A stretch of DNA of 64,000 bases from Mobula birostris (Eukaryota), in contig NC_092382.1 of NCBI RefSeq assembly GCF_030028105.1, positions 100,890,699 through 100,954,698 on the forward strand, given 5' to 3'. Below are positions 1 through 64,000 of this stretch, piece after piece. Under the pieces are notes generated by a model, which was not told the DNA's origin, made no database searches, and saw only the letters and a list, made by a program, of their open reading frames with translations. A program made the position numbers and the translations under genes. The stretch's first letter is position 1. Each line of letters opens with the position of its first letter.

Positions 1-698
1 TGAACCCCACAACGCAAAGTAGCAGACAGTACACCATATGCGATTTAATGACACACTTTATAAGTATTTCTTGGTGATGGGTGAGTAGAAACAAGTACAA
101 TAAAGGCGCCAAGTCAGTAACTCTATCAGTTCTGTGCACAAATAATTCGTTGGAGCTCCTACAGAACCGGGTCTCCCTTTCCTCCAGTCGATGTCCTCAG
201 AACTCCGCCGACCCTCGAATGGGATCACACGAGGTTGTCCTCGTCTCCGCCGCTCGCCGAAGACCCTGGGCCTCGGACTCCCGCCCGGGCTCCTTTCCGT
301 CGCCCAGCTTACAGCATCGCGTCTGCTCTCTCTGTCCTCATCGCGCCTTCTCCCCAAATCCCGCGAAAACAATAGCTTACAAACACACAAGAAAGAATAA
401 CATCCATCCCAATTGGTTTGCAAATGAATGCAGTTCCCGTTATCAGTAATTATAACCCAGACATGCTGCTGCCGTGAATCACTGTCACAGCAGTTAACAG
501 TACAGAGAAGCCACTTTATTATACCTAACAAAGAAACCATTTTATTAGCTTCAGCAGTAATACAAAAGAAGAAACTCGTTACATGTGTCTCTGTTGTCAG
601 TCATGTATTGGCTACGAGTGACGTGCCTTCAACAGCAAACGTCACTTCCTCTCTTCCCATCCACCCCTTCTTCCCAGCACTACCAGTCAACAGTAGTC

Positions 699-741
699 GT
701 TTTTTGTGGCGTCCCCCCCCCCATTTTTCTCAGGCACTGTG
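699..741 (-). other. RSS of V1 with abnormal 27-bp spacer
   Basis: CACAGTG (741-735), 27-nt spacer containing a 10-G run, ACAAAAAAC (707-699). Confidence 0.8.
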
Positions 742-1753
742 ACGCCTCCAGGCGCAGATGTACAGGGCCGACTGACTGGCCCAAACGCCGCCGGATTCCA
801 GAATGAACCTTCGTTTTTCAGGCCTCCTGCCGGTGAAAGCATCGATGGGCTTATCCGGATCCACAGCGTGTGCAAACATAGAGTAGAACAGATTCTGCGG
901 AGCCGCTCCCGCGTGTTGGCGATGCCAGTACAGTTTGGGATCGCCGCTGCTCACGTTCACGGTGCAGCTCAGTGCGACTGGCTTCCCGGGCAGTGCGGAC
1001 GCGGCGGGCTGTGTCTGCTGGATGTCCCCACGCATTCACGGCTGGCAGGGAGAATCGGAGAGAGTCAAGGTCACTGAGCATGGGGAGCCGGGGTGTAAGG
1101 AGACACCGCGATTGATGAACGGAGAAATCGGGAGCAGATGCGAGATGGAGGGGTGTGACTGGCGCGGAGAGAAAATGGGGGATGGGGTGGGAGAAAGAGA
1201 GAGAGAGATATCGATGGATAGATAGAGATGAAGATAGATAGATAGAGATAAATAGATCAATAGGGAGAGATAAATAAGTAGAGAGATAAATAGATAGACG
1301 GCGATAATTCCACAGATAAAGAGATAAATAGATAGAGAGCGACAATTAGATAGAAAGATAAACAGATAGAGAGATGAGCAGAGGATATTGGTAAACGAGT
1401 GAGAAAGATCGGGAATTTTGAAAGAAAAAAAGAGATGGGGGACTGACTGGAAGAAGCGGACCAGTCGGCCACGATTTTCCTGCTAGCACCCGCGCAGTCG
1501 TGAAGAATTAAGCCCGAACTGAATATTAATTTCAAACGTATTGCAACATATACCCTTAAAACAATGCAAATAAAGTAGCAAATATTACGAGATATCTGAT
1601 TTGCGCAGAAATGGAATACAGTATCTTCATATTTGCGGATTTGAAGATCTTAATTTCTCAAGGATCGAGTATTCAAATTTTAGACTTGGCAGCAGGGTTT
1701 TACTGACCTGGACAATGAAGAATGAAACCCAGTATGACGGCGTAGTTTCTCAT
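742..1753 (-). pseudogene. TRBV: V1, family A TCR V segment with +1 frameshift in FR1 (could be a homopolymer error)
   Basis: Leader 1753-1708 MRNYAVILGFILHCP + phase-1 GTCAGT donor; acceptor AG 1043-1042; V exon 1041-742. After VNAW an extra G in the GGGG run (1026-1029) shifts the frame; the other frame reads DIQQTQPAASALPGKPVALSC..LYWHRQHAG..ALYICAWRR. Confidence 0.85.
1195..1400. repeat. Degenerate (GA)n/(GATA)n microsatellite in the V1 intron
   Basis: Runs of gagagaga and gatagatagataaatagata. Confidence 0.85.
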
Positions 1754-1841
1754 TTTAGGGATTTATCAGCCGTCTCAGAATCTTGGTCCAACCCTGAATC
1801 TATCTGTGGTGAAGCGGAGACAAAGTTAGCAAACGTGCGTT

Positions 1842-1852
1842 GTGATTGGCTC
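1842..1852 (-). promoter_or_regulatory. Family A promoter CCAAT box (GAGCCAATCAC)
   Basis: Same 11-mer upstream of the leaders of V2 (4770-4780), V4 (12608-12618), V7 (20067-20077), V10 (29714-29724), V14 (45477-45487) and V18 (57441-57451); variant at V5 (14691); mutated to CCGAT at V3 (8906-8916). Confidence 0.7.
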
Positions 1853-2164
1853 GCCGCCGTCCAACCCGCAGCCGAAAAACCGGCAGGGCTATGTGACGTT
1901 CTTTATCTCGCCCCGCCGTGACGCATGAATGGAAAAAAAGACCACAAAGATTTTATTCACATAAATTGTGAACCCCGGCTATCGGAGTGAGCGTGGCCCC
2001 GCGATCTTCTTCACAGAGCCTGTTGGGATCGGTTTAATCTTCGCTCTGGAAACCTCAGCGAGCAGAACCTGTTTCAGCCGTGTACGTGACGCCAAACAGT
2101 CCGCAGTGTCTCCTCCACAGGAATCCCGGTGATGTGTTGGACCCCTCAAGGCCGCGCCTCTCAA

Positions 2165-2955
2165 GCAGTCAAAGAAACATAGAAACGTAGAATACCTACA
2201 GCACAATACAGGCCCTTCGGCCCACAAAGCTGTGCCGAACATGTCCTTACCTTAGAAATTACTTCTATTTTAGCCCTCTATTTTCTGAGCTCCACGTACC
2301 TGTTCGGGGGTCTCTTAAAAGTCCCTATCGTTTCCGCCTCCACCACCGCTGCTGGCAGCCCATTCCATGCACTCACCGCTCTCTAAGTAAAAAACTTACC
2401 CCTGACATCTCCTCTGTACCTACTCCCCAGCACCTTAAACCTGTGCCTTCTCGTGTTAGCCATTTCAGCCGTGGGGAAAAGCCTCTGACTATCCACACGA
2501 TCAATGTCTCTCATCACCTTATACACCTCTATCAGGTCACCTCTCATCCTCCGTCACTCAAAGGAGAAAAGACCGAGTCCACTCAACCCATTCTCCTAAG
2601 GCATGCTCCCCAATCCAGGCAACATCCTTGTAAATATCCTCTGCACCCTTTCTATGGTTTCCACATCCTTCCTGTAGTGAGGCGACCAGAACTGAGCACA
2701 GTACTCCAAGTGGGGTCTGACCAGGGTCCTATATACCTGCAACATTACCTACCAGTTCTTAAACTCAATCCCACGGTTGATGAAGGCCAATGTACCGCAT
2801 GCCTTCTTAACCACAGAGCCGACCTGCTTAGCAGCTTTGAGTGTCCTATGGACTCGGACCTCAAGATCCCCCTGATCCTCCACACTGCCTAGAGCCTTAC
2901 CATTAATAGTATATTCTGCCATCATATTTGACCTACCAAAATGAACCACCTCGCA
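2165..2955 (-). mobile_element. CR1-clade LINE 3' fragment
   Basis: Minus-strand RT C-terminal remnant (GSVEDQGDLEVRVHRTLK..AFINRGIEF) and the acatagaa..ctacagcacaatacaggccc 3' end shared with other copies. Confidence 0.85.
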
Positions 2956-3040
2956 CATAGAAGCATAAAAACATTGAAAACCTACAGCATAATACAGGCC
3001 ACACACATCAAAGTTGCTGTTGAACGCAGACTGGGACGGG

Positions 3041-3076
3041 AGTCCTGACGAAGGGTCTCGGCCTGAAACGTCGACT
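3041..3076 (+). ncRNA. Minimal type I hammerhead ribozyme motif, copy 1
   Basis: AGTC-CTGACGA-AGG(GTCTCGG)CCT-GAAAC-GTC-GACT: stem I AGTC/GACT, core CUGANGA and GAAA, GUC triplet, palindromic ACGT helix III. Confidence 0.75.
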
Positions 3077-3095
3077 GTACCTCTTTCTAGAGATG

Positions 3096-3131
3096 AGTCC
3101 TGACGAAGGGTCATGGCCTGAAACGTTGACT
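3096..3131 (+). ncRNA. Minimal type I hammerhead ribozyme motif, copy 2
   Basis: AGTC-CTGACGA-AGG(GTCATGG)CCT-GAAAC-GTT-GACT, with a GUU triplet. Confidence 0.65.
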
Positions 3132-4045
3132 GTACCTCTTCCTAGAGATGCTGCCTGGCCTACTGCATTCACCAGCAACTTTGATGTGTGTTGCTTGAAT
3201 TTCCAGCATGAATTCCTGTTGTTTGCATAATACAGGCCGTTCATCCCACAAAGTTGTGACGAACATTCCCTACCTTAGAAATTGCTAGGCTTACCTATAG
3301 CCCTCTATATTTCTAAGCTCCATGTACCTATCTAAAAGTCTCTTAAAAGACCCTGCCGTATCCATCTCCACCACCGACGCCGGCAGCCCATTCCATCCAC
3401 TCACCACTCTCTGCGTAAAAAATTTACCCCTGACATCTCCTCTGTACCTACTTACAAACACCTTAAAACTGTGCCCTCTCGTGCTAGCGATTTCAGCCCT
3501 GGGAAAAAGCTTCTAACTATCCACACGATCAATGCCTCTCATCATCTTATACACCTCTATCAGGTCACCTCTCATCCTCCGTCGCTCCAAGGCGAAAAGG
3601 CCGAGTTCAACTTAAACTATTCTCATCAGGCATGCTCTCCAATCCAGGCAACATCCTTGTAAATCTCCTCTGCAACCTTTCTATGGCTTCCAAATCCTTC
3701 CTGTGGTGAGGCGACCAGAACTGAGCACAGTACTCCAAGTGGGGTCTGACCAGGGTCCTATATACATGCAACATTATCTCTTGGCTCTTAACCTCAATCC
3801 CACAATTGATGAAGCACAATACACCGTATGCTATCTTAACCACATATGGACGGATGCATAAACAAGCCGGGAATGTAGGAACATGGACCGTAACCAGATG
3901 GGTTCTGTTTAATTGATATCATTTCCTGCACTGTCTGGTTCCATTTTGTACGTTCCTCTGCGGTGAACTACGCGATCTGTAAGTGCGACGTCATCGCAGC
4001 AGTGAACGTCATTTCCCATTCTCCCCCGTCATAGTCGACAGTAGA

Positions 4046-4084
4046 GGATTTTGCCGCGTCGACCCATTTCTCTGAGACACTGTG
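4046..4084 (-). other. 23-RSS of V2
   Basis: CACAGTG-23-GCAAAATCC. Confidence 0.9.
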
Positions 4085-4604
4085 TCGACTCCAGGCGCAG
4101 AGGTACACGGCCGAGTGAATCGCCCTGAGTTCGTCGGTTCTCAGAATGAAGGTCTTCTCCTCAGGCCTCTTGGCGATGAATCCTTCGATAGGTTTGTGCG
4201 GAGTGACTGTGTCCTTTAACCCGGAGTAGAACAGGTTCTGTGGAGCCTCTCCCGGGTATTGACGGTACCAGTACATGTCAGGATTGTTGCTACCACCGGA
4301 CAAGTCGCATTTGAGCTCGACAGGTTGCCCGGGTAGAGCGGAAACGGCGGGCGGTGTCTGAACGATCGTCCAAGAATTCACTTCTAGTGGAGAGAGGTGG
4401 ACAGGGTGATGATGGAGAGCCGGGGACTAAGGCGATAGCATTATTGATGCACGGGGAAAGCACATTTAGGTAGAAGCATAATTATGCAGTATGTATGATC
4501 TGATGAGATTAATTTATCAAACATAGAATGTTTTGAATTGCTATCCAGGTTTACTTACCCGGGCAGTGGAGAATGAAACCCAGTAAAACGCCGAGGATTC
4601 TCAT
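4085..4604 (-). CDS. TRBV: V2, family A TCR V segment, apparently functional
   Basis: Leader 4604-4559 MRILGVLLGFILHCP + GTAAGT; V exon 4383-4085 EVNSWTIVQTPPAVSALPGQPVELKC..MYWYRQYPG..SAVYLCAWSR is open, with both Cys and the Trp intact. Confidence 0.9.
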
Positions 4605-5379
4605 TTTGGGGATTTCGCGGCCGTCGTAAACATTTGTCTCAGTATCTGGTGTTAGTGGAACGGGGAGTGGCGCAGGCAGTGAAGGCGACCAGCTCTTGTT
4701 CCAACCCTGAATCTATCTGAGCGGGAGGTAGTCTGAGGTGGAGTGAGACAAAGTCAGTAAACGTGCGTTGTGATTGGCTCGCCGCCGTCCAACCCACAGT
4801 CGGGAAACCGCCCTGGCGATGGGATTTTCTTTATCTCGCCCGGCCGTGAAGCGTTAATGTCAGATGCGCAAGAGACGTTGGAAAAAAAGACCAGAAATTT
4901 CCGAACTGCGTTTATGGAAGCAGATTTATTTTGTTCGATAAATGCTGTTCCACCCTCTCATCTCCTCAAATTGGTTTCCATTTTACAGTGCATTGCGTTA
5001 AAGGAGAATGTTACAAGCTAAAATGTGCGCAGGGTGTATTGTTACAGCTTTTTATCGCTTTAAGACACTGAAGAGTGAACAATGCAGCCCAAGGACAGAC
5101 TTTCGGCCCGCCGGGTCTCTGCTGACAAATTTTGGCAGCACTTTTGTCCGCGCTCGCTTCTTGTCCTGATCATTCGCCTGCCCAAATCACTCCCGCTGTC
5201 GTGCCTCCATCCCACGCGATCTGTGAGCACCACCGCCCTGTGAGGTATAAAAACCTCACCTCGCCAAAATCTTCATTAAACTCGAACCACAGCGGCATCA
5301 CCTGCAACATGCGCCCCCTAGTGGTTGACATCTGCATGCCGAGGAAGGAGGATCTGACAATTTCCACTCAAAATTACAA

Positions 5380-5457
5380 TTCGGTTCATTTTCACCGGCA
5401 TGTGACGTGAAATTTGTTAACTTAGCAGCAGCCGTTCAATGCAATGCGCAATCTAGC

Positions 5458-5488
<31 letters not shown>

Positions 5489-6110
5489 GAGACAGAGAGA
5501 GAGAAATAAATAAAATAAAACAAAATAATAAATAAGTAATGAATTACCTGTATTGAATAGATTATTTAAAAATGTCCAAAAGCATAAATACTGTCTGTTT
5601 AAAAGAATGAGGTAGTGTCCAAAGCTTCAAAATCCATTTAGGAATCGGACAGCAGAGCGAAAGAAGCTGTTCCTGAATCGCTGAGTGTGTGCCTTCAGGC
5701 TGCTGTACCTCCTGCCTGATGGTAACAGTGAGAAAAGGGACATACCCTGGGTGCTGGAGGGTCCTGAACAATGGACTCTGTCTTTCTGAGACACCGCTCC
5801 CTGAAGATGTCCCCGGGTACTTTGTAGGTGAGAGCCCAAGATGGAGCTGACTAGATTAACAACGCTCTGCAGCTTCTTTCGGTCCTGAACAGTAGCCCCT
5901 CCATACCAGACAGTGATGCAGCCTGTCCGAATGCTCCCCACAACTAGAGAAGTTTTTGAGTGCATATGTTGACATGCCAAATCTCTAAAAACTCTTAAAT
6001 AACAATAGCCGATATCTGACTTTCTTCATGACTACATCAATTTATTGGGACGAGGTTAGATCCTCAGAGTTCTTGACACCCAGGAACTTAACGCTGCTCA
6101 CCCTCTCCGC
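5380..6110 (-). mobile_element. Rex1/Babar-like non-LTR retrotransposon 3' fragment
   Basis: ORF 5627-5980 CITVWYGGATVQDRKKLQSVV..LLPSGRRYSSLKAHTQRFRNSFF. Related minus-strand fragments at about 9525-9970, 13205-13640 and 30785-31085. Confidence 0.75.
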
Positions 6111-7344
6111 TTCTGATCCGTTTTTGAGGATCGGTACAGGAGGGGTGACCACAGCTTTGATCGATAGTCTTCAGAGACTTTCTGTCTGTCGTCAGCGGTC
6201 GGATAACCAGAACGTGTGTTCTGCGTACGACCATCCAGCAGCTGCCCCGCTTTCCTCCATGGCTTCACGTGACCCTGATCGGGGGAGGGTGGCTCCGCCG
6301 CTGCCGCATCTTGCCCAACGGTGACCTGCGGGCTGGCAGAGGGAAGGAGCGCCTTACCGCTGCCTTGGTGGAGACGGATCTCCAACCGCCGCCCAGGTTG
6401 GAGATAAAGCTCTCCAGGCAAGACGGCGCCCGATCTCGCATTTCACTCCCTTCCTGTCATGGGACGAACCGAAAAGCGAGCATTTCTCTTTCTCGGGCGT
6501 GGACACGGATAGGAATTCATGCAGATGCGACACGATCTCCAGACCTGTGATGCCTCTGGGCCTGCGCCCCCTGGCGGTCCGAAGGCTGAGGAGGGGTTCG
6601 CATTGAAACCTGCCGAATATCGGAAGTTCAGATAGAGCGGACGGTGACAGGAAATTTCGTACGGTGGGGGAGTCCAGGAGCAGAGTTCCCGGTTGTTGAT
6701 TAGACGTACGTCCATTTGGAACAGAGACAGGCAGGAATTACTGAAGCCGAGCGTGGGGAATCTGCGGAAGCCCTAATCACAGCCGGCTGCGGAGGTCACC
6801 TCATTGTCCATGTTTTAAGCGGAGTTCAACAGGGCGTGAATTGGTAATGACATGAAAGGGTGCGACAAGAAGCTGGAGAATAGGGCTGAGAGGGTTAATA
6901 AATCAGCCACGAAGGAATGACGGTGCAGACGTGATCAGCCGATCGGCCTATTTCATCCAATGTCACCTCCTCGTATTAATAATAACACGCAAACACGGTT
7001 TGAGCCGAAATGCTTGTTTCGATGTTGCATTGCTCTCCGAAGGAGGCTTCTCACCTACCTTTCTTCTTTACCAGGTATGCTAGCGGGCGGGTTGGTCCTT
7101 CCTCAGATGTTATCGGGTCTGCTGCGCATTTTCGAGCGCATCCCGGTTTTAGGGTCATAGGGAACGGGAACATTTGAACAGCCTATCGGGACTGTGCCGG
7201 GTTATTGTTCTGGCTAGTCCCGTCGAACTGGACCACAGGCTACCAACCACCCGTCCCCTCCCATCCCTGTAAAAATCCAGCCTTCCAAGGGCACGTTTCT
7301 GAAACGCGCTGACAGTGGTAGAGCTGGCGGGTGTGATAAGAGAC

Positions 7345-7970
7345 AGAGAAACATAGAAAACCTACAGCACAATACAACCCCCTTGGGCGCAGAAATCTGA
7401 GACAAACATGGTCTTACTTCAGAAATTACCGAGGGTTACCCTTCGCCCTCTAGTTTTGTAAGTTCCATGTACCTATTCAGCAGTTTCGTAAAAGACCCTA
7501 TCGTATCCGCCTCCACCACAGTCGCCGGCAGCCCATTTCACGCACTCACCACTCTTGGAGTAAAAAACTTACCCCTGACATCTCCTCTATACCTACTTCC
7601 AAACACATTAAAAATGCGCGCTCTCGTGCTAGCCATTCCAGCCTTGGGTAAAAGCCTCTGACTATCCACACGATCAATGCCTCTCATCATCTTATACACT
7701 TCTATCAGGTCACCTCTCACCCTCCGTCGTTCCAAGGAGAAAAGGCCGAGTTCACTCAACCTATTCTCATCAGGCATGCTCCCCAATCCAAGCAACATCC
7801 TTATAAATCTCCTCTGCACCGTTTCTATGGTTTCCGCATCCTTCCTGTAGTGAAGCGACCAAGTGGAATCTGACCAGGGTCCTATATAGATGCAACATTA
7901 TCTCTCGGCTCTTAAACTGAATCCCACGATTGATGAAGCACAATACACCGTATGCTATCTTAACCACATA
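7345..7970 (-). mobile_element. CR1-clade LINE 3' fragment
   Basis: LSELGLFSLERRRVRGDLIEVYKMMRGIDRVD (ORF 7538-7819). Confidence 0.85.
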
Positions 7971-8169
7971 TGGACGGATATGTAAGCGAGCCGGGAATGG
8001 AGGAACATGGACCGATTCCAGATGGGTTTTGTTTAATTGATATCATTTCCTGCACTGTCTGGTTCCATTTTGTACGTTCCTCTGCGGTGAACTACGCGAT
8101 CTGTAAGTGCGACGTCATCGCAGCAGTGAACGTCATTTCCCATTCTCCCCCGTCATAGTCGACAGTAGA

Positions 8170-8208
8170 GGTTTTTGCCGCGTCGACCCATTTCCCTGAG
8201 ACAATGTG
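8170..8208 (-). other. 23-RSS of V3 (variant heptamer)
   Basis: CACATTG-23-GCAAAAACC. Confidence 0.85.
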
Positions 8209-8739
8209 TCGACTCCAGGCGCAGAGGTACATGCCCGAGTGAATCGCCCTGAGTTCGTCGGTTCTCAGAATGAAGGTCTTCTCCTCAGGCCTCTTGGCGA
8301 TGAATCCTTCGACAGGTTTGTCCGGAGTGACTGTGTCCTTTAACCCGGAGTAGAACAGGTTCTGCGGAGCCTCTCCCGGGTTTTGACGGTACCAGTACAT
8401 GTCAGGATTGTTGCTACCCCCGGACAAGTCTCATTTCAGCTCGACAGGTATCCCGGGTAGCGCGGAAACGGCGGGCGGTGTCTGAACGATCGTCCAAGAA
8501 TTCACTTCTAGCAGAGAGAGGTGGACAGTGTAATGGTCAGTGGTCAGGGGGAGCCGGGGACTAAGGCGATAGCGGTATTGATGCACGGGGAAAGCACATT
8601 TAGGTGGAAATATAATTATGCAATATGCATGGGTTTGAAGGAATTAATTTCTCAAACATTCAATATTTTGATTTGCCGTCGGGGTTTACTTAACCGGGCA
8701 GTGGAGAATGAAACTCAGTAAAAGGCGGAGGATTCTCAT
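8209..8739 (-). pseudogene. TRBV: V3, family A V pseudogene
   Basis: Leader 8739-8694 with donor mutated to TTAAGT; first Cys codon TGC->TGA at 8433-8431; otherwise nearly identical to the V2 exon (8507-8209). Confidence 0.9.
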
Positions 8740-10424
8740 TTTGGGGATTTCGCGGCCGTCGTAAACACTTGTCTCCGTATCTGGTCCTAGTGGAACGGGG
8801 AGTGGCGCAGGCAGTGAAGGTAGACAGCTCTTATTCCAACCCTGAATCTATCTGAGCGGGAGGTAGTCTGCGGTAGAGTGGTGACAACGACGGCAAGCGT
8901 GCGTTGTGATCGGCTCGCCGCCGTCCAACCCACAGTCGAGAAACCGCCCTGCCGATGAGACTTTCTTTATCTCGTCCAGCCGTGAAGCGTGAATGTCAGA
9001 GGTGCATGAGACGTTGGAAAAAAGACCACAACCTATGAGAGCAAAGATTGCATTCACAGTTACTTTGTTCGACAAATGGTGGTCCACCCACTCAGTTCCT
9101 CAAATGGTTTATTGGTTTCAATTTTACAGTGTATTGCGTAAAAGGCGAATCTTACAAGCTAAAATGTGCGCAGGTCGTATTGGTACATCGTTTCATCGCT
9201 TTAAGACACTGAAGAGGGAACAATGCAGCCCAAGGACATATTTTCTGTCCGCCGGGTCCCTATTGCCCAATTTAGGCAGAACTTTCGTCCGCGCTCTCTT
9301 CCTGTCCTGATTATCCGCTTGCCCAAATCACTCTCGCTGTCGTGCCTGCATCCCACGCGACCTGTGAGCACCACCGCCCTCTGAGGTGAAAAAATAAAAA
9401 CACACCTCGCCAAATCTTCGTTAAACTCGAACCACAGCGGCAGCACCTGCAATATGCGCCCCCTGGTGGTTGACAGCTGCATAGCGAGGAAGGAGGATCT
9501 GAGAATTTCCACTCAGAATCAGAGTCAGGTGCATTATCACCGGCATGTGACGTGAAATTTGGTAACTTAGCAGGACCAGTTCAACGCAATACATCATCTA
9601 ACAGAGAAAGAAAAAAGTAATAAATAAAATGAAACAAAATAATAAATAAACAAGTAAAGCGATTACATGTATTGAATAGATTATTTAAAAATGACCAAAA
9701 CCAGAAGTACTGCATATTTAAAAAAAAAACGAGATAGCGTCAAAAGCTTGAAAATCCATTCAGGAATCGGACGGCAGATGGGAAGAAGCTGTTCCTGAAT
9801 CGCTGAGTGTGTGCTTTCAGGGTTCTCTGTCTCGTACCCGATGGTAACAGTGAGAAATGGGCATGCCCTGGGTGCTGGAGGGTCCTTAATAATGAGACGC
9901 TGCCTTTCTGAGACATCGTTCCATGAAGACGTCTTGGGCATTTTGCAGGTTAGTACCCAAGATGGAGCTGACTAGATTTGCTTAAGGAATTTCCTTAAGC
10001 AGAGCGCGGGTAATCTGCGGTAGGCGCGAACCAGAGACGGCTGTGGAGGTCATCTCCTGTTTTAAGCGGAGTTCAACAGGGCGTTAATTAGTAATGACGG
10101 CAAAGGGTGCTACCAGAAGCAGGAGAAATGGGTTGCGAGGGATACTAAATCAGCCACGAAGGTGTGGCTGTGCAGATATGATGAGCCTATCGGCCTAATT
10201 TCATTGAATGTCACCTCCTCGTATTAATAATAACAGGCAAGGACGCTTTGGGCCGAAAGGCCTGATGCGATGTTGTATTACTCTCCGAAGGAAGCTTCTC
10301 ACTTCCATTTCTTCATTACCAGGTATGCAGGCGGGCGGGGTGGTCCTTTCTCAGATGCTGTCGCGTCTGTTGAGAATTATCGAGCGCATTGCGGTTTCAG
10401 GGTCGTATGGAACCAGAAAACATA

Positions 10425-10765
10425 GAATAGTGCAGCACATTACAGGCCCTTCGGCCCACAATGTTGTGCCGACCCTCAAACCCTGCCTCCCATATAACCC
10501 CCCCCCCCGCAACCTTAATTTCCACCATATACCTGTCTAGTAGTCTCTTAAACTTCACTAGTGTATCTGCCTCCACCACTGACTCAGGCGGTGCATTCCA
10601 CGCACCAGCCACTCTCTGAGTAAAAAGCCTTCCTCTAATATCCCCTTGAACTTCCCACCCCTTACCTTAAAGCCATTTCTTCTTGTATTGAGCAGTGGTG
10701 TCCTGGGGAAGAGGCGCTAGCTATCCACTCTATCTGTTCCTCTAATTATCTTGTACACCTCTATC
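10425..10765 (-). mobile_element. CR1-like LINE 3' end
   Basis: acatagaatagtgcagcacattacaggcccttcggccc tail and AWNAPPESVVEADTLVKFKRLLDRYM. Confidence 0.7.
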
Positions 10766-11077
10766 AATGCCTATCGGAACTGTGCTGGACTGTTGTTCTG
10801 ACTAGTCCTGTCGATCAGGACCACAGGCCACCAACCATTCGCCCCATCCTGAACATGTAACGAGACAAAAACTTCCACTGCCTATCATCCAACAGGAAAT
10901 ACGTCATTAAGGTGTGGGGTCCATTTGTGCAAAAATATGATCCACCGGGATGTTGGCTGGATTATAGGGAATGAGCTACATCGAGAGTTCAGACCAAATT
11001 GGATTGTTCACGCTGGAGCGGCGGAGACCTACCGGGCCCCTGGTAGATATTTATAAGCTTCCTATAGAGATAGATGT

Positions 11078-11365
11078 GTGTTGGCGCGTGGCCAAGTCGT
11101 TAAGGCGTTCGGCTAATGATTTCACTGTCGCTGGTTCGAGCCTTGGCTGAGGTGACGTGTTGTGTCCTTGAGCAAGGCACTTAACCACCGGTGCCAAGCT
11201 GTATGGGTCCTAATGCCCTTCCCTTGGACAACATCGGTGGCGTGGAAAGGAGATACTTGCAACATGGGTAATTGCTGGTCTTCTACACAAATTTGCACGC
11301 GTCTGCGCTCTGGAAACCTTGCGAGGCGCAAATCCGTGGTCTCATGAAACTAACGGATGCCTATT
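11078..11365 (+). mobile_element. tRNA-derived SINE (same family as 15971-16281)
   Basis: A box TGGCCAAGTCG, B box GGTTCGAGCC, central GTGTTGTGTCCTTGAGCAAGGCACTTAACC, tail ACTAACGGATGCCT. Confidence 0.8.
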
Positions 11366-11883
11366 AATAGAGAGACTTAGAATAGGCATCCGGGTCCTTT
11401 CTCCCCGCTCCCGCCGGAAGGGTGGAAATGGATAAATCCAGAGGGCATGGTTTAAAGATGTATTTTTAACACAGATAGAAATGCCTGGAATGTGCCGCCA
11501 GGGGTCGTGGTGTATTTACGCACGAGTTTGAAACGTAACAGTGTAAGCGGGTGACGGAAGGAGAAGTTTCGCATCCCAACAGTTGTTGTCCAAGGTGTTC
11601 GGCGCAAGTCCCTTTACAGCGAAGGCGGTGGTTGCCTGAAACGCATTGACAGTAGCGGAGGAGGTGACGGTATGATAAGGAACAGATGGACAGGTACAGG
11701 AACAATCAGGGTATGAGAAAAACATGGACTCCGTGCAGGTTAGCTCAGGTTAATTTACGTCATTTCCTGTATTGTCCTGCTCCATGTTGTACGTTCCACG
11801 TTGACCCACTGTGGCATTTCTACGTGTGACGTGTTCGTAGTTTTGGCGTCATTTCCTGTTCTCTCCTCCTTGCCGGCGGGAGA

Positions 11884-11922
11884 GGTTTTAGTCGCGTCTA
11901 CACATTTCTCTCAGTCACTGTG
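11884..11922 (-). other. 23-RSS of V4
   Basis: CACAGTG-23-ACTAAAACC. Confidence 0.9.
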
Positions 11923-12442
11923 TCGACTCCAGGCGCAGAAGTACAGGGCCGACTGATTGGACCAGAGATTGTCGGTTCTCAGAATGAATGCATTTGCCCC
12001 AGGCCGCTCTGCGTCGAAACCTTCGACAGGTTTGTCCGGAGTTACTGCGTTCGTGCCAAATGAGGAAAAGAGATACTGGGGAGCCTCTCCCGCGTATTGC
12101 CGATACCAGAACAGGTCAAGATTGTTGCTACCCCCGGACAGGGCGCACTTCAGTTCAGCAGGTTTCCCTTGCAGCGCGGAAACGGCGGGCGGTGTCTGAA
12201 CGATCGTCCAAGAATTCACTTCTAGCAGAGAGAGGTGGACAGGGTGATGATGGAGAGCCGGGGACTAAGGCGATAGCATTATTGATGCACGGGGAAAGCA
12301 CATTTAGGTAGAAACATAATTATGCAGTATGCACGATTTGAGGATATTAATTTATCAAACATAGAATGTTTTGAATTGCTATCCAGGTTTACTTACCCGG
12401 GCAGTGGAGAATGAAACCCAGTAAAACGCCGAGGATTCTCAT
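11923..12442 (-). CDS. TRBV: V4, family A TCR V segment, apparently functional
   Basis: Leader 12442-12397 identical in protein to V2 + GTAAGT; V exon 12221-11923 open: EVNSWTIVQTPP..ELKC..LFWYRQYAG..SALYFCAWSR. Confidence 0.9.
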
Positions 12443-13951
12443 TTTGGGGATTTCGCGGCCGTCGTAGACATTTGTCTCAGTATCTGGTGTTAGTGGAACG
12501 GGGAGTGGCGGAGGCAGTGAAGGCGACCAGCTCTTGTTCCAACCCTGAATCTATCTGAGCGGGAGGTAGTCTGAGGTGGAGTGAGACAAAGTCAGTAAAC
12601 GTGCGTTGTGATTGGCTCGCCGCCGTCCAACCCACAGTCGGGAAACCGCCCTGGCGATGGGACGTTCTTTATCTCGCCCGGCCGTGAAGCGTGAATGTCA
12701 GATGCGCAAGAGACGTTGGAAAAAGAGACCACAAATTTCCGAACTGCATCCATGGAAGCACATTTATTTTGTTCGAAAAATGCTGTTCCACCCTCTCAGC
12801 TCCTCAAATGATTTATTGGTTTCCATTTTACATTGCGTTGCGTAAAAGGCCAATCTTACAAGCTAAAATGTGCGCAGGGCGTATTGGTACAGCTTTTTAT
12901 CGCTTTAAGACACTGAAGAGAGAACAATGCAGCCCAAGGACAGACTTTCGGCCCGCCGGGTCTCTGCTGACAAATTTTGGCAGCACTTTTGTCCGCGCTC
13001 GCTTCTTGTCCTGATCATTCGCCTGCCCAAATCACTCTCGCTGTCGTGCCTCCATCCCACGCGATCTGTGAGCACCACCGCCCTGTGAGGTATAAAAACC
13101 TCACCTCGCCAAAATCTTCATTAAACTCGAACCACAGCGGCATCACCTGCAACATGCGCCCCCTAGTGGTTGACACCTGCATGCCGAGGAAGGAGGATCT
13201 GACAATTTCCACTCAGAATCAAAATCAGGTTTATTTTCACCGCATGTGACGTGAAATTTGTTAACTTAGCAGCAACAGTTCAATGAAATACATGATGTAG
13301 CAGACAGAGAGAAAAAATAATAAATAAAATAAAACAAAATAATAAATAAACAGGTAAAGCAATTACATGTATTCAATAGATTATTTAAAAATGTCCAAAA
13401 GCAGAAATACTGCATATTTAAAAAAAAACGAGATAGCGTCAAAAGCTTGAAAATCCATTCAGGAATCGGACGGCAGAGGGGAAGAAGCTGTTCCTGAGTC
13501 GCTGAGTTTGTGCATTCAGGGTTCTCTACCTCCTACCTGATGGTAACATTGAGAAAAGGACATGCCCTGGGTGCTGGAGGGTCCTTAATAATGGAAGCTG
13601 CCTTTCTGAGACAGCGCTCCCTGAAAGACGTCTTGGGCACTTCGTAGCAGTTCTTCTCCAATGTTTTCGGCGCAAGTGCCTTTACACCGAGGGCGATGGT
13701 TTCCTGAAACGAGTTGACAGTAGTGGAGGAAGTGGCGGTATGAGAAGAGACTGATGGAGAGGTACAGGAACGACCAGGGTATGAGAAGTACATGGACTCC
13801 GTACAGATTAGCTTAGCTTAATTTACGTCATTTCCTGTACTGTCCTGTTTCATGTTGTACGTTCCTTGGTGACCCACCGTGGCATTTCAACGTGTGACGT
13901 GTTCGCAGCGCGGACGTCATTTCCTGTTGTCCCCTCCTTGTCGACGGGAGA

Positions 13952-13990
13952 GGTTTTTGTTGCGTTTGCACATTTCTCTCAGTCACTGTG
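13952..13990 (-). other. Perfect 23-RSS of V5
   Basis: CACAGTG-23-ACAAAAACC. Confidence 0.95.
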
Positions 13991-14522
13991 TCGACTCCAG
14001 GCGCAGTAGTGCAGGGCCGACTGATTGGTCCAGAGATTGTTGTTCTCAGAATGAAGGTATTTGCCTCAGGGCGCTCGGCGACGAAACCTTCGACAGATTT
14101 GTCCGGAGTTACTGCGTTCGTGCCAAATGAGGCGAAGAGATACTGGGGAGCCCCTCCCGCGTACTACCGATACCAGAACAGGTCAGGATTTCTGCTACCC
14201 CCTTAGAGGGCGCAGTTCAGTTCGACAGTTTTCCCGGGCAGCGCGGAAACAGCGGCCGGTGTCTGAAGGATGGTCCACGAATTTATCTTCTAGCAGAGAG
14301 AGGTGGAGAGAGTAATGGTCAGTGAGCAAGGAGACCAGGGGAAAAAGATGATAGCGCTATTGATGCACAGGGAAAGCATACTTAGGTAGAAATATAATTA
14401 TGGAATATATATGGATTTCAATATACTAATTTCTCTAACTGTCAGTGTTTTAATTTGGCATCGGCGCTTTACTTACCCGGGCAGTGGAGACTGAAACCTA
14501 GTAAATCGCCGAGGATTCGCAT
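13991..14522 (-). pseudogene. TRBV: V5, family A V pseudogene
   Basis: Leader 14522-14477; +1 nt just after the acceptor (AAGATA-AAT versus AAGTG-AAT); TAA at 14205-14203 and TAG at 14166-14164. Confidence 0.9.
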
Positions 14523-14884
14523 TGTTGGGAATTTAGCGGTCGTCGTGTGCTCTGGTCTCAGGATTTAGCCTCAGCGGACCGAAGAGACGTGGAGGCAGTT
14601 ATGAAGACCAGCTCTTGTTCCAAGCCCCTGAACTATCTGCGGAGGAGGTGCACTGCGACCGACTGGAGACAACGTCAGCAAATGTGAATCGTGATTGGTT
14701 GGCTGCCGTCCAATTCGCAGCCGGCAATTTGCCCGCTTGATCGAATCTCGCTCCGCCGTGAAGCATGAATATCAGATGCACAGGAGAGGTTGGAAGCCGG
14801 GATACCAGCGGAAGAGACTCGTTTGGTCGAGCAGCATCTGTGTAAGCATATACTTATAGTATTATACTCAGTATTTAGGATATA

Positions 14885-15830
14885 GCAAATACAAAATCCA
14901 CAGCACAATACAGGCCCTTCAGCCAACAAAGCTGTGCCGAACATGTTCTTACCTTAGAACTACCTTGGGTTACCCATATCCCTCAATTTTTCTAACCTGA
15001 ATATACTTCTCCAGAAGTATCTTAAACGACCCTATCGTATCTGCCTCCACCACCGTCGCCGGCAGTCCATTCCACGCATTCACCACTCTCTGTGTAAAAA
15101 AGCTTACCCCTGACATCTCCTCTGTACCTTCTTCCAAACACATTAAACTATGCCCTCTCCTGCTATCCATTTCAGCCTTCGGAAAAAGCCTCTGAGTATC
15201 CACACGATCAATGCTTCTCATTATCTTATACACCTCTATTAGGTCTCCTCTCCTCCTCCGTCGCTCCAAAGAGAAAAGGCCGAGTTTACTCAAACTGTGC
15301 TCATAAGACAAGCTCCCCATTCCAGGCAACATCCTTGTAAATATCCTCTGCGCCCTTTCCACATCCTTCCTGTAGTGAGGCAACCAGAACTGAGCACAGT
15401 ACTCCAAGTGGGGTCTGACCAGGGTCCTATATAGCTGCAACATTACCTATCGGCTCTTAAACTCAATCCCGCGATTGATGAAGGCGAATGCACCATATGC
15501 CTTCTTAACCACAGAGTCAACCTGCACAGCAGCTTTGAGTGTCCTATGGACTCGGACCCCAAGATCCCTTTGATCCTCCACACTGCCAAGAGTCTTACCA
15601 TTAATACTACATTCTGCCATCACATTTGAGCTACCAAAATGAACCACCTCACACTTATCTGGGTTGAACTCCATCTTCCACTTCTCAGCCTAGTTTCGCA
15701 TCCTATCAATCCCCGCTGTAACCTCTGACAGCCCCCCACACTATCCACAACACCCCCAACCTTTGTGCCATCAGCAAATTTACGAACCCATCCCTTCACT
15801 TCCTCATCCAGGTCACTTATAAGAATCACA
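14885..15830 (-). mobile_element. CR1-clade LINE 3' fragment (RT C-terminus)
   Basis: ISDLDEEVKGWVRKFADGTKVGGVVD; LYRTLVRPHLEYCAQFW; LERRRRRGDLIEVYKIM. Confidence 0.9.
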
Positions 15831-15970
15831 AAGATTTGGTTCTACAGACGCTGTTTTACCCGCTCATCATCTGAAAACGTTTTTCTTGTTTCAATATCGT
15901 TGTATTTCGGAATAAGGCAGATCTTACCTCCTGATATATGCACAAACTCGCAAGGTTTATTGGTCAACCT

Positions 15971-16281
15971 TGTGGGCACGTGACCAAGTGGTTAAGGCAT
16001 TGGACTAGTGATCTGAAGGTTGCTACTTCGAACCCCAGCCGAGGCAGCGTGTTGTGTCCTTGAGCAAGGCACTTAACCATACGTTTCTCTGCGACAACAC
16101 CGGTGCCAAGCTGTATGGGTCCTAATGCCCTTCCCTTGGACAACATCGGTGGCGTGGAGAGGGGAGACTTGCAGAATGGGCAACTGCTGGTCTCCCATAC
16201 AACCTTGCCCAGGCCTGCGCCCTGGAGAGAGAAGACTTTCCAGGCGAAGATCCATGGTCTCTCAAGACTAACGGATGCCTT
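15971..16281 (+). mobile_element. tRNA-derived SINE with 15-bp target-site duplication
   Basis: TTTATTGGTCAACCT at 15956-15970 and 16282-16296; A box TGACCAAGTGG, B-box-like TTCGAACCC, CORE-like central domain. Confidence 0.85.
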
Positions 16282-17149
16282 TTTATTGGTCAACCTGTAG
16301 GTCGTTCCATCGGTTTGGAACTCAGAAGAGAGACAATCGGCCCACTATATCTCTGCCTACCAACTTACACTGCATGTCTCTCAACTCTTGTTGTATGTTT
16401 CATTCGTGTCCCGACTATGCGCCTGACCAATTGATTGCTGTCCCGATTATGCACTTTCCTGATTGATCCTTCTGCCTGTATCAAATACGCTCCGGAGCAT
16501 CACCGTTCTCTGCGTTAAAATCACACGTCATAAATTCTACCTTAAACTCCACCGCGCCCCGGCCCAGATATTTGCGCCCTCTAGCGGTTGACACCTGCAC
16601 CCCGGGGAAAGAGTACCCTGACTATCTACGCTCACCATATCACATAACTTTATTTATTTACGCCGCTCCAGCGAAAGAATTCCAATTATGTCCGCTCCCC
16701 GGTTAGAAACGTCATCGTCATCATTATAACGTGGGCGATCGTGATCTTTGACCATGATCGTTCGTGACAAACTCTCCCGCAGAAGTATTTTTCCATTGCC
16801 TTCTCCCGGCCAGTGTCTTTGCAAGTCGGGCGTCCGCAGCCATTACCAATTTCTCTAACATCTGGTGACACTCCCCACTGTTTCCACTTTTTTTTGTATC
16901 GTACCAGCACCCATCATCCCATCTGCTTCTACCCACTCCATCTCCATCTAGGCATATCGCACACATTTCAGCACTTCTTAAATCTCCCGTTGCAGCTTTG
17001 TAAAACTCCGGTCTGGTCGCATCCGAAATACTGTGGACACTCCGTTACCAAAGACGTCTCCAATCCGGACCATGGAAAATGCTGAAGGTCAACGCCCGAA
17101 ACGTCATTTCCATGTCTGCGTCCGGACCTTGGTATGTGTGTTGATTCGG

Positions 17150-17720
17150 ATGTTCAGCATCTAAGACTTTCATGTCTTCAGCGGGTAGTAATTTCAACCA
17201 GCTCCCTCATGAACAGTAGCACCCCCCCCCCCCCACCAGCATCGAGGACATCTTCAACAGGCGAATCCTCAGTAAGGCAGCGTCAGTCATTGTCGACCCC
17301 CAACATCCAGGACATGCCCTGTTCTCATTACTACCATCAAGGGGGAGGTGAGGGAATTTGGGGACCCACACTCAACGATTCGGGAACAGCCTTTCCCCCT
17401 CCGCCATCAGATTTCTGATCGGCTCATGAACCCATGAACATCACCTCAGTGTTTTTTCCCTCTCTTGTCTGCCCCACATTGTGTGTGTGTGTGTGTGTAG
17501 CACAATCTATTTAAGCATACATCTGTTTTTAATCTATTTATTAAATTCCATATTAGTCTATTTGTATATTTGACTGCTATTTCTTGTCTGCGCAGTCGTC
17601 TGTTTATTAATTTATTTGCGTATTTATTTACATTTACTGTAATTTATCATATATTTGATCAATTGCACAATGAATTTTACGACATGTACCATTGACAATA
17701 ACCCGGTTTCCAGTTCTGAT
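17150..17720 (+). mobile_element. Rex1/Babar-like 3' fragment carried in the duplicated cassette flank
   Basis: cccaacatccaggacatgccctgttctcattactaccatcaaggg..ttccccctccgccatcagatttctga followed by (GT)n. Paralogues at about 22058-22700, 42400-43030, 50340-50880, 52840-53460, 53700-54190 (+) and 62480-63020, 63575-64000 (-). Confidence 0.7.
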
Positions 17721-18595
17721 TAAAAATCCGCCACCCCTCCCCTTGAGATCGGCGGCCTGGTCACCTGGAGAGCAGGGGCTGGAGTGTAGGAGGAGCAGAG
17801 GGTGACGTAATCAGAAAGGGAAGGCATCTGGAGCGTGGAATCAGCGGAGAAGACCTGTAAGTGAACGTCAGTATAATTGGTCCCGGGCTGAATTTCCAAT
17901 CTTTTTTTTTTATGTCATGGACCAATTTCATGAAGTGAGGGGTCGGTGGTCTCCGGCTGTGGTTAATATTGCTGATTAAGGACCAGTTTGGGCAGACTTT
18001 GCGGGCTTGCACCCAGAGCTGCAGAGCGGTTCGGTCATTCCGCAATTCCGGGATTTGAGACCAGGATTTGGAGGGCAGTGAAAACATGAAATTTGGGTTA
18101 GTTAGTCAACCAGTGTCTGTCCCCTGCTGCTCTGTTTCTCCAGTGGGGGTGCACGTGGGATGGAATTATTTTATTTTATCCATCCGTCCAGCGGGGGGCG
18201 CTATCGCACCATGTACCAGGTAATGAAGGACATCCGCGGCTTCTCAAAGGGGATTTGTGATTAGTCCTTATCCAGTGGGTACCTGTCCCTCAACGCATTC
18301 TGTCCTTCAATCAAAAACTTCTCGACACTTGAGTAAAGCACAGCAAAGTTATGATGCCGGCTTGCATTCGGCCTTCCCTCAGAACAGTGGACTGACTCCG
18401 AGGACGAGCGGAATTTGATTTATATTTAGGTATTCGTTTAAGACACGGTCTTCACACCTAGTTTCCTGTGTGAGAGTTTTTGCCAAGCGTGTGTTTTATA
18501 TTTTCCCTTAGAATACTCATCGCATTGAAGTCGCGCATCTCTCTCTCTCAATCTCCCTCTCTCCTATCTCTCTCTCTGCACTCTCTCTCTCTTTG

Positions 18596-18627
<32 letters not shown>

Positions 18628-19029
18628 TCTCTGTCCTCTCTCTGTCTCTTTCGCTCCGTCCTTATCTGCCTGAGAAACACCTCTGACCGTTAATTCATGG
18701 ACTCTTGGGGATGTGCTTTCTTTCTTTTCTTGCTGATCTGAGACAGAAAAGTCAAAATAATTCTGCTCCTCAAATCCCGAACCGCCATGCAGCTCCTCAG
18801 AGAAACCCTGCGCTAATCTCAGAGACGGCTGGGTCCGGGGGAAATGACGTAGAGCGCAGCCTCTCCCGCTGCTCAGTTCCGCCCACCCCATCCCTGCCCT
18901 GCAGAAAGGGTGGAAGATATCGGCCAATAGCAGCGTGGGGACGTCCGTCCATCAAGGGGGGAAGGGGCGGGACCTCCCAGCCTAACTCATTTCACTCTCG
19001 AAATCGTGAAGAGAACCTTCGAGTGAAAT

Positions 19030-19721
19030 ATGCTGCTGCTGCTTGAGCTGATAATCTGGCTTCACGGTAAAAAGTCGACCCCTTTTAACAATTAAGCAAC
19101 CGTGCAACTATTCCCTAACCTTTTCCTTTCCATCACCTCCCTCGTCTTTGCAACGCCCTTTATTTCTGCCGTTCCTACTTTCTGTCCACTTTTGCGTTTT
19201 AATTTCTTGCATTTCAATCACTAAACATGTTTTATTCTTCTCTTCTCCTAGTTATCCACTTAACATAGTCATCCCTTTTCATTCTCTGTCAGTACCCTCT
19301 GCCAATTTCTCTCTCTGCAGATGGTCCGTATGACCCGACACTCCACTCGCTCCTAAGTTTTCATCAAACTCCTCCCTTCCTACAGGTTATTGACCCTGGC
19401 CTTCCCCCCACCTCTCTTCCAGGTGTGAGCCCGCAGGCCATCGTCCAGACGCCTCCGACCCTTAACAAGCTTCCTGGGGAAAGCGTGACTCTAAGGTGCC
19501 TCAGAAAGGGCAGTATCAGCAGTAACGCCTTCTACTGGTGCAGACAATACCCCGGGAAGGCGATTCACAACCTCTTTTACTCCGGGGCTGCCAACACCGT
19601 CTATCCTCAGGGGGCCGTGGACGGATTCACCGCCCGGAGACCGGATGCAGAGACATTTATTCTGACCTCTCCCGGCGTGCTGCCGAACCACTCGGCCGTC
19701 TACTTCTGCGGGTGGAGTCTT
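19030..19721 (+). CDS. TRBV: V6, family B TCR V segment, apparently functional
   Basis: Leader 19030-19066 MLLLLELIIWLH + GTAAAA; V exon 19423-19721 open: GVSPQAIVQTPP..VTLRC..FYWCRQYPG..SAVYFCGWSL. Confidence 0.88.
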
Positions 19722-19760
19722 CACAGTGACTCAGGGACACAGCGACGCTCAACAAAAACC
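19722..19760 (+). other. Perfect 23-RSS of V6
   Basis: CACAGTG-23-ACAAAAACC. Confidence 0.95.
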
Positions 19761-20256
19761 TTCTAACGTGACAGGAAACAGCTGCCGGTGAGTTTAGCCG
19801 GGAGCAAGCATTTACTGTCTTCGCTATCTCTCTCACACTCTCTCGTACTTACTCTCTTTTATCGTTCTCGCTCTCACCTTTCCCTATTCTTCCCTCTGTT
19901 CACGAGTTTCCTCTGCATGTCACCTCGGGTTGTAGTCTCACCCAAACTCAGTGGATAAACCCTGTTTGTATTTACACTATCTGCATCCGAGCGGCGAACA
20001 AGCACAAGGAGCCTTTGAAACAACCTAACGCCCATTCGCATTCACCGCAGATCATTGGACGACGGCGAGCCAATCACATCCCGCGTTTGCTGACATTGTC
20101 TACACTTGGCCACAGCCCACATTCTGCGTCGATCGGGTGGGGGCTGGACTGAGAGCTCATCTCGCTCACTGACTCCACGCTTCTCCTAGTCCACTGAGAT
20201 CAGACACTGAGACAAGAGACCACGTCGGGCCCACACACGGCAGCCAAAGCCCCAAA

Positions 20257-20827
20257 ATGAGATTCCTCGCCCTTTTTCAGGGTCTTAGTTTCAACTACCC
20301 CGGTAAGTAAATTTCACCTCGAATACTCGACCTTTCAGCCAAAGATATCTTGAATTCCACAACTCTTTAAGATTTACATTTCGATCCAATTCCATCCTCG
20401 CCTGAATATTTGATATTTCAGTACAGTAAAATGTTTATTGGCTTCAAGAGTATCTTCAGAAATAGATAATGCCTTGCCCAGTCTACATCTACAGCTAAGC
20501 AGGGGCTAGCAAGTAGTCGCGGACCGAATGGACAGCAGCTGCTGTGCGCAGTCATCCCTCTGCTCTCCCTCACTCACCCCTCGTAAACCATTTCTTCTCT
20601 CCTCTGTCTCCGGCCCCCCAATGCTCACTGGCTGTTCTCTTCTCCCTATCTTTTGACCAGAGGCGAATTCGCAGAAGATCCATCAGACTCCGCAGGCTGT
20701 CTCCGCGCCTCTAGGGAAGGATGTCCGACTGAGCTGCACGCTATCCGGAGGCAGTAGCGATCCATACATGTTCCGGTATCGGCAATACGCGGGAGAGGCT
20801 CCACAGTGCCTGTTCCACTCTGTAGGC
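20257..20827 (+). pseudogene. TRBV: V7, family A V pseudogene, 3'-truncated
   Basis: Leader 20257-20302; exon from 20661 EANSQKIHQTPQ..LSC..; Trp->Arg (CGG 20774-20776); homology to V10/V18 ends at about 20827; no RSS. Confidence 0.88.
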
Positions 20828-21610
20828 CTCTATCTTTCTCCACCAGCACCACCACCCCTCGCAGCATATTCCAGGCTCACACCACACTCTGTATTGAAAA
20901 TGCAAACAACTTATCTTGCATACATCATTTGAACCTACCACCTTTCACATAAAACGCCTGCCCTCCGCTATTGGACATATTCCCCAACTTGGGAAGCAAA
21001 ATACCGGATACCTACTCGATATGTGTCTCTCCTAATATTGTAAGCTTCTGACACGTCTCTCCTCAGACTGCAGTGTTCCAGAGAAAACAATCCGTTCGTC
21101 CGGCCTCTCGTCACAGCTCATGCCCTCTGCTCCAGGCAACATCCCCAGTGAACCTCCCCTGCACCCGCTCCAAGATCCCCACGCACTTCCTGTAACAGGG
21201 CGACAAGAATGGAACTTAATACTCCAGGTGAGACGTGACTAGAGATTAGGAATTTCTGAAGCAGGTGGGAGATAGGATAGGCGGACAGGGGAGGGGCAGG
21301 AGAAGCACAAAGAAAGATGGGTCAATGTGGGATTTTTAAAAAAAGTGGAAACGGGAGTGCGGTTACAAGAAGTTAGAAAAACACAGGTTCATGGCATTAA
21401 GTTAAACTTCAATGCAAATATATATATTATCGCAGTATGTGCAAGTAACCGGGCACTACTACGAGATTCATTTTGTTGCAGACTCTCACAAAGGCATAGA
21501 ATGGAATCGATGAAGAACGACATACAAAGACTGGCAAGACCATATGAGCTGTAAGGGAGTGTGTAAATTTTCGACCCATTCAGTGTTGGGGTGAGTGATG
21601 TTTTCTGCAA

Positions 21611-21663
21611 TGGTGGAGCTGAGAATGAACGTCTTTGCATCGGGTCTCCGGGCGTTGAAGCTG
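21611..21663 (-). pseudogene. V8, family C FR3 fragment at the edge of an assembly gap
   Basis: Minus strand reads SFNARRPDAKTFILSST (family C: GFTARRPDANTFILNST), then joins repeat sequence with no YYC or RSS. Confidence 0.75.
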
Positions 21664-22057
21664 NNNNNNNNNNNNNNNNNNNNNNNNNNNNNNNNNNNNN
21701 NNNNNNNNNNNNNNNNNNNNNNNNNNNNNNNNNNNNNNNNNNNNNNNNNNNNNNNNNNNNNNNNNNNNNNNNNNNNNNNNNNNNNNNNNNNNNNNNNNNN
21801 NNNNNNNNNNNNNNNNNNNNNNNNNNNNNNNNNNNNNNNNNNNNNNNNNNNNNNNNNNNNNNNNNNNNNNNNNNNNNNNNNNNNNNNNNNNNNNNNNNNN
21901 NNNNNNNNNNNNNNNNNNNNNNNNNNNNNNNNNNNNNNNNNNNNNNNNNNNNNNNNNNNNNNNNNNNNNNNNNNNNNNNNNNNNNNNNNNNNNNNNNNNN
22001 NNNNNNNNNNNNNNNNNNNNNNNNNNNNNNNNNNNNNNNNNNNNNNNNNNNNNNNNN
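21664..22057. other. Assembly gap (394 N)
   Basis: Run of N. Confidence 0.99.
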
Positions 22058-24669
22058 CCGGAGACTTTCAGGTCTTTAGTGGGTAGTAAACTCCACCAGC
22101 TCCCTCATGAACAGTAGCACCTCCCCCCCCCCCCCCCCCCCCCCACCAGCATCAAGGACATCTTCAACAGGGGAAATCTCAGTAAGGGAGCATCAGTCAT
22201 TGTCGACCCCCAACACCCAGGACTTGCCCTGTCCTTATTACTACCATCAAGGGGGAGGTGAGGGAGACTGGGGACCCACACTCAACGATTCGGGAACAGC
22301 TTCTCCCCCTCCCCCATCAGATTTCTGATCGGCACATGAACCCATGAATATCACCTCAGTGTTTGTTTTCTTTCCTCCCCTGTTTGTCCCACATTCTGCG
22401 TGCTTTCCCTGTGTGTGTGTGTCTGTGTATGTGTAATACAATCTGCCTGTTTAACTGTATATCTGTTTGTTTATCTAACTATTTCTCTCTTTCCGTATTA
22501 GTCTATTTATTTATTTATGTATCTGCTACTTATCATTTGCTTCTTTGTTTATCTGCGCAGTCGTCTATTTATTGATTTATTTTCGCGCTTATTTATATTT
22601 ACTGTAAATTATAATATATTTGATCTATTGCACCGGAGAGCTGTCAGAACAACAACAAATCTCACGACACATTCCAGTGATGATAACCGGGATTCCGGTT
22701 CCGATAAAGATCCGCCATCCCTGCCTTGAGATTGGCGGCCTAGTCGCCTGGAGACCAGGAGCAGGAGTTGCAGGAGGAGCTGAAGGTGATACGAACCTGG
22801 AGCGTCGTATCGGCTCAGAGGAGCTGTTAATACTAGTCGATGCGGTTGCTCACGGGCTGGGGGTCGAAGGTTTTATGCCATGGATCAATACCATGAAGCA
22901 AGGGGTCCGTGGACCCGGGCTGGGAGTCACAGATCTAGCCTCAATATTGCCGATTAGGCGATTATTTTGGGCTCTTGTGCGTTTCCAACACCAGCATCAG
23001 AAATGTTCGGTCACGCCAGCCTTTGGACATCGGAGTAGGAACATCATGTTTCAATTATATGCGTGGTTAATAAGGCGCCACTTGGAGTGATGTGTATTTC
23101 TTGGCACCTTGTGGTGGGAAAACTGGATTAAACAAGAGAGACTGCAGGACTACTTAATATTGATGACAGGTGCTCCGTCGGTCGGGTGGACGATGGCAGG
23201 GTGCGGGATTCCAAAGCTACAGGGAGAGGCAGAAGCTCAGGGTGAGAGGGAAAACATATAAAGGGACCCGAGAAGGTGACGAGCCTATGGAAATATTTGC
23301 TGGAGCAAGAGGTTGAGGTGAGGTAGTGTGATAGTAACTTTGAATGATTACTTCGATAAGACGTTATGGGGAGAGGCACTGAAATCAGGAACCTGGGATA
23401 CGCTAGGTGGTGACGTGGTCGGCAAGGCTGTGCAGGTATGGGTGCTGCACGATGACGCCTGCGGGGGAGTTCAGAGATCAGTTTACATTTGCTTTATCCA
23501 TCCGGCCAGCAGAGGGCGCTGTAACACCATACGACAAGCAACCAAGCTGATCCATCGCTCCTAAAAGGGGAATCCGATTGGTTCCTTATCCACTGGGTTC
23601 TTCTTCCTCCACATATTATGTCCTTCTACCCACAATATCGGCAACTTTAAAGACCACATCCAAAAATCACCAATCCTCATCTGCATTTATAGATTCACTT
23701 AGATATGCAGCAGTGCCCCAGGAAAGTGGTATCAATCGCTGAGAACTTGGGACATATCCGCTTCTCCTTACTACCATCGCAGCGGAGGTACAGGAGCCTG
23801 AACACACACATTCAAATACTAATCGACAGCATCTGCCCCTCCGTTATCAGATTTATGAAGGGCCCACGATCCCAGAACATCATCTCACTGTTTCCAATTT
23901 GCATGACTGATTTATTTTTACGAATTGCATTGTACTACTGCCAGAAAACAAACTTCACCACATCCCTCGTGATATTAACCGTGATTCATATTCTGTCTCT
24001 CTCTCTCTCTCTTTCTCTTTCTCATTCCCTCTCTCTCTTTCTTTGTCTCTTTGCCCGTCCGTACGCCTGTCTGTCTCTCTGTCGCTCTCTGTATCTGTCA
24101 ATCACTATTTCTCCTCTCTGCTCTCAGTCAGCGATCATCTTATTCCAGTCCGAAATAGGCCATCCAACACAACTCGTTGTTGCCGACTAAACTGTCTATC
24201 GCATATACGTGCATTTCCCCATGTGTCGTCGTCCTCCACTCTGTGGGCCGCTCAAAGCAATTTGAAACGTCGTGTTTGTAACTGCTGTTGCCAACTGCAG
24301 AGAACGACGACATTTTGTGTGAAAAGCATGGCCCTCATCCTTACCTTAAACTCGTGCCCTCCCATAATCCTGTGATAAACCTGCCGCTACCTACCCTGTC
24401 TATGCCTGCTCGTGATTTTACGAGAGCATAATTTTAAGGTACTTTAAAGGAAGTATAAAAGAGATGTCAGAAGCAGATTTTCTTTGCACACCGAGTGGTG
24501 GGTGCGTGCCCGAATATGAGAAGTTAGGAGGCGAGTTACAAGCCACGGGATTCATTGTCTCAGGAATCATAAACCTGCTTCAGATGCTACTTTGTGTTCA
24601 AGGTCACACGAGTCCAGTTTCAGGACGCTGCAATGCTCCACGGTATTGATGGTGAAGATGGTGTCCAGT

Positions 24670-24673
<4 letters not shown>

Positions 24674-24702
<29 letters not shown>
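24674..24702. repeat. (GT)n microsatellite
   Basis: Pure GT run. Others near 17460, 35810, 42320, 42735, 50625, 53980, 60045, and (CA)n at 62670 and 63730. Confidence 0.9.
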
Positions 24703-24706
<4 letters not shown>

Positions 24707-25129
24707 TTGATTTTCCCTTGTTGGATGTCATGATTCCTGTCACTTGCGTGACGTCATAGAGGTCCTGACCCTGTTCCGTGTCAATGACGTCATTGTCTCA
24801 GGAGTGATAACAATGGACGAACAACCACCGACATCCCTGAGAATCCTTGAATAGTGACAACTGTCCGACAGACGCAAACGACACATCTCAGTCCAGGACA
24901 GTGATCCACACACTCTCGTGGTCAGACACGCAATCTGACCCCTCCGCACCGTTCCTGCACACGCTCCCGCAAAGTGAATCTCCTTCCACAGGTTCCATCA
25001 GACACTTCTGGCGTCAGAAATACAATGAAAACATCCCTCTAAAACATTTCTATCCATGCCCCCGCCCAAGGGTATTCTGCGCGTTGTTATTGTACCTGTC
25101 TAAATTACTTCGTTGTTATTGCCTCGGCT

Positions 25130-25615
25130 GCACTCTTAAATCTCTTCCCTATCTCAAAACCGTGCTCTCTAGTTCCTGATTTCCGACACACCCGACCCGG
25201 GTACGGGCGTATTAACCCTATCTGAGACCCTCCTGGTTTTATACATCTGTGTAAGATCAACCCTGGCCCCGATCTCTCTCCATAATTTAGTCCTTCGAGA
25301 CCAGGCTGCGTCCTCGTAAATCTCCCTCTGCACTCTTTCCAGCTCAGTAGCACCATTCCCTACGGCAGGGCGACCAAACATGAACACCGTACTCCAGGTG
25401 CGGCCTCACCGACGTCTCGTACAACTGCAAGGTGACCTCCCGACTCCTGTACACAGTGCCCTGACTGACGAGGGTCTGCGTGTAAAATGCTTTCTTCGCC
25501 GCCCTGTCTGCTTGTGGCTCCACTTTCCTTGAACCGTTTATCTCTACTCCATGGTCCATCTGTTCTACAGCTCTTCCCAGTTCTCCAACATTCACGGTGA
25601 AAATCATATCCCGTT
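25130..25615 (-). mobile_element. Degenerate CR1 fragment in the V downstream flank
   Basis: LQLYETSVRPHLEYGVHVWSP. Paralogous copies at about 33590-34200, 40300-40625 and 48520-49130. Confidence 0.75.
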
Positions 25616-26086
25616 CTACCTTCCCAAAACCTCAGCCCTTTTCTCCAGCTTCTGTTCTTCTGTCCGGCCCTGTAATTGATGTTCACTTCGATGAAACCGT
25701 GTCAGTCTGTTTTTGTAATGTACAAAATGTTTGCGAATATGTGGGAAAACCGGAAGAAGCCCACAAGGTCAAGGCGGAAATGAATGCGAGCGCTATAATA
25801 TCATCCCGTTATCCGCTACGCTCCTTTACCGTCCCGCACCGTACTCTTCACTACTCCCATGTGAGGATCCGTTTCCTCAATTCACTGCCTCCTCATTTGG
25901 CAACAGCTCGATAGGTCGTTTTCATCCTCGCACCCCGAGTTAATCTGGAACGATCCCACTGCTTCTCAGTGTCACCTGCAGACTTGCTAATGATGCCTTG
26001 CACGTGTTTTTCAGCAATCTTGTGCGTGTTCAGTGCAATGCAGATCAATGGTTCTCACACATCACCTGCTTCCTGTCGCCTGCGAA

Positions 26087-26125
26087 GGTTTTTGTCGGGC
26101 CCCGGCTTGTCTCTGAGCCACTGTG
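26087..26125 (-). other. Perfect 23-RSS of V9
   Basis: CACAGTG-23-ACAAAAACC. Confidence 0.95.
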
Positions 26126-27403
26126 AGGACTCCAGGCGCAGTAGTAGACGGCCGACTGGTCCGGGCGCAGGCTGGTGGAGTTGAGAATGAACGTGTTTGC
26201 ATCGGGTCTCCGGGCGATGAAGCCCTCCACAGCCTCCTCCGGAATTACGACTTTGGTAAACGTGGAATGAAACAGGTACTGAATCTCCCTACCCGGATAC
26301 TGTCGGTACCAGTAGAGATAATTGCTAGCGCTACCGCCGTCCAGGATGCATTTCAGCTCCACGCTCTCGCCGGGAGATTTGGAGACAGCCGGCGTGTCCT
26401 GGCGAACGGACTGCGACGTCGCTCCTGGGGAGGGGAACGCGATGTGGATGGAGTGAAAAGAACAGAAAGACACGTGTAGGTGGGATCTATGGTTAAAGGG
26501 AAAGACGGGGTGTAGGGGAAAACGAACGAGGCGATCAGTTTGGGCAGATTTCGAGGAATTCGGTCAGTGGTAAACAACGCGAAAGAATATGTTACAAATA
26601 GCAATATATACGTACTCGAAAGCATAAAATATTAATATGACAATTATTTCTAAGTTCCTTGACTCATTCGGTATCCAAACGGCAGGTCCTGAATTACTGC
26701 AGTTCAGCAACACCGGGACCATCTTGATCATTTTACACTGAAACAGAACTGGTTTGTTTTTCAGTGGTGAATAGTTTAGATTGACATCATTCTTCCCCGT
26801 GAATGTTGCTTGTCTGGTGTTCTGGGCCTTTGATGCTGCCGCCGGCAAGTTGGTCAAACACGATAAACTCGACATTAACTTTGAAATCGCCATGGGAACG
26901 ACCCCTTCGGCCGAACCCGTTCATGTCGTCACTGTTTACAACCGAGACCGTCCCAGATGACGGTGACCGGCCAATAACCCTGTGAACCTCACCGATCGAT
27001 GCATTTCTGAACAAGTAGATGAAGTTTAAAAGTTGTTAATATGGCCGACTTTCTTTCTGCTTGCTGGTTCCCAGTAACAATCAACCTCAGGTGTCCGCTT
27101 TCAGTCTGTCGCCTTCCAGCATAAACCGGTGCCGTCCCGATTGAAGCGCCCGTTACCATCCCGTTCTAACTCCATGCCCTTAACTTCGAATTTCCCGGGA
27201 ATGAAATCCTAGTCGACGCAACCTCCCCTTGTCTCTCTGAGCGCAGATGCTGGGAACTTCAGAGAAAATCTTTTCTGCACACGTTCTAGTTTAGTATCTT
27301 TCCCATAACAATGATCAAACCTGAATAAAGACTGAAGATTAATTATTGAGTTAGATTATTTCTTACGTTGAAGCAACGGCGCCAGGACTAGTAACAGCAA
27401 CAT
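26126..27403 (-). CDS. TRBV: V9, family C TCR V segment, apparently functional
   Basis: Leader 27403-27367 MLLLLVLAPLLQ + GTAAGA; V exon 26424-26126 open: ATSQSVRQDTPAVSKSPGESVELKCILDGGSASNYLYWYRQYPG..SAVYYCAWSP. Confidence 0.9.
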
Positions 27404-29187
27404 CCTCTCTCCGGAATCCCTCTCTGTGTTGTGCGAGGCAGCGACTGGGGAGAAACGCGTCGTCTATGCGCCGCCCCCTCCGGGCAATTTGCTGCCTGCA
27501 GTCACCGTCTGGTGTGGAGGGGCCAATCGGCAGTATCGGAAAATGCTGAAGAGGTGGGTCTCTGCTCGAAATATCGATTGTCTGTTCATTTCCATATCCG
27601 CGCCCTGACCTGCTCAGTTCCTACAACATTTGATGTTTGTTGTTGCGGATTTCCGACATCAGCAGAGATGCCGGTGTTTAGACAGCAGTAAACTCAATCA
27701 GCTCCATCAGCAGCAATAGCCTCTCCAGCATGGAGGGCATCTTCAATGGGCGAACCCCCAACAAGGCAGCATCCATCACTAGCGAACCAAACACCAACGA
27801 CATGCCCTCTACGCAGTACTGCCATCGAGTGGGAGGTACAGCGGAGAAAACTTGTAAATGTAGGGCGATATAGTTCATCTCGGGCTGGCGTTCCATCGTT
27901 ATGTTTTACGCCCTTGGCCAATTCCGTGAAGCAAGAGGTCCGTGACCTGGGTCTAGGATTAATATTGCTGATTAGGGACTTGTCTGGGCTGATCTGCATA
28001 TCCAAATCCAGGAGCAGAACTGTTCAGTCAGTCCGGACTTTAAAACAAAGAGTTGAAACATGATGTTGCACTTATTTAAGTCGTTGATGTGTCTTTTTGT
28101 TACCTCTTTAGGAAAACGAGATTAATGACCAGAGAGTGCAGGGGAGATGTCGCATGCACTCAGGGTCCGCATTTCCCGGAAGACGACAGCATCCTGGAAA
28201 TGAGGAGCTTCCATATAGAAATTCTTATCCTTTTGTCACAATGTTATGGGAAAACGGGATTGAACTAGAGAGAGAGCAGAAAATAGATTGTCCGGACCCT
28301 CAGTTACACGGACACGTATGCAGGCTGGGTCCTTTTCCCTTGACGTCTCATAGAGTGACTGGTGACTGGACAGAAATGGGTCATAATTACGAGCGGCGCA
28401 GCGCAGATCAGGTTGACGAGGGCAGTCTTACTTTTTCTGCAGTGTCGAGGACTCCGAAGTTGGAGGGAGTGTCAGAGGTACAGGGTGAAAGGGCAAACAT
28501 TTAAAAGTGACCCGACACGACTGTAGAGAATGATTTTCCATAGAGAGAGTTGGAGGCAGTGCACGGATAACTTTGAGTAACCACTTCGATAGGTACATGG
28601 AGGAGAGGGACATTGAAAGCAGGAAATTGCGATCTGCGAGATAGACACGTGGTCGGTACTGCACTGCACTTTGACCCTGGGGGCGACGTTCAGAGATCAG
28701 CATTCATTTGTTTGATCCCTCCGGTCAGCAGAGGGCGCTACATCACCATCCGCCAACCAATGAAGCTGAACCATCGCTTCTAAAAGGGGAATCCGATTTT
28801 CTGTTTATCCAGAGAGTTCCTCTCCCTCCGCATATCACGTCCTTCTGCTCACAATATCGCAGTCCGTCTAGATCACGTCTAAAAATCGCCAAACCTCATC
28901 AGCATTTAGAGATTCACACAGCACTGCAGCGGTGCCTGTACCTCAGCAAAGCGGCTTCCGTCACTCGGGGCCCGTCCTCTTCACCTTATCAACATCGCAG
29001 AGAGGTACAGGAGCTTGAAGACGCAGATTGAAATATTCAGGAAAAGAATTTGCCCCTCTATTATCTGATTTCTGAAGGGTATATGAACGCAGAACACCCT
29101 GTCACTGTTCCGAATTTGGAAACAGGATTGATATTCTATCTTTCTATATCTCGCTGCCTCCCTCTCTCTCTCTATGTAACAATCTAA

Positions 29188-29218
<31 letters not shown>

Positions 29219-29903
29219 TCCCTCCCTCCCTCTCTTTCTGTGTCACCTTTCACCAATTCACCTGTGTGCTGATGCAACGACAATCTGGCTGCCGCTTACC
29301 TTTTTCATGTGAAAGTGATACATGAACATCAGGCGAATACAGCCAACCCTTAATATTTGCACCATTTCCGGAGTCCACCACAAACAAGTGTGCACTCCGC
29401 GATGCAATGCGCTGACCCAACAGTATAGACCCCATCCTTGATTTGTCAATGGGGGGTGGTGGAAAGGCAGAGAACAAGTGAGAGATAAATCACGATGTAA
29501 GGGCGATCTGAGCTGCCAAGTGGGGTACAGCTTCCAATTTCTGGAGTTGGAGAGAAGAGCGTCAAGTCCGCTTGGCAATTTCCGACGACTGAACGAACAA
29601 TTCATTTCTCAAATGCGTCACCGGTACCGAGCGGCGAACAGACACACGGAGCGCCACCTTTCTAGAGCGATCTCACGCCCATTCGCATTCTCCGCAGATC
29701 ATTGGACGACGGCGAGCCAATCACACCCCGCGTTTGCTGACATTGTCCGCACTTGGCCACAGCCCACATCCTGTGTCGATCGGGTGGGGGCTGGACTGAG
29801 AGCTCATCCAGCTCACTGACTCCACGATTCTCCTAGTCCACTGAGAACAGACACTGAGAAAAGAACCCACGTCGGGCGCACACGCGGCAGCCAAATCGCC
29901 AAA

Positions 29904-30609
29904 ATGATATTCCTCGCCCTTTTTCTGGGTTTTATTTTCGACTGCACCGGCAAGTAAATTTTACCTCGAATACTTAACCTTTCAGCCAAGGATATCTTGA
30001 AATCCACAACTGTTTAAGAATTACATATCTATCCAGCTCCATTGCCGCCTGAATATTTCGTCTTATCAGTACAGTAAAATGCTTATTTGCTTCAAGTGTA
30101 CTTTGGGAAATGAATATTGCGTTGGCCAGAATACATCTACCGCTAGGCAGGAGCTAGCAAGTGGTCGCGGACCGAATACAAAACTGGCCCTCTTGTGTGT
30201 AATCGTCCCTCTGCTTTCCTTCACTCACCTCTCGTTAACCATTTCTTCTCTCCTCTGTCTCCGGCTCCGCTTCCTCTCTGACCGTTGTCTTCTCCCTGTC
30301 TTTGGGCCACAGGTGAATTCGCAGAAGATCCATCAGACTCCGCAGGCTGTCTCCGCGCCTCCAGGGAAGGATGTTCAACTGAGCCGCACGCTATCCGGAG
30401 GCAGTAGCGATCCTGACATGCACTGGTATCGTCAATACACGGGAGAGGCTCCACAGTACCTGTTCCACTCTGTTGGCACGAACGTAGTAACTCCCGACAA
30501 AGCCGTGGATAGATTCATCGCCAAGTGGCCTGAGGAAAAGACCCTCATTTTGATAACCGACAATCTTTGGGCCAAGCAATCTGCCCTGTACCTCTGCGCC
30601 TGGAGTCGG
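29904..30609 (+). pseudogene. TRBV: V10, family A V pseudogene
   Basis: Leader 29904-29949 with GCAAGT donor; acceptor AG->AC at 30309-30310; first Cys->Arg (CGC 30385-30387); degenerate heptamer. Confidence 0.88.
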
Positions 30610-30648
30610 CACGGGGACTGAGAGAAATCGGCCGACGCGACAAAAACC
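30610..30648 (+). other. Defective 23-RSS of V10
   Basis: CACGGGG-23-ACAAAAACC. Confidence 0.85.
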
Positions 30649-32849
30649 TCCACCGTCGACAACGTGGGGAGAGCCGGCAATGTTGTTTGCGGCTGCGGTC
30701 AAGTCACGAGCAAAAACCGTATGGTTGCCCGCAGAGGAACTTACGAAATGGAACAGTACAGGAAATTGTGTAAATTAATCTAAGCCCATCAACATCGCAG
30801 TATGTGCAAGTAACCGGGCACTACTGCGAGATACATTTTCTTGCAGACTCTCACAAAGGAATAGAATAGAATCGACGAAAAATGACATACAACGACTGGC
30901 AAGACCATATGAGTTGTAAGGGAGTCGGTAAGTTTTGGACCCAGTCGGTGTTCAGGTGAGTGATGTTTTCTCCAATGGTTCTGCAACCGGATGGTTGAAG
31001 GGTAATAACTATTCCTGAACGTGCTGGTGTGGGAAACAACGCTCCTGCATCTCAAGCCCGATGGTAGTAGCGAGAAGAGAGCATTGCCCGTGAGGGAGGG
31101 GACTCTGAATGATGGACGCTGTTTTCTTATGTATCCGTCTTCAGTCAGTTGGAGACCAGCCAGGCAGGTCACGTGGGGCTGCGTCTCGTGACGTAAATAC
31201 GTTATGCAAATTTATGAGGTGTAGGCAAACGATAGAGAGTCTGAATGTGTTTATTGCGACCGTAAGGATATCGAAAACAAAGGGCGTGTGTTTGAGCTGA
31301 GAAGAGGGAGTTTTGAATGGGAATCTGAGGGTTTTGTTTGCGCAGGGGATAGAAAGTCTGTGCAATTTGCTGATAGAGGTGATAATTAAATCAGATACAC
31401 TGACTACGTTTCTGGGGAGATGTGAACAAATGGGATTCGTGCGAAGGAATAGAAAGACCGTTACGCTGTGATCACCTGGGTGAACTCCAGCCACGCTCTC
31501 CCGATTCCCCGGGCACAGGGAGAGTGTCAGCGACTTCTCACGTACGCAGGCACCGCCGGGTGTGAGGTTCAGACCCGGGTCGCCGGCGTAGAGAGACCGG
31601 TCCGGGGCGACGTGAAGACCGGCCAACGGGAAAGAGGGGAATGGAGCCGAGAAGTAATAAACCGACGGGTCCTGCATGTAAAAGGCCACAAGGCAAGCAG
31701 ACATAAGATCAAAGGCCATTCGGCCAATCCAGTCTGTTCCACCGTTCCAACAGGAGTGATTTACTTCCCTCTCAACCCCGTTCCTCTGCCTTCTCCCCAT
31801 AAACTTTGATGCCCTAACTAAGAACCTATCAAATTCCACCATAGATATATTCCATTACGACATCCACAGCCGTCTGGAGGCAAAGAATTCCACAGATCCA
31901 TTACCCTCTCGTTAAATGAAACCCGCTTCATCTACATCCCGCAGGGACGTCCCTCCATTGTGAGGCTGTGCCCTCTGATCCTAGACTCCGACATGATGGG
32001 AGAGTTCCTCTTCAGGTCCTCTCTACCTCGGCCTTTCAATATTAGATAGATTTAAATTAGATCCCACCTCATTCAAACAACCACAAGCGAGTCCAGACCC
32101 AGAGCCATCAAAGGTCGGGAGGTTATGTTGCATCCCCGTGAATTATTTGGTCTCTCCTGAGACGAGATCTGAAGGATTATTCAATATGGACGGTTCATTT
32201 AAGAAGGGAGAGAGAGCGGAGAGCGCGCGTGAGTGAAAGAGCAACAGAAACCTGTGAGTTGCCTTGGAAACGGCAAGGCGGAGCTACATGATGGACAGCC
32301 GGTGTTCAGCTGCGGTGGAATATATACAAGGTGAACTGGCTTTGTAATCAGACACACCAGAGACCCGGAAGACACTGACACTGGTTGGGTTTGTGTGCCG
32401 ACGACAAAGGTCGGGATTTTGCTCACAGTGTGGACAAAGGGGTGACCGGTGGAAAGCGATCGGTGTGTTTAACCCTCGCCTGGGTTGATAGCTGTACCGG
32501 GTGAAAACGGTATTCTCTTCTGTGTAGTCACAGTCGGTGACTTTAAGAAGTTTCGGGAGCAGGAGGACGAAGTGGAAGATTCGACGGCATCGTCTCTGGG
32601 AATACAAAACATCTCTCTCTCCACTCTACTCAATTCAATATCCAGAACTGAACTGACTTTGCCTATACCATCGTAAGACCGTATCATTGCTCACCTGAGC
32701 TGGGAGAAGTTAGGGAACTTTATTTACATACTTATGTATGCAAACACTCTGCTAACCTGTTTGCCTTGTCTGGTTTTATATTACCTTATCACGTAATGAT
32801 TAATAAGATAGTGTCTATAACGAGAGACTCAGACTCCAGGTGGGTTCAT

Positions 32850-33150
32850 CTCGCAGCGCGCACGGTTGATAAGATCCCAACATCCCATGTCTCCTGTGCA
32901 TCTGACATTCCTGCGTCACGGCGGGGGAAGATAAGGACTGTTTCACCGTCGACAAGGCGTAGCTGGAGCTAGAAAATGACGTTTGTTGTGGCGATTACGT
33001 CACACGTAGAATTCGCACGCTCGGCCACGGAGGAACGTACAAGATGGAACAGTACAATGCAGAAAATGATGGGCTACGTCTGTACTGCAGGAATCCGGGA
33101 CCCTAAAATCGGGATGTGGTCGAGAACTCTCAGCAGACCTGATGACATCT
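32850..33150 (+). pseudogene. Empty family A cassette: distal promoter joined to post-RSS flank (second copy about 47780-48080)
   Basis: TCTCCTGTGCATCTGAC..TCACGGCGG..GATAAG (V5/V2 upstream) abuts ACCGTCGACAAGG..AAATGACGTTTG (V14/V18 post-nonamer) at about 32945. Confidence 0.7.
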
Positions 33151-34660
33151 GAGAAGGGATCCCTGGGCCTAGCTGGGGAGGAACAAAGTGTCCCCAGGAT
33201 GTACCCGTTTCTCCCATTTCTGTTGGCCTCTCGTTCCATATACTTGCCAGCACCTGCGTTAAAAATGGCCCCTTCAGACCCTTTTTGGGTCGCTCCCATC
33301 TCATAGTGAACCGATGCGTTGTAATGTATTATTTCCTTAGCATTCACTGTCCCTGTGCATCTCAAGATTTTTTTCATGCGTCTTTCGAGTTATCAGTATC
33401 GAGTTTACAATTCCGCAATCGATAGAGTTCTATATCACCACCTCTCCAATTAACTTAGTCCGTCGAGTCCTGGCACCTTCCTGCTAAAACATTCTTCCGG
33501 GTTTTCCAGCTGAATGACGTATTTCCTGTTGCAGGTTAGCCGGAAGTGCACAGAGATTCCAGGTACAAGATCATTAAAGTCTTGTAAGGTTGAAGTGAAT
33601 TTATCTCTGTCTCTTTGAACTGCGTCCTTGAGGCCGCCTCAATACCCTCCTCTGCAAGTCGTTCCATACACGGACCACTCTCCAGGAGAAAAGATGTCTC
33701 GGCTCCACTCTTGAATCTCTTCCCTATCTCAAAACTGTGCTCTCTAGTTCTTGATTTCCGACGCATCCTACCCGAGTACGGCGGCACATTCACCCTATCT
33801 CAGACGCTTCTGGTTTTATACACCTGTGTAAGATCAAACGTGGCCCAATCCTTTTCCATAACGTAGTCCTTCGAGACCAGGCAGCATTCTCGTAAATCTC
33901 CCTCTGCACTCTTTCCGGCTCAGTGGCATCTTTCCCTACAGCAGGACGACCAAACATGAACACCGTCCTCCAAGTGCGGCCTCACCGACGTCTTGTACAA
34001 CTGCAAATTGACCTCCCGACTCTCGTACTCAGTGCCTTGACTGACGAGGGACTGCGTGTCAAATGCTTTCCTCGTCGACCTGTCTGCATGTGACTCCACT
34101 TTCCTAGAAGCATTTACCTCTGCTCCATGGTCCCTCTGTTCTACAACGCTAGCCAGTTCTCCAACATTCACGGTGAAAATCATATCCCGTTCTAACTTCC
34201 CAAAACCTCTGCGTGTGTCTCCAGCTTCTCTTGTTCTGTCCGGCCCAAGAATTGATGTTCACTTTGATTAAACCGTCTCAGTCAGTCTTTGTAATGCGCG
34301 AAGGTTTGCGAATACGTGGGAAAACCGGAGAAGGCCGACAAGGTCACGGCGGAAATGAATGCGAGCGCGTTAATATCCTCACGTTACCCGCTACGCTCCT
34401 CTACCGTGCCGCCCCGCACTCGTCACCGCTCCCATGTGAGGATCCGTTTCCTCAATTCACTGTCTCGTCATTTGGCAACAGCTCGATAGGTCGTTTTCAT
34501 CCTCGCACCTCGAGTTATCTGGAACGATACCACTGTTTCTCAGTGTCACCGGCAGACTTGCTAATGATGCCTTGCACGTGTTTTTCAACAATCTTGTGCG
34601 TGTTCAGTGCAATTCAGATCAATGGTTCTCACACATCACCTGCTTGCTGTCTCCTGCGAA

Positions 34661-34699
34661 GGTTTTTGTCGGGCCCCGGCGTGTCTCTGAGCCACTGTG
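34661..34699 (-). other. Perfect 23-RSS of V11
   Basis: CACAGTG-23-ACAAAAACC. Confidence 0.95.
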
Positions 34700-35613
34700 A
34701 GGACTCCAGGCACAGTAGTAGACGGCCGACTGGTCCGGGCGCAGGCTGGTGGAGTTGAGAATGAACGTGTTTGCATCGGGTCTCCGGGCGGTGAAGCCGT
34801 CAACAGCCCCTTCCGGATTTACGATGTCGGTATACCCGGAAGGAAACATGTACTGAATCTCCCTACCCGGATATTGTCTGTACCAGTAGAGATAATTGCT
34901 AGCTTTATCGCCGTCCAGGATGCATTCCAGCTCCACGCTCTCGCCGGGAGATTTGGAGAGGCCGGCGTGTCCTGGCAAACGGATTGCGACGTCGCACCTG
35001 AGGAAGGGAACGGGAAGTGAAGAGAGTTAAATGAACCGGAAAACCCGAGTACGTGGGATTATTTTTTAAAGAGGAGGGCGGGATGTCGGGGAAAACGAAC
35101 GTCATTGAGGGATATGGAATGGAAACTCGTTCATACCGACACTGTTTACCACCGAGCTCGTCCCGTCTTCGGGTGTCCGGTCAAAAGACCCGTAAACCTT
35201 CTAATCATAGGACTCATGTGTAAGTAGATGAAGTTTAGACTTCCCCAATATGTCCGCCAGTATTTCAGGCAGCTGCTTCGAACGAGTCGTCATCCGCTGA
35301 TATCCGCTATAATTATTCCTCTCCCATAATAAACCCGTTCCGTCACGTTTTAAGTAGCCGTTCCCCTCCCGCTTTAACTCCATCCCTTATCTTCGGCTAC
35401 CCCCGGAATGAAATCCTAGTCGAAGGAACCTCTCCTTGTACCTCGGGCACGCAGATGCTGGCAAACTTCTGCGAAAACTTCCCTGAACTCGTTCTAGTTT
35501 AACATCTTTCCAATAGCAAAGTGGCCGAACCTAGTTAAGGACTGAAGATTAATTATTGAGTTGGATTGTTTCTTACGTTGAGGCAACGGCGCCAGGGCGA
35601 GGAACAGCAACAT
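34700..35613 (-). pseudogene. TRBV: V11, family C V pseudogene (-1 frameshift in FR1)
   Basis: Leader 35613-35577; exon 34997-34700 is 298 nt, one base missing near 34960 (GGAGAG-GCC versus GGAGAGA-GCC in V13); remainder open to SAVYYCAWSP. Confidence 0.87.
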
Positions 35614-35819
35614 CCTCTCTCCGGAATCCCTCTCTGTGTTGTGAGAGGCAGCGACTGGGGAGAAAACGCCGCATCAGGGCCGCGCCCCTTCCGGGCACAT
35701 TGCTGCCTGCGTCACCAATCCGGAACACGGGAAATGCGGAAGGAGGTGGGTCAAAGACTCAAACGACATTTCCTTATCTACGCCCAGACCTGCTGAGTTC
35801 TTACAACAATGTGTGTGCG

Positions 35820-35863
<44 letters not shown>

Positions 35864-37329
35864 CGTGTGTTGACTCGGCTGTACTGCATCCGGAGACTTT
35901 CATGTCTTTAGCGGCAAGTAAACTCAACCAGCTCCCTCACGAATTTATTTCCGTTTTTATTTACATTTACTGTAATTTATCATATATTTGAGTTATTGCA
36001 CAACAAATTTTACGATACGTACCATTGGAAATATCCCGGTTTCCAGTTCTGATAATGATTCGCCAACCCTCCTCTTGAGATTGGCGGCCTGGTCGCCTGG
36101 AGAATAGGGACTGGAGTTGTAGGAGGAGCAGAGGGTGACGTCTCTCTCTCAGAGGGAGGCATCTGGAGCGTGGAATCAGCGGAGAAGACCTGTAAATGCA
36201 AGCCAATATAGTTTGTCTCGGGCTGGATTTCCAAACATTTTTTTAAACGTCATGGACGAATTTCACGAAGCGAGGGGTCGGTGGTCTCCGTCTGTGGTTA
36301 ATATCGCTGATTAAGGACCAGTTTAGGCTGACTTTGCCGGTTCGCATACAGAGCGGAAGAACGGGTCTGTCATTCCGGAATTCCGCAATTTGAGACCAGG
36401 AGTTGAAACATCAAGAGGAGCGCATTGAAAACATTAAATTTGGGTTAGTTAGTCAACCAGTGTCTGTCCCCTGCTGCTCTGTTTCTCCAGTAAGGGAGCA
36501 CGTGGTGTAGAATTATTTCATTTTATCCATCCGTCCAGCGGAGGGCGCTATCGCACCCTCTACCAGATAATGAAATACATCCACGGCTTCGCGAAGGGGA
36601 TTTCTAATTGGCCCATATCCAGTGGGTACCTGTCCCTCTACACATAGCCAACCGTCCAGATACCATCCAAAAGTCGACAAACCTCGCTGTATTCATAGAT
36701 TCACACAGATATAAAGCAGTGCCTCCAGCAATCGGTATCCATCTCTGAGGACCCTCGCCAACCCGGACCATTTCCTCTTCTCTTCCGACCAGCGCAGAGG
36801 AGGCACGGGAGCCCGAAGAGCGAAAGGTCCTCGAGCAAGCTCTTCCCCTCCGCCATCAGAGGTCTGAAAGGTCCGTAACCCGATAGACTGCGTTGTCATT
36901 CCGCTCTCACTGTTTCACTCGCTCTCCTCTCTCTGTCTCTCTCCGTGCTAATCGCCCTGAGACACCCCTCTGACCGTTAATTCGCGGTTTCCTGGGTATG
37001 TGCTTTGTTTGTTATCTGGCTGTTCTGAAAAATAAAAAAATCAAAGCGCTTCTGAACCTCAAATCCCAAACTGCCTCACGCCTCCTCGGAGAAATCCCCG
37101 GCCGATCTCACACACTGCTCGGCCCGCAGCCAGTGAAGCAGAGCGCAGCCGCTCCCTCTATTCCGCTCTGCCCACCCCGATCCCGCCCTTCAGAACGGGA
37201 GGAGCAAATCAGCCAATAGCAGTGTGAGGACGTCCGTCCATCAGGCCGGAAAGGGCGGGGCCTCCTGTCCGAACTCATTTCACTCTCGAAGGCCTCTCGG
37301 AAGCGTGAAGTCAAACCTTTGAGTGAAAT

Positions 37330-38473
37330 ATGCTGCAGTTTCTCCAGTTGATAATCTGGCTTCACGGTAAAATGTCGACCTCGTTTAATAATTCCACAAC
37401 CTATTATCTATCGTTTTCGTTCGATCTCCACCCTCATTTTTTTCATCTCCCTTTCTATATGCCGTTCCTATTTTTTATCCACTGTTGTGTTTTTGCCCTA
37501 TTGTATTTCAATCATCAAACATGTTTTGTTGTTTTCTTCCCTTCCTTATCCACTTGACGTATTCATCCCTTTCCATTCTCTGTCTGTACCCATCTGCCCT
37601 TTTCTCCCTTTCCCTTTCTCCCTTTCTCACTCTCCCTTTCTCCCATACTCTTCTTCCCTTTCTCTGTCTTTCTATCTCATTTTCGCGATTTATCTGGGCA
37701 ATATTTTATCTCTGTATCTTCGTCTTCATCTGCTCTTCTTAGTTCTCTGACTCTCTTCCCCTCTTGACCTGACATTTCTCTGCCTTTGTCCAATTCTTAT
37801 TACAAATCTCCCTTTCAAATTTAACTCTGCCCCTCTCTCGTTCTGTCTCTCTCTCACATTATCTCTCTCTCTTCCCCCCCCTCTCTCCCTCTCTCTCTCT
37901 CTCTCGCTCTCTCAACCTGATTCCCCCTGTCAGTCTAATCACTCTACCTATCGTATTGTCTGTCTTCAGGACCTAGTGCTTTTGTTTCACAGATATCCAA
38001 CCATCCTTCAATTTACTGACCGTTCCCATATATCTCTTCCGCTCTCCACCTATTTCGCCTCTCCACGCGGTCGGTCTATCCCCACACTCCAGCCGCTCCT
38101 CGCTCCTCGGTTTTCCCGAATCTTCTCCCGTTCTGTAGATTATTGACCTTCCCTTCTCCCCGTCTCAGTTCCAGGTGTGAACCCGCAGGCCATCGTTCAG
38201 ACTCCTCCGGCCCTCACCGAGCATCCCGGGGAAAGTGTGACTTTGAGGTGCGTCAGAAAGGGTAGCAGCAGCAGTAACGCCTTCTACTGGTACAGACAAT
38301 ACCCGGGGAAGGAGATTCACAACCTCTTTTACTCCAGGGCTGTCAACACCGTCTATCCTCAGGGGGCCGTGGACGGATTCACCGCCAGGAGACCGGGTGC
38401 CGAGACGTTCATTCTAACCTCTCCCGGCCTGCTGCCGAACCACTCGGCCGTCTACCTCTGCGGGTGGAGTCTT
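37330..38473 (+). CDS. TRBV: V12, family B TCR V segment, apparently functional
   Basis: Leader 37330-37366 MLQFLQLIIWLH; V exon 38175-38473 open: GVNPQAIVQTPP..LRC..FYWYRQYPG..SAVYLCGWSL. Confidence 0.88.
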
Positions 38474-38512
38474 CACAGCGACTCGGGGACACAGCGGCGC
38501 TCAACATAAACC
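38474..38512 (+). other. 23-RSS of V12 (two variant positions)
   Basis: CACAGCG-23-ACATAAACC. Confidence 0.88.
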
Positions 38513-38749
38513 TTCTAACGTGACAGGAAACAGCTGGCGGTGGGTTTGGCCAGGAATAAGCATTTACTGTTTTCGCTATCTCTCTCTCGTACTTTCTCTC
38601 TTTTTTCTTTCTCGCTCTCACCTTTCCCTACTCTTCCCTCTCTTCCCGAGTTTCCTCTCCGCGGGTTGCAGTCTTACCCAAACTCAGTGGATAAGGCCTG
38701 TTTGTATTTACACTAAATACTCTGTAGACGTTGTGATCAAAGCAACACT

Positions 38750-39650
38750 TTCAGTACGCTGGATGAACTCAGCAGGTCGGGCAGCATCAGTCACAAATGA
38801 TGAGTCGACGTTTCGGGCCGCAACCCTTCGTCAGGACTGAAGAATGAAAGATGGGGAAGGATTTGAAGAATGCTTGTAGCTTCAGTTGAAAGACCAGCAA
38901 CTTGAAAGACAAAGGGGTGGGGGCGGGGAAGCATTGACGTCGTAGTCCTGAAAACAATGGGTAGTAGAAGAAGGAGGCGGAAACATGTGGAAGCTAGGGG
39001 ACGGCTAGAGTTAAATAGACACAGAGGAAGGGAAGGGGAGGGAATTACCGAAATTTGGAGAATTCTATGTTCATACAAATGGGCTGGAGACTACCTAGAC
39101 AGTTAATGAGGTGCTGCTCCTCCAACCTGAGTTTAACCTCATGGCAGTAGAGGAGGCCATGTATGGCATATCTGAATGGGAATGGGAAACTTTGTTGAAG
39201 TGGGTGGCTACCGGGAGCTCCTGTCGGTTGTGGCGGACTGAGTGGAGGTGCTTGACGAAGCGGTCCCCCAATCTGCGTCGGGTTTCACCGATGTAGAGGA
39301 GGCCGCACCGGGAGCACTGGATGCAATAGATGACCCCAACAGACTCACAAGTGAAGTGTTGCCTCACCTGGAAGGACTGTTTGGGGCCCTGAATGGTGGC
39401 AAGAGAGGAGGTGTAGGGACAGGTGTAGCACTTGCACTTACAGGGATAATTGCCGGTTGGGAGATCCGTGGGGAGGGTCGTGTGGACCAGGGAGTCGCGG
39501 AGGGACCGATCCCTGCGGAAGGCGGAGAGGGGTGGAGAAAGAAAGATGTGCTTGGTGGTGGGGTCCTGTTGAAGGTGGCGGAAGTTGCGGAGGATAATGT
39601 GCTGGATCCGCAGGCTGGTGGGGACAAGGGGAACTCTGTCCCTGTTGTGG
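38750..39650 (-). mobile_element. Penelope-like element 3' fragment with GIY-YIG endonuclease remnant
   Basis: HFTCESVGVIYCIQCSRCGLLYIGETRRRLGDRFVKH..PVATHFN (ORF 39095-39367), preceded by a Cys-rich linker and followed by pLTR-type sequence. Confidence 0.88.
38803..38838 (-). ncRNA. Minimal type I hammerhead ribozyme motif in the PLE pLTR
   Basis: Minus strand AGTC-CTGACGA-A-GGG(TTGCGG)CCC-GAAAC-GTC-GACT. Confidence 0.75.
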
Positions 39651-41096
39651 TTGCGGGCTTTTCAGGCAGCACTGCTCTCTGCATAATGAAACTTGCCCCG
39701 CACATCTTGGACAAGAACTGTTCGGAAGGGAAGCAGCCGCTTCCCCAAGGCCATATGACTACTGAACTCTCTGCCGCCACCAAGGTCTCATCACGCATGA
39801 AGCGTCAGTAGCGTTGCATCGTTTACTATCTTACGTCGTGTTGTCAATGAGCCTCTGTCGTATCTGCCTTCAACACCATTACCACCCCTCGCAACAAATT
39901 CCAGCCTCCCACCACACTCTGTGTTGAAAATGCGAACAATTTGCCCCGAAAAATTCATTTGATCACATCGTCATTGTAAGAAAATGTTCATATTTTATTG
40001 GCTTTATTGAGGGAAACAGCACGGTAGCAGGCCTCCCGGCTCATGTTATCAGTCCCACCCACCCGCACGTCTTTAAAATGTAGGAAGCTGTGTGAATGTG
40101 TGATTAAACAGGAGGACGCCCAAGAGGTTACCTGGAGAGTGTGCAAACTCCTTCCAGACAGCCGCGGAACTGAATCGGAGAGCAGAAACAGCGTCTCGTT
40201 CACCGTAACGCCACTCCACCGTGCCGGCACTTTCCACCCTCCACTCCCATGTGAGAATACGTTTCTCCAGATCACTGTCCCGTCAGCTAGCAAGAGCTCC
40301 ATTAGTGGTCTGTCTCCATCCAGGCAGCATCCTCGTCAATCTCCCTCTCTCTCAGCTCAGTGGCATCTTTCGCTACAGCGGGGCGTCCAAACATTAACAC
40401 TGTACTCCAAGTGCGAACTCACCGAAGTCTTGTACAATTATAACATAACCTCCCGCCTGACGTACTCAGTGTCCTGACTGACGAGGATCTGCGTGTAAAC
40501 GCCTTCCTCGTCGCCCCGTCTACATGTGACTCCACCTTCCATGAACCTTTTATCTCCTCTCCATGGTCCGTCTGTTCCACAACACTACCCAGTTCTCCAA
40601 CATTCACGTTGAAAATCATATCCTATTCTAACTTCCCAAAATTTCTGCCCGTTTCGCCAGCTTCCCTTGTTTTGTCCGGCCCTGTAATTGATTTTCACTT
40701 TGATCAAACCGTCTCAGTCAGTCTTTGTAACGTACGAATGTTTGCGATTATGCGGGAAAACCAGAGGGAGACCGCGTGGTCACGGCGGAAATGAATGCGA
40801 GCGCTATAATATCGTCACGTTGCCCGCTGCGCTCCTTTACCGTGCTGCCCGGACGCTTCACCACTCCCATGTGAGGATCCGTTTCCTCAATTCACTGTCT
40901 CCTCATCTGGCAACAGCTCGATAGGTCGTTTTCATCCTCGCCCCTCGAGTTAATCTGGAACGATACCACTGCTTCTCAGTATCACCGGCAGACTTGCTAA
41001 TGATGCCTTGCACGTGTTTTTCAAGAATCTTGTGCGTGTTCAGTGCAATTCAGATCAATGGTTCTCAGATATCACCTGCTTCCTGTCGCCGGCGAA

Positions 41097-41135
41097 GGTT
41101 TTTGTCGGGTCCCGGCGTGTCTCTGAGCCACTGTG
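41097..41135 (-). other. Perfect 23-RSS of V13
   Basis: CACAGTG-23-ACAAAAACC. Confidence 0.95.
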
Positions 41136-42049
41136 AGTACTCCAGGCGCAGTAGTAGACAGCCGACTGGTCCGGGCGCAGGCTGGTGGAGTTGAGAATGA
41201 ACGTGTTTGCGTCGCGTCTCCGGGCGATGAAGCCGTCCACAGCCCCCTCCGGAAAAACCGTGGTACCCGTGGAGTGAAACAGGTACTGAATCTCCCTGCC
41301 CGGATACTGTCGGTACCAGTAGAGATAATTGCTAGCGCTACCGCCGTCCAGGATGCATTCCAGCTCCACGCTCTCGCCGGGAGATTTGGAGAGAGCCGGC
41401 GTGTCCTGGCGAACGGACTGCGACGTCCCACCTGAGGAAGTGAACGGGAAGAGAAATGAGTTAAATGTACCGGAAGACCAAAGTAGGTGGGATGTTTTGT
41501 TAAAGAGGAGGGCGGGATGTCGGGAAAAACGAACGTCACTGAGGGATATGGAATGGACACTCGTTCATACCGACACTGTTTACCGCCGAGCTCGTTCCAT
41601 CTTCGGGTGTCCGGTCAAAAGACCTGTAAACCTCTCTAATCCAAGATTTCATGTGTAAGCAGATGCAGTTTATACTTCCCCAATATGTCCGCCGGTATTT
41701 CAGGAACCTGCTTCGATAGGAGTCATCATCCGCTGATATCCGCTATAATTAGTCCTCTCCTATAATAAACCCGTTCCGTCACGTTTCAAGTACCCGTTCC
41801 CCTCCCGCTTTAACTCCATCCCTTATCTTCGGCTACCCCGGAATGAAATCCTAGTCGAAGGAACCTCTCCTTCTACCTCGGGCCACGCAGATACTGGCAA
41901 AATTTTGCGAAAACTTCCCCGCACTCGTTCTAGTTTAACATCTTTCCAATAGCAAAGTGGCCGAACCTAGTTAAGTATTAAAGATTAATTATTGAGTTAG
42001 ATTGTTTCTTACGTTGAAGCAACGGCGCCAGGGCGATTAAGAGCAACAT
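41136..42049 (-). CDS. TRBV: V13, family C TCR V segment, apparently functional
   Basis: Leader 42049-42013 MLLLIALAPLLQ + GTAAGA; V exon 41431-41136 (296 nt, CDR2 one codon shorter) open to SAVYYCAWST. Confidence 0.9.
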
Positions 42050-42138
42050 CGTCTCTCCGTAATTCTTCTGTGCGACGCGACTGGGGAGAAAACACCGCAT
42101 CAGGGCCCCGCCCCTTCCGGACACATTGCTGCCTGCGT

Positions 42139-42262
42139 CCAATCCGGAACACGGAAAATGCTCAAGAGGTGGGACACTGCTCCAATCCGGAACACGGAAA
42201 ATGCCCAAGAGGTGGGACATTGCTCCAATCCGGAACACGGAAAATGCTCAAGAGGTGGGACA
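42139..42262. repeat. 43-bp unit x about 2.9 in the V13 promoter, each copy with CCAAT
   Basis: CCAATCCGGAACACGGAAAATGCTCAAGAGGTGGGACACTGCT starting at 42139, 42182 and 42225. Confidence 0.92.
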
Positions 42263-42323
42263 AAGCGCGAAACGTCATTTCTATGTCTGCACCCAGACCG
42301 GCTGAGTTCTTACAACAATGTGT

Positions 42324-42378
<55 letters not shown>

Positions 42379-42731
42379 TGTGTGTCTGTGTGTCTGTAGA
42401 TTCGGATGTACAGCCTATGGAGACTTTGAGGTCTTTAGCGGATAGTAAACTCAACCAGCTCCCTCATGAACAGTAGCACCCCCGCCCCCGGCATCGAGGA
42501 CATCTTCAACAGGCGAAACCTCAGTAAGGCAGCATCAGTCATTGTCGACCCCCAACACCCAGGACATGCCCTGTTCTCATTACTACCATCAAGGGGGATG
42601 TGAAGGAGATTGCGGACCCACACTCAACGATTAGGGGACAGCTTCTTCCCCTCCGCCATCAGATTTCTGATCGGCACATGAACCCATGAAAACCACCTCA
42701 GTGGTTTTTCCCTCTCTTGTTTGCCCCACAT

Positions 42732-42812
<81 letters not shown>

Positions 42813-45066
42813 CACAATCTGTTTAAGCCTACATCTGCTTTTTAATCTATTTATTAAATTCCATATTAGTCTATTTCTATATTTCACTGCTATTTATTGT
42901 CTGCGCAGTCGTGCGTTTATTACTTATTTGCCTATTTATTTACATTTACTGTAATTTATCACTTTTTTGATCTATTGCACAATAAATTTTACGACATGTA
43001 CCACTGATAGTAAACCGGTTTCCGGTTCTGATAATGATTCACCAACCCTCCCCTTGAGATTGGCGGCCTGGTCGCCTGGAGTCCAGGGGCTGGAGTTGTA
43101 AGAGGAGCAGAGGGTGACGTAATGAGAAAGGGGAGGCATCTGGAGCGTGGAATCAGCAGAGAAGACCTGTAAATGCAAGTCAATATAGTTGGTCCCGGGC
43201 TGGATTTCCAAACATTTTTTTCATGTCATGGACCAATTTCATGAAGCGAGGGGTCGGTGGTCTCCGTCTGTGGTTAATTTTGCTGATTAAGGACCAGTTT
43301 GGGCTGTCTTTGCGGGTTCGCAACAAGAGCGGCAGAACGGGTCGGTCATTCCGGAGTTCCGCAATTTGAGACCAGGAGTTGAAACATGGAGCGGAGAGCA
43401 TTGAAAACATGAAATTTGGGTTAGTTAGTCAACCAGTGTCTGTTCCCTGCTGCTCCATGTCACTAGTGAGGGAGCACGTGGGGTAGAATTATTTTATTTT
43501 ATCCATCCGTCCAGTGGAGAGCGCCATCGCAACATCTACCAGGTAATGAAGGACATCCACGGCTTCTCAAAGAGGATTTCTAATTGGTCCCTATCCAGTG
43601 GGTACCTGTCCCTCAACGCATTCTGTCCTTCTATCAATAACAAAGCCAGCCGTCCAGATACCATCCGAAAGTCGACAAACCTCGCTGTATTCATAGATTC
43701 ACACAGATATAAAGCAGTGCCTCCAGCAATCGGTATCCATCTCTGAGGACCCTCACCACCCGGGCCATTTCCTCTTCTCCTTCCGACCAGCGCAGCGGAG
43801 GCACGGGAGCCTGAAGAGTGAAAGGTCTTCGAGCAAGCTCTTCCCCTCCGCCAGCAGATGTCTGAAAGGTCCGTAATCCGATAGACTACGTTGTCATTCC
43901 GCTCGCTATTTCACACGACCTGTATCGTTCCCATCGCAACCGACTTCGACGAGGAAGTGGAAGAGTGGGTAGATAAACTTGCAGGAAACGCGAAGCTTGG
44001 TTGTGTTATGGGAAGGGCAGAACTCTACAGTGGGTCATTGGTAGGATGCAGACCTGGACAGAGAAGAGTTGGATAGAGTCCAACCAACCAAGACAAAGGA
44101 AGCATGCGGAAGACTTGTCACAACCGGGGAGTCAGATGCGCACCAGATTCGATAATTATGCTCATGCATATTCCCATTTAAACAATGTGAATATTCAATG
44201 TGAATATACATTTAAACAACTTCCCTTGGGATCAATAAAGTATGACTATGACTATGACTACGTCAGTTAATTATTCAATTATGGCGGTATTGAACTCCCT
44301 GCCTTTCTTTGTAGCGCTCCCGATTCTTGAGCAAAGCACGGCAACTTTATGATGCCGGCTTGCATTCGGCCGTTCCTCAAAACAGTGGACTGACACTGAG
44401 GAAGAGCAGAATTTGATTTATATTTAGATATTCCTTTCTGAAGCGGTGTTCACTCCTAGTTTATTGCAAAAGAGCTTTGGCCAAGCGTTTGTTTTATGAT
44501 TTCCCGTAAAATGCTGATCGCATTAAAGTTCCGCCTTTGTCTCTCTCTCCCTCTCTCTCTCTCTCCCTCTCTCTCTGTCTGTCATCTCCCTTTCTCCTCT
44601 CTCTCTGTTCTCACTCTCTCTCTTTCTCTCAATCTCCATCTCTCCTCTCTCTCTCTGCTCGCTCTCTCTCTCTCTCTTTCTCTGTCTCTTCCTCGCCGTC
44701 CTTATTTGCCTGGGGAACCCCTCTGACTGCTAATTCATGGACTCTTCGGTATGTAGTTTGCATCTTTACTTGCTGATCTGAGACAGAAAAGTCAAAATAC
44801 CTCTGCTCCTCAAATCCCGAATCGCCATGCACCTCTTCAGAGAAACCGTCAGCCAATCTCAGAGACAGCGCCGGCCGCAGGCAATGACGGAGAGCGCAGC
44901 CTTTCCCTCTGTTCAGCTCCGCCCACCCCGACCCTGCCCTTCAGAAAGGGTGGAAGATATCGGCCAATACCAGCGTGGGGACGTCCGTCCATCGGGGGAA
45001 GGGGCGGAACCTCCCAGCCTCACTCATTTCACTCTCGAAATCGTGAAGACAACCTTCCAGTGAAGT

Positions 45067-45103
45067 ATGCTGCTGCTGCTTGAGCTGATAATCTGGCTTC
45101 ACG
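45067..45103 (+). pseudogene. Orphan family B leader exon (V exon and RSS deleted)
   Basis: ATG..MLLLLELIIWLH-G + GTAAAA; the intron matches the V6 intron to about 45342, then jumps to V6 post-RSS flank. Confidence 0.85.
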
Positions 45104-45666
45104 GTAAAATGTCGACCCTTTTTAACAATTAAGCAACTATCCACCTATTCCCCTTTGCTTGCCATCACCTCCCTCATCTTTTCAACACTCTTTCTTTCTG
45201 CCGTTTCTATTTTCTGTCCACTATTGCGTTTTTTGTTCTTGCATTTCAATCACTAATTTTTTTTATTCATCTCTTATCCTCGTTATCCACATGACGCCGG
45301 CATCACTTTTCATTCTCTGTCAGTACCCTCTGCGAATTTCTCACCCAACCTCAGTGGATAAACCCTGTTTGTATTTACACTATCTGCATCCGAGCTGCGA
45401 ACAAGCACAAGGATCGCCACGCCTTTTGAACAACGTCACGCCAATTCGCATTCTCCGCAGATCATTGGACGACGACGAGCCAATCACATCCCGGGTTTGC
45501 TGACATTGTCTACCCTTGGCCACAGTCCACATTCTGCGTCGATCGGGTGGGGGCTGGACTGAGATCTCAGCCAGCTCACTCACTCCGCGCTTCTCCTAGT
45601 CTACTGAGATCAGACACTGAGACAAGAGCCCACGTCGGGCGCACACGCGGCAGCCAAGGCCCCAAA

Positions 45667-46371
45667 ATGAGATTCCTCGCCCTTTTTCTGGGTCTTATTT
45701 TCAACTACCCTGGTATGTAACTTCCACCTCAAATACTCCACCTTTCAGCCAAGGATTTCTTGAATTCCACAACTCTTTAAGATTTACATTTCGATCCAAT
45801 TCCATCATCGCCTGAATATTTGATATTTCAGTACACCAAAATGTTTCTTGGCTTCAAGAGTAGCTTGAGAAATAAATAATGCCTTGGCCAGTCTACATCT
45901 ACATCTAAGCAGGGGCTAGCAAGTAGCTGCGGACCGAATAGAGAGCAGGTGCTCTTTTGCGCGGTCGTCCCTCTGCTTTCCCTCATTCACCCCTCGTTAA
46001 CCATTTCTTTTCATATCCCTCTCCGGCCCCCCATGCTCACTGACTGTTCTCTCCTCCCTTTCCTTGTGCCACAGGCGAATTCGCAGAAGATCCATCAGAC
46101 TCCGCAGGCTGTCTCCGCGCCTCCAGGGAAGGATGTCCGACTGAGCTGCATGCTATCCGGAGGCAGTAGCGATCCATACATGTACTCGTACCGGCAATAC
46201 GCGGGAGAGGCTCCACAGTACCTGTTCGAATCTGCTGGCACGAACTTTGCAACTCCGGGCAAAACCATGGAGGGATTCATCGCCAAGAGGCCTGAGGAAA
46301 TGACTTTGAATTTGACAACCGACAAGATCTGGGCCAATCAATCGGCCCTGTACGTCTGCGCCTGGAGCTGA
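45667..46371 (+). pseudogene. TRBV: V14, family A V pseudogene
   Basis: Leader 45667-45712 + GTATGT; acceptor AG->AC at 46071-46072; conserved Trp->Ser (MYSYRQ); TGA at 46369-46371. Confidence 0.87.
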
Positions 46372-46410
46372 CACAGTGACTGAGAGAAATGGGCCGACGC
46401 GACAAAAACC
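46372..46410 (+). other. Perfect 23-RSS of V14
   Basis: CACAGTG-23-ACAAAAACC. Confidence 0.95.
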
Positions 46411-49348
46411 TCCACCGTCCACAAGGTGGCGAGAACAGGAAATGACGTTTGCCGCTGTGGTCACGTCACGCGCAAAAGTCGTATGGTTGACCGCAGAGGA
46501 AATTTCGAGTACAGGAAATGTAAATTAAGCTAAGCCCATCTGCTAAGACCGGCCAACGGGAAGGAGGTGAATGGAGCAAAGAAATAATAAACCGACGGGT
46601 CCTGCATGTAAAAGGCCACAAGGCAAGGAGACATAAGATCAAAGGCCATTCGGCCAATCCAGTCTGTTCAACCGTTCCAACAGGAGTGATTTACTTCCCT
46701 CTCAACCCCGTTCCTTTGCCTTCTCCCCATAAACTTTGATGCCCTAACTAAGAACCTATCAAATTCCACCATAGATATATTCCATTACGACATCCACAGC
46801 CGTCTGGAGGCAAAGAATTCCACTGATCCATTACCCTCTCGTTAAATGAAACCCGCTTCATCTACATCCCGCAGGGACGTCCCTCCATTGTGAGGCTGTG
46901 CCCTCTGATCCTAGACTCCGACATGATGGGAGAGTTCCTCTTCAGGTCCTCTCTACCTCGGCCTTTCAATATTAGATAGATTTAAATTAGATCCCACCTC
47001 ATTCAAACAACCACAAGCGAGTCCAGACCCAGAGCCATCAAAGGTCGGGAGGTTATGTTGCATCTGCGTGAATTATTTGGTCACTCCTGAGACGAGATCT
47101 GAAGGATTATTCAATATGGACGGTTCCTTTAGGAAGGGAGAGAGAGCGGAGAGCGCGCGTGAGTGAAAGAGCAACAGAAACCTGTGAGTTGCCTTGGAAA
47201 CGGCAAGGCGGAGCTACATGATGGACAGCCGGTGTTCAGCTGCGGTGGAATATATACAAGGTGAACTGGCTTTGTAATCAGACACACCAGAGACCCGGAA
47301 GACACTGACACTGGTTGGGTTTGTGTGCCGACGACAAAGGTCGGGATTTTGCTCACAGTGTGGACAAAGGGGTGACCGGTGGAAAGCGATCGGTGTGTTT
47401 AACCCTCGCCTGGGTTGATAGCTGTACCGGGTGAAAACGGTGTTCTCTTCTGTGTGGTCACAGTCGGTGAGTTTCAGATGTTTCGGGAGCAGGAGGACGA
47501 CGTGGAAGACTCGACGGCATCGTCTCTGGGAAGACAAAACATCTCTCTCTCCACTCTACTCAATTCAATATCCAGAACTGAACTGACTTTGCCTATACCA
47601 TCGTAAGACCGTATCATTGATCACCTGAGCTGGGAGAAGTTAGGGAACTTTATTTACATACTTATGTATGCAAACACTCTGCTAACCTGTTTGCCTTGTC
47701 TGGTTTTATATTACCTTATCACGTAATGATTAATAAAATAGTGTTTATAACGAGAGACTCAGACTCCAGGTGGGTTCATCTCGCAGCGCGCACGGTTGAT
47801 AAGATCCCAACATCCCATGTCTCCTGTGCATCTGACATTCCTGCGTCACGGCGGGGGAAGATAAGGACTGTTTCACCGTCGACAAGGCGTAGCTGGAGCT
47901 AGAAAATGACGTTTGTTGTGGCGATTACGTCACACGTAGAATTCGCACGCTCGGCCACGGAGGAACGTACAAGATGGAACAGTACAATGCAGAAAATGAT
48001 GGGCTACCTCTGTACTGCAGGAATCCGGGACCCTAAAATCGGGATGTGGTCGAGAACTCTCAGCAGACCTGATGACATCTGAGAAGGGATCCCTGGGCCT
48101 AGCTGGGGAGGAACAAAGTGTCCCCAGGATGTACCCGTCTCTCCCATTTCTGTTGGCCTCTCGTTCCATATACTTGCCAGCACCTGCGTTAAAAATGGCC
48201 CCTTCAGACCCTTTTTGGGTCGCTCCCATCTCATAGTGAACCGATGCGTTGTAATGTATTATTTCCTTAGCATTCACTGTCCCTGTGCATCTCAAGATTT
48301 TTTTCATGCGTCTTTCGAGTTATCAGTATCGAGTTTACAATTCCGCAATCGATAGAGTTCTATATCACCACCTCTCCAATTAACTCAGTCCCTCGAGTCC
48401 TGGCACCTTCCTGCTAAAACATTCTTCCGGGTTTTCCAGCTGAATGACGTATTTCCTGTTGCAGGTTAGCCCGAAGTGCACACAGATTCCAGGTACAAGA
48501 TCACTAAATTCTTGTACGGTTGAAGCGAACTTATCTCTGTCTCTTTGAACTGTGTCCTTGAGGCCGCCTCAATACCCTCCTCTGCAAGTCGTTCCATACA
48601 CGGACCACTCTCCAGGAGAAAAGATGTCTCGGCTCCACGCTTGAATCTCTTCCTAATCTCAAAACCGTGCTCTCTAGTTCTTGATTTACGACACATCCTA
48701 CCCGGGTACGGGGGCACATTCACACTATCTGAGACCCTCCTGGTTTTATACACCTGTGTAAGATCAACCCTGGCCCAATTTCTTTTCCATAACGTAGTCC
48801 TTCGAGACCAGGCAGCATCCTCGTAACTCTTGCTCTGCACTCTTTCCGGCTCAGTGGCATCTTTCCCTACAGCAGGACGACCAAACATGAACACCGTCCT
48901 CCAAGTGCGGCCTCACCGACGTCTTGTACAACTGCAAATTGACCTCCCGACTCCCGTACTCAGTGCCCTGACTGACGAGGGTCTGAGTGTCAAATGCTTT
49001 CCTCGTCGCCGTGTCTGCTTGTGACTCCACTTTCCTGGAAGCATTTACCTCTGCTCCATGGTCCCTCTGTTCTGCAACGCTCACCAGTTCTCCAACATTC
49101 ACGGCGAAAATCATATCCCGTTCTAACTTCCCAAAACCTCTGCGCGTGTCTCCAGCTTCTCTTGTTCTGCCCGGCCCCAGAATTGATGTTCACTTTGATC
49201 TAACCGTCTCAGTCAGTCTTTATAATCCACGAAGATTTGCGAATACGTGGGAAAACCGGAGGAAGCCCAGAAGGTCACGGCGGAAATGAATGCGAACGCG
49301 TTAATATCCTGACGTTACCCGCTACGCTCCTCTACCGTGCCGCCCCGT

Positions 49349-50127
49349 ACGGAGTAAAACAGGTTCTGTATCTCTTTTCCCGGATACTGTCGGTACCAGT
49401 ATAGATAATTGCTAGCGTTACCGCCGTCTGGGATGCATTTCAGCTCCACGCTCCCGCCGGGAGATTTGGAGAGAGCCGGCGTGTCCTGGCGAGCGGACTG
49501 CGACGTCGCACCTGAGGTAGGGAACGGGAAGTGAAGAGAGTTAAATTAACCGGAAAACCCGAGTACGTGGGATCATTTGTTAAAGGGGAAGGCGAGATGT
49601 CGGGAAAAACGAACATCATTGAGGGATATGGAATGGAAACTCGTTCACACCGACACTGTTTACCGCCGAGCTCGTCCCATCTTCGGGTGTCCGGTCAAAA
49701 GACCCGTAAACCTTCTAATCCAAGAACTCATCTGTAAGTAGATGAAGTTTAAACTTCCCTAATATGTCCGCCAGTATTTCAGGCAGCTGCTTCGAACGAG
49801 TCGTCATCCGCTGATATCCGCTATAATTATTCCTCTCCCATAATAAACCCGTTCCGTCACGTTTTAAGTAGCCGTTCCCCTCTCACTTTAACTCCATCCC
49901 TTATCTTCGGCTACCCCGGGAATGAAATCCTAGTCGAAGGAACCTCTCCTTGTATCTCGGGCACGCAGAGACTGGCAAAATTCTGCGAAAACTTCCCTGA
50001 ACTCGTTCTAGTTTAACATCTTTCCAATAGCAAAGTGGCCGAACCCAGTTAAGGACTGAAGATTAATTATTGAGTTGGATTGTTTCTTACGCTGAAACAA
50101 CGGCGCCAGGACGAGGAACAGCAACAT
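49349..50127 (-). pseudogene. TRBV: V15, family C V pseudogene lacking its 3' half and RSS
   Basis: Leader 50127-50091 MLLFLVLAPLFQ; exon from 49511 reads to ..WYRQYPGKEIQNLFYS, then joins downstream flank matching 34390-34418. Confidence 0.88.
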
Positions 50128-50623
50128 CCTCTCTCCGGAATCCCGCTCTGTGTTGTGCGAGGGAGCGACTGGGGAAAAGCCCCGCCCATTCCGGGCATAT
50201 TGCCGGCTGCGGTCACCGTCTGATGTGGCGGGGCCAATCCGCGGTATGAAGAGGTGGGACTCGGCCCGAAACGTCGACGATATGTTCGCTTCCATATCTG
50301 CGCCCTGACCCGCTCGGTTCCCGCAGCACTTCCATCATTTGCAGACTTCCACGTGTTTCGAGCGTGATAAACTTCACCTAATCCATCAACAACTGCAGCT
50401 TCCCCAGCATCGAAGACAGCTTCAACAGGCGGACCTCAGTAAGGAAGCATCCAGCATCGACGACCCCCGCCGCCTAGGACGGGTCTCTTCTCATTACTAT
50501 CATCAAGGAGGAGGTACAGGGGTCTGAAGACACATATTCATCGATTCAGGAACAACTTCTTCCCCTGCTTTCCGATTGGCGCTTGAACCCATGAACACTA
50601 TCCCGTTAGTTTGCACTACATTG

Positions 50624-50691
<68 letters not shown>

Positions 50692-51281
50692 GTATCTGTC
50701 TGTCTGTCTGTTTAATGACATAGGTGTCTCTTTCTCTAACGATTTATTTATTTACTTCCGCATTGGTCTATTTCTGTATTTATTTGCTATTTATTGTTTG
50801 TTTGTTTGTTGATCTACGTAGTCGTTTATTTATTTATAATTGCTGTCATTTACAGTATATTTCATCTATTGAACGGGACTGCTGCCAAACCAACAATGGA
50901 TCGGCGGGCCGGCCGCCAGGAGAGCGGGAGCAAGTGTTGCAGGAGGAGCGGATGGTGACGGAATCTGATAGAGTCGGGAGTGGGGGTGGATTCAGCGGAG
51001 AAGAGCTGTCAGTGCCAGTCGATGTTGATCGCCCCGGACTCTTCACCGCTCCCATGTGAGGATTCGTTTCCTCAATTCACTGTCTCCTCCTTTGGCAACA
51101 GCTCGATAGGTCGTTTTCACCCTCGCACCTCGAGTTAATCTGGAACGATACCACTGCTTCTCAGTGTCACCTGCAGACTTGCTAATGATGCCTTGCACGT
51201 GTTTTTCAACAACCTTGTGCGTGTTCAGTGCAATGCAGATCAATGGTTCTCACACATCACCTGCTTCCTGTCGCCTGCGAA

Positions 51282-51320
51282 GGTTTTTGTCGGGCCCCGG
51301 CTTGTCTCTGAGCCACTGTG
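51282..51320 (-). other. Perfect 23-RSS of V16
   Basis: CACAGTG-23-ACAAAAACC. Confidence 0.95.
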
Positions 51321-52601
51321 AGTACTCCAGGCGCAGTAGTAGACAGCCGACTGGCCCGGGCGCAGGCTGGTGGAGTTGAGAATGAACGTGTTTGCATCGG
51401 GTCTCCGGGCAGTGAAGCCGTCCACAGCCTCCTGCTTACTGACGGTTTGGGTCGTTATGGAATGAAACATGTACTGAATCTCCTTTCCCGGATATTGTCT
51501 GTACCAGTAGAGATAATTGCTAGCGATACCGCCGTCCAGGATGCATTTCAGCTCCACGCTCTCGCCGGGAGATTTGGACAGAGCCGGCGTGTCCTGGCGA
51601 ACGGACTGCGACGTCGCTCCTGGGGAGGGGAACGAGATGTGGAGAGAGTTAAATGAACAGAAAGACCCGTGTACGTGGGATCTATGGTTAAAGGGGAGGA
51701 CAGAGTGTAGGGGAAAACGAACAAGGCGATCAGTTTGAGCAGATTTCGAGGAATTCGGTCAGTGGTAAATAACGCGAAAGAATTTGTTAAAAATAGCAAT
51801 ATATACGTTCTAAACAGCATAAAATATTAATATGATAATTATCTCTAAGTTCCTTGACTCATTCGGTATCCAAACGACAGGTCATGGATTACTGCAGTTC
51901 AGCAACACCGGGACCATCTTGATCTTTTTAAACTGAAACAGAACTGGTTTGACCTTTAGTCGTGAATGGTTTATATTGACGTCATTATTCCCCGTGAATG
52001 TTGCTCGTCTGGTGTTCTGTGCATTTGATACTGCCGCCCGTAAGTTGGTCAAACACAATAAACTCGACATTAACTTTGACATCGCCATGGGAACGGACCC
52101 CTTCAGCCGAACCCGGCCATGGTGTCACTGTTTACAACCGAGACCGTCCCAGCTGACCGTGTCCAGCCAATCGCCCTGTGACCCTCTCCTATCGATGCAC
52201 TTCTGTATAAGTAGATGATATTTAAACTTTGTTAACATGTCCGTCATTATTTCTAGCAACAACTAACCATCATCATCTGATGTCCCCTTTCAATCTCTCG
52301 ACTCCCATTCATAATCCCGTGCCGTCCCGTTTTAAGTACAGTACAGTTCCCGTCCCATTTTAAATCTGTGTCCGCATCCTCGATTTTGCTGGGAATGAAA
52401 TCCTAGTCCGGGCAATTTCTCCTTGATTCTTGGACACTCAGACCATTGCATTACCCTGGTAAATCTTTTCTGCACTCGTTCTATTTTAACATCTTTACGA
52501 TAATATAGTGACCCAAACCTGCTTAATGATTGAAGATTAATTGTTGTGTTAGATTATTTCTTACGTTGAAGCAACGGCGCCAGGACCAGTAACAGCAACA
52601 T
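51321..52601 (-). CDS. TRBV: V16, family C TCR V segment, apparently functional
   Basis: Leader 52601-52565 MLLLLVLAPLLQ; V exon 51619-51321 open: ..ELKCILDGGIASNYLYWYRQYPG..SAVYYCAWST. Confidence 0.9.
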
Positions 52602-52919
52602 CCTCTCTCCGGAATCCCTCTCTGTGTTGTGCGAGGTGGCGACTGGGGAGAAACGCCTCGTCTATGCCCCGCCCCATCCGGGCAAATTGCCGCCTGCAGT
52701 CACCGTCTGGTGTGGAGGGGCCAATCGGCAGTATCGGAAAATGCTGAAGAGGTGGGTGTCTGCAGGAAACGTCAACTGTCTGTTCATTTCCATGTCCGCG
52801 CTCAGACCTTCTCATATTATGTGTGTTGATTCAGATTTTCAGCATCAGCAGTTTCCGGTGTTTAGACAGTGGTGAACGCAATCAGCTCCGTCATCAACAA
52901 TAGCCTCTCCAGCATCGAG

Positions 52920-53976
52920 GGCATCTTCAAGGGGAGAACCCTCAAAAAGGCAGCAACCATCACTAGCGACCCCAACCACCAAGGATATACCCTCTTCGCA
53001 GTGCTGCCATCGAGGAGGGGGTACAAGAGACTGAAGACACATACTCAGCGATTCAGGAACAGCTTCTGCCCCTCCGCCATCTGATTTCTGATCGAAAAAT
53101 GAACATATAAACACGACCTCAGTATTTTTCCCNNNNNNNNNNNNNNNNNNNNNNNNNNNNNNNNNNNNNNNNNNNNNNNNNNNNNNNNNNNNNNNNNNNN
53201 NNNNNNNNNNNNNNNNNNNNNNNNNNNNNNNNNNNNNNNNNNNNNNNNNNNNNNNNNNNNNNNNNNNNNNNNNNNNNNNNNNNNNNNNNNNNNNNNNNNN
53301 NNNNNNNNNTGTTTCTGCTTAATTGTTTCCGCGTTTTTTTTTTCATCTGACTGTTTATTTATCTCGGTTTTTGTCTACTTATTGTTTGTTTAGCTGCGCG
53401 GTCGTCCGTTGATCTAATGTTTATTTATATTTATATTTGTTGTCTTTTTTTTAGTAAATTTGATCTATTAAAGCGGATTTCTAGCTTCAACTAACCATCA
53501 TCATCTGATGTCCCCTTTAAATCTCTCGCGTCCCATTAATAATCCCGTGCCGTCCGGTTTAAAGTATCAGTCCCCGTCCCGTTTTAAATCTGTGTCCTCA
53601 TCCTCGACTTTGCCGGGAATGAAATCCTAGCCCAGACAATCTCTCCTTGATTCTTTTCCATCATTTCCATCATTTGCAGCATTTCCATCATTTGCAGACT
53701 TCCACGTGTTTCGAGCGTGATAAACTTCACCTAATCCATCAACAACTGCAGCTTCCCCAGCATCGAAGACAGCTTCAACAGGCGGACCTCAGTAAGGAAG
53801 CATCCAGCATCGACGACCCCCGCCGCCTAGGACGGGTCTCTTCTCATTACTCTCATCAAGGAGGAGGTACAGGGGTCTGAAGATACATATTCATCGATTC
53901 AGGAACAACTTCTTCCCCTGCTTTCCGATTGGCGCTTGAACCCATGAGCACCACCTCGTTTGTTTGCACTACATTG

Positions 53977-54009
<33 letters not shown>

Positions 54010-55330
54010 CTTGTATCTGTCTGTCTGTCTGTTTAATGACATAGGTGTTTCTTTATCTAACGATTTATTTATTTACTTCCGCATTGGTCTATTGATGTAT
54101 TTATTTGCTATTTATTGTTTGTTTGTTTGTTGATCTGCGCAGTCGTTTATTTATTTATAATTGCTGTCATTTACAGTATATTTCACCTATTGAACCGGAC
54201 TGCTGGCAAGCCAACAAAGGATCGGCGGCCCGCCAGGAGAGCGGGAGCAAGTGTTGCAGGAGGAGCGCATGGTGACGGGATCCGATAGAGTCGGGAGTGG
54301 GGGTGGACACAGCGGAGAAGGGCTGTCAGTGCCAGTCGATTCTGATCGTCTCGGGTATGCACTTTGTAACACGCACACAATGCCGGAGGAACAACATCTT
54401 ATACTCCTCTGGGTAGCCTCCAGCCTGATGCATGAATATTGATTTCACTGACTTCCGGTAATGACACCACCCTCTCCCGCCCCCACCTGAACCACTCCGC
54501 ATCTCCTTTTCCCTGGACTTTGAGCACAGGAGATGAAGCATTATGTTATAGTTATATAAGGCGTTGATGAGGCTACTCGCAAGTAATGTGCGCATTTGTC
54601 AGGGGAAGGGGTTGTGGCAGTGCCTTAGTAACTTTGAGGAAGCAAGTGGAGCGGGGAGCATTGGGGAATTCCGGTTCGCTTGTTGGCACGTTTGGGCCAG
54701 TATCTGTGCCGTTCTGATTTATGACTCTACTTGGGGAGCAAGTGGGTTAGAATTTACTTGATTTTATACATCCGTCCAGCGGAGGGCGCTATAGCACCGT
54801 GCCCAATGCAATGAAGGTGACCCATAGCTTCTCAAAGGGGATTTCTATTTGGTCCCTATCCTGTCCCTCTGCACATTATGTCCTTCTATCAAAAAGAATG
54901 CCAAACGTCCGACACCATCCAAAAGTCGACAATCCTTGTATTCTCAGATTCACGAGGATGTAAAGCAGTGACTCACACCAGCGGTATCGATATCTGAGAG
55001 AAACGCGAAGCTTGGTTGTGTTGCGGGAAGTGCAACAGGTTGTCATTGCTTACAACGGGTCATGGTTAGAATGAAGAGCTGGACAGAGGAGAGTCCGATA
55101 GGTTTCCACCAAACAAGGCAAAGGAAGGATGCGGGAGCCCTGTCACAACCAGGACTCGGTTGCACAGCAGATTCGATAATTGTGCTAGTGGATATGTACA
55201 TATCAGATAATTACCTTATCACGGCGATATTTAACTCCCTACTTGTCGTTGTAGCTCTTGTCGATACTCGAGCAAAGCACAGCAACGCTACTCTGCCGGC
55301 TTGCATTTGGCCTTCCGTGAGAACAGTGGA
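52920..55330 (+). repeat. Left arm of an inverted duplication (right arm about 61510-64000+)
   Basis: Reverse-complement matches: 52920-53080 vs 63830-64000; 53470-53654 vs 63393-63590; 53700-54190 vs 62490-63025; 54540-54700 vs 62000-62160; 55165-55330 vs 61515-61680. Confidence 0.88.
53133..53329. other. Assembly gap (197 N)
   Basis: Run of N. Confidence 0.99.
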
Positions 55331-56004
55331 CTGACTCTGAGGACCTGAGGTATTCTGTTTGCGCTTGGATATTCGTTTCGGACGCGGTGTTCGCATCTCG
55401 TTTCATGTGTGAGAGTTTTAGTTAATAGCTCTGTTTTACCTTGCGTTCATGCTTTTCTGTTCTTTCCTTAAAATACTGTTCGCATTAAAGCCGCGTCTTT
55501 GTTTCCAGCTCTCTCAATCTCCCTCTCTCCACCCTCTCTCTCTCCATCAATCTCTCTATCTCTCACAATCTCTGTACCCTCTCTCTCTCTCTCTCTCCCG
55601 TCTCTCTGCCTCTTTCTCTCCGTCCTAATCGCCCTGAGACAGCCCTCTGACCATTAATTCGTGGTTTCCTGGGTATGCGCTTTGTTTCTTATCTGGCTGA
55701 TCTGAGAAATAAAAATCAATATTCTTCTGTTCCTCAAATCACAAACCGCCTCGCCCCTCCTCAGAGAAATCCCCGGCCGATCTCACACACTGCTCGGGCC
55801 GCAGTCAGTGAAGCAGAGCGCAGCCGCTCCCTCTACTCCGCTCCGCCCACCCCGATCCCGCCCTTCAGAACGGGCGGAGCAAATCAACCAATAGCAGTGT
55901 GAGGACGTCCGTCCATCAGGCCAGAAAGGGCGGGGCCTCCTGTCCGAACTCATTTCACCCCCGAAGGCCTCTCGGAAGCGTGAAGTCAAACCTTTGAGTG
56001 AAAT

Positions 56005-56486
56005 TTGCTGCTGTTTCTCCAGTTGATAATCCTGCTTCACGGTAAAACGTCGACCTCTTTTAGTTATTCCACAACCTATTATCTTTCGTTTTCGTTGGAT
56101 CTCCACCCTCATTTTTTCATCGTGTTTTCTTTCTACCGTTCCTATTTTTTTGTCCACTGTTGTGTTTTTTTCCTTATTGCATTTCAATCACCAAACATGT
56201 TTTATTGTTTTCTTCCCTTCCTTATCCACTTGACGCAGTCATCCCTTTCCATTCTCTGTCTGTACCCATCTGCCCATTTCTCCCTCTCCCTTTCTCCCTT
56301 ACTCTTCTTCACGTTCTCTGTCTTTCTATCTCATTTTCGCGATTAATCTGGGCAATATTTTAACTCTGTATTTTCCTCTTCATCTGCTCTTCTTTATTCT
56401 CTGACTCTCTTTCTCTCTTGCCTTTGTCCAATTCTTACTACATATCTCTCTTTCAAATTTAGCTCTCGCCCCTCACTCTCGTTCTC

Positions 56487-56531
<45 letters not shown>

Positions 56532-57088
56532 CTGATTCCCCCTGTCAGTCTTATCAGTTTACCTATCATATTGTCTGTCTTCTGGACCCAGAGCTTTTGT
56601 TTCACAGATCTCCAACCATCCTTCAATTTACTGACCATTCCCATGTATCTCCTCCGCTCCTCACCTATTCCGCCTCTCTACGCGGTCCGTCTAACCCCAC
56701 CCTCCATCCGCTCCCCGCTCCTCGGTTTTCCCGAATTATTTCCCGTTCTGTAGATTATTGACCTTGCCCTTCTCCCCGTCTCAGTTCAGGTATGAGCCCG
56801 CAGGCCATCGTTCAGACTCCTCCGGCCCTCACCGAGCATCCCGGGGAAAGTGTGACTCTGAGGTGCCTCAGAAAGGGCAGCAGCAGCGGTAACGCCTTCT
56901 GCTGGTACAGACAATACCCCGGGAAGGAGATTCACAACCTCTTTCACTCCGCGGGTGTCAACACCGTCTCCCCTCAGGAGGCCGTGGACGGATTCACCGC
57001 CCGGAGGCCGGGTGCCGAGACGTTTATTCTGACCTCTCCCGGCGCGCTGCCGAACCACTCGGCCGTCTACTTCTGCGGGTGGAGTCTT
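56005..57088 (+). pseudogene. TRBV: V17, family B V segment with open V exon but leader start ATG->TTG
   Basis: GAGTGAAATTTGCTG versus GAGTGAAATATGCTG in V6/V12; leader 56005-56041; V exon 56790-57088 open to SAVYFCGWSL. Confidence 0.75.
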
Positions 57089-57127
57089 CACAGTGACTCG
57101 GGGACACAGCGGCGCTGAATAAAAGCC
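57089..57127 (+). other. 23-RSS of V17 (weakened nonamer)
   Basis: CACAGTG-23-ATAAAAGCC. Confidence 0.85.
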
Positions 57128-57629
57128 TTCTAACGTGACAGGAAACAGCTGGCGGTGGGTTGGCCAGGAACAAGCATTTACTGTCTTCGCTATCTCTTAT
57201 CACACTCTCTTGTTCTTTCTCTCTTTTTTAGTTTTCGCTCTCACCTCTCGCTATTCTTCCCTCGCTCCCCGAGTTTCCTCTCCATGTCACCTCGGGTTGT
57301 AGTCTCACCCAACCTCAGTGGATAAACCCTGTTTTTATTTACACTATCTGCATCCGAGCGGCGACCAAGCACAGGGAGCGCCACGCCTTTGAAACAACCT
57401 CACGCCCATTCGCATTCTCCGCAGATCATTGGGCGACGGCGAGCCAATCACATCCCGCGTTTGCTCACATTGTCTGCGCTTGGCCGCAGCCCACATCCTG
57501 CGTCGATCGGGTGGGGGCTGGACTGAGAGCTCATCTCGCTCACTGACTCCGCGCTTCTGCTAGTCCACTGAGATCAGACACTGAGACAAGAGCCCACGTC
57601 GGGTCCACACGGGGCAGCAAATCCCCGAA

Positions 57630-58333
57630 ATGAGATTCCTCGCCCTTTTTCTGGGTCTTATTTTCAAATACCCCGGTAAGTAACTTCCACCTCGAATATT
57701 CGACCTTTCAACCAAGGATATCTGGAATTCCACAACTCTTTAAGATTTACATTTCGATCCAATTCCGTCATCGCCTGAATATTAGATATTTTAGTACAAT
57801 AAAATGTTTATTGTGTTCAAGAGTAGTTTGAGAAATAAATAATGCCTTGGCCAGTCTACATCTACAGATAACCAGGGGCTAGGAAGTAGTCGCGGACCGA
57901 ATGGAGAGCAGGTGCTCTTTTGCGCGGTCGTGCCACCGCTTTCCCTAACTCACCTCTCGCTAACTATTTCATCTCTCCTCTGTCTCCGGCTCCCTCTGCT
58001 CACTGACTGTTCTCTTCTCCCTGTGTTTGGCCAGAGGCGATTTCACAGAAGATCCATCAGACTCCGCAGGCTGTCTCCGCGCCTCCAGGGAAGGATGTCC
58101 AACTGAGCTGCACGCTATCCGGAGGCAGTAGCAACCCATACATGTTCTGGTACCGGCAATACGCGGGAGAGGCTCCACAGTACCTGTTCGAATCGGCTGG
58201 CACGAACTTTGTAACTCCGGACAGAGCCGTGGAGGGCTTCATCGCCAAGAGGCCCGAGGAAAAGACATTAATTTTGACAACCGACAAGATCTGGGCCAAT
58301 CAATCGGCCCTGTACCTCTGCGCCTGGAGCTGA
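57630..58333 (+). CDS. TRBV: V18, family A TCR V segment, intact except for TGA directly before the heptamer
   Basis: Leader 57630-57675 MRFLALFLGLIFKYP + GTAAGT; exon from 58035 EAISQKIHQTPQ..LSC..MFWYRQYAG..SALYLCAWS-TGA (58331-58333). Confidence 0.82.
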
Positions 58334-58372
58334 CACAGTGACTGAGAGAAATGGGCCGACGCGACAAAAACC
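58334..58372 (+). other. Perfect 23-RSS of V18
   Basis: CACAGTG-23-ACAAAAACC. Confidence 0.95.
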
Positions 58373-59341
58373 TCCACCGTCGACAAGGTGGGGAGAACAG
58401 GAAATGACGTTTGCCGCTGCGGTCACGTCACGCCCAAAAGTCGTATGGTTGACCGCAGAGAAATTTACGAAACGGAACAGTACAGGAAATGATGTAAATT
58501 AAGCTGAGCCCATCTGCATACGGTCCATGTTCCTCCATTCCCTACTCGCTCAGGTATCTGTCCATCTGTCTCTTATCACACCCGACACCTCCACCACCAC
58601 TATCAGGGCTTTTCAGGCAGCTCTGCACATCAGCAAATGTTAGGCAGGGAAACAGGTCCTTCTCCAAGGCCGTATGACCACTCAACTCTCTGCCGCCACC
58701 AAGGTCTCATAACCCATGAAGCGTCAGTAGCGTTACATTGTTTACTATCTGAACTCGTGTTGTCAAGGTGCCGCTGTCGTATCTACCTTCAACACCATTA
58801 CCACCCCTCGCAGATAATTCCAGGCACCCACCGCACTCTGTGTTGACAATGGAAACAACTTGCCCCGCATAACTCATTTGATCTCACCGTCATTGCAAGA
58901 AGATGATCATATTGTATCGGATTTATTGAGGGAAACGGTGCGGTGGCAGGCCTCTCGGGACATGTGATCAGTCCTACCCACCCGAACGTCTTTGAAATGT
59001 AGGAAGCTGTGTGAATGTGTGATCAAACCGGGGGACGACCAAGAGGTCACGTGGAGAACGTACAAACTCCTTATAGACAGCCTCGGAATTGAATCGAAGT
59101 GCTGTAACAGCGTCTCGTTGACCGTAACGCCCCTCTCGCATGTGTAAATATGTTTCTCCGGAACAGTATCCCGTCATTTGGCAAGATCTCGATGGGTGGT
59201 TTTGATCCCCGCACCTCGCGCTAATCTGGAACGATCCGTTCCTAATGATACCTTCTACGTGCTTTTTAACGAACAAGTGCGTGTTCCGTGCAGCATAGAC
59301 CAATGGTTCTTACAAAACACCTGCTTCCTGTCGCCGGCGAA

Positions 59342-59380
59342 GATTTTTGTTGGGCCCCGGCGTGTCTCTGAGCCACTGTG
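59342..59380 (-). other. 23-RSS of V19
   Basis: CACAGTG-23-ACAAAAATC. Confidence 0.9.
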
Positions 59381-59678
59381 AGGACTCCAGGTGCAGTAGT
59401 AGACGGCCGACTGGTCCGGGCGCAGGCTGGGGAGTTGAGAATGAACGTGTTTACATCGGGTCTCCGGGCGGTGAAGCCGTCCACCCCGTCCTCCGGAATT
59501 ACTACGTTGGTAGCCGTAGAGTAAAACAGTTGCTGAATCTCGCTACCCGGATATTGTCGGTGCCAGTAGAGAACATTGCCAGCGCTACCGCCGTCCAGGA
59601 TGCATTTCAGCTCCACGCTCTCGCCGGGAGATTTGGAGAGAGCCGGCGTGTCCTGGCGAACGGACTGCGACGTCGCAC
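59381..59678 (-). pseudogene. TRBV: V19, family C V pseudogene (FR3 frameshift, leader deleted)
   Basis: 298-nt exon with one base missing at 59430/59431 (NS-PACAR instead of NSTSLRP); the intron joins upstream repeat at about 60033, skipping leader and promoter. Confidence 0.88.
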
Positions 59679-60062
59679 CTGAGGAAGGGAACGGGAAGTT
59701 AAGAGAGTTAAATGAACCGGAAGACCCGCGTACGTGGGATTATTTGTTAAAGGGGAGGACGGGATGTAAGGGAAAACAAACATCATTGAGGGATATGGAA
59801 TGGAAACTCGTTCATACCGACACTGTTTACCGCCGAGCTCGTCCCATCTTCGGGTGTCCGGTCAAAAGATCCGTAAACCTCTCTAATCCAAGAACTCATG
59901 TGTAAGAAGATGCAGTTTATACTTCCCTAATATGTCCGCCAGTATTTCAGGCAGCTACTTCAATATGAGTCATCTTCCGCTGATATCCGCTATAATTAGT
60001 CCTCTCCCATAATAAACCCGTTCCGTCCCGTTTCTTACAACAATGTGTGTGTGTGTGTGTAT

Positions 60063-60101
<39 letters not shown>

Positions 60102-60157
60102 GATTCGAAGACTTTCACGTCTTTAGCGGGTCGTACGCTCAACCAGCTCCCTCCAAG

Positions 60158-60925
60158 ATGGATTCTTAGAACAGCTTGTACTGGAGCCTACCAGAGAAAA
60201 CGCAATTCTAGATTTAGTGTTGTGCAATGAACCGGATTTCATCAGGGACCTCGAGGTAAAGGAGCCATTACGAGGTAGTTACCATAATATGATAGGTTTA
60301 AATCTACAATTTGATAGGGGGAAGGGAAACTCGGAAGTGTCAGTATTATATTTGAACAAAGGGAACTACGGTGCTATGAGGGAGGAGCTGGCCAATGTTC
60401 AATAGTACATGGGAACAGCAATGGCAAGTGTTGCTGGGAATAATGCGGAAGGTGCAGGGTCATTTCATTTCAAAGAGGACGAAAGGGGAGGCCATGGCTG
60501 ACAAGGGAAGTAATGGACAGTATAAAAATAAAAGAGAAGTATAACATAGCAAAGACGAGTGGGAAGCCGCAGAATTGGGAAACTTTTGAAGAGCAACAGA
60601 AGGTAACTAAAAAGCAATACGCGGAGATAAAATGAGGTACGAAGGTAACCTAGCCAAGAACATAAAGGAGGATAGTAAAAGCTTCTTTAGGTATGTGAAA
60701 AGCAAAAAAAAAAAAAAAAAGTTAAGACCAAAATTAGGCCCTTGAAGACAGAAACGGGTGAATTTATTATGGAGAACAAGGAAATGGCAGACGAGTTGAA
60801 CAGGTGCTTTGGATCTGTCTTCACACGGGAAGACACAAACAATCTCCCAGATATAATAGTGCCAAAGTACCTAGCGTAATCGATGAACTGAAGTAAATTT
60901 ATATTAGGCAGGAAATGCTTCCTCA
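60158..60925 (+). mobile_element. CR1 ORF2 internal fragment (endonuclease C-terminus and linker)
   Basis: DGFLEQLVLEPTRENAILDLVLCNEPDFIRDLEVKEPL..YHNMI and EMADELNRCFGSVFTRED. Confidence 0.85.
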
Positions 60926-62669
60926 AAGTTACTATGAAACTGCCTCCATTCCTTCCCCTGGCAAGTCGTTCTACAGGCTCGTCACCTTCTCCCGACCGTT
61001 ATAAATGTCTTCCCTCTCACCGTAAACCTCTGACATTCCATCAAGCTGTGGACTCCCCTTCCCTGCAGAATAAAGACTGCCATCGACCACCTTATCCACA
61101 GTGCGCCTGTCATTATTATTCTGCATTCCTCTCGGGTCACGAGTCATTCTCAGAGACGCCAAGGGATAAGGACCTAGCCTGCAGACGTCTCACTGTAAGT
61201 GAGGACGTCTTGTCGTGACAACATATTTTCTGCACTCTCTCTCTAGCTCAATCCTGTTTTCCTGCAACAGTGTGACAAAATGATAAGAATCTCTGCATGA
61301 AAGCTCCTCTTTCTCTGACGACTCAAGGATGCATTCGTCTCCGTGGAACTGTTGACCTTCATTCACGATGACATCTTCCCTGCACTCTCTGGGGATTAAG
61401 CACGTTTTCCAACAACAGGGTAACAAAAATGCGCACATTACTTGAGAGTGGCCTTGTCAACGACTTATATAACTGCAACAAAATGTTTCAACTCCTGTGC
61501 TCAAAGTCCAGATTCCGTCCACTGTTCTCATCGAAGGCCGAATGCAGGTCGGCAGCGTAGCGTCGCTGTGTTTTGTTCGAGTATGCACAAGAGCTACAAC
61601 GACAAGTAGGGAGTTAAATATCGCCATGATAAGGTAATTATCTGATACGTACATATCCACTAGCACAATTATCGAATCACAACCAAGCTTCGCGTTTCCC
61701 TAAGATATCGATCCCGCTTGTCTGAGTCACTGCTTTACATCCTCGTGAATCTAAGAATAAAAGGATTCTCGACTTTCGGATGGTTTCGGACGTTTGGGTT
61801 TCTTTTTGACAGAAGGACATGATGTGCAGAGGGACAGGATAGGGACTAAATAGAAATCCCCTTTGAGAAGCTATGGGTCACTTTCATTGCATTGGCCACG
61901 GTGCTATAGCGCCCTCCGCTGGACAGATGTATAAAATCAAGTAAATTCTAACCCACTTGCTCCCCAAGTAGAGTCATAAATCAGAACAGCGCAGATTCTG
62001 GCCCAACCGTGCCAACAAGCGAACCGAAATTTCCCAATGCTCCCCGCTCCACTTGCTTCCTCAAAGTTACTAAGGCACTGCCACAACCCCTTCCCCTGAC
62101 AAATGCGCACATTACTTGAGAGTAGCCTCATCAACGCCTTCTATAACTACAACATAATGTTTCATCTCCTGTGCTCAAGTCCAGGGAAAGGAGATGCGGA
62201 GTGGTTCAGGTAGGGGCGGGAGAGGGTGGTGTCATTAACGGAAGTCAGTGAAATCAATATTCATGCATCAGGCTGGAGGCTACCCGGAGGAGTATAAGAT
62301 GCTGTTCCTCCGGCATTGTGTGCGTGTTACAAAGTGCATACCCCGAGACGATCAGCCCTTCTCCGCTGGTTCCACCCCCACTGCCGACTCTATCAGATCC
62401 CGTCACCATCCGCTCCTCCTGCAACACTTGCTCCCGCTCTCCTGGCGGCCGGGCCGCCGACCCATTGTTGGTTTGCCAACAGTCCGGTTCAATAGGTGAA
62501 ATATACTGTAAATGACAGCAATTATCAATAAATAAACGGCTGCGCAGATCGAAGCAAACAAGCCATAAATAGCAAATAAATACATAAATAGAGCAATACG
62601 AAAATAAATAAATAAATCTTTAGAGAAAGAAACACCTATGTCATTAAACAGACAGACAGACAGATACAA

Positions 62670-62722
<53 letters not shown>

Positions 62723-63223
62723 AGAAACAATGTAGTGCAAACAAACGAGGTGGTGTTCATGGGTTCAAGCGCCAATCGGAAAGCAGGGGAAGAAGTTGTT
62801 CCTGAATCGATGAAAATGTGTCTTCAGACCCCTGTACCTCCTCCTTGATGAGAGTAATGAGAAGAGACCCGTCCTAGGCGGCGGGGGTCGTCGATGCTGG
62901 ATGCTTCCTTACTGAGGTCCGCCTGTTGAAGCTGTCTTCGATGCTGGGGAAGCTGCAGTTGTTGATGGATTCGGTGAAGTTTATCACGCTCGAAACACGT
63001 GGAAGTCTGCAAATGATGGAAATGCTGCTGGAACCGAGCGGTTCAGGGCGCAGATATGGAAACGAACATATCGGCGACGTTTCGGGCCGAGTCCCACTTC
63101 TTCATACCGCGGACTGGCCCCGCCACACCAGACGGTGACCGCAGCCGGCAATATGGCCGGAATGGGCGGGGCTTTTCCCCAGTCGCTACCTCGCACAACA
63201 CAGAGCGGGATTCCGGAGAGAGG

Positions 63224-63260
63224 ATGTTGCTGTTCCTCGTCCTGGCGCCTTTGCTTCAGC
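63224..63260 (+). pseudogene. Family C leader exon on the plus strand with no V exon in the window
   Basis: ATG..MLLFLVLAPLLQ-C + GTAAGG, preceded by the family C promoter and followed by about 310 bp of family C intron, then a Rex1-like repeat. Confidence 0.82.
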
Positions 63261-63729
63261 GTAAGGAATCACCTAAGACAATAATTAATACTCAATCCTT
63301 ACCCGGGTATGGGTCACTCTGTTATCGGAAAAATGTTAAACTAGAGCCAGTGCAGAAAAGATTTACCAGCGTAATGCAATGATCTGAGCGTCAAGAATCA
63401 AGGAGAGATTGTCTGGGCTAGGATTTCATTCCCAGTAAAGTCGAGGATGAGGACACAGATTTAAAACGGGACGGGGACTGATACTTTAAACCGGACGGCA
63501 CGGGATTATTAATGGGAAGCGAGAGATTGAAAGGGGACATCAGATGATGATGGTTAGTTGAAGCTAGAAATGCGCTGTAATAGATCAAATTTACTAAAAA
63601 AGACAATACATATAAATATAAATAAACGAATAGATAAACGGACGACCGCGCAGCAGAAACATTGTATTAAAAACGCGCGCGGGCGCGCGCGCACACACAC
63701 ACATACACACACAAACACATACAGAAACA

Positions 63730-63769
<40 letters not shown>

Positions 63770-64000
63770 GTATTGCAAACACCAGAGGGAAAAATTACTG
63801 AGGTCGTGTTCATACGTTCATTTTCCGATCAGAAATCTGATGGCGGAGAGGCAGAAGGTGTTCCTGAATCGCTGAGTATGTGTCTTCAGTCTCCTGTACC
63901 CCCTCCTCGATGGCAGTACTGCGAAGAGGGTATCTCCTTGGTGGTTGGGGTGGCGAGTGATGGTTGCTGCCTTTTTGAGGGTTCTCCCCTTGAAGATGCC

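What the first reader, a model, noticed from the sequence alone, without database searches (positions are those of the whole stretch)
3001..3224. 224-bp TSD-flanked mini-element with tandem minimal hammerhead ribozymes (retrozyme-like)
Seen: the insert sits inside a CR1 3' end, bounded by a perfect 14-bp direct repeat (2987-3000 / 3225-3238). It has a 19-bp internal inverted repeat (3001-3019 / 3173-3191), no ORF, and two hammerhead cores 55 nt apart (3041-3076, 3096-3131), each with stem I AGTC/GACT, CUGACGA, a 3-bp stem II, GAAAC and a GUC or GUU triplet. Established: Penelope-like elements carry minimal type I hammerheads with a palindromic helix III that cleave as dimers. Inference: the tandem pair could form a double hammerhead in cis, and this may be a non-autonomous ribozyme-bearing retroelement mobilised by the PLE family seen at 38750-39650.
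Basis: partly seen in the sequence, partly recalled or inferred. Interest (0 to 1): 0.75.

Follow-up and report, generated by a model that had tools for sequence, protein, structure and literature searches.

The report
Short fold-back Penelope retrotransposon stub
The 224-base insert is real and carries two minimal hammerhead motifs, but it is an ordinary by-product of an extremely abundant Penelope-like retrotransposon, not a new ribozyme-carrying mobile element.

Summary
Three other copies of the host repeat in the window carry the 14-mer once, which proves an insertion.

The right arm (3041-3224) is the 3' end of a Penelope-like element (PLE) family that is hugely abundant in two organisms' sequencing runs. 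In that family one hammerhead is the norm. The 5' junction at 3030-3039 is almost unique.

The left arm (3001-3029) is an inverted copy of the PLE tail region and lacks the last 33 nt. The literature describes exactly this for PLE insertions: an inverted 5'-truncated copy next to the main copy, and a 30-40-bp tail at one end only. The purified PLE enzyme cuts and extends both DNA strands from two internal start sites.

The 55-nt hammerhead duplication is the only unusual detail, and its origin is unresolved. Cleavage could not be tested and looks unfavourable.

The scan has noted such fold-back stubs many times on other DNA of this genome. Verdict: already known, low interest.

The parts
2987..3000 (.). 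Left copy of the 14-bp target-site duplication
   Evidence: Identical to 3225-3238. Three paralogs of the host repeat carry it once.
3001..3029 (-). Inverted stub: reverse complement of 3163-3191 of the PLE terminal region. It starts 33 nt short of the family's 3' end, so it has no tail.
   Evidence: 27/29 match. At one of the two mismatches the left arm keeps the family's majority letter (G at the place of 3167). At the other (the place of 3172) the right arm keeps it.
3030..3040 (.). 11-nt junction filler of unknown origin between the two arms
   Evidence: 3/11 match to the continuation of the inverted repeat. It does not resemble the spacer before unit 2. Depth is about 200-700 against millions next door.
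3041..3076 (+). Minimal type I hammerhead motif 1 (GUC, predicted cut after 3072)
   Evidence: All core letters are present. The 10.1-11.1 pair is G.U.
3077..3095 (+). Spacer 1 with a 4-bp hairpin (3081-3084 / 3089-3092)
3096..3131 (+). Minimal type I hammerhead motif 2 (GUU, predicted cut after 3127)
   Evidence: The family majority at 3127 is C, so GUU is a CpG-to-TpG change.
3132..3191 (+). Spacer 2 and PLE terminal region shared with the family
   Evidence: Aligns with the PLE 3' end at 38.8 kb and with older stubs. Word depth is 5-12 million (organism A) and 11-22 million (organism B).
3192..3224 (+). 33-nt tail, present on the right arm only. It ends at the family's 3' terminus (...GTTT).
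   Evidence: The family's end is read from loose ends at 3209. Older stubs end the same way. A 30-40-bp tail at one end only is described in PMC8557442.
3225..3238 (.). Right copy of the target-site duplication
38700..39650 (-). 5'-truncated PLE copy of a diverged subfamily, with a GIY-YIG endonuclease region and one hammerhead (38803-38838)
   Evidence: Pfam GIY-YIG, E = 5.5e-4, just under the curated cut-off. 33 homologous protein fragments, the best at 64% identity. Hammerhead pattern. 3' end aligned to the insert.

Best explanation
One retrotransposition event of an abundant Penelope-like element left a heavily 5'-truncated, fold-back stub.

Inferred course of events:
- The element's GIY-YIG endonuclease nicked both strands of a host repeat 14 bp apart.
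- The minus-strand 3' end primed reverse transcription at the outer start site (3224). It copied the tail, the terminal region, the spacer and the hammerhead, 184-195 nt in all depending on how the unassigned 11 nt at 3030-3040 are counted.
- The plus-strand 3' end primed a second cDNA at the inner start site, 33 nt further in (the equivalent of 3191), and copied only 29 nt.
- The two cDNAs were joined through 11 nt of filler, and repair duplicated the 14-bp target.

Shown: the anatomy, the duplicated target, colinearity with PLE 3' ends, and the rarity of the 5' junction. Inferred: the order of events and the use of two start sites.

The 55-nt reiteration of hammerhead plus spacer either came with the source RNA or arose by a template switch at the 5' edge of the hammerhead. 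The insert has no coding capacity and no shared 5' end, so it is a dead-on-arrival copy. Its hammerheads are passengers, not a means of mobility.
For: - TSD and empty-site paralogs.
- The right arm is homologous to the 3' end of the GIY-YIG-bearing PLE copy and to an older stub set in the window. All end at the same ...GTTT terminus but start at three different 5' points.
- In runs of two organisms the hammerhead and tail reach word depths of 6-26 million, while 3033-3038 has about 200-700. Depth dips 10-20-fold at 3088-3119. Many contigs join about 3085 to about 3141, so they carry a single hammerhead.
- The left arm equals the reverse complement of 3163-3191 and lacks the 33-nt tail.
- Published PLE traits: an inverted 5'-truncated copy adjacent at the 5' end, and a 30-40-bp tail often at one end only (PMC8557442). 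The purified PLE protein cleaves and extends both strands and starts reverse transcription at two internal sites that bracket the tail (PMC11167929). Dual minimal hammerheads on opposite strands 100-700 bp apart are reported (PMC4209133). Tandem minimal hammerheads occur in axolotl PLEs (PMC7229834).
- One of the two arm differences and two of the four unit differences are CpG decay, and at two of these three (3127, 3167) the family majority was read and sides with the partner copy. This is compatible with duplicates that were identical at insertion.
Against: - No full-length source element with two hammerheads 55 nt apart was recovered, so the origin of the duplication is open.
- Contigs laid on unit 2 appear to carry its own loop letters (no other letters listed at 3113-3114). 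This hints that the two units may come from two pre-existing variants rather than from one template.
- First-reader notes on other windows of this genome mention at least two more tandem-hammerhead elements (s1-145665, s1-145859), so a small tandem subfamily is not excluded.
- Contigs cannot show read ends, and the one raw-read run laid nothing.
- The runs may not include the source individual. The best holder has 0.46 of the words.
Confidence: 0.8

Rival explanations
1. The insert belongs to a distinct non-autonomous, retrozyme-like family with fixed inverted ends and two tandem hammerheads. PLE enzymes would mobilise it in trans, possibly through a self-cleaved or circular RNA.
For: - It meets the operational rule of Li et al. 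2026: a tandem repeat found by TRF with two consecutive complete hammerhead units, each with a monomer fold below -5 kcal/mol.
- A nested double hammerhead can be drawn.
- Unchecked scan notes report other tandem-hammerhead, inverted-end elements in this genome.
- The preprint derives animal retrozymes from PLE terminal repeats.
Against: - The 5' junction is nearly unique and the junction between units is strongly under-represented in the family.
- The other noted fold-back elements have different lengths (233, 324, 905 bp) and TSD lengths of 10-14 bp, as expected for variable truncation.
- The unit is 55 nt, against 150-450 nt for described retrozymes, and it lacks loop-loop contacts.
- The hammerhead fold is 18 kcal/mol worse than a competing rod.
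Confidence: 0.1
2. The composite arose in several steps at the DNA level: a plain PLE stub was inserted first, then a local 55-bp tandem duplication and a small inverted duplication occurred at its 5' edge by replication or repair errors.
For: The duplication junction has only 1 nt of overlap (G at 3040, 3095 and 3150), which fits repair-type events. The four unit differences and two arm differences show the locus is not very young.
Against: A single TSD pair brackets the whole composite. The inverted piece copies a distant part of the tail and begins exactly one tail-length (33 nt) inside the 3' end, which PLE integration predicts and random repair does not.
Confidence: 0.07

Closest known systems
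5'-truncated Penelope-like element insertions with an adjacent inverted 5'-truncated copy and a one-sided 30-40-bp tail (Evgen'ev & Arkhipova 2005; Craig et al. 2021, PMC8557442; Frangieh et al. 2024, PMC11167929)
   Same: TSD, 3' end colinear with the PLE family, extreme 5' truncation, an inverted stub at the 5' side, and a 33-nt tail on one arm only. The hammerhead lies in the terminal region.
   Different: Very short, with no ORF left. The inverted arm is only 29 nt. There is an extra 55-nt reiteration of hammerhead plus spacer.
Minimal PLE hammerhead ribozymes that act as dimers (Cervera & de la Pena 2014, PMC4209133; Lunse et al. 2017, cited in PMC6765202)
   Same: Type I order, a 4-bp helix I, a bulged base before helix II, and no helix III loop but a palindromic ACGU. 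Two copies lie close together.
   Different: The pair next to the core is G.U instead of the conserved G10.1-C11.1, both in these two units and in at least 95% of the laid family depth. Helix II has only 4 pairs. The second unit has GUU.
Animal non-LTR retrozymes (Cervera & de la Pena 2020, PMC7229834; Li, Clavereau & Pollet 2026 preprint)
   Same: Tandem units that each hold a type I hammerhead, a link to PLE terminal repeats, and TSDs longer than 4 bp.
   Different: Only two units of 55 nt. Minimal rather than canonical hammerheads. No sign of a family sharing this unit arrangement. No circular RNA evidence.

Membership tests
Penelope-like element insertion (truncated copy) | 3' part colinear with the 3' end of an RT/GIY-YIG element, down to a shared 3' terminus | tested here: met
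   Alignments A1 and A3. GIY-YIG hit on the neighbouring-type copy. The family's 3' end is read from loose ends.
Penelope-like element insertion (truncated copy) | Target-site duplication of variable length | tested here: met
   14/14 bp, and paralogs carry it once.
Penelope-like element insertion (truncated copy) | Inverted 5'-truncated copy adjacent at the 5' end, with the 30-40-bp tail at one end only | tested here: met
   29-nt inverted arm lacking the 33-nt tail. The trait is described in PMC8557442.
Penelope-like element insertion (truncated copy) | RT and GIY-YIG ORF | tested here: not met
   No coding part is left in 3001-3224. This is expected for an extreme 5' truncation and does not argue against origin from a PLE.
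PLE minimal hammerhead (Cervera & de la Pena 2014) | Core CUGANGA ... GAAA, H17, and a palindromic 15.2-16.2 without loop 3 | tested here: met
   Both units.
PLE minimal hammerhead (Cervera & de la Pena 2014) | Unpaired base between positions 9 and 10.1 | tested here: met
   A at 3052 and 3107.
PLE minimal hammerhead (Cervera & de la Pena 2014) | Conserved G10.1-C11.1 pair | tested here: not met
   G.U in both units. No other letter reaches 5% at 3064 or 3119 in the laid family. The diverged PLE copy at 38.8 kb and the old stub at 50.2 kb have C.
PLE minimal hammerhead (Cervera & de la Pena 2014) | Self-cleavage, as a dimer | not testable with these tools
   Only folding energies are available: the double hammerhead is -13.3 kcal/mol against a minimum of -31.4.
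Animal non-LTR retrozyme (Cervera & de la Pena 2020) | Tandem monomers of about 150-450 bp, from dimers to long arrays, many copies per genome | tested here: not met
   Two units of 55 nt. The junction between units is under-represented in the family.
Animal non-LTR retrozyme (Cervera & de la Pena 2020) | Canonical type I hammerhead with loop 1-loop 2 contacts | tested here: not met
   Minimal motif with a 4-bp open helix I. No Rfam hammerhead hit even at E = 10.
Animal non-LTR retrozyme (Cervera & de la Pena 2020) | Expressed as small circular RNAs | not testable with these tools
   The one possible RNA run is held as contigs and its RNA label is a guess.
Non-LTR retrozyme, operational rule of Li et al. 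2026 | TRF tandem repeat with at least two consecutive units, each with a complete hammerhead and a fold below -5 kcal/mol | tested here: met
   TRF score 194, period 55, 2.0 copies. Monomers fold at -10.0 and -8.4 kcal/mol. Rule quoted. The rule does not separate PLE stubs from independent elements.

The most novel reading that the evidence does not exclude
Both the start of the direct arm (3040/3041) and the duplication breakpoint (3095/3096) lie at the 5' edge of the hammerhead. An earlier agent reported that stubs of this family tend to begin at that edge, and family contigs diverge there. If the PLE reverse transcriptase regularly ends or switches template at that edge, this locus would catch the step that turns a single PLE hammerhead tail into a tandem hammerhead unit. 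That step would be the birth of an animal retrozyme from a PLE.
Probability: 0.1. Interest if true: 0.5.

Novelty: already known. Interest (0 to 1): 0.18.

Why it matters
It matters little in itself, because this is one more dead copy of a very abundant retrotransposon.

It is a clean in-vivo example of what the 2024 in-vitro work on a PLE enzyme predicts: both DNA strands are extended, from two start sites one tail-length apart.

It also shows that a purely operational retrozyme definition (two tandem hammerhead units) will count PLE stubs as active retrozymes.

The dominant subfamily carries G.U at the 10.1-11.1 pair. This fits the report that hammerhead catalysis is not needed for PLE insertion.

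Tried and rejected
- Rfam at gathering and at E = 10: no hammerhead family matched. This says the minimal motif is outside the curated models, not that it is absent.
- Exact-pattern scans for the hammerhead in metagenome contigs (two scans) and viral contigs (one scan) found nothing, so no extra copies could be fetched.
The PLE homologs found could therefore not be placed on DNA to see a full-length element's terminal repeat.
- The raw-read run X21 laid no reads, so there is no read-level evidence on ends, cleavage or copy number. The possible RNA run X15 is contigs only and may be DNA.
- Lunse et al. 2017 is not held in the library.
- Snap-back self-priming was rejected as the source of the inverted repeat, because the inverted piece copies a region 133 nt away rather than the adjacent 5' end.
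- Classical L1-type twin priming on one RNA was rejected as the sole model, because the inverted piece duplicates sequence that is also present in the direct arm.
- The extension of the inverted repeat into 3030-3040 was rejected (3/11 matches).
- The weak hammerhead-like hits at 6586 and 52744 were set aside. The first is at chance level. In the second, the CTGAAGAG part appears to belong to the sequence flanking an old stub.

Full report
**Observation.**
The 14-mer at 2987-3000 recurs exactly at 3225-3238, and the match does not extend on either side.

The host sequence is a dispersed repeat. Three further copies in the window (near 2208, 10442 and 14910) carry this 14-mer region once and continue directly into the sequence that follows 3238 here. 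So 3001-3224 is an insertion with a duplicated target.

Two 55-nt units (3040-3094 and 3095-3149) are 51/55 identical. Tandem Repeats Finder gives period 55, 2.0 copies and score 194.

Each unit holds the elements of a minimal type I hammerhead in this order:
- AGUC
- CUGACGA
- a bulged A
- a 4-pair helix II
- GAAAC
- GUC or GUU
- GACU

A core pattern occurs 3 times in the window against 0 expected. The third site is at 38804-38834 on the minus strand. Rfam reports no hammerhead, even at E = 10.

3001-3029 is the reverse complement of 3163-3191 at 27/29. The next 11 nt match only 3/11.

**What the right arm is.**
The segment from the hammerhead to 3224 aligns with the 3' end of the 5'-truncated element at about 38.7-39.65 kb (minus strand). 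The ORF of that element has a GIY-YIG match (E = 5.5e-4, slightly under Pfam's cut-off). It also has 33 homologous protein fragments in the large protein collection, the best at 64% identity.

The right arm also aligns with an older set of paralogous stubs at 27.5, 35.7, 50.2 and 52.7 kb (aligned). A further probable paralog on the minus strand near 63.1 kb is known only from pattern hits. The aligned stubs begin inside helix II. Three of the four end at the same ...GTTT terminus. In the copy at 35.7 kb the tail is replaced by a (TG)n run.

The window therefore holds three independent insertions with three different 5' ends and one shared 3' end. That is the pattern of a 5'-truncating retrotransposon.

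**Abundance and shape of the family.**
Contigs of two organisms' runs were laid on 2880-3350 at 85% likeness.
- Word depth is 6-26 million over 3040-3087 and 3120-3199.
- Depth at 3033-3038 is only about 200-700.
- Depth is 10-20-fold lower over 3088-3119, the junction between the two units.
- Many contigs join about 3085 to about 3141, skipping 55-60 nt.
- Contigs that leave the stretch after 3078 read a spacer followed by the same GATGCTGCC... sequence that here follows unit 2.

So the normal family member has one hammerhead, and the 5' junction of this insert is close to unique. The family's 3' end, read from loose ends at 3209, matches the end of the insert apart from a small deletion.

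Depth here is summed contig word depth, not copy number. The runs may not include the source individual, because the best holder has only 0.46 of the sampled words.

**What the left arm is.**
The 29-nt inverted piece copies the PLE terminal region but stops 33 nt short of the 3' terminus. The last 33 nt (3192-3224) are therefore present on one arm only.

The literature describes this pattern for PLE insertions:
- Craig et al. [quoted passage not shown]
- Frangieh et al. 2024 showed that a purified PLE protein cleaves and extends both DNA strands. Reverse transcription starts at two internal sites, and the tail is the sequence between them (PMC11167929).
- Cervera and de la Pena 2014 already noted dual minimal hammerheads 100-700 bp apart on opposite strands (PMC4209133).

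The geometry fits this model. The plus-strand 3' end of the target (...CAGGCC at 3000) is followed directly by cDNA-sense sequence. The minus-strand 3' end at the other TSD copy is followed by cDNA of the full tail.

I infer one event with two primed cDNAs, joined through 11 nt of filler. The order of events is an inference, not an observation.

**Age.**
The two arms differ at 2 of 29 positions and the two units at 4 of 55.
- 3127 is T here. The family majority is C, and unit 1 has C at the matching place. This is a CpG-to-TpG change.
- 3167 is A here. The family majority is G, and the left arm keeps G. This is also CpG decay.
- At the place of 3172 the family has C, and the left arm carries the derived letter.

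These differences are compatible with duplicates that were identical at insertion and decayed afterwards. At that level of divergence a perfect 14-bp TSD is not surprising.

One point cuts the other way. Contigs laid on unit 2 show no alternative letters at its two loop positions (3113-3114). That loop variant may therefore pre-exist in the family, and the two units may stem from different variants.

**The 55-nt duplication.**
This is the only feature that standard PLE anatomy does not predict, and its origin is unresolved. Three readings remain:
- It was inherited from a source copy. Tandem minimal hammerheads in PLEs are reported for axolotl (PMC7229834), and unchecked scan notes mention others in this genome.
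- It arose by a template switch during this event.
- It arose by a later DNA-level duplication.

Both the duplication breakpoint (3095/3096) and the start of the direct arm (3040/3041) lie at the 5' edge of the hammerhead. Family contigs also leave the stretch there, with heterogeneous upstream sequence: 830 contigs with loose ends before 3041 and consensus agreement of 0.38. An earlier agent reported the same clustering on other DNA (s1-145545). My data cannot separate true insertion starts from variable 3' UTRs.

**Ribozyme competence.**
A double hammerhead in cis is a fully nested structure, and all 24 pairs are canonical:
- helix I of one ribozyme is 3041-3044 with 3128-3131
- helix I of the other is 3073-3076 with 3096-3099, closed by the spacer
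- a shared 4-bp helix III is formed by ACGU with ACGU

Its nearest-neighbour energy is -13.3 kcal/mol. A rod in which the two units pair with each other reaches -31.4. Each monomer prefers an off-state in which GACG of the core pairs with CGUC.

The pair beside the core is G.U rather than the conserved G10.1-C11.1, both in these two units and in at least 95% of the family depth laid. Unit 2 has GUU.

Published PLE hammerheads cleave poorly even as dimers (PMC4209133). One is protein-assisted and dispensable for insertion in vitro (PMC11167929). I rate unaided cleavage of this RNA as unlikely, but it was not tested.

**Comparison with retrozymes.**
By the criteria of Cervera and de la Pena 2020 this is not a retrozyme. 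Those criteria are 150-450-nt monomers, canonical hammerheads with loop contacts, many copies and circular RNAs.

By the operational rule of Li et al. 2026 it would be counted as an active retrozyme dimer. That rule asks for a TRF repeat with two consecutive complete hammerhead units, each folding below -5 kcal/mol. The same preprint derives retrozymes from PLE terminal repeats, so the overlap is one of definition, not of biology.

**Limits.**
- No genome-wide search was possible.
- Public metagenome and viral collections held no copy.
- The raw-read run laid nothing, and the possible RNA run is contigs only.

**Verdict.**
The kind is already known and the interest is low.

The scan has noted this kind of fold-back or hammerhead-headed stub many times on other DNA of the same genome. 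Two earlier follow-ups reached the same reading (s1-145545, s1-145291).

Noticed in passing
window 27540-27680, 35730-35810, 50245-50358, 52743-52862 (+), and about 62950-63140 (-): Four aligned copies, plus a probable fifth near 63.1 kb known from pattern hits only, of an older PLE stub. The aligned copies start inside helix II of the hammerhead. Three of them end at ...GTGTTT; at 35.7 kb a (TG)n run replaces the tail. The upstream flank recurs at four of the five sites; the downstream flank was matched at two and seen by eye at a third. The flanks read like the C-terminal part of a LINE ORF (my reading, not tested). The set therefore looks like one old insertion multiplied by segmental duplication of the V-gene cassettes. 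The CTGAAGAG upstream of it looks like target sequence, not hammerhead core.
   Followed up: partly
window 3968-4381 (-), also 38177-38509 (+) and 41055-41369 (-): Immunoglobulin V-set ORFs, with Pfam V-set E = 1e-12 for the first. They carry the YWYRQ and YxC motifs of T-cell-receptor V segments. The window is a V-gene cluster, in line with an earlier scan note of TRBV-like segments in a probable cartilaginous fish.
   Followed up: partly
window 2701-2956 and 3700-3845: The same repeat sequence occurs twice. The left copy breaks off at 2956, where the family consensus from the runs continues differently. The host repeat of the insert begins at 2957 with CATAGAA-like octamers. Read on the minus strand, these resemble a CR1-type 3' end. 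No RT ORF was found nearby.
   Followed up: partly
window 38690-38712 (-): The DNA just beyond the 3' end of the PLE copy at 38.8 kb (AATACAAACAGGCC...) resembles the target of the 224-bp insert (AATACAGGCC...). This may be chance, or the element may prefer this spot of the host repeat.
   Followed up: no
window 3064 and 3119, compared with 38813 and 50264: The abundant young subfamily has U at hammerhead position 11.1 (a G.U pair). The diverged PLE copy and the old stub at 50.2 kb have the canonical C. The most successful subfamily therefore seems to have spread with a weakened core pair.
   Followed up: partly
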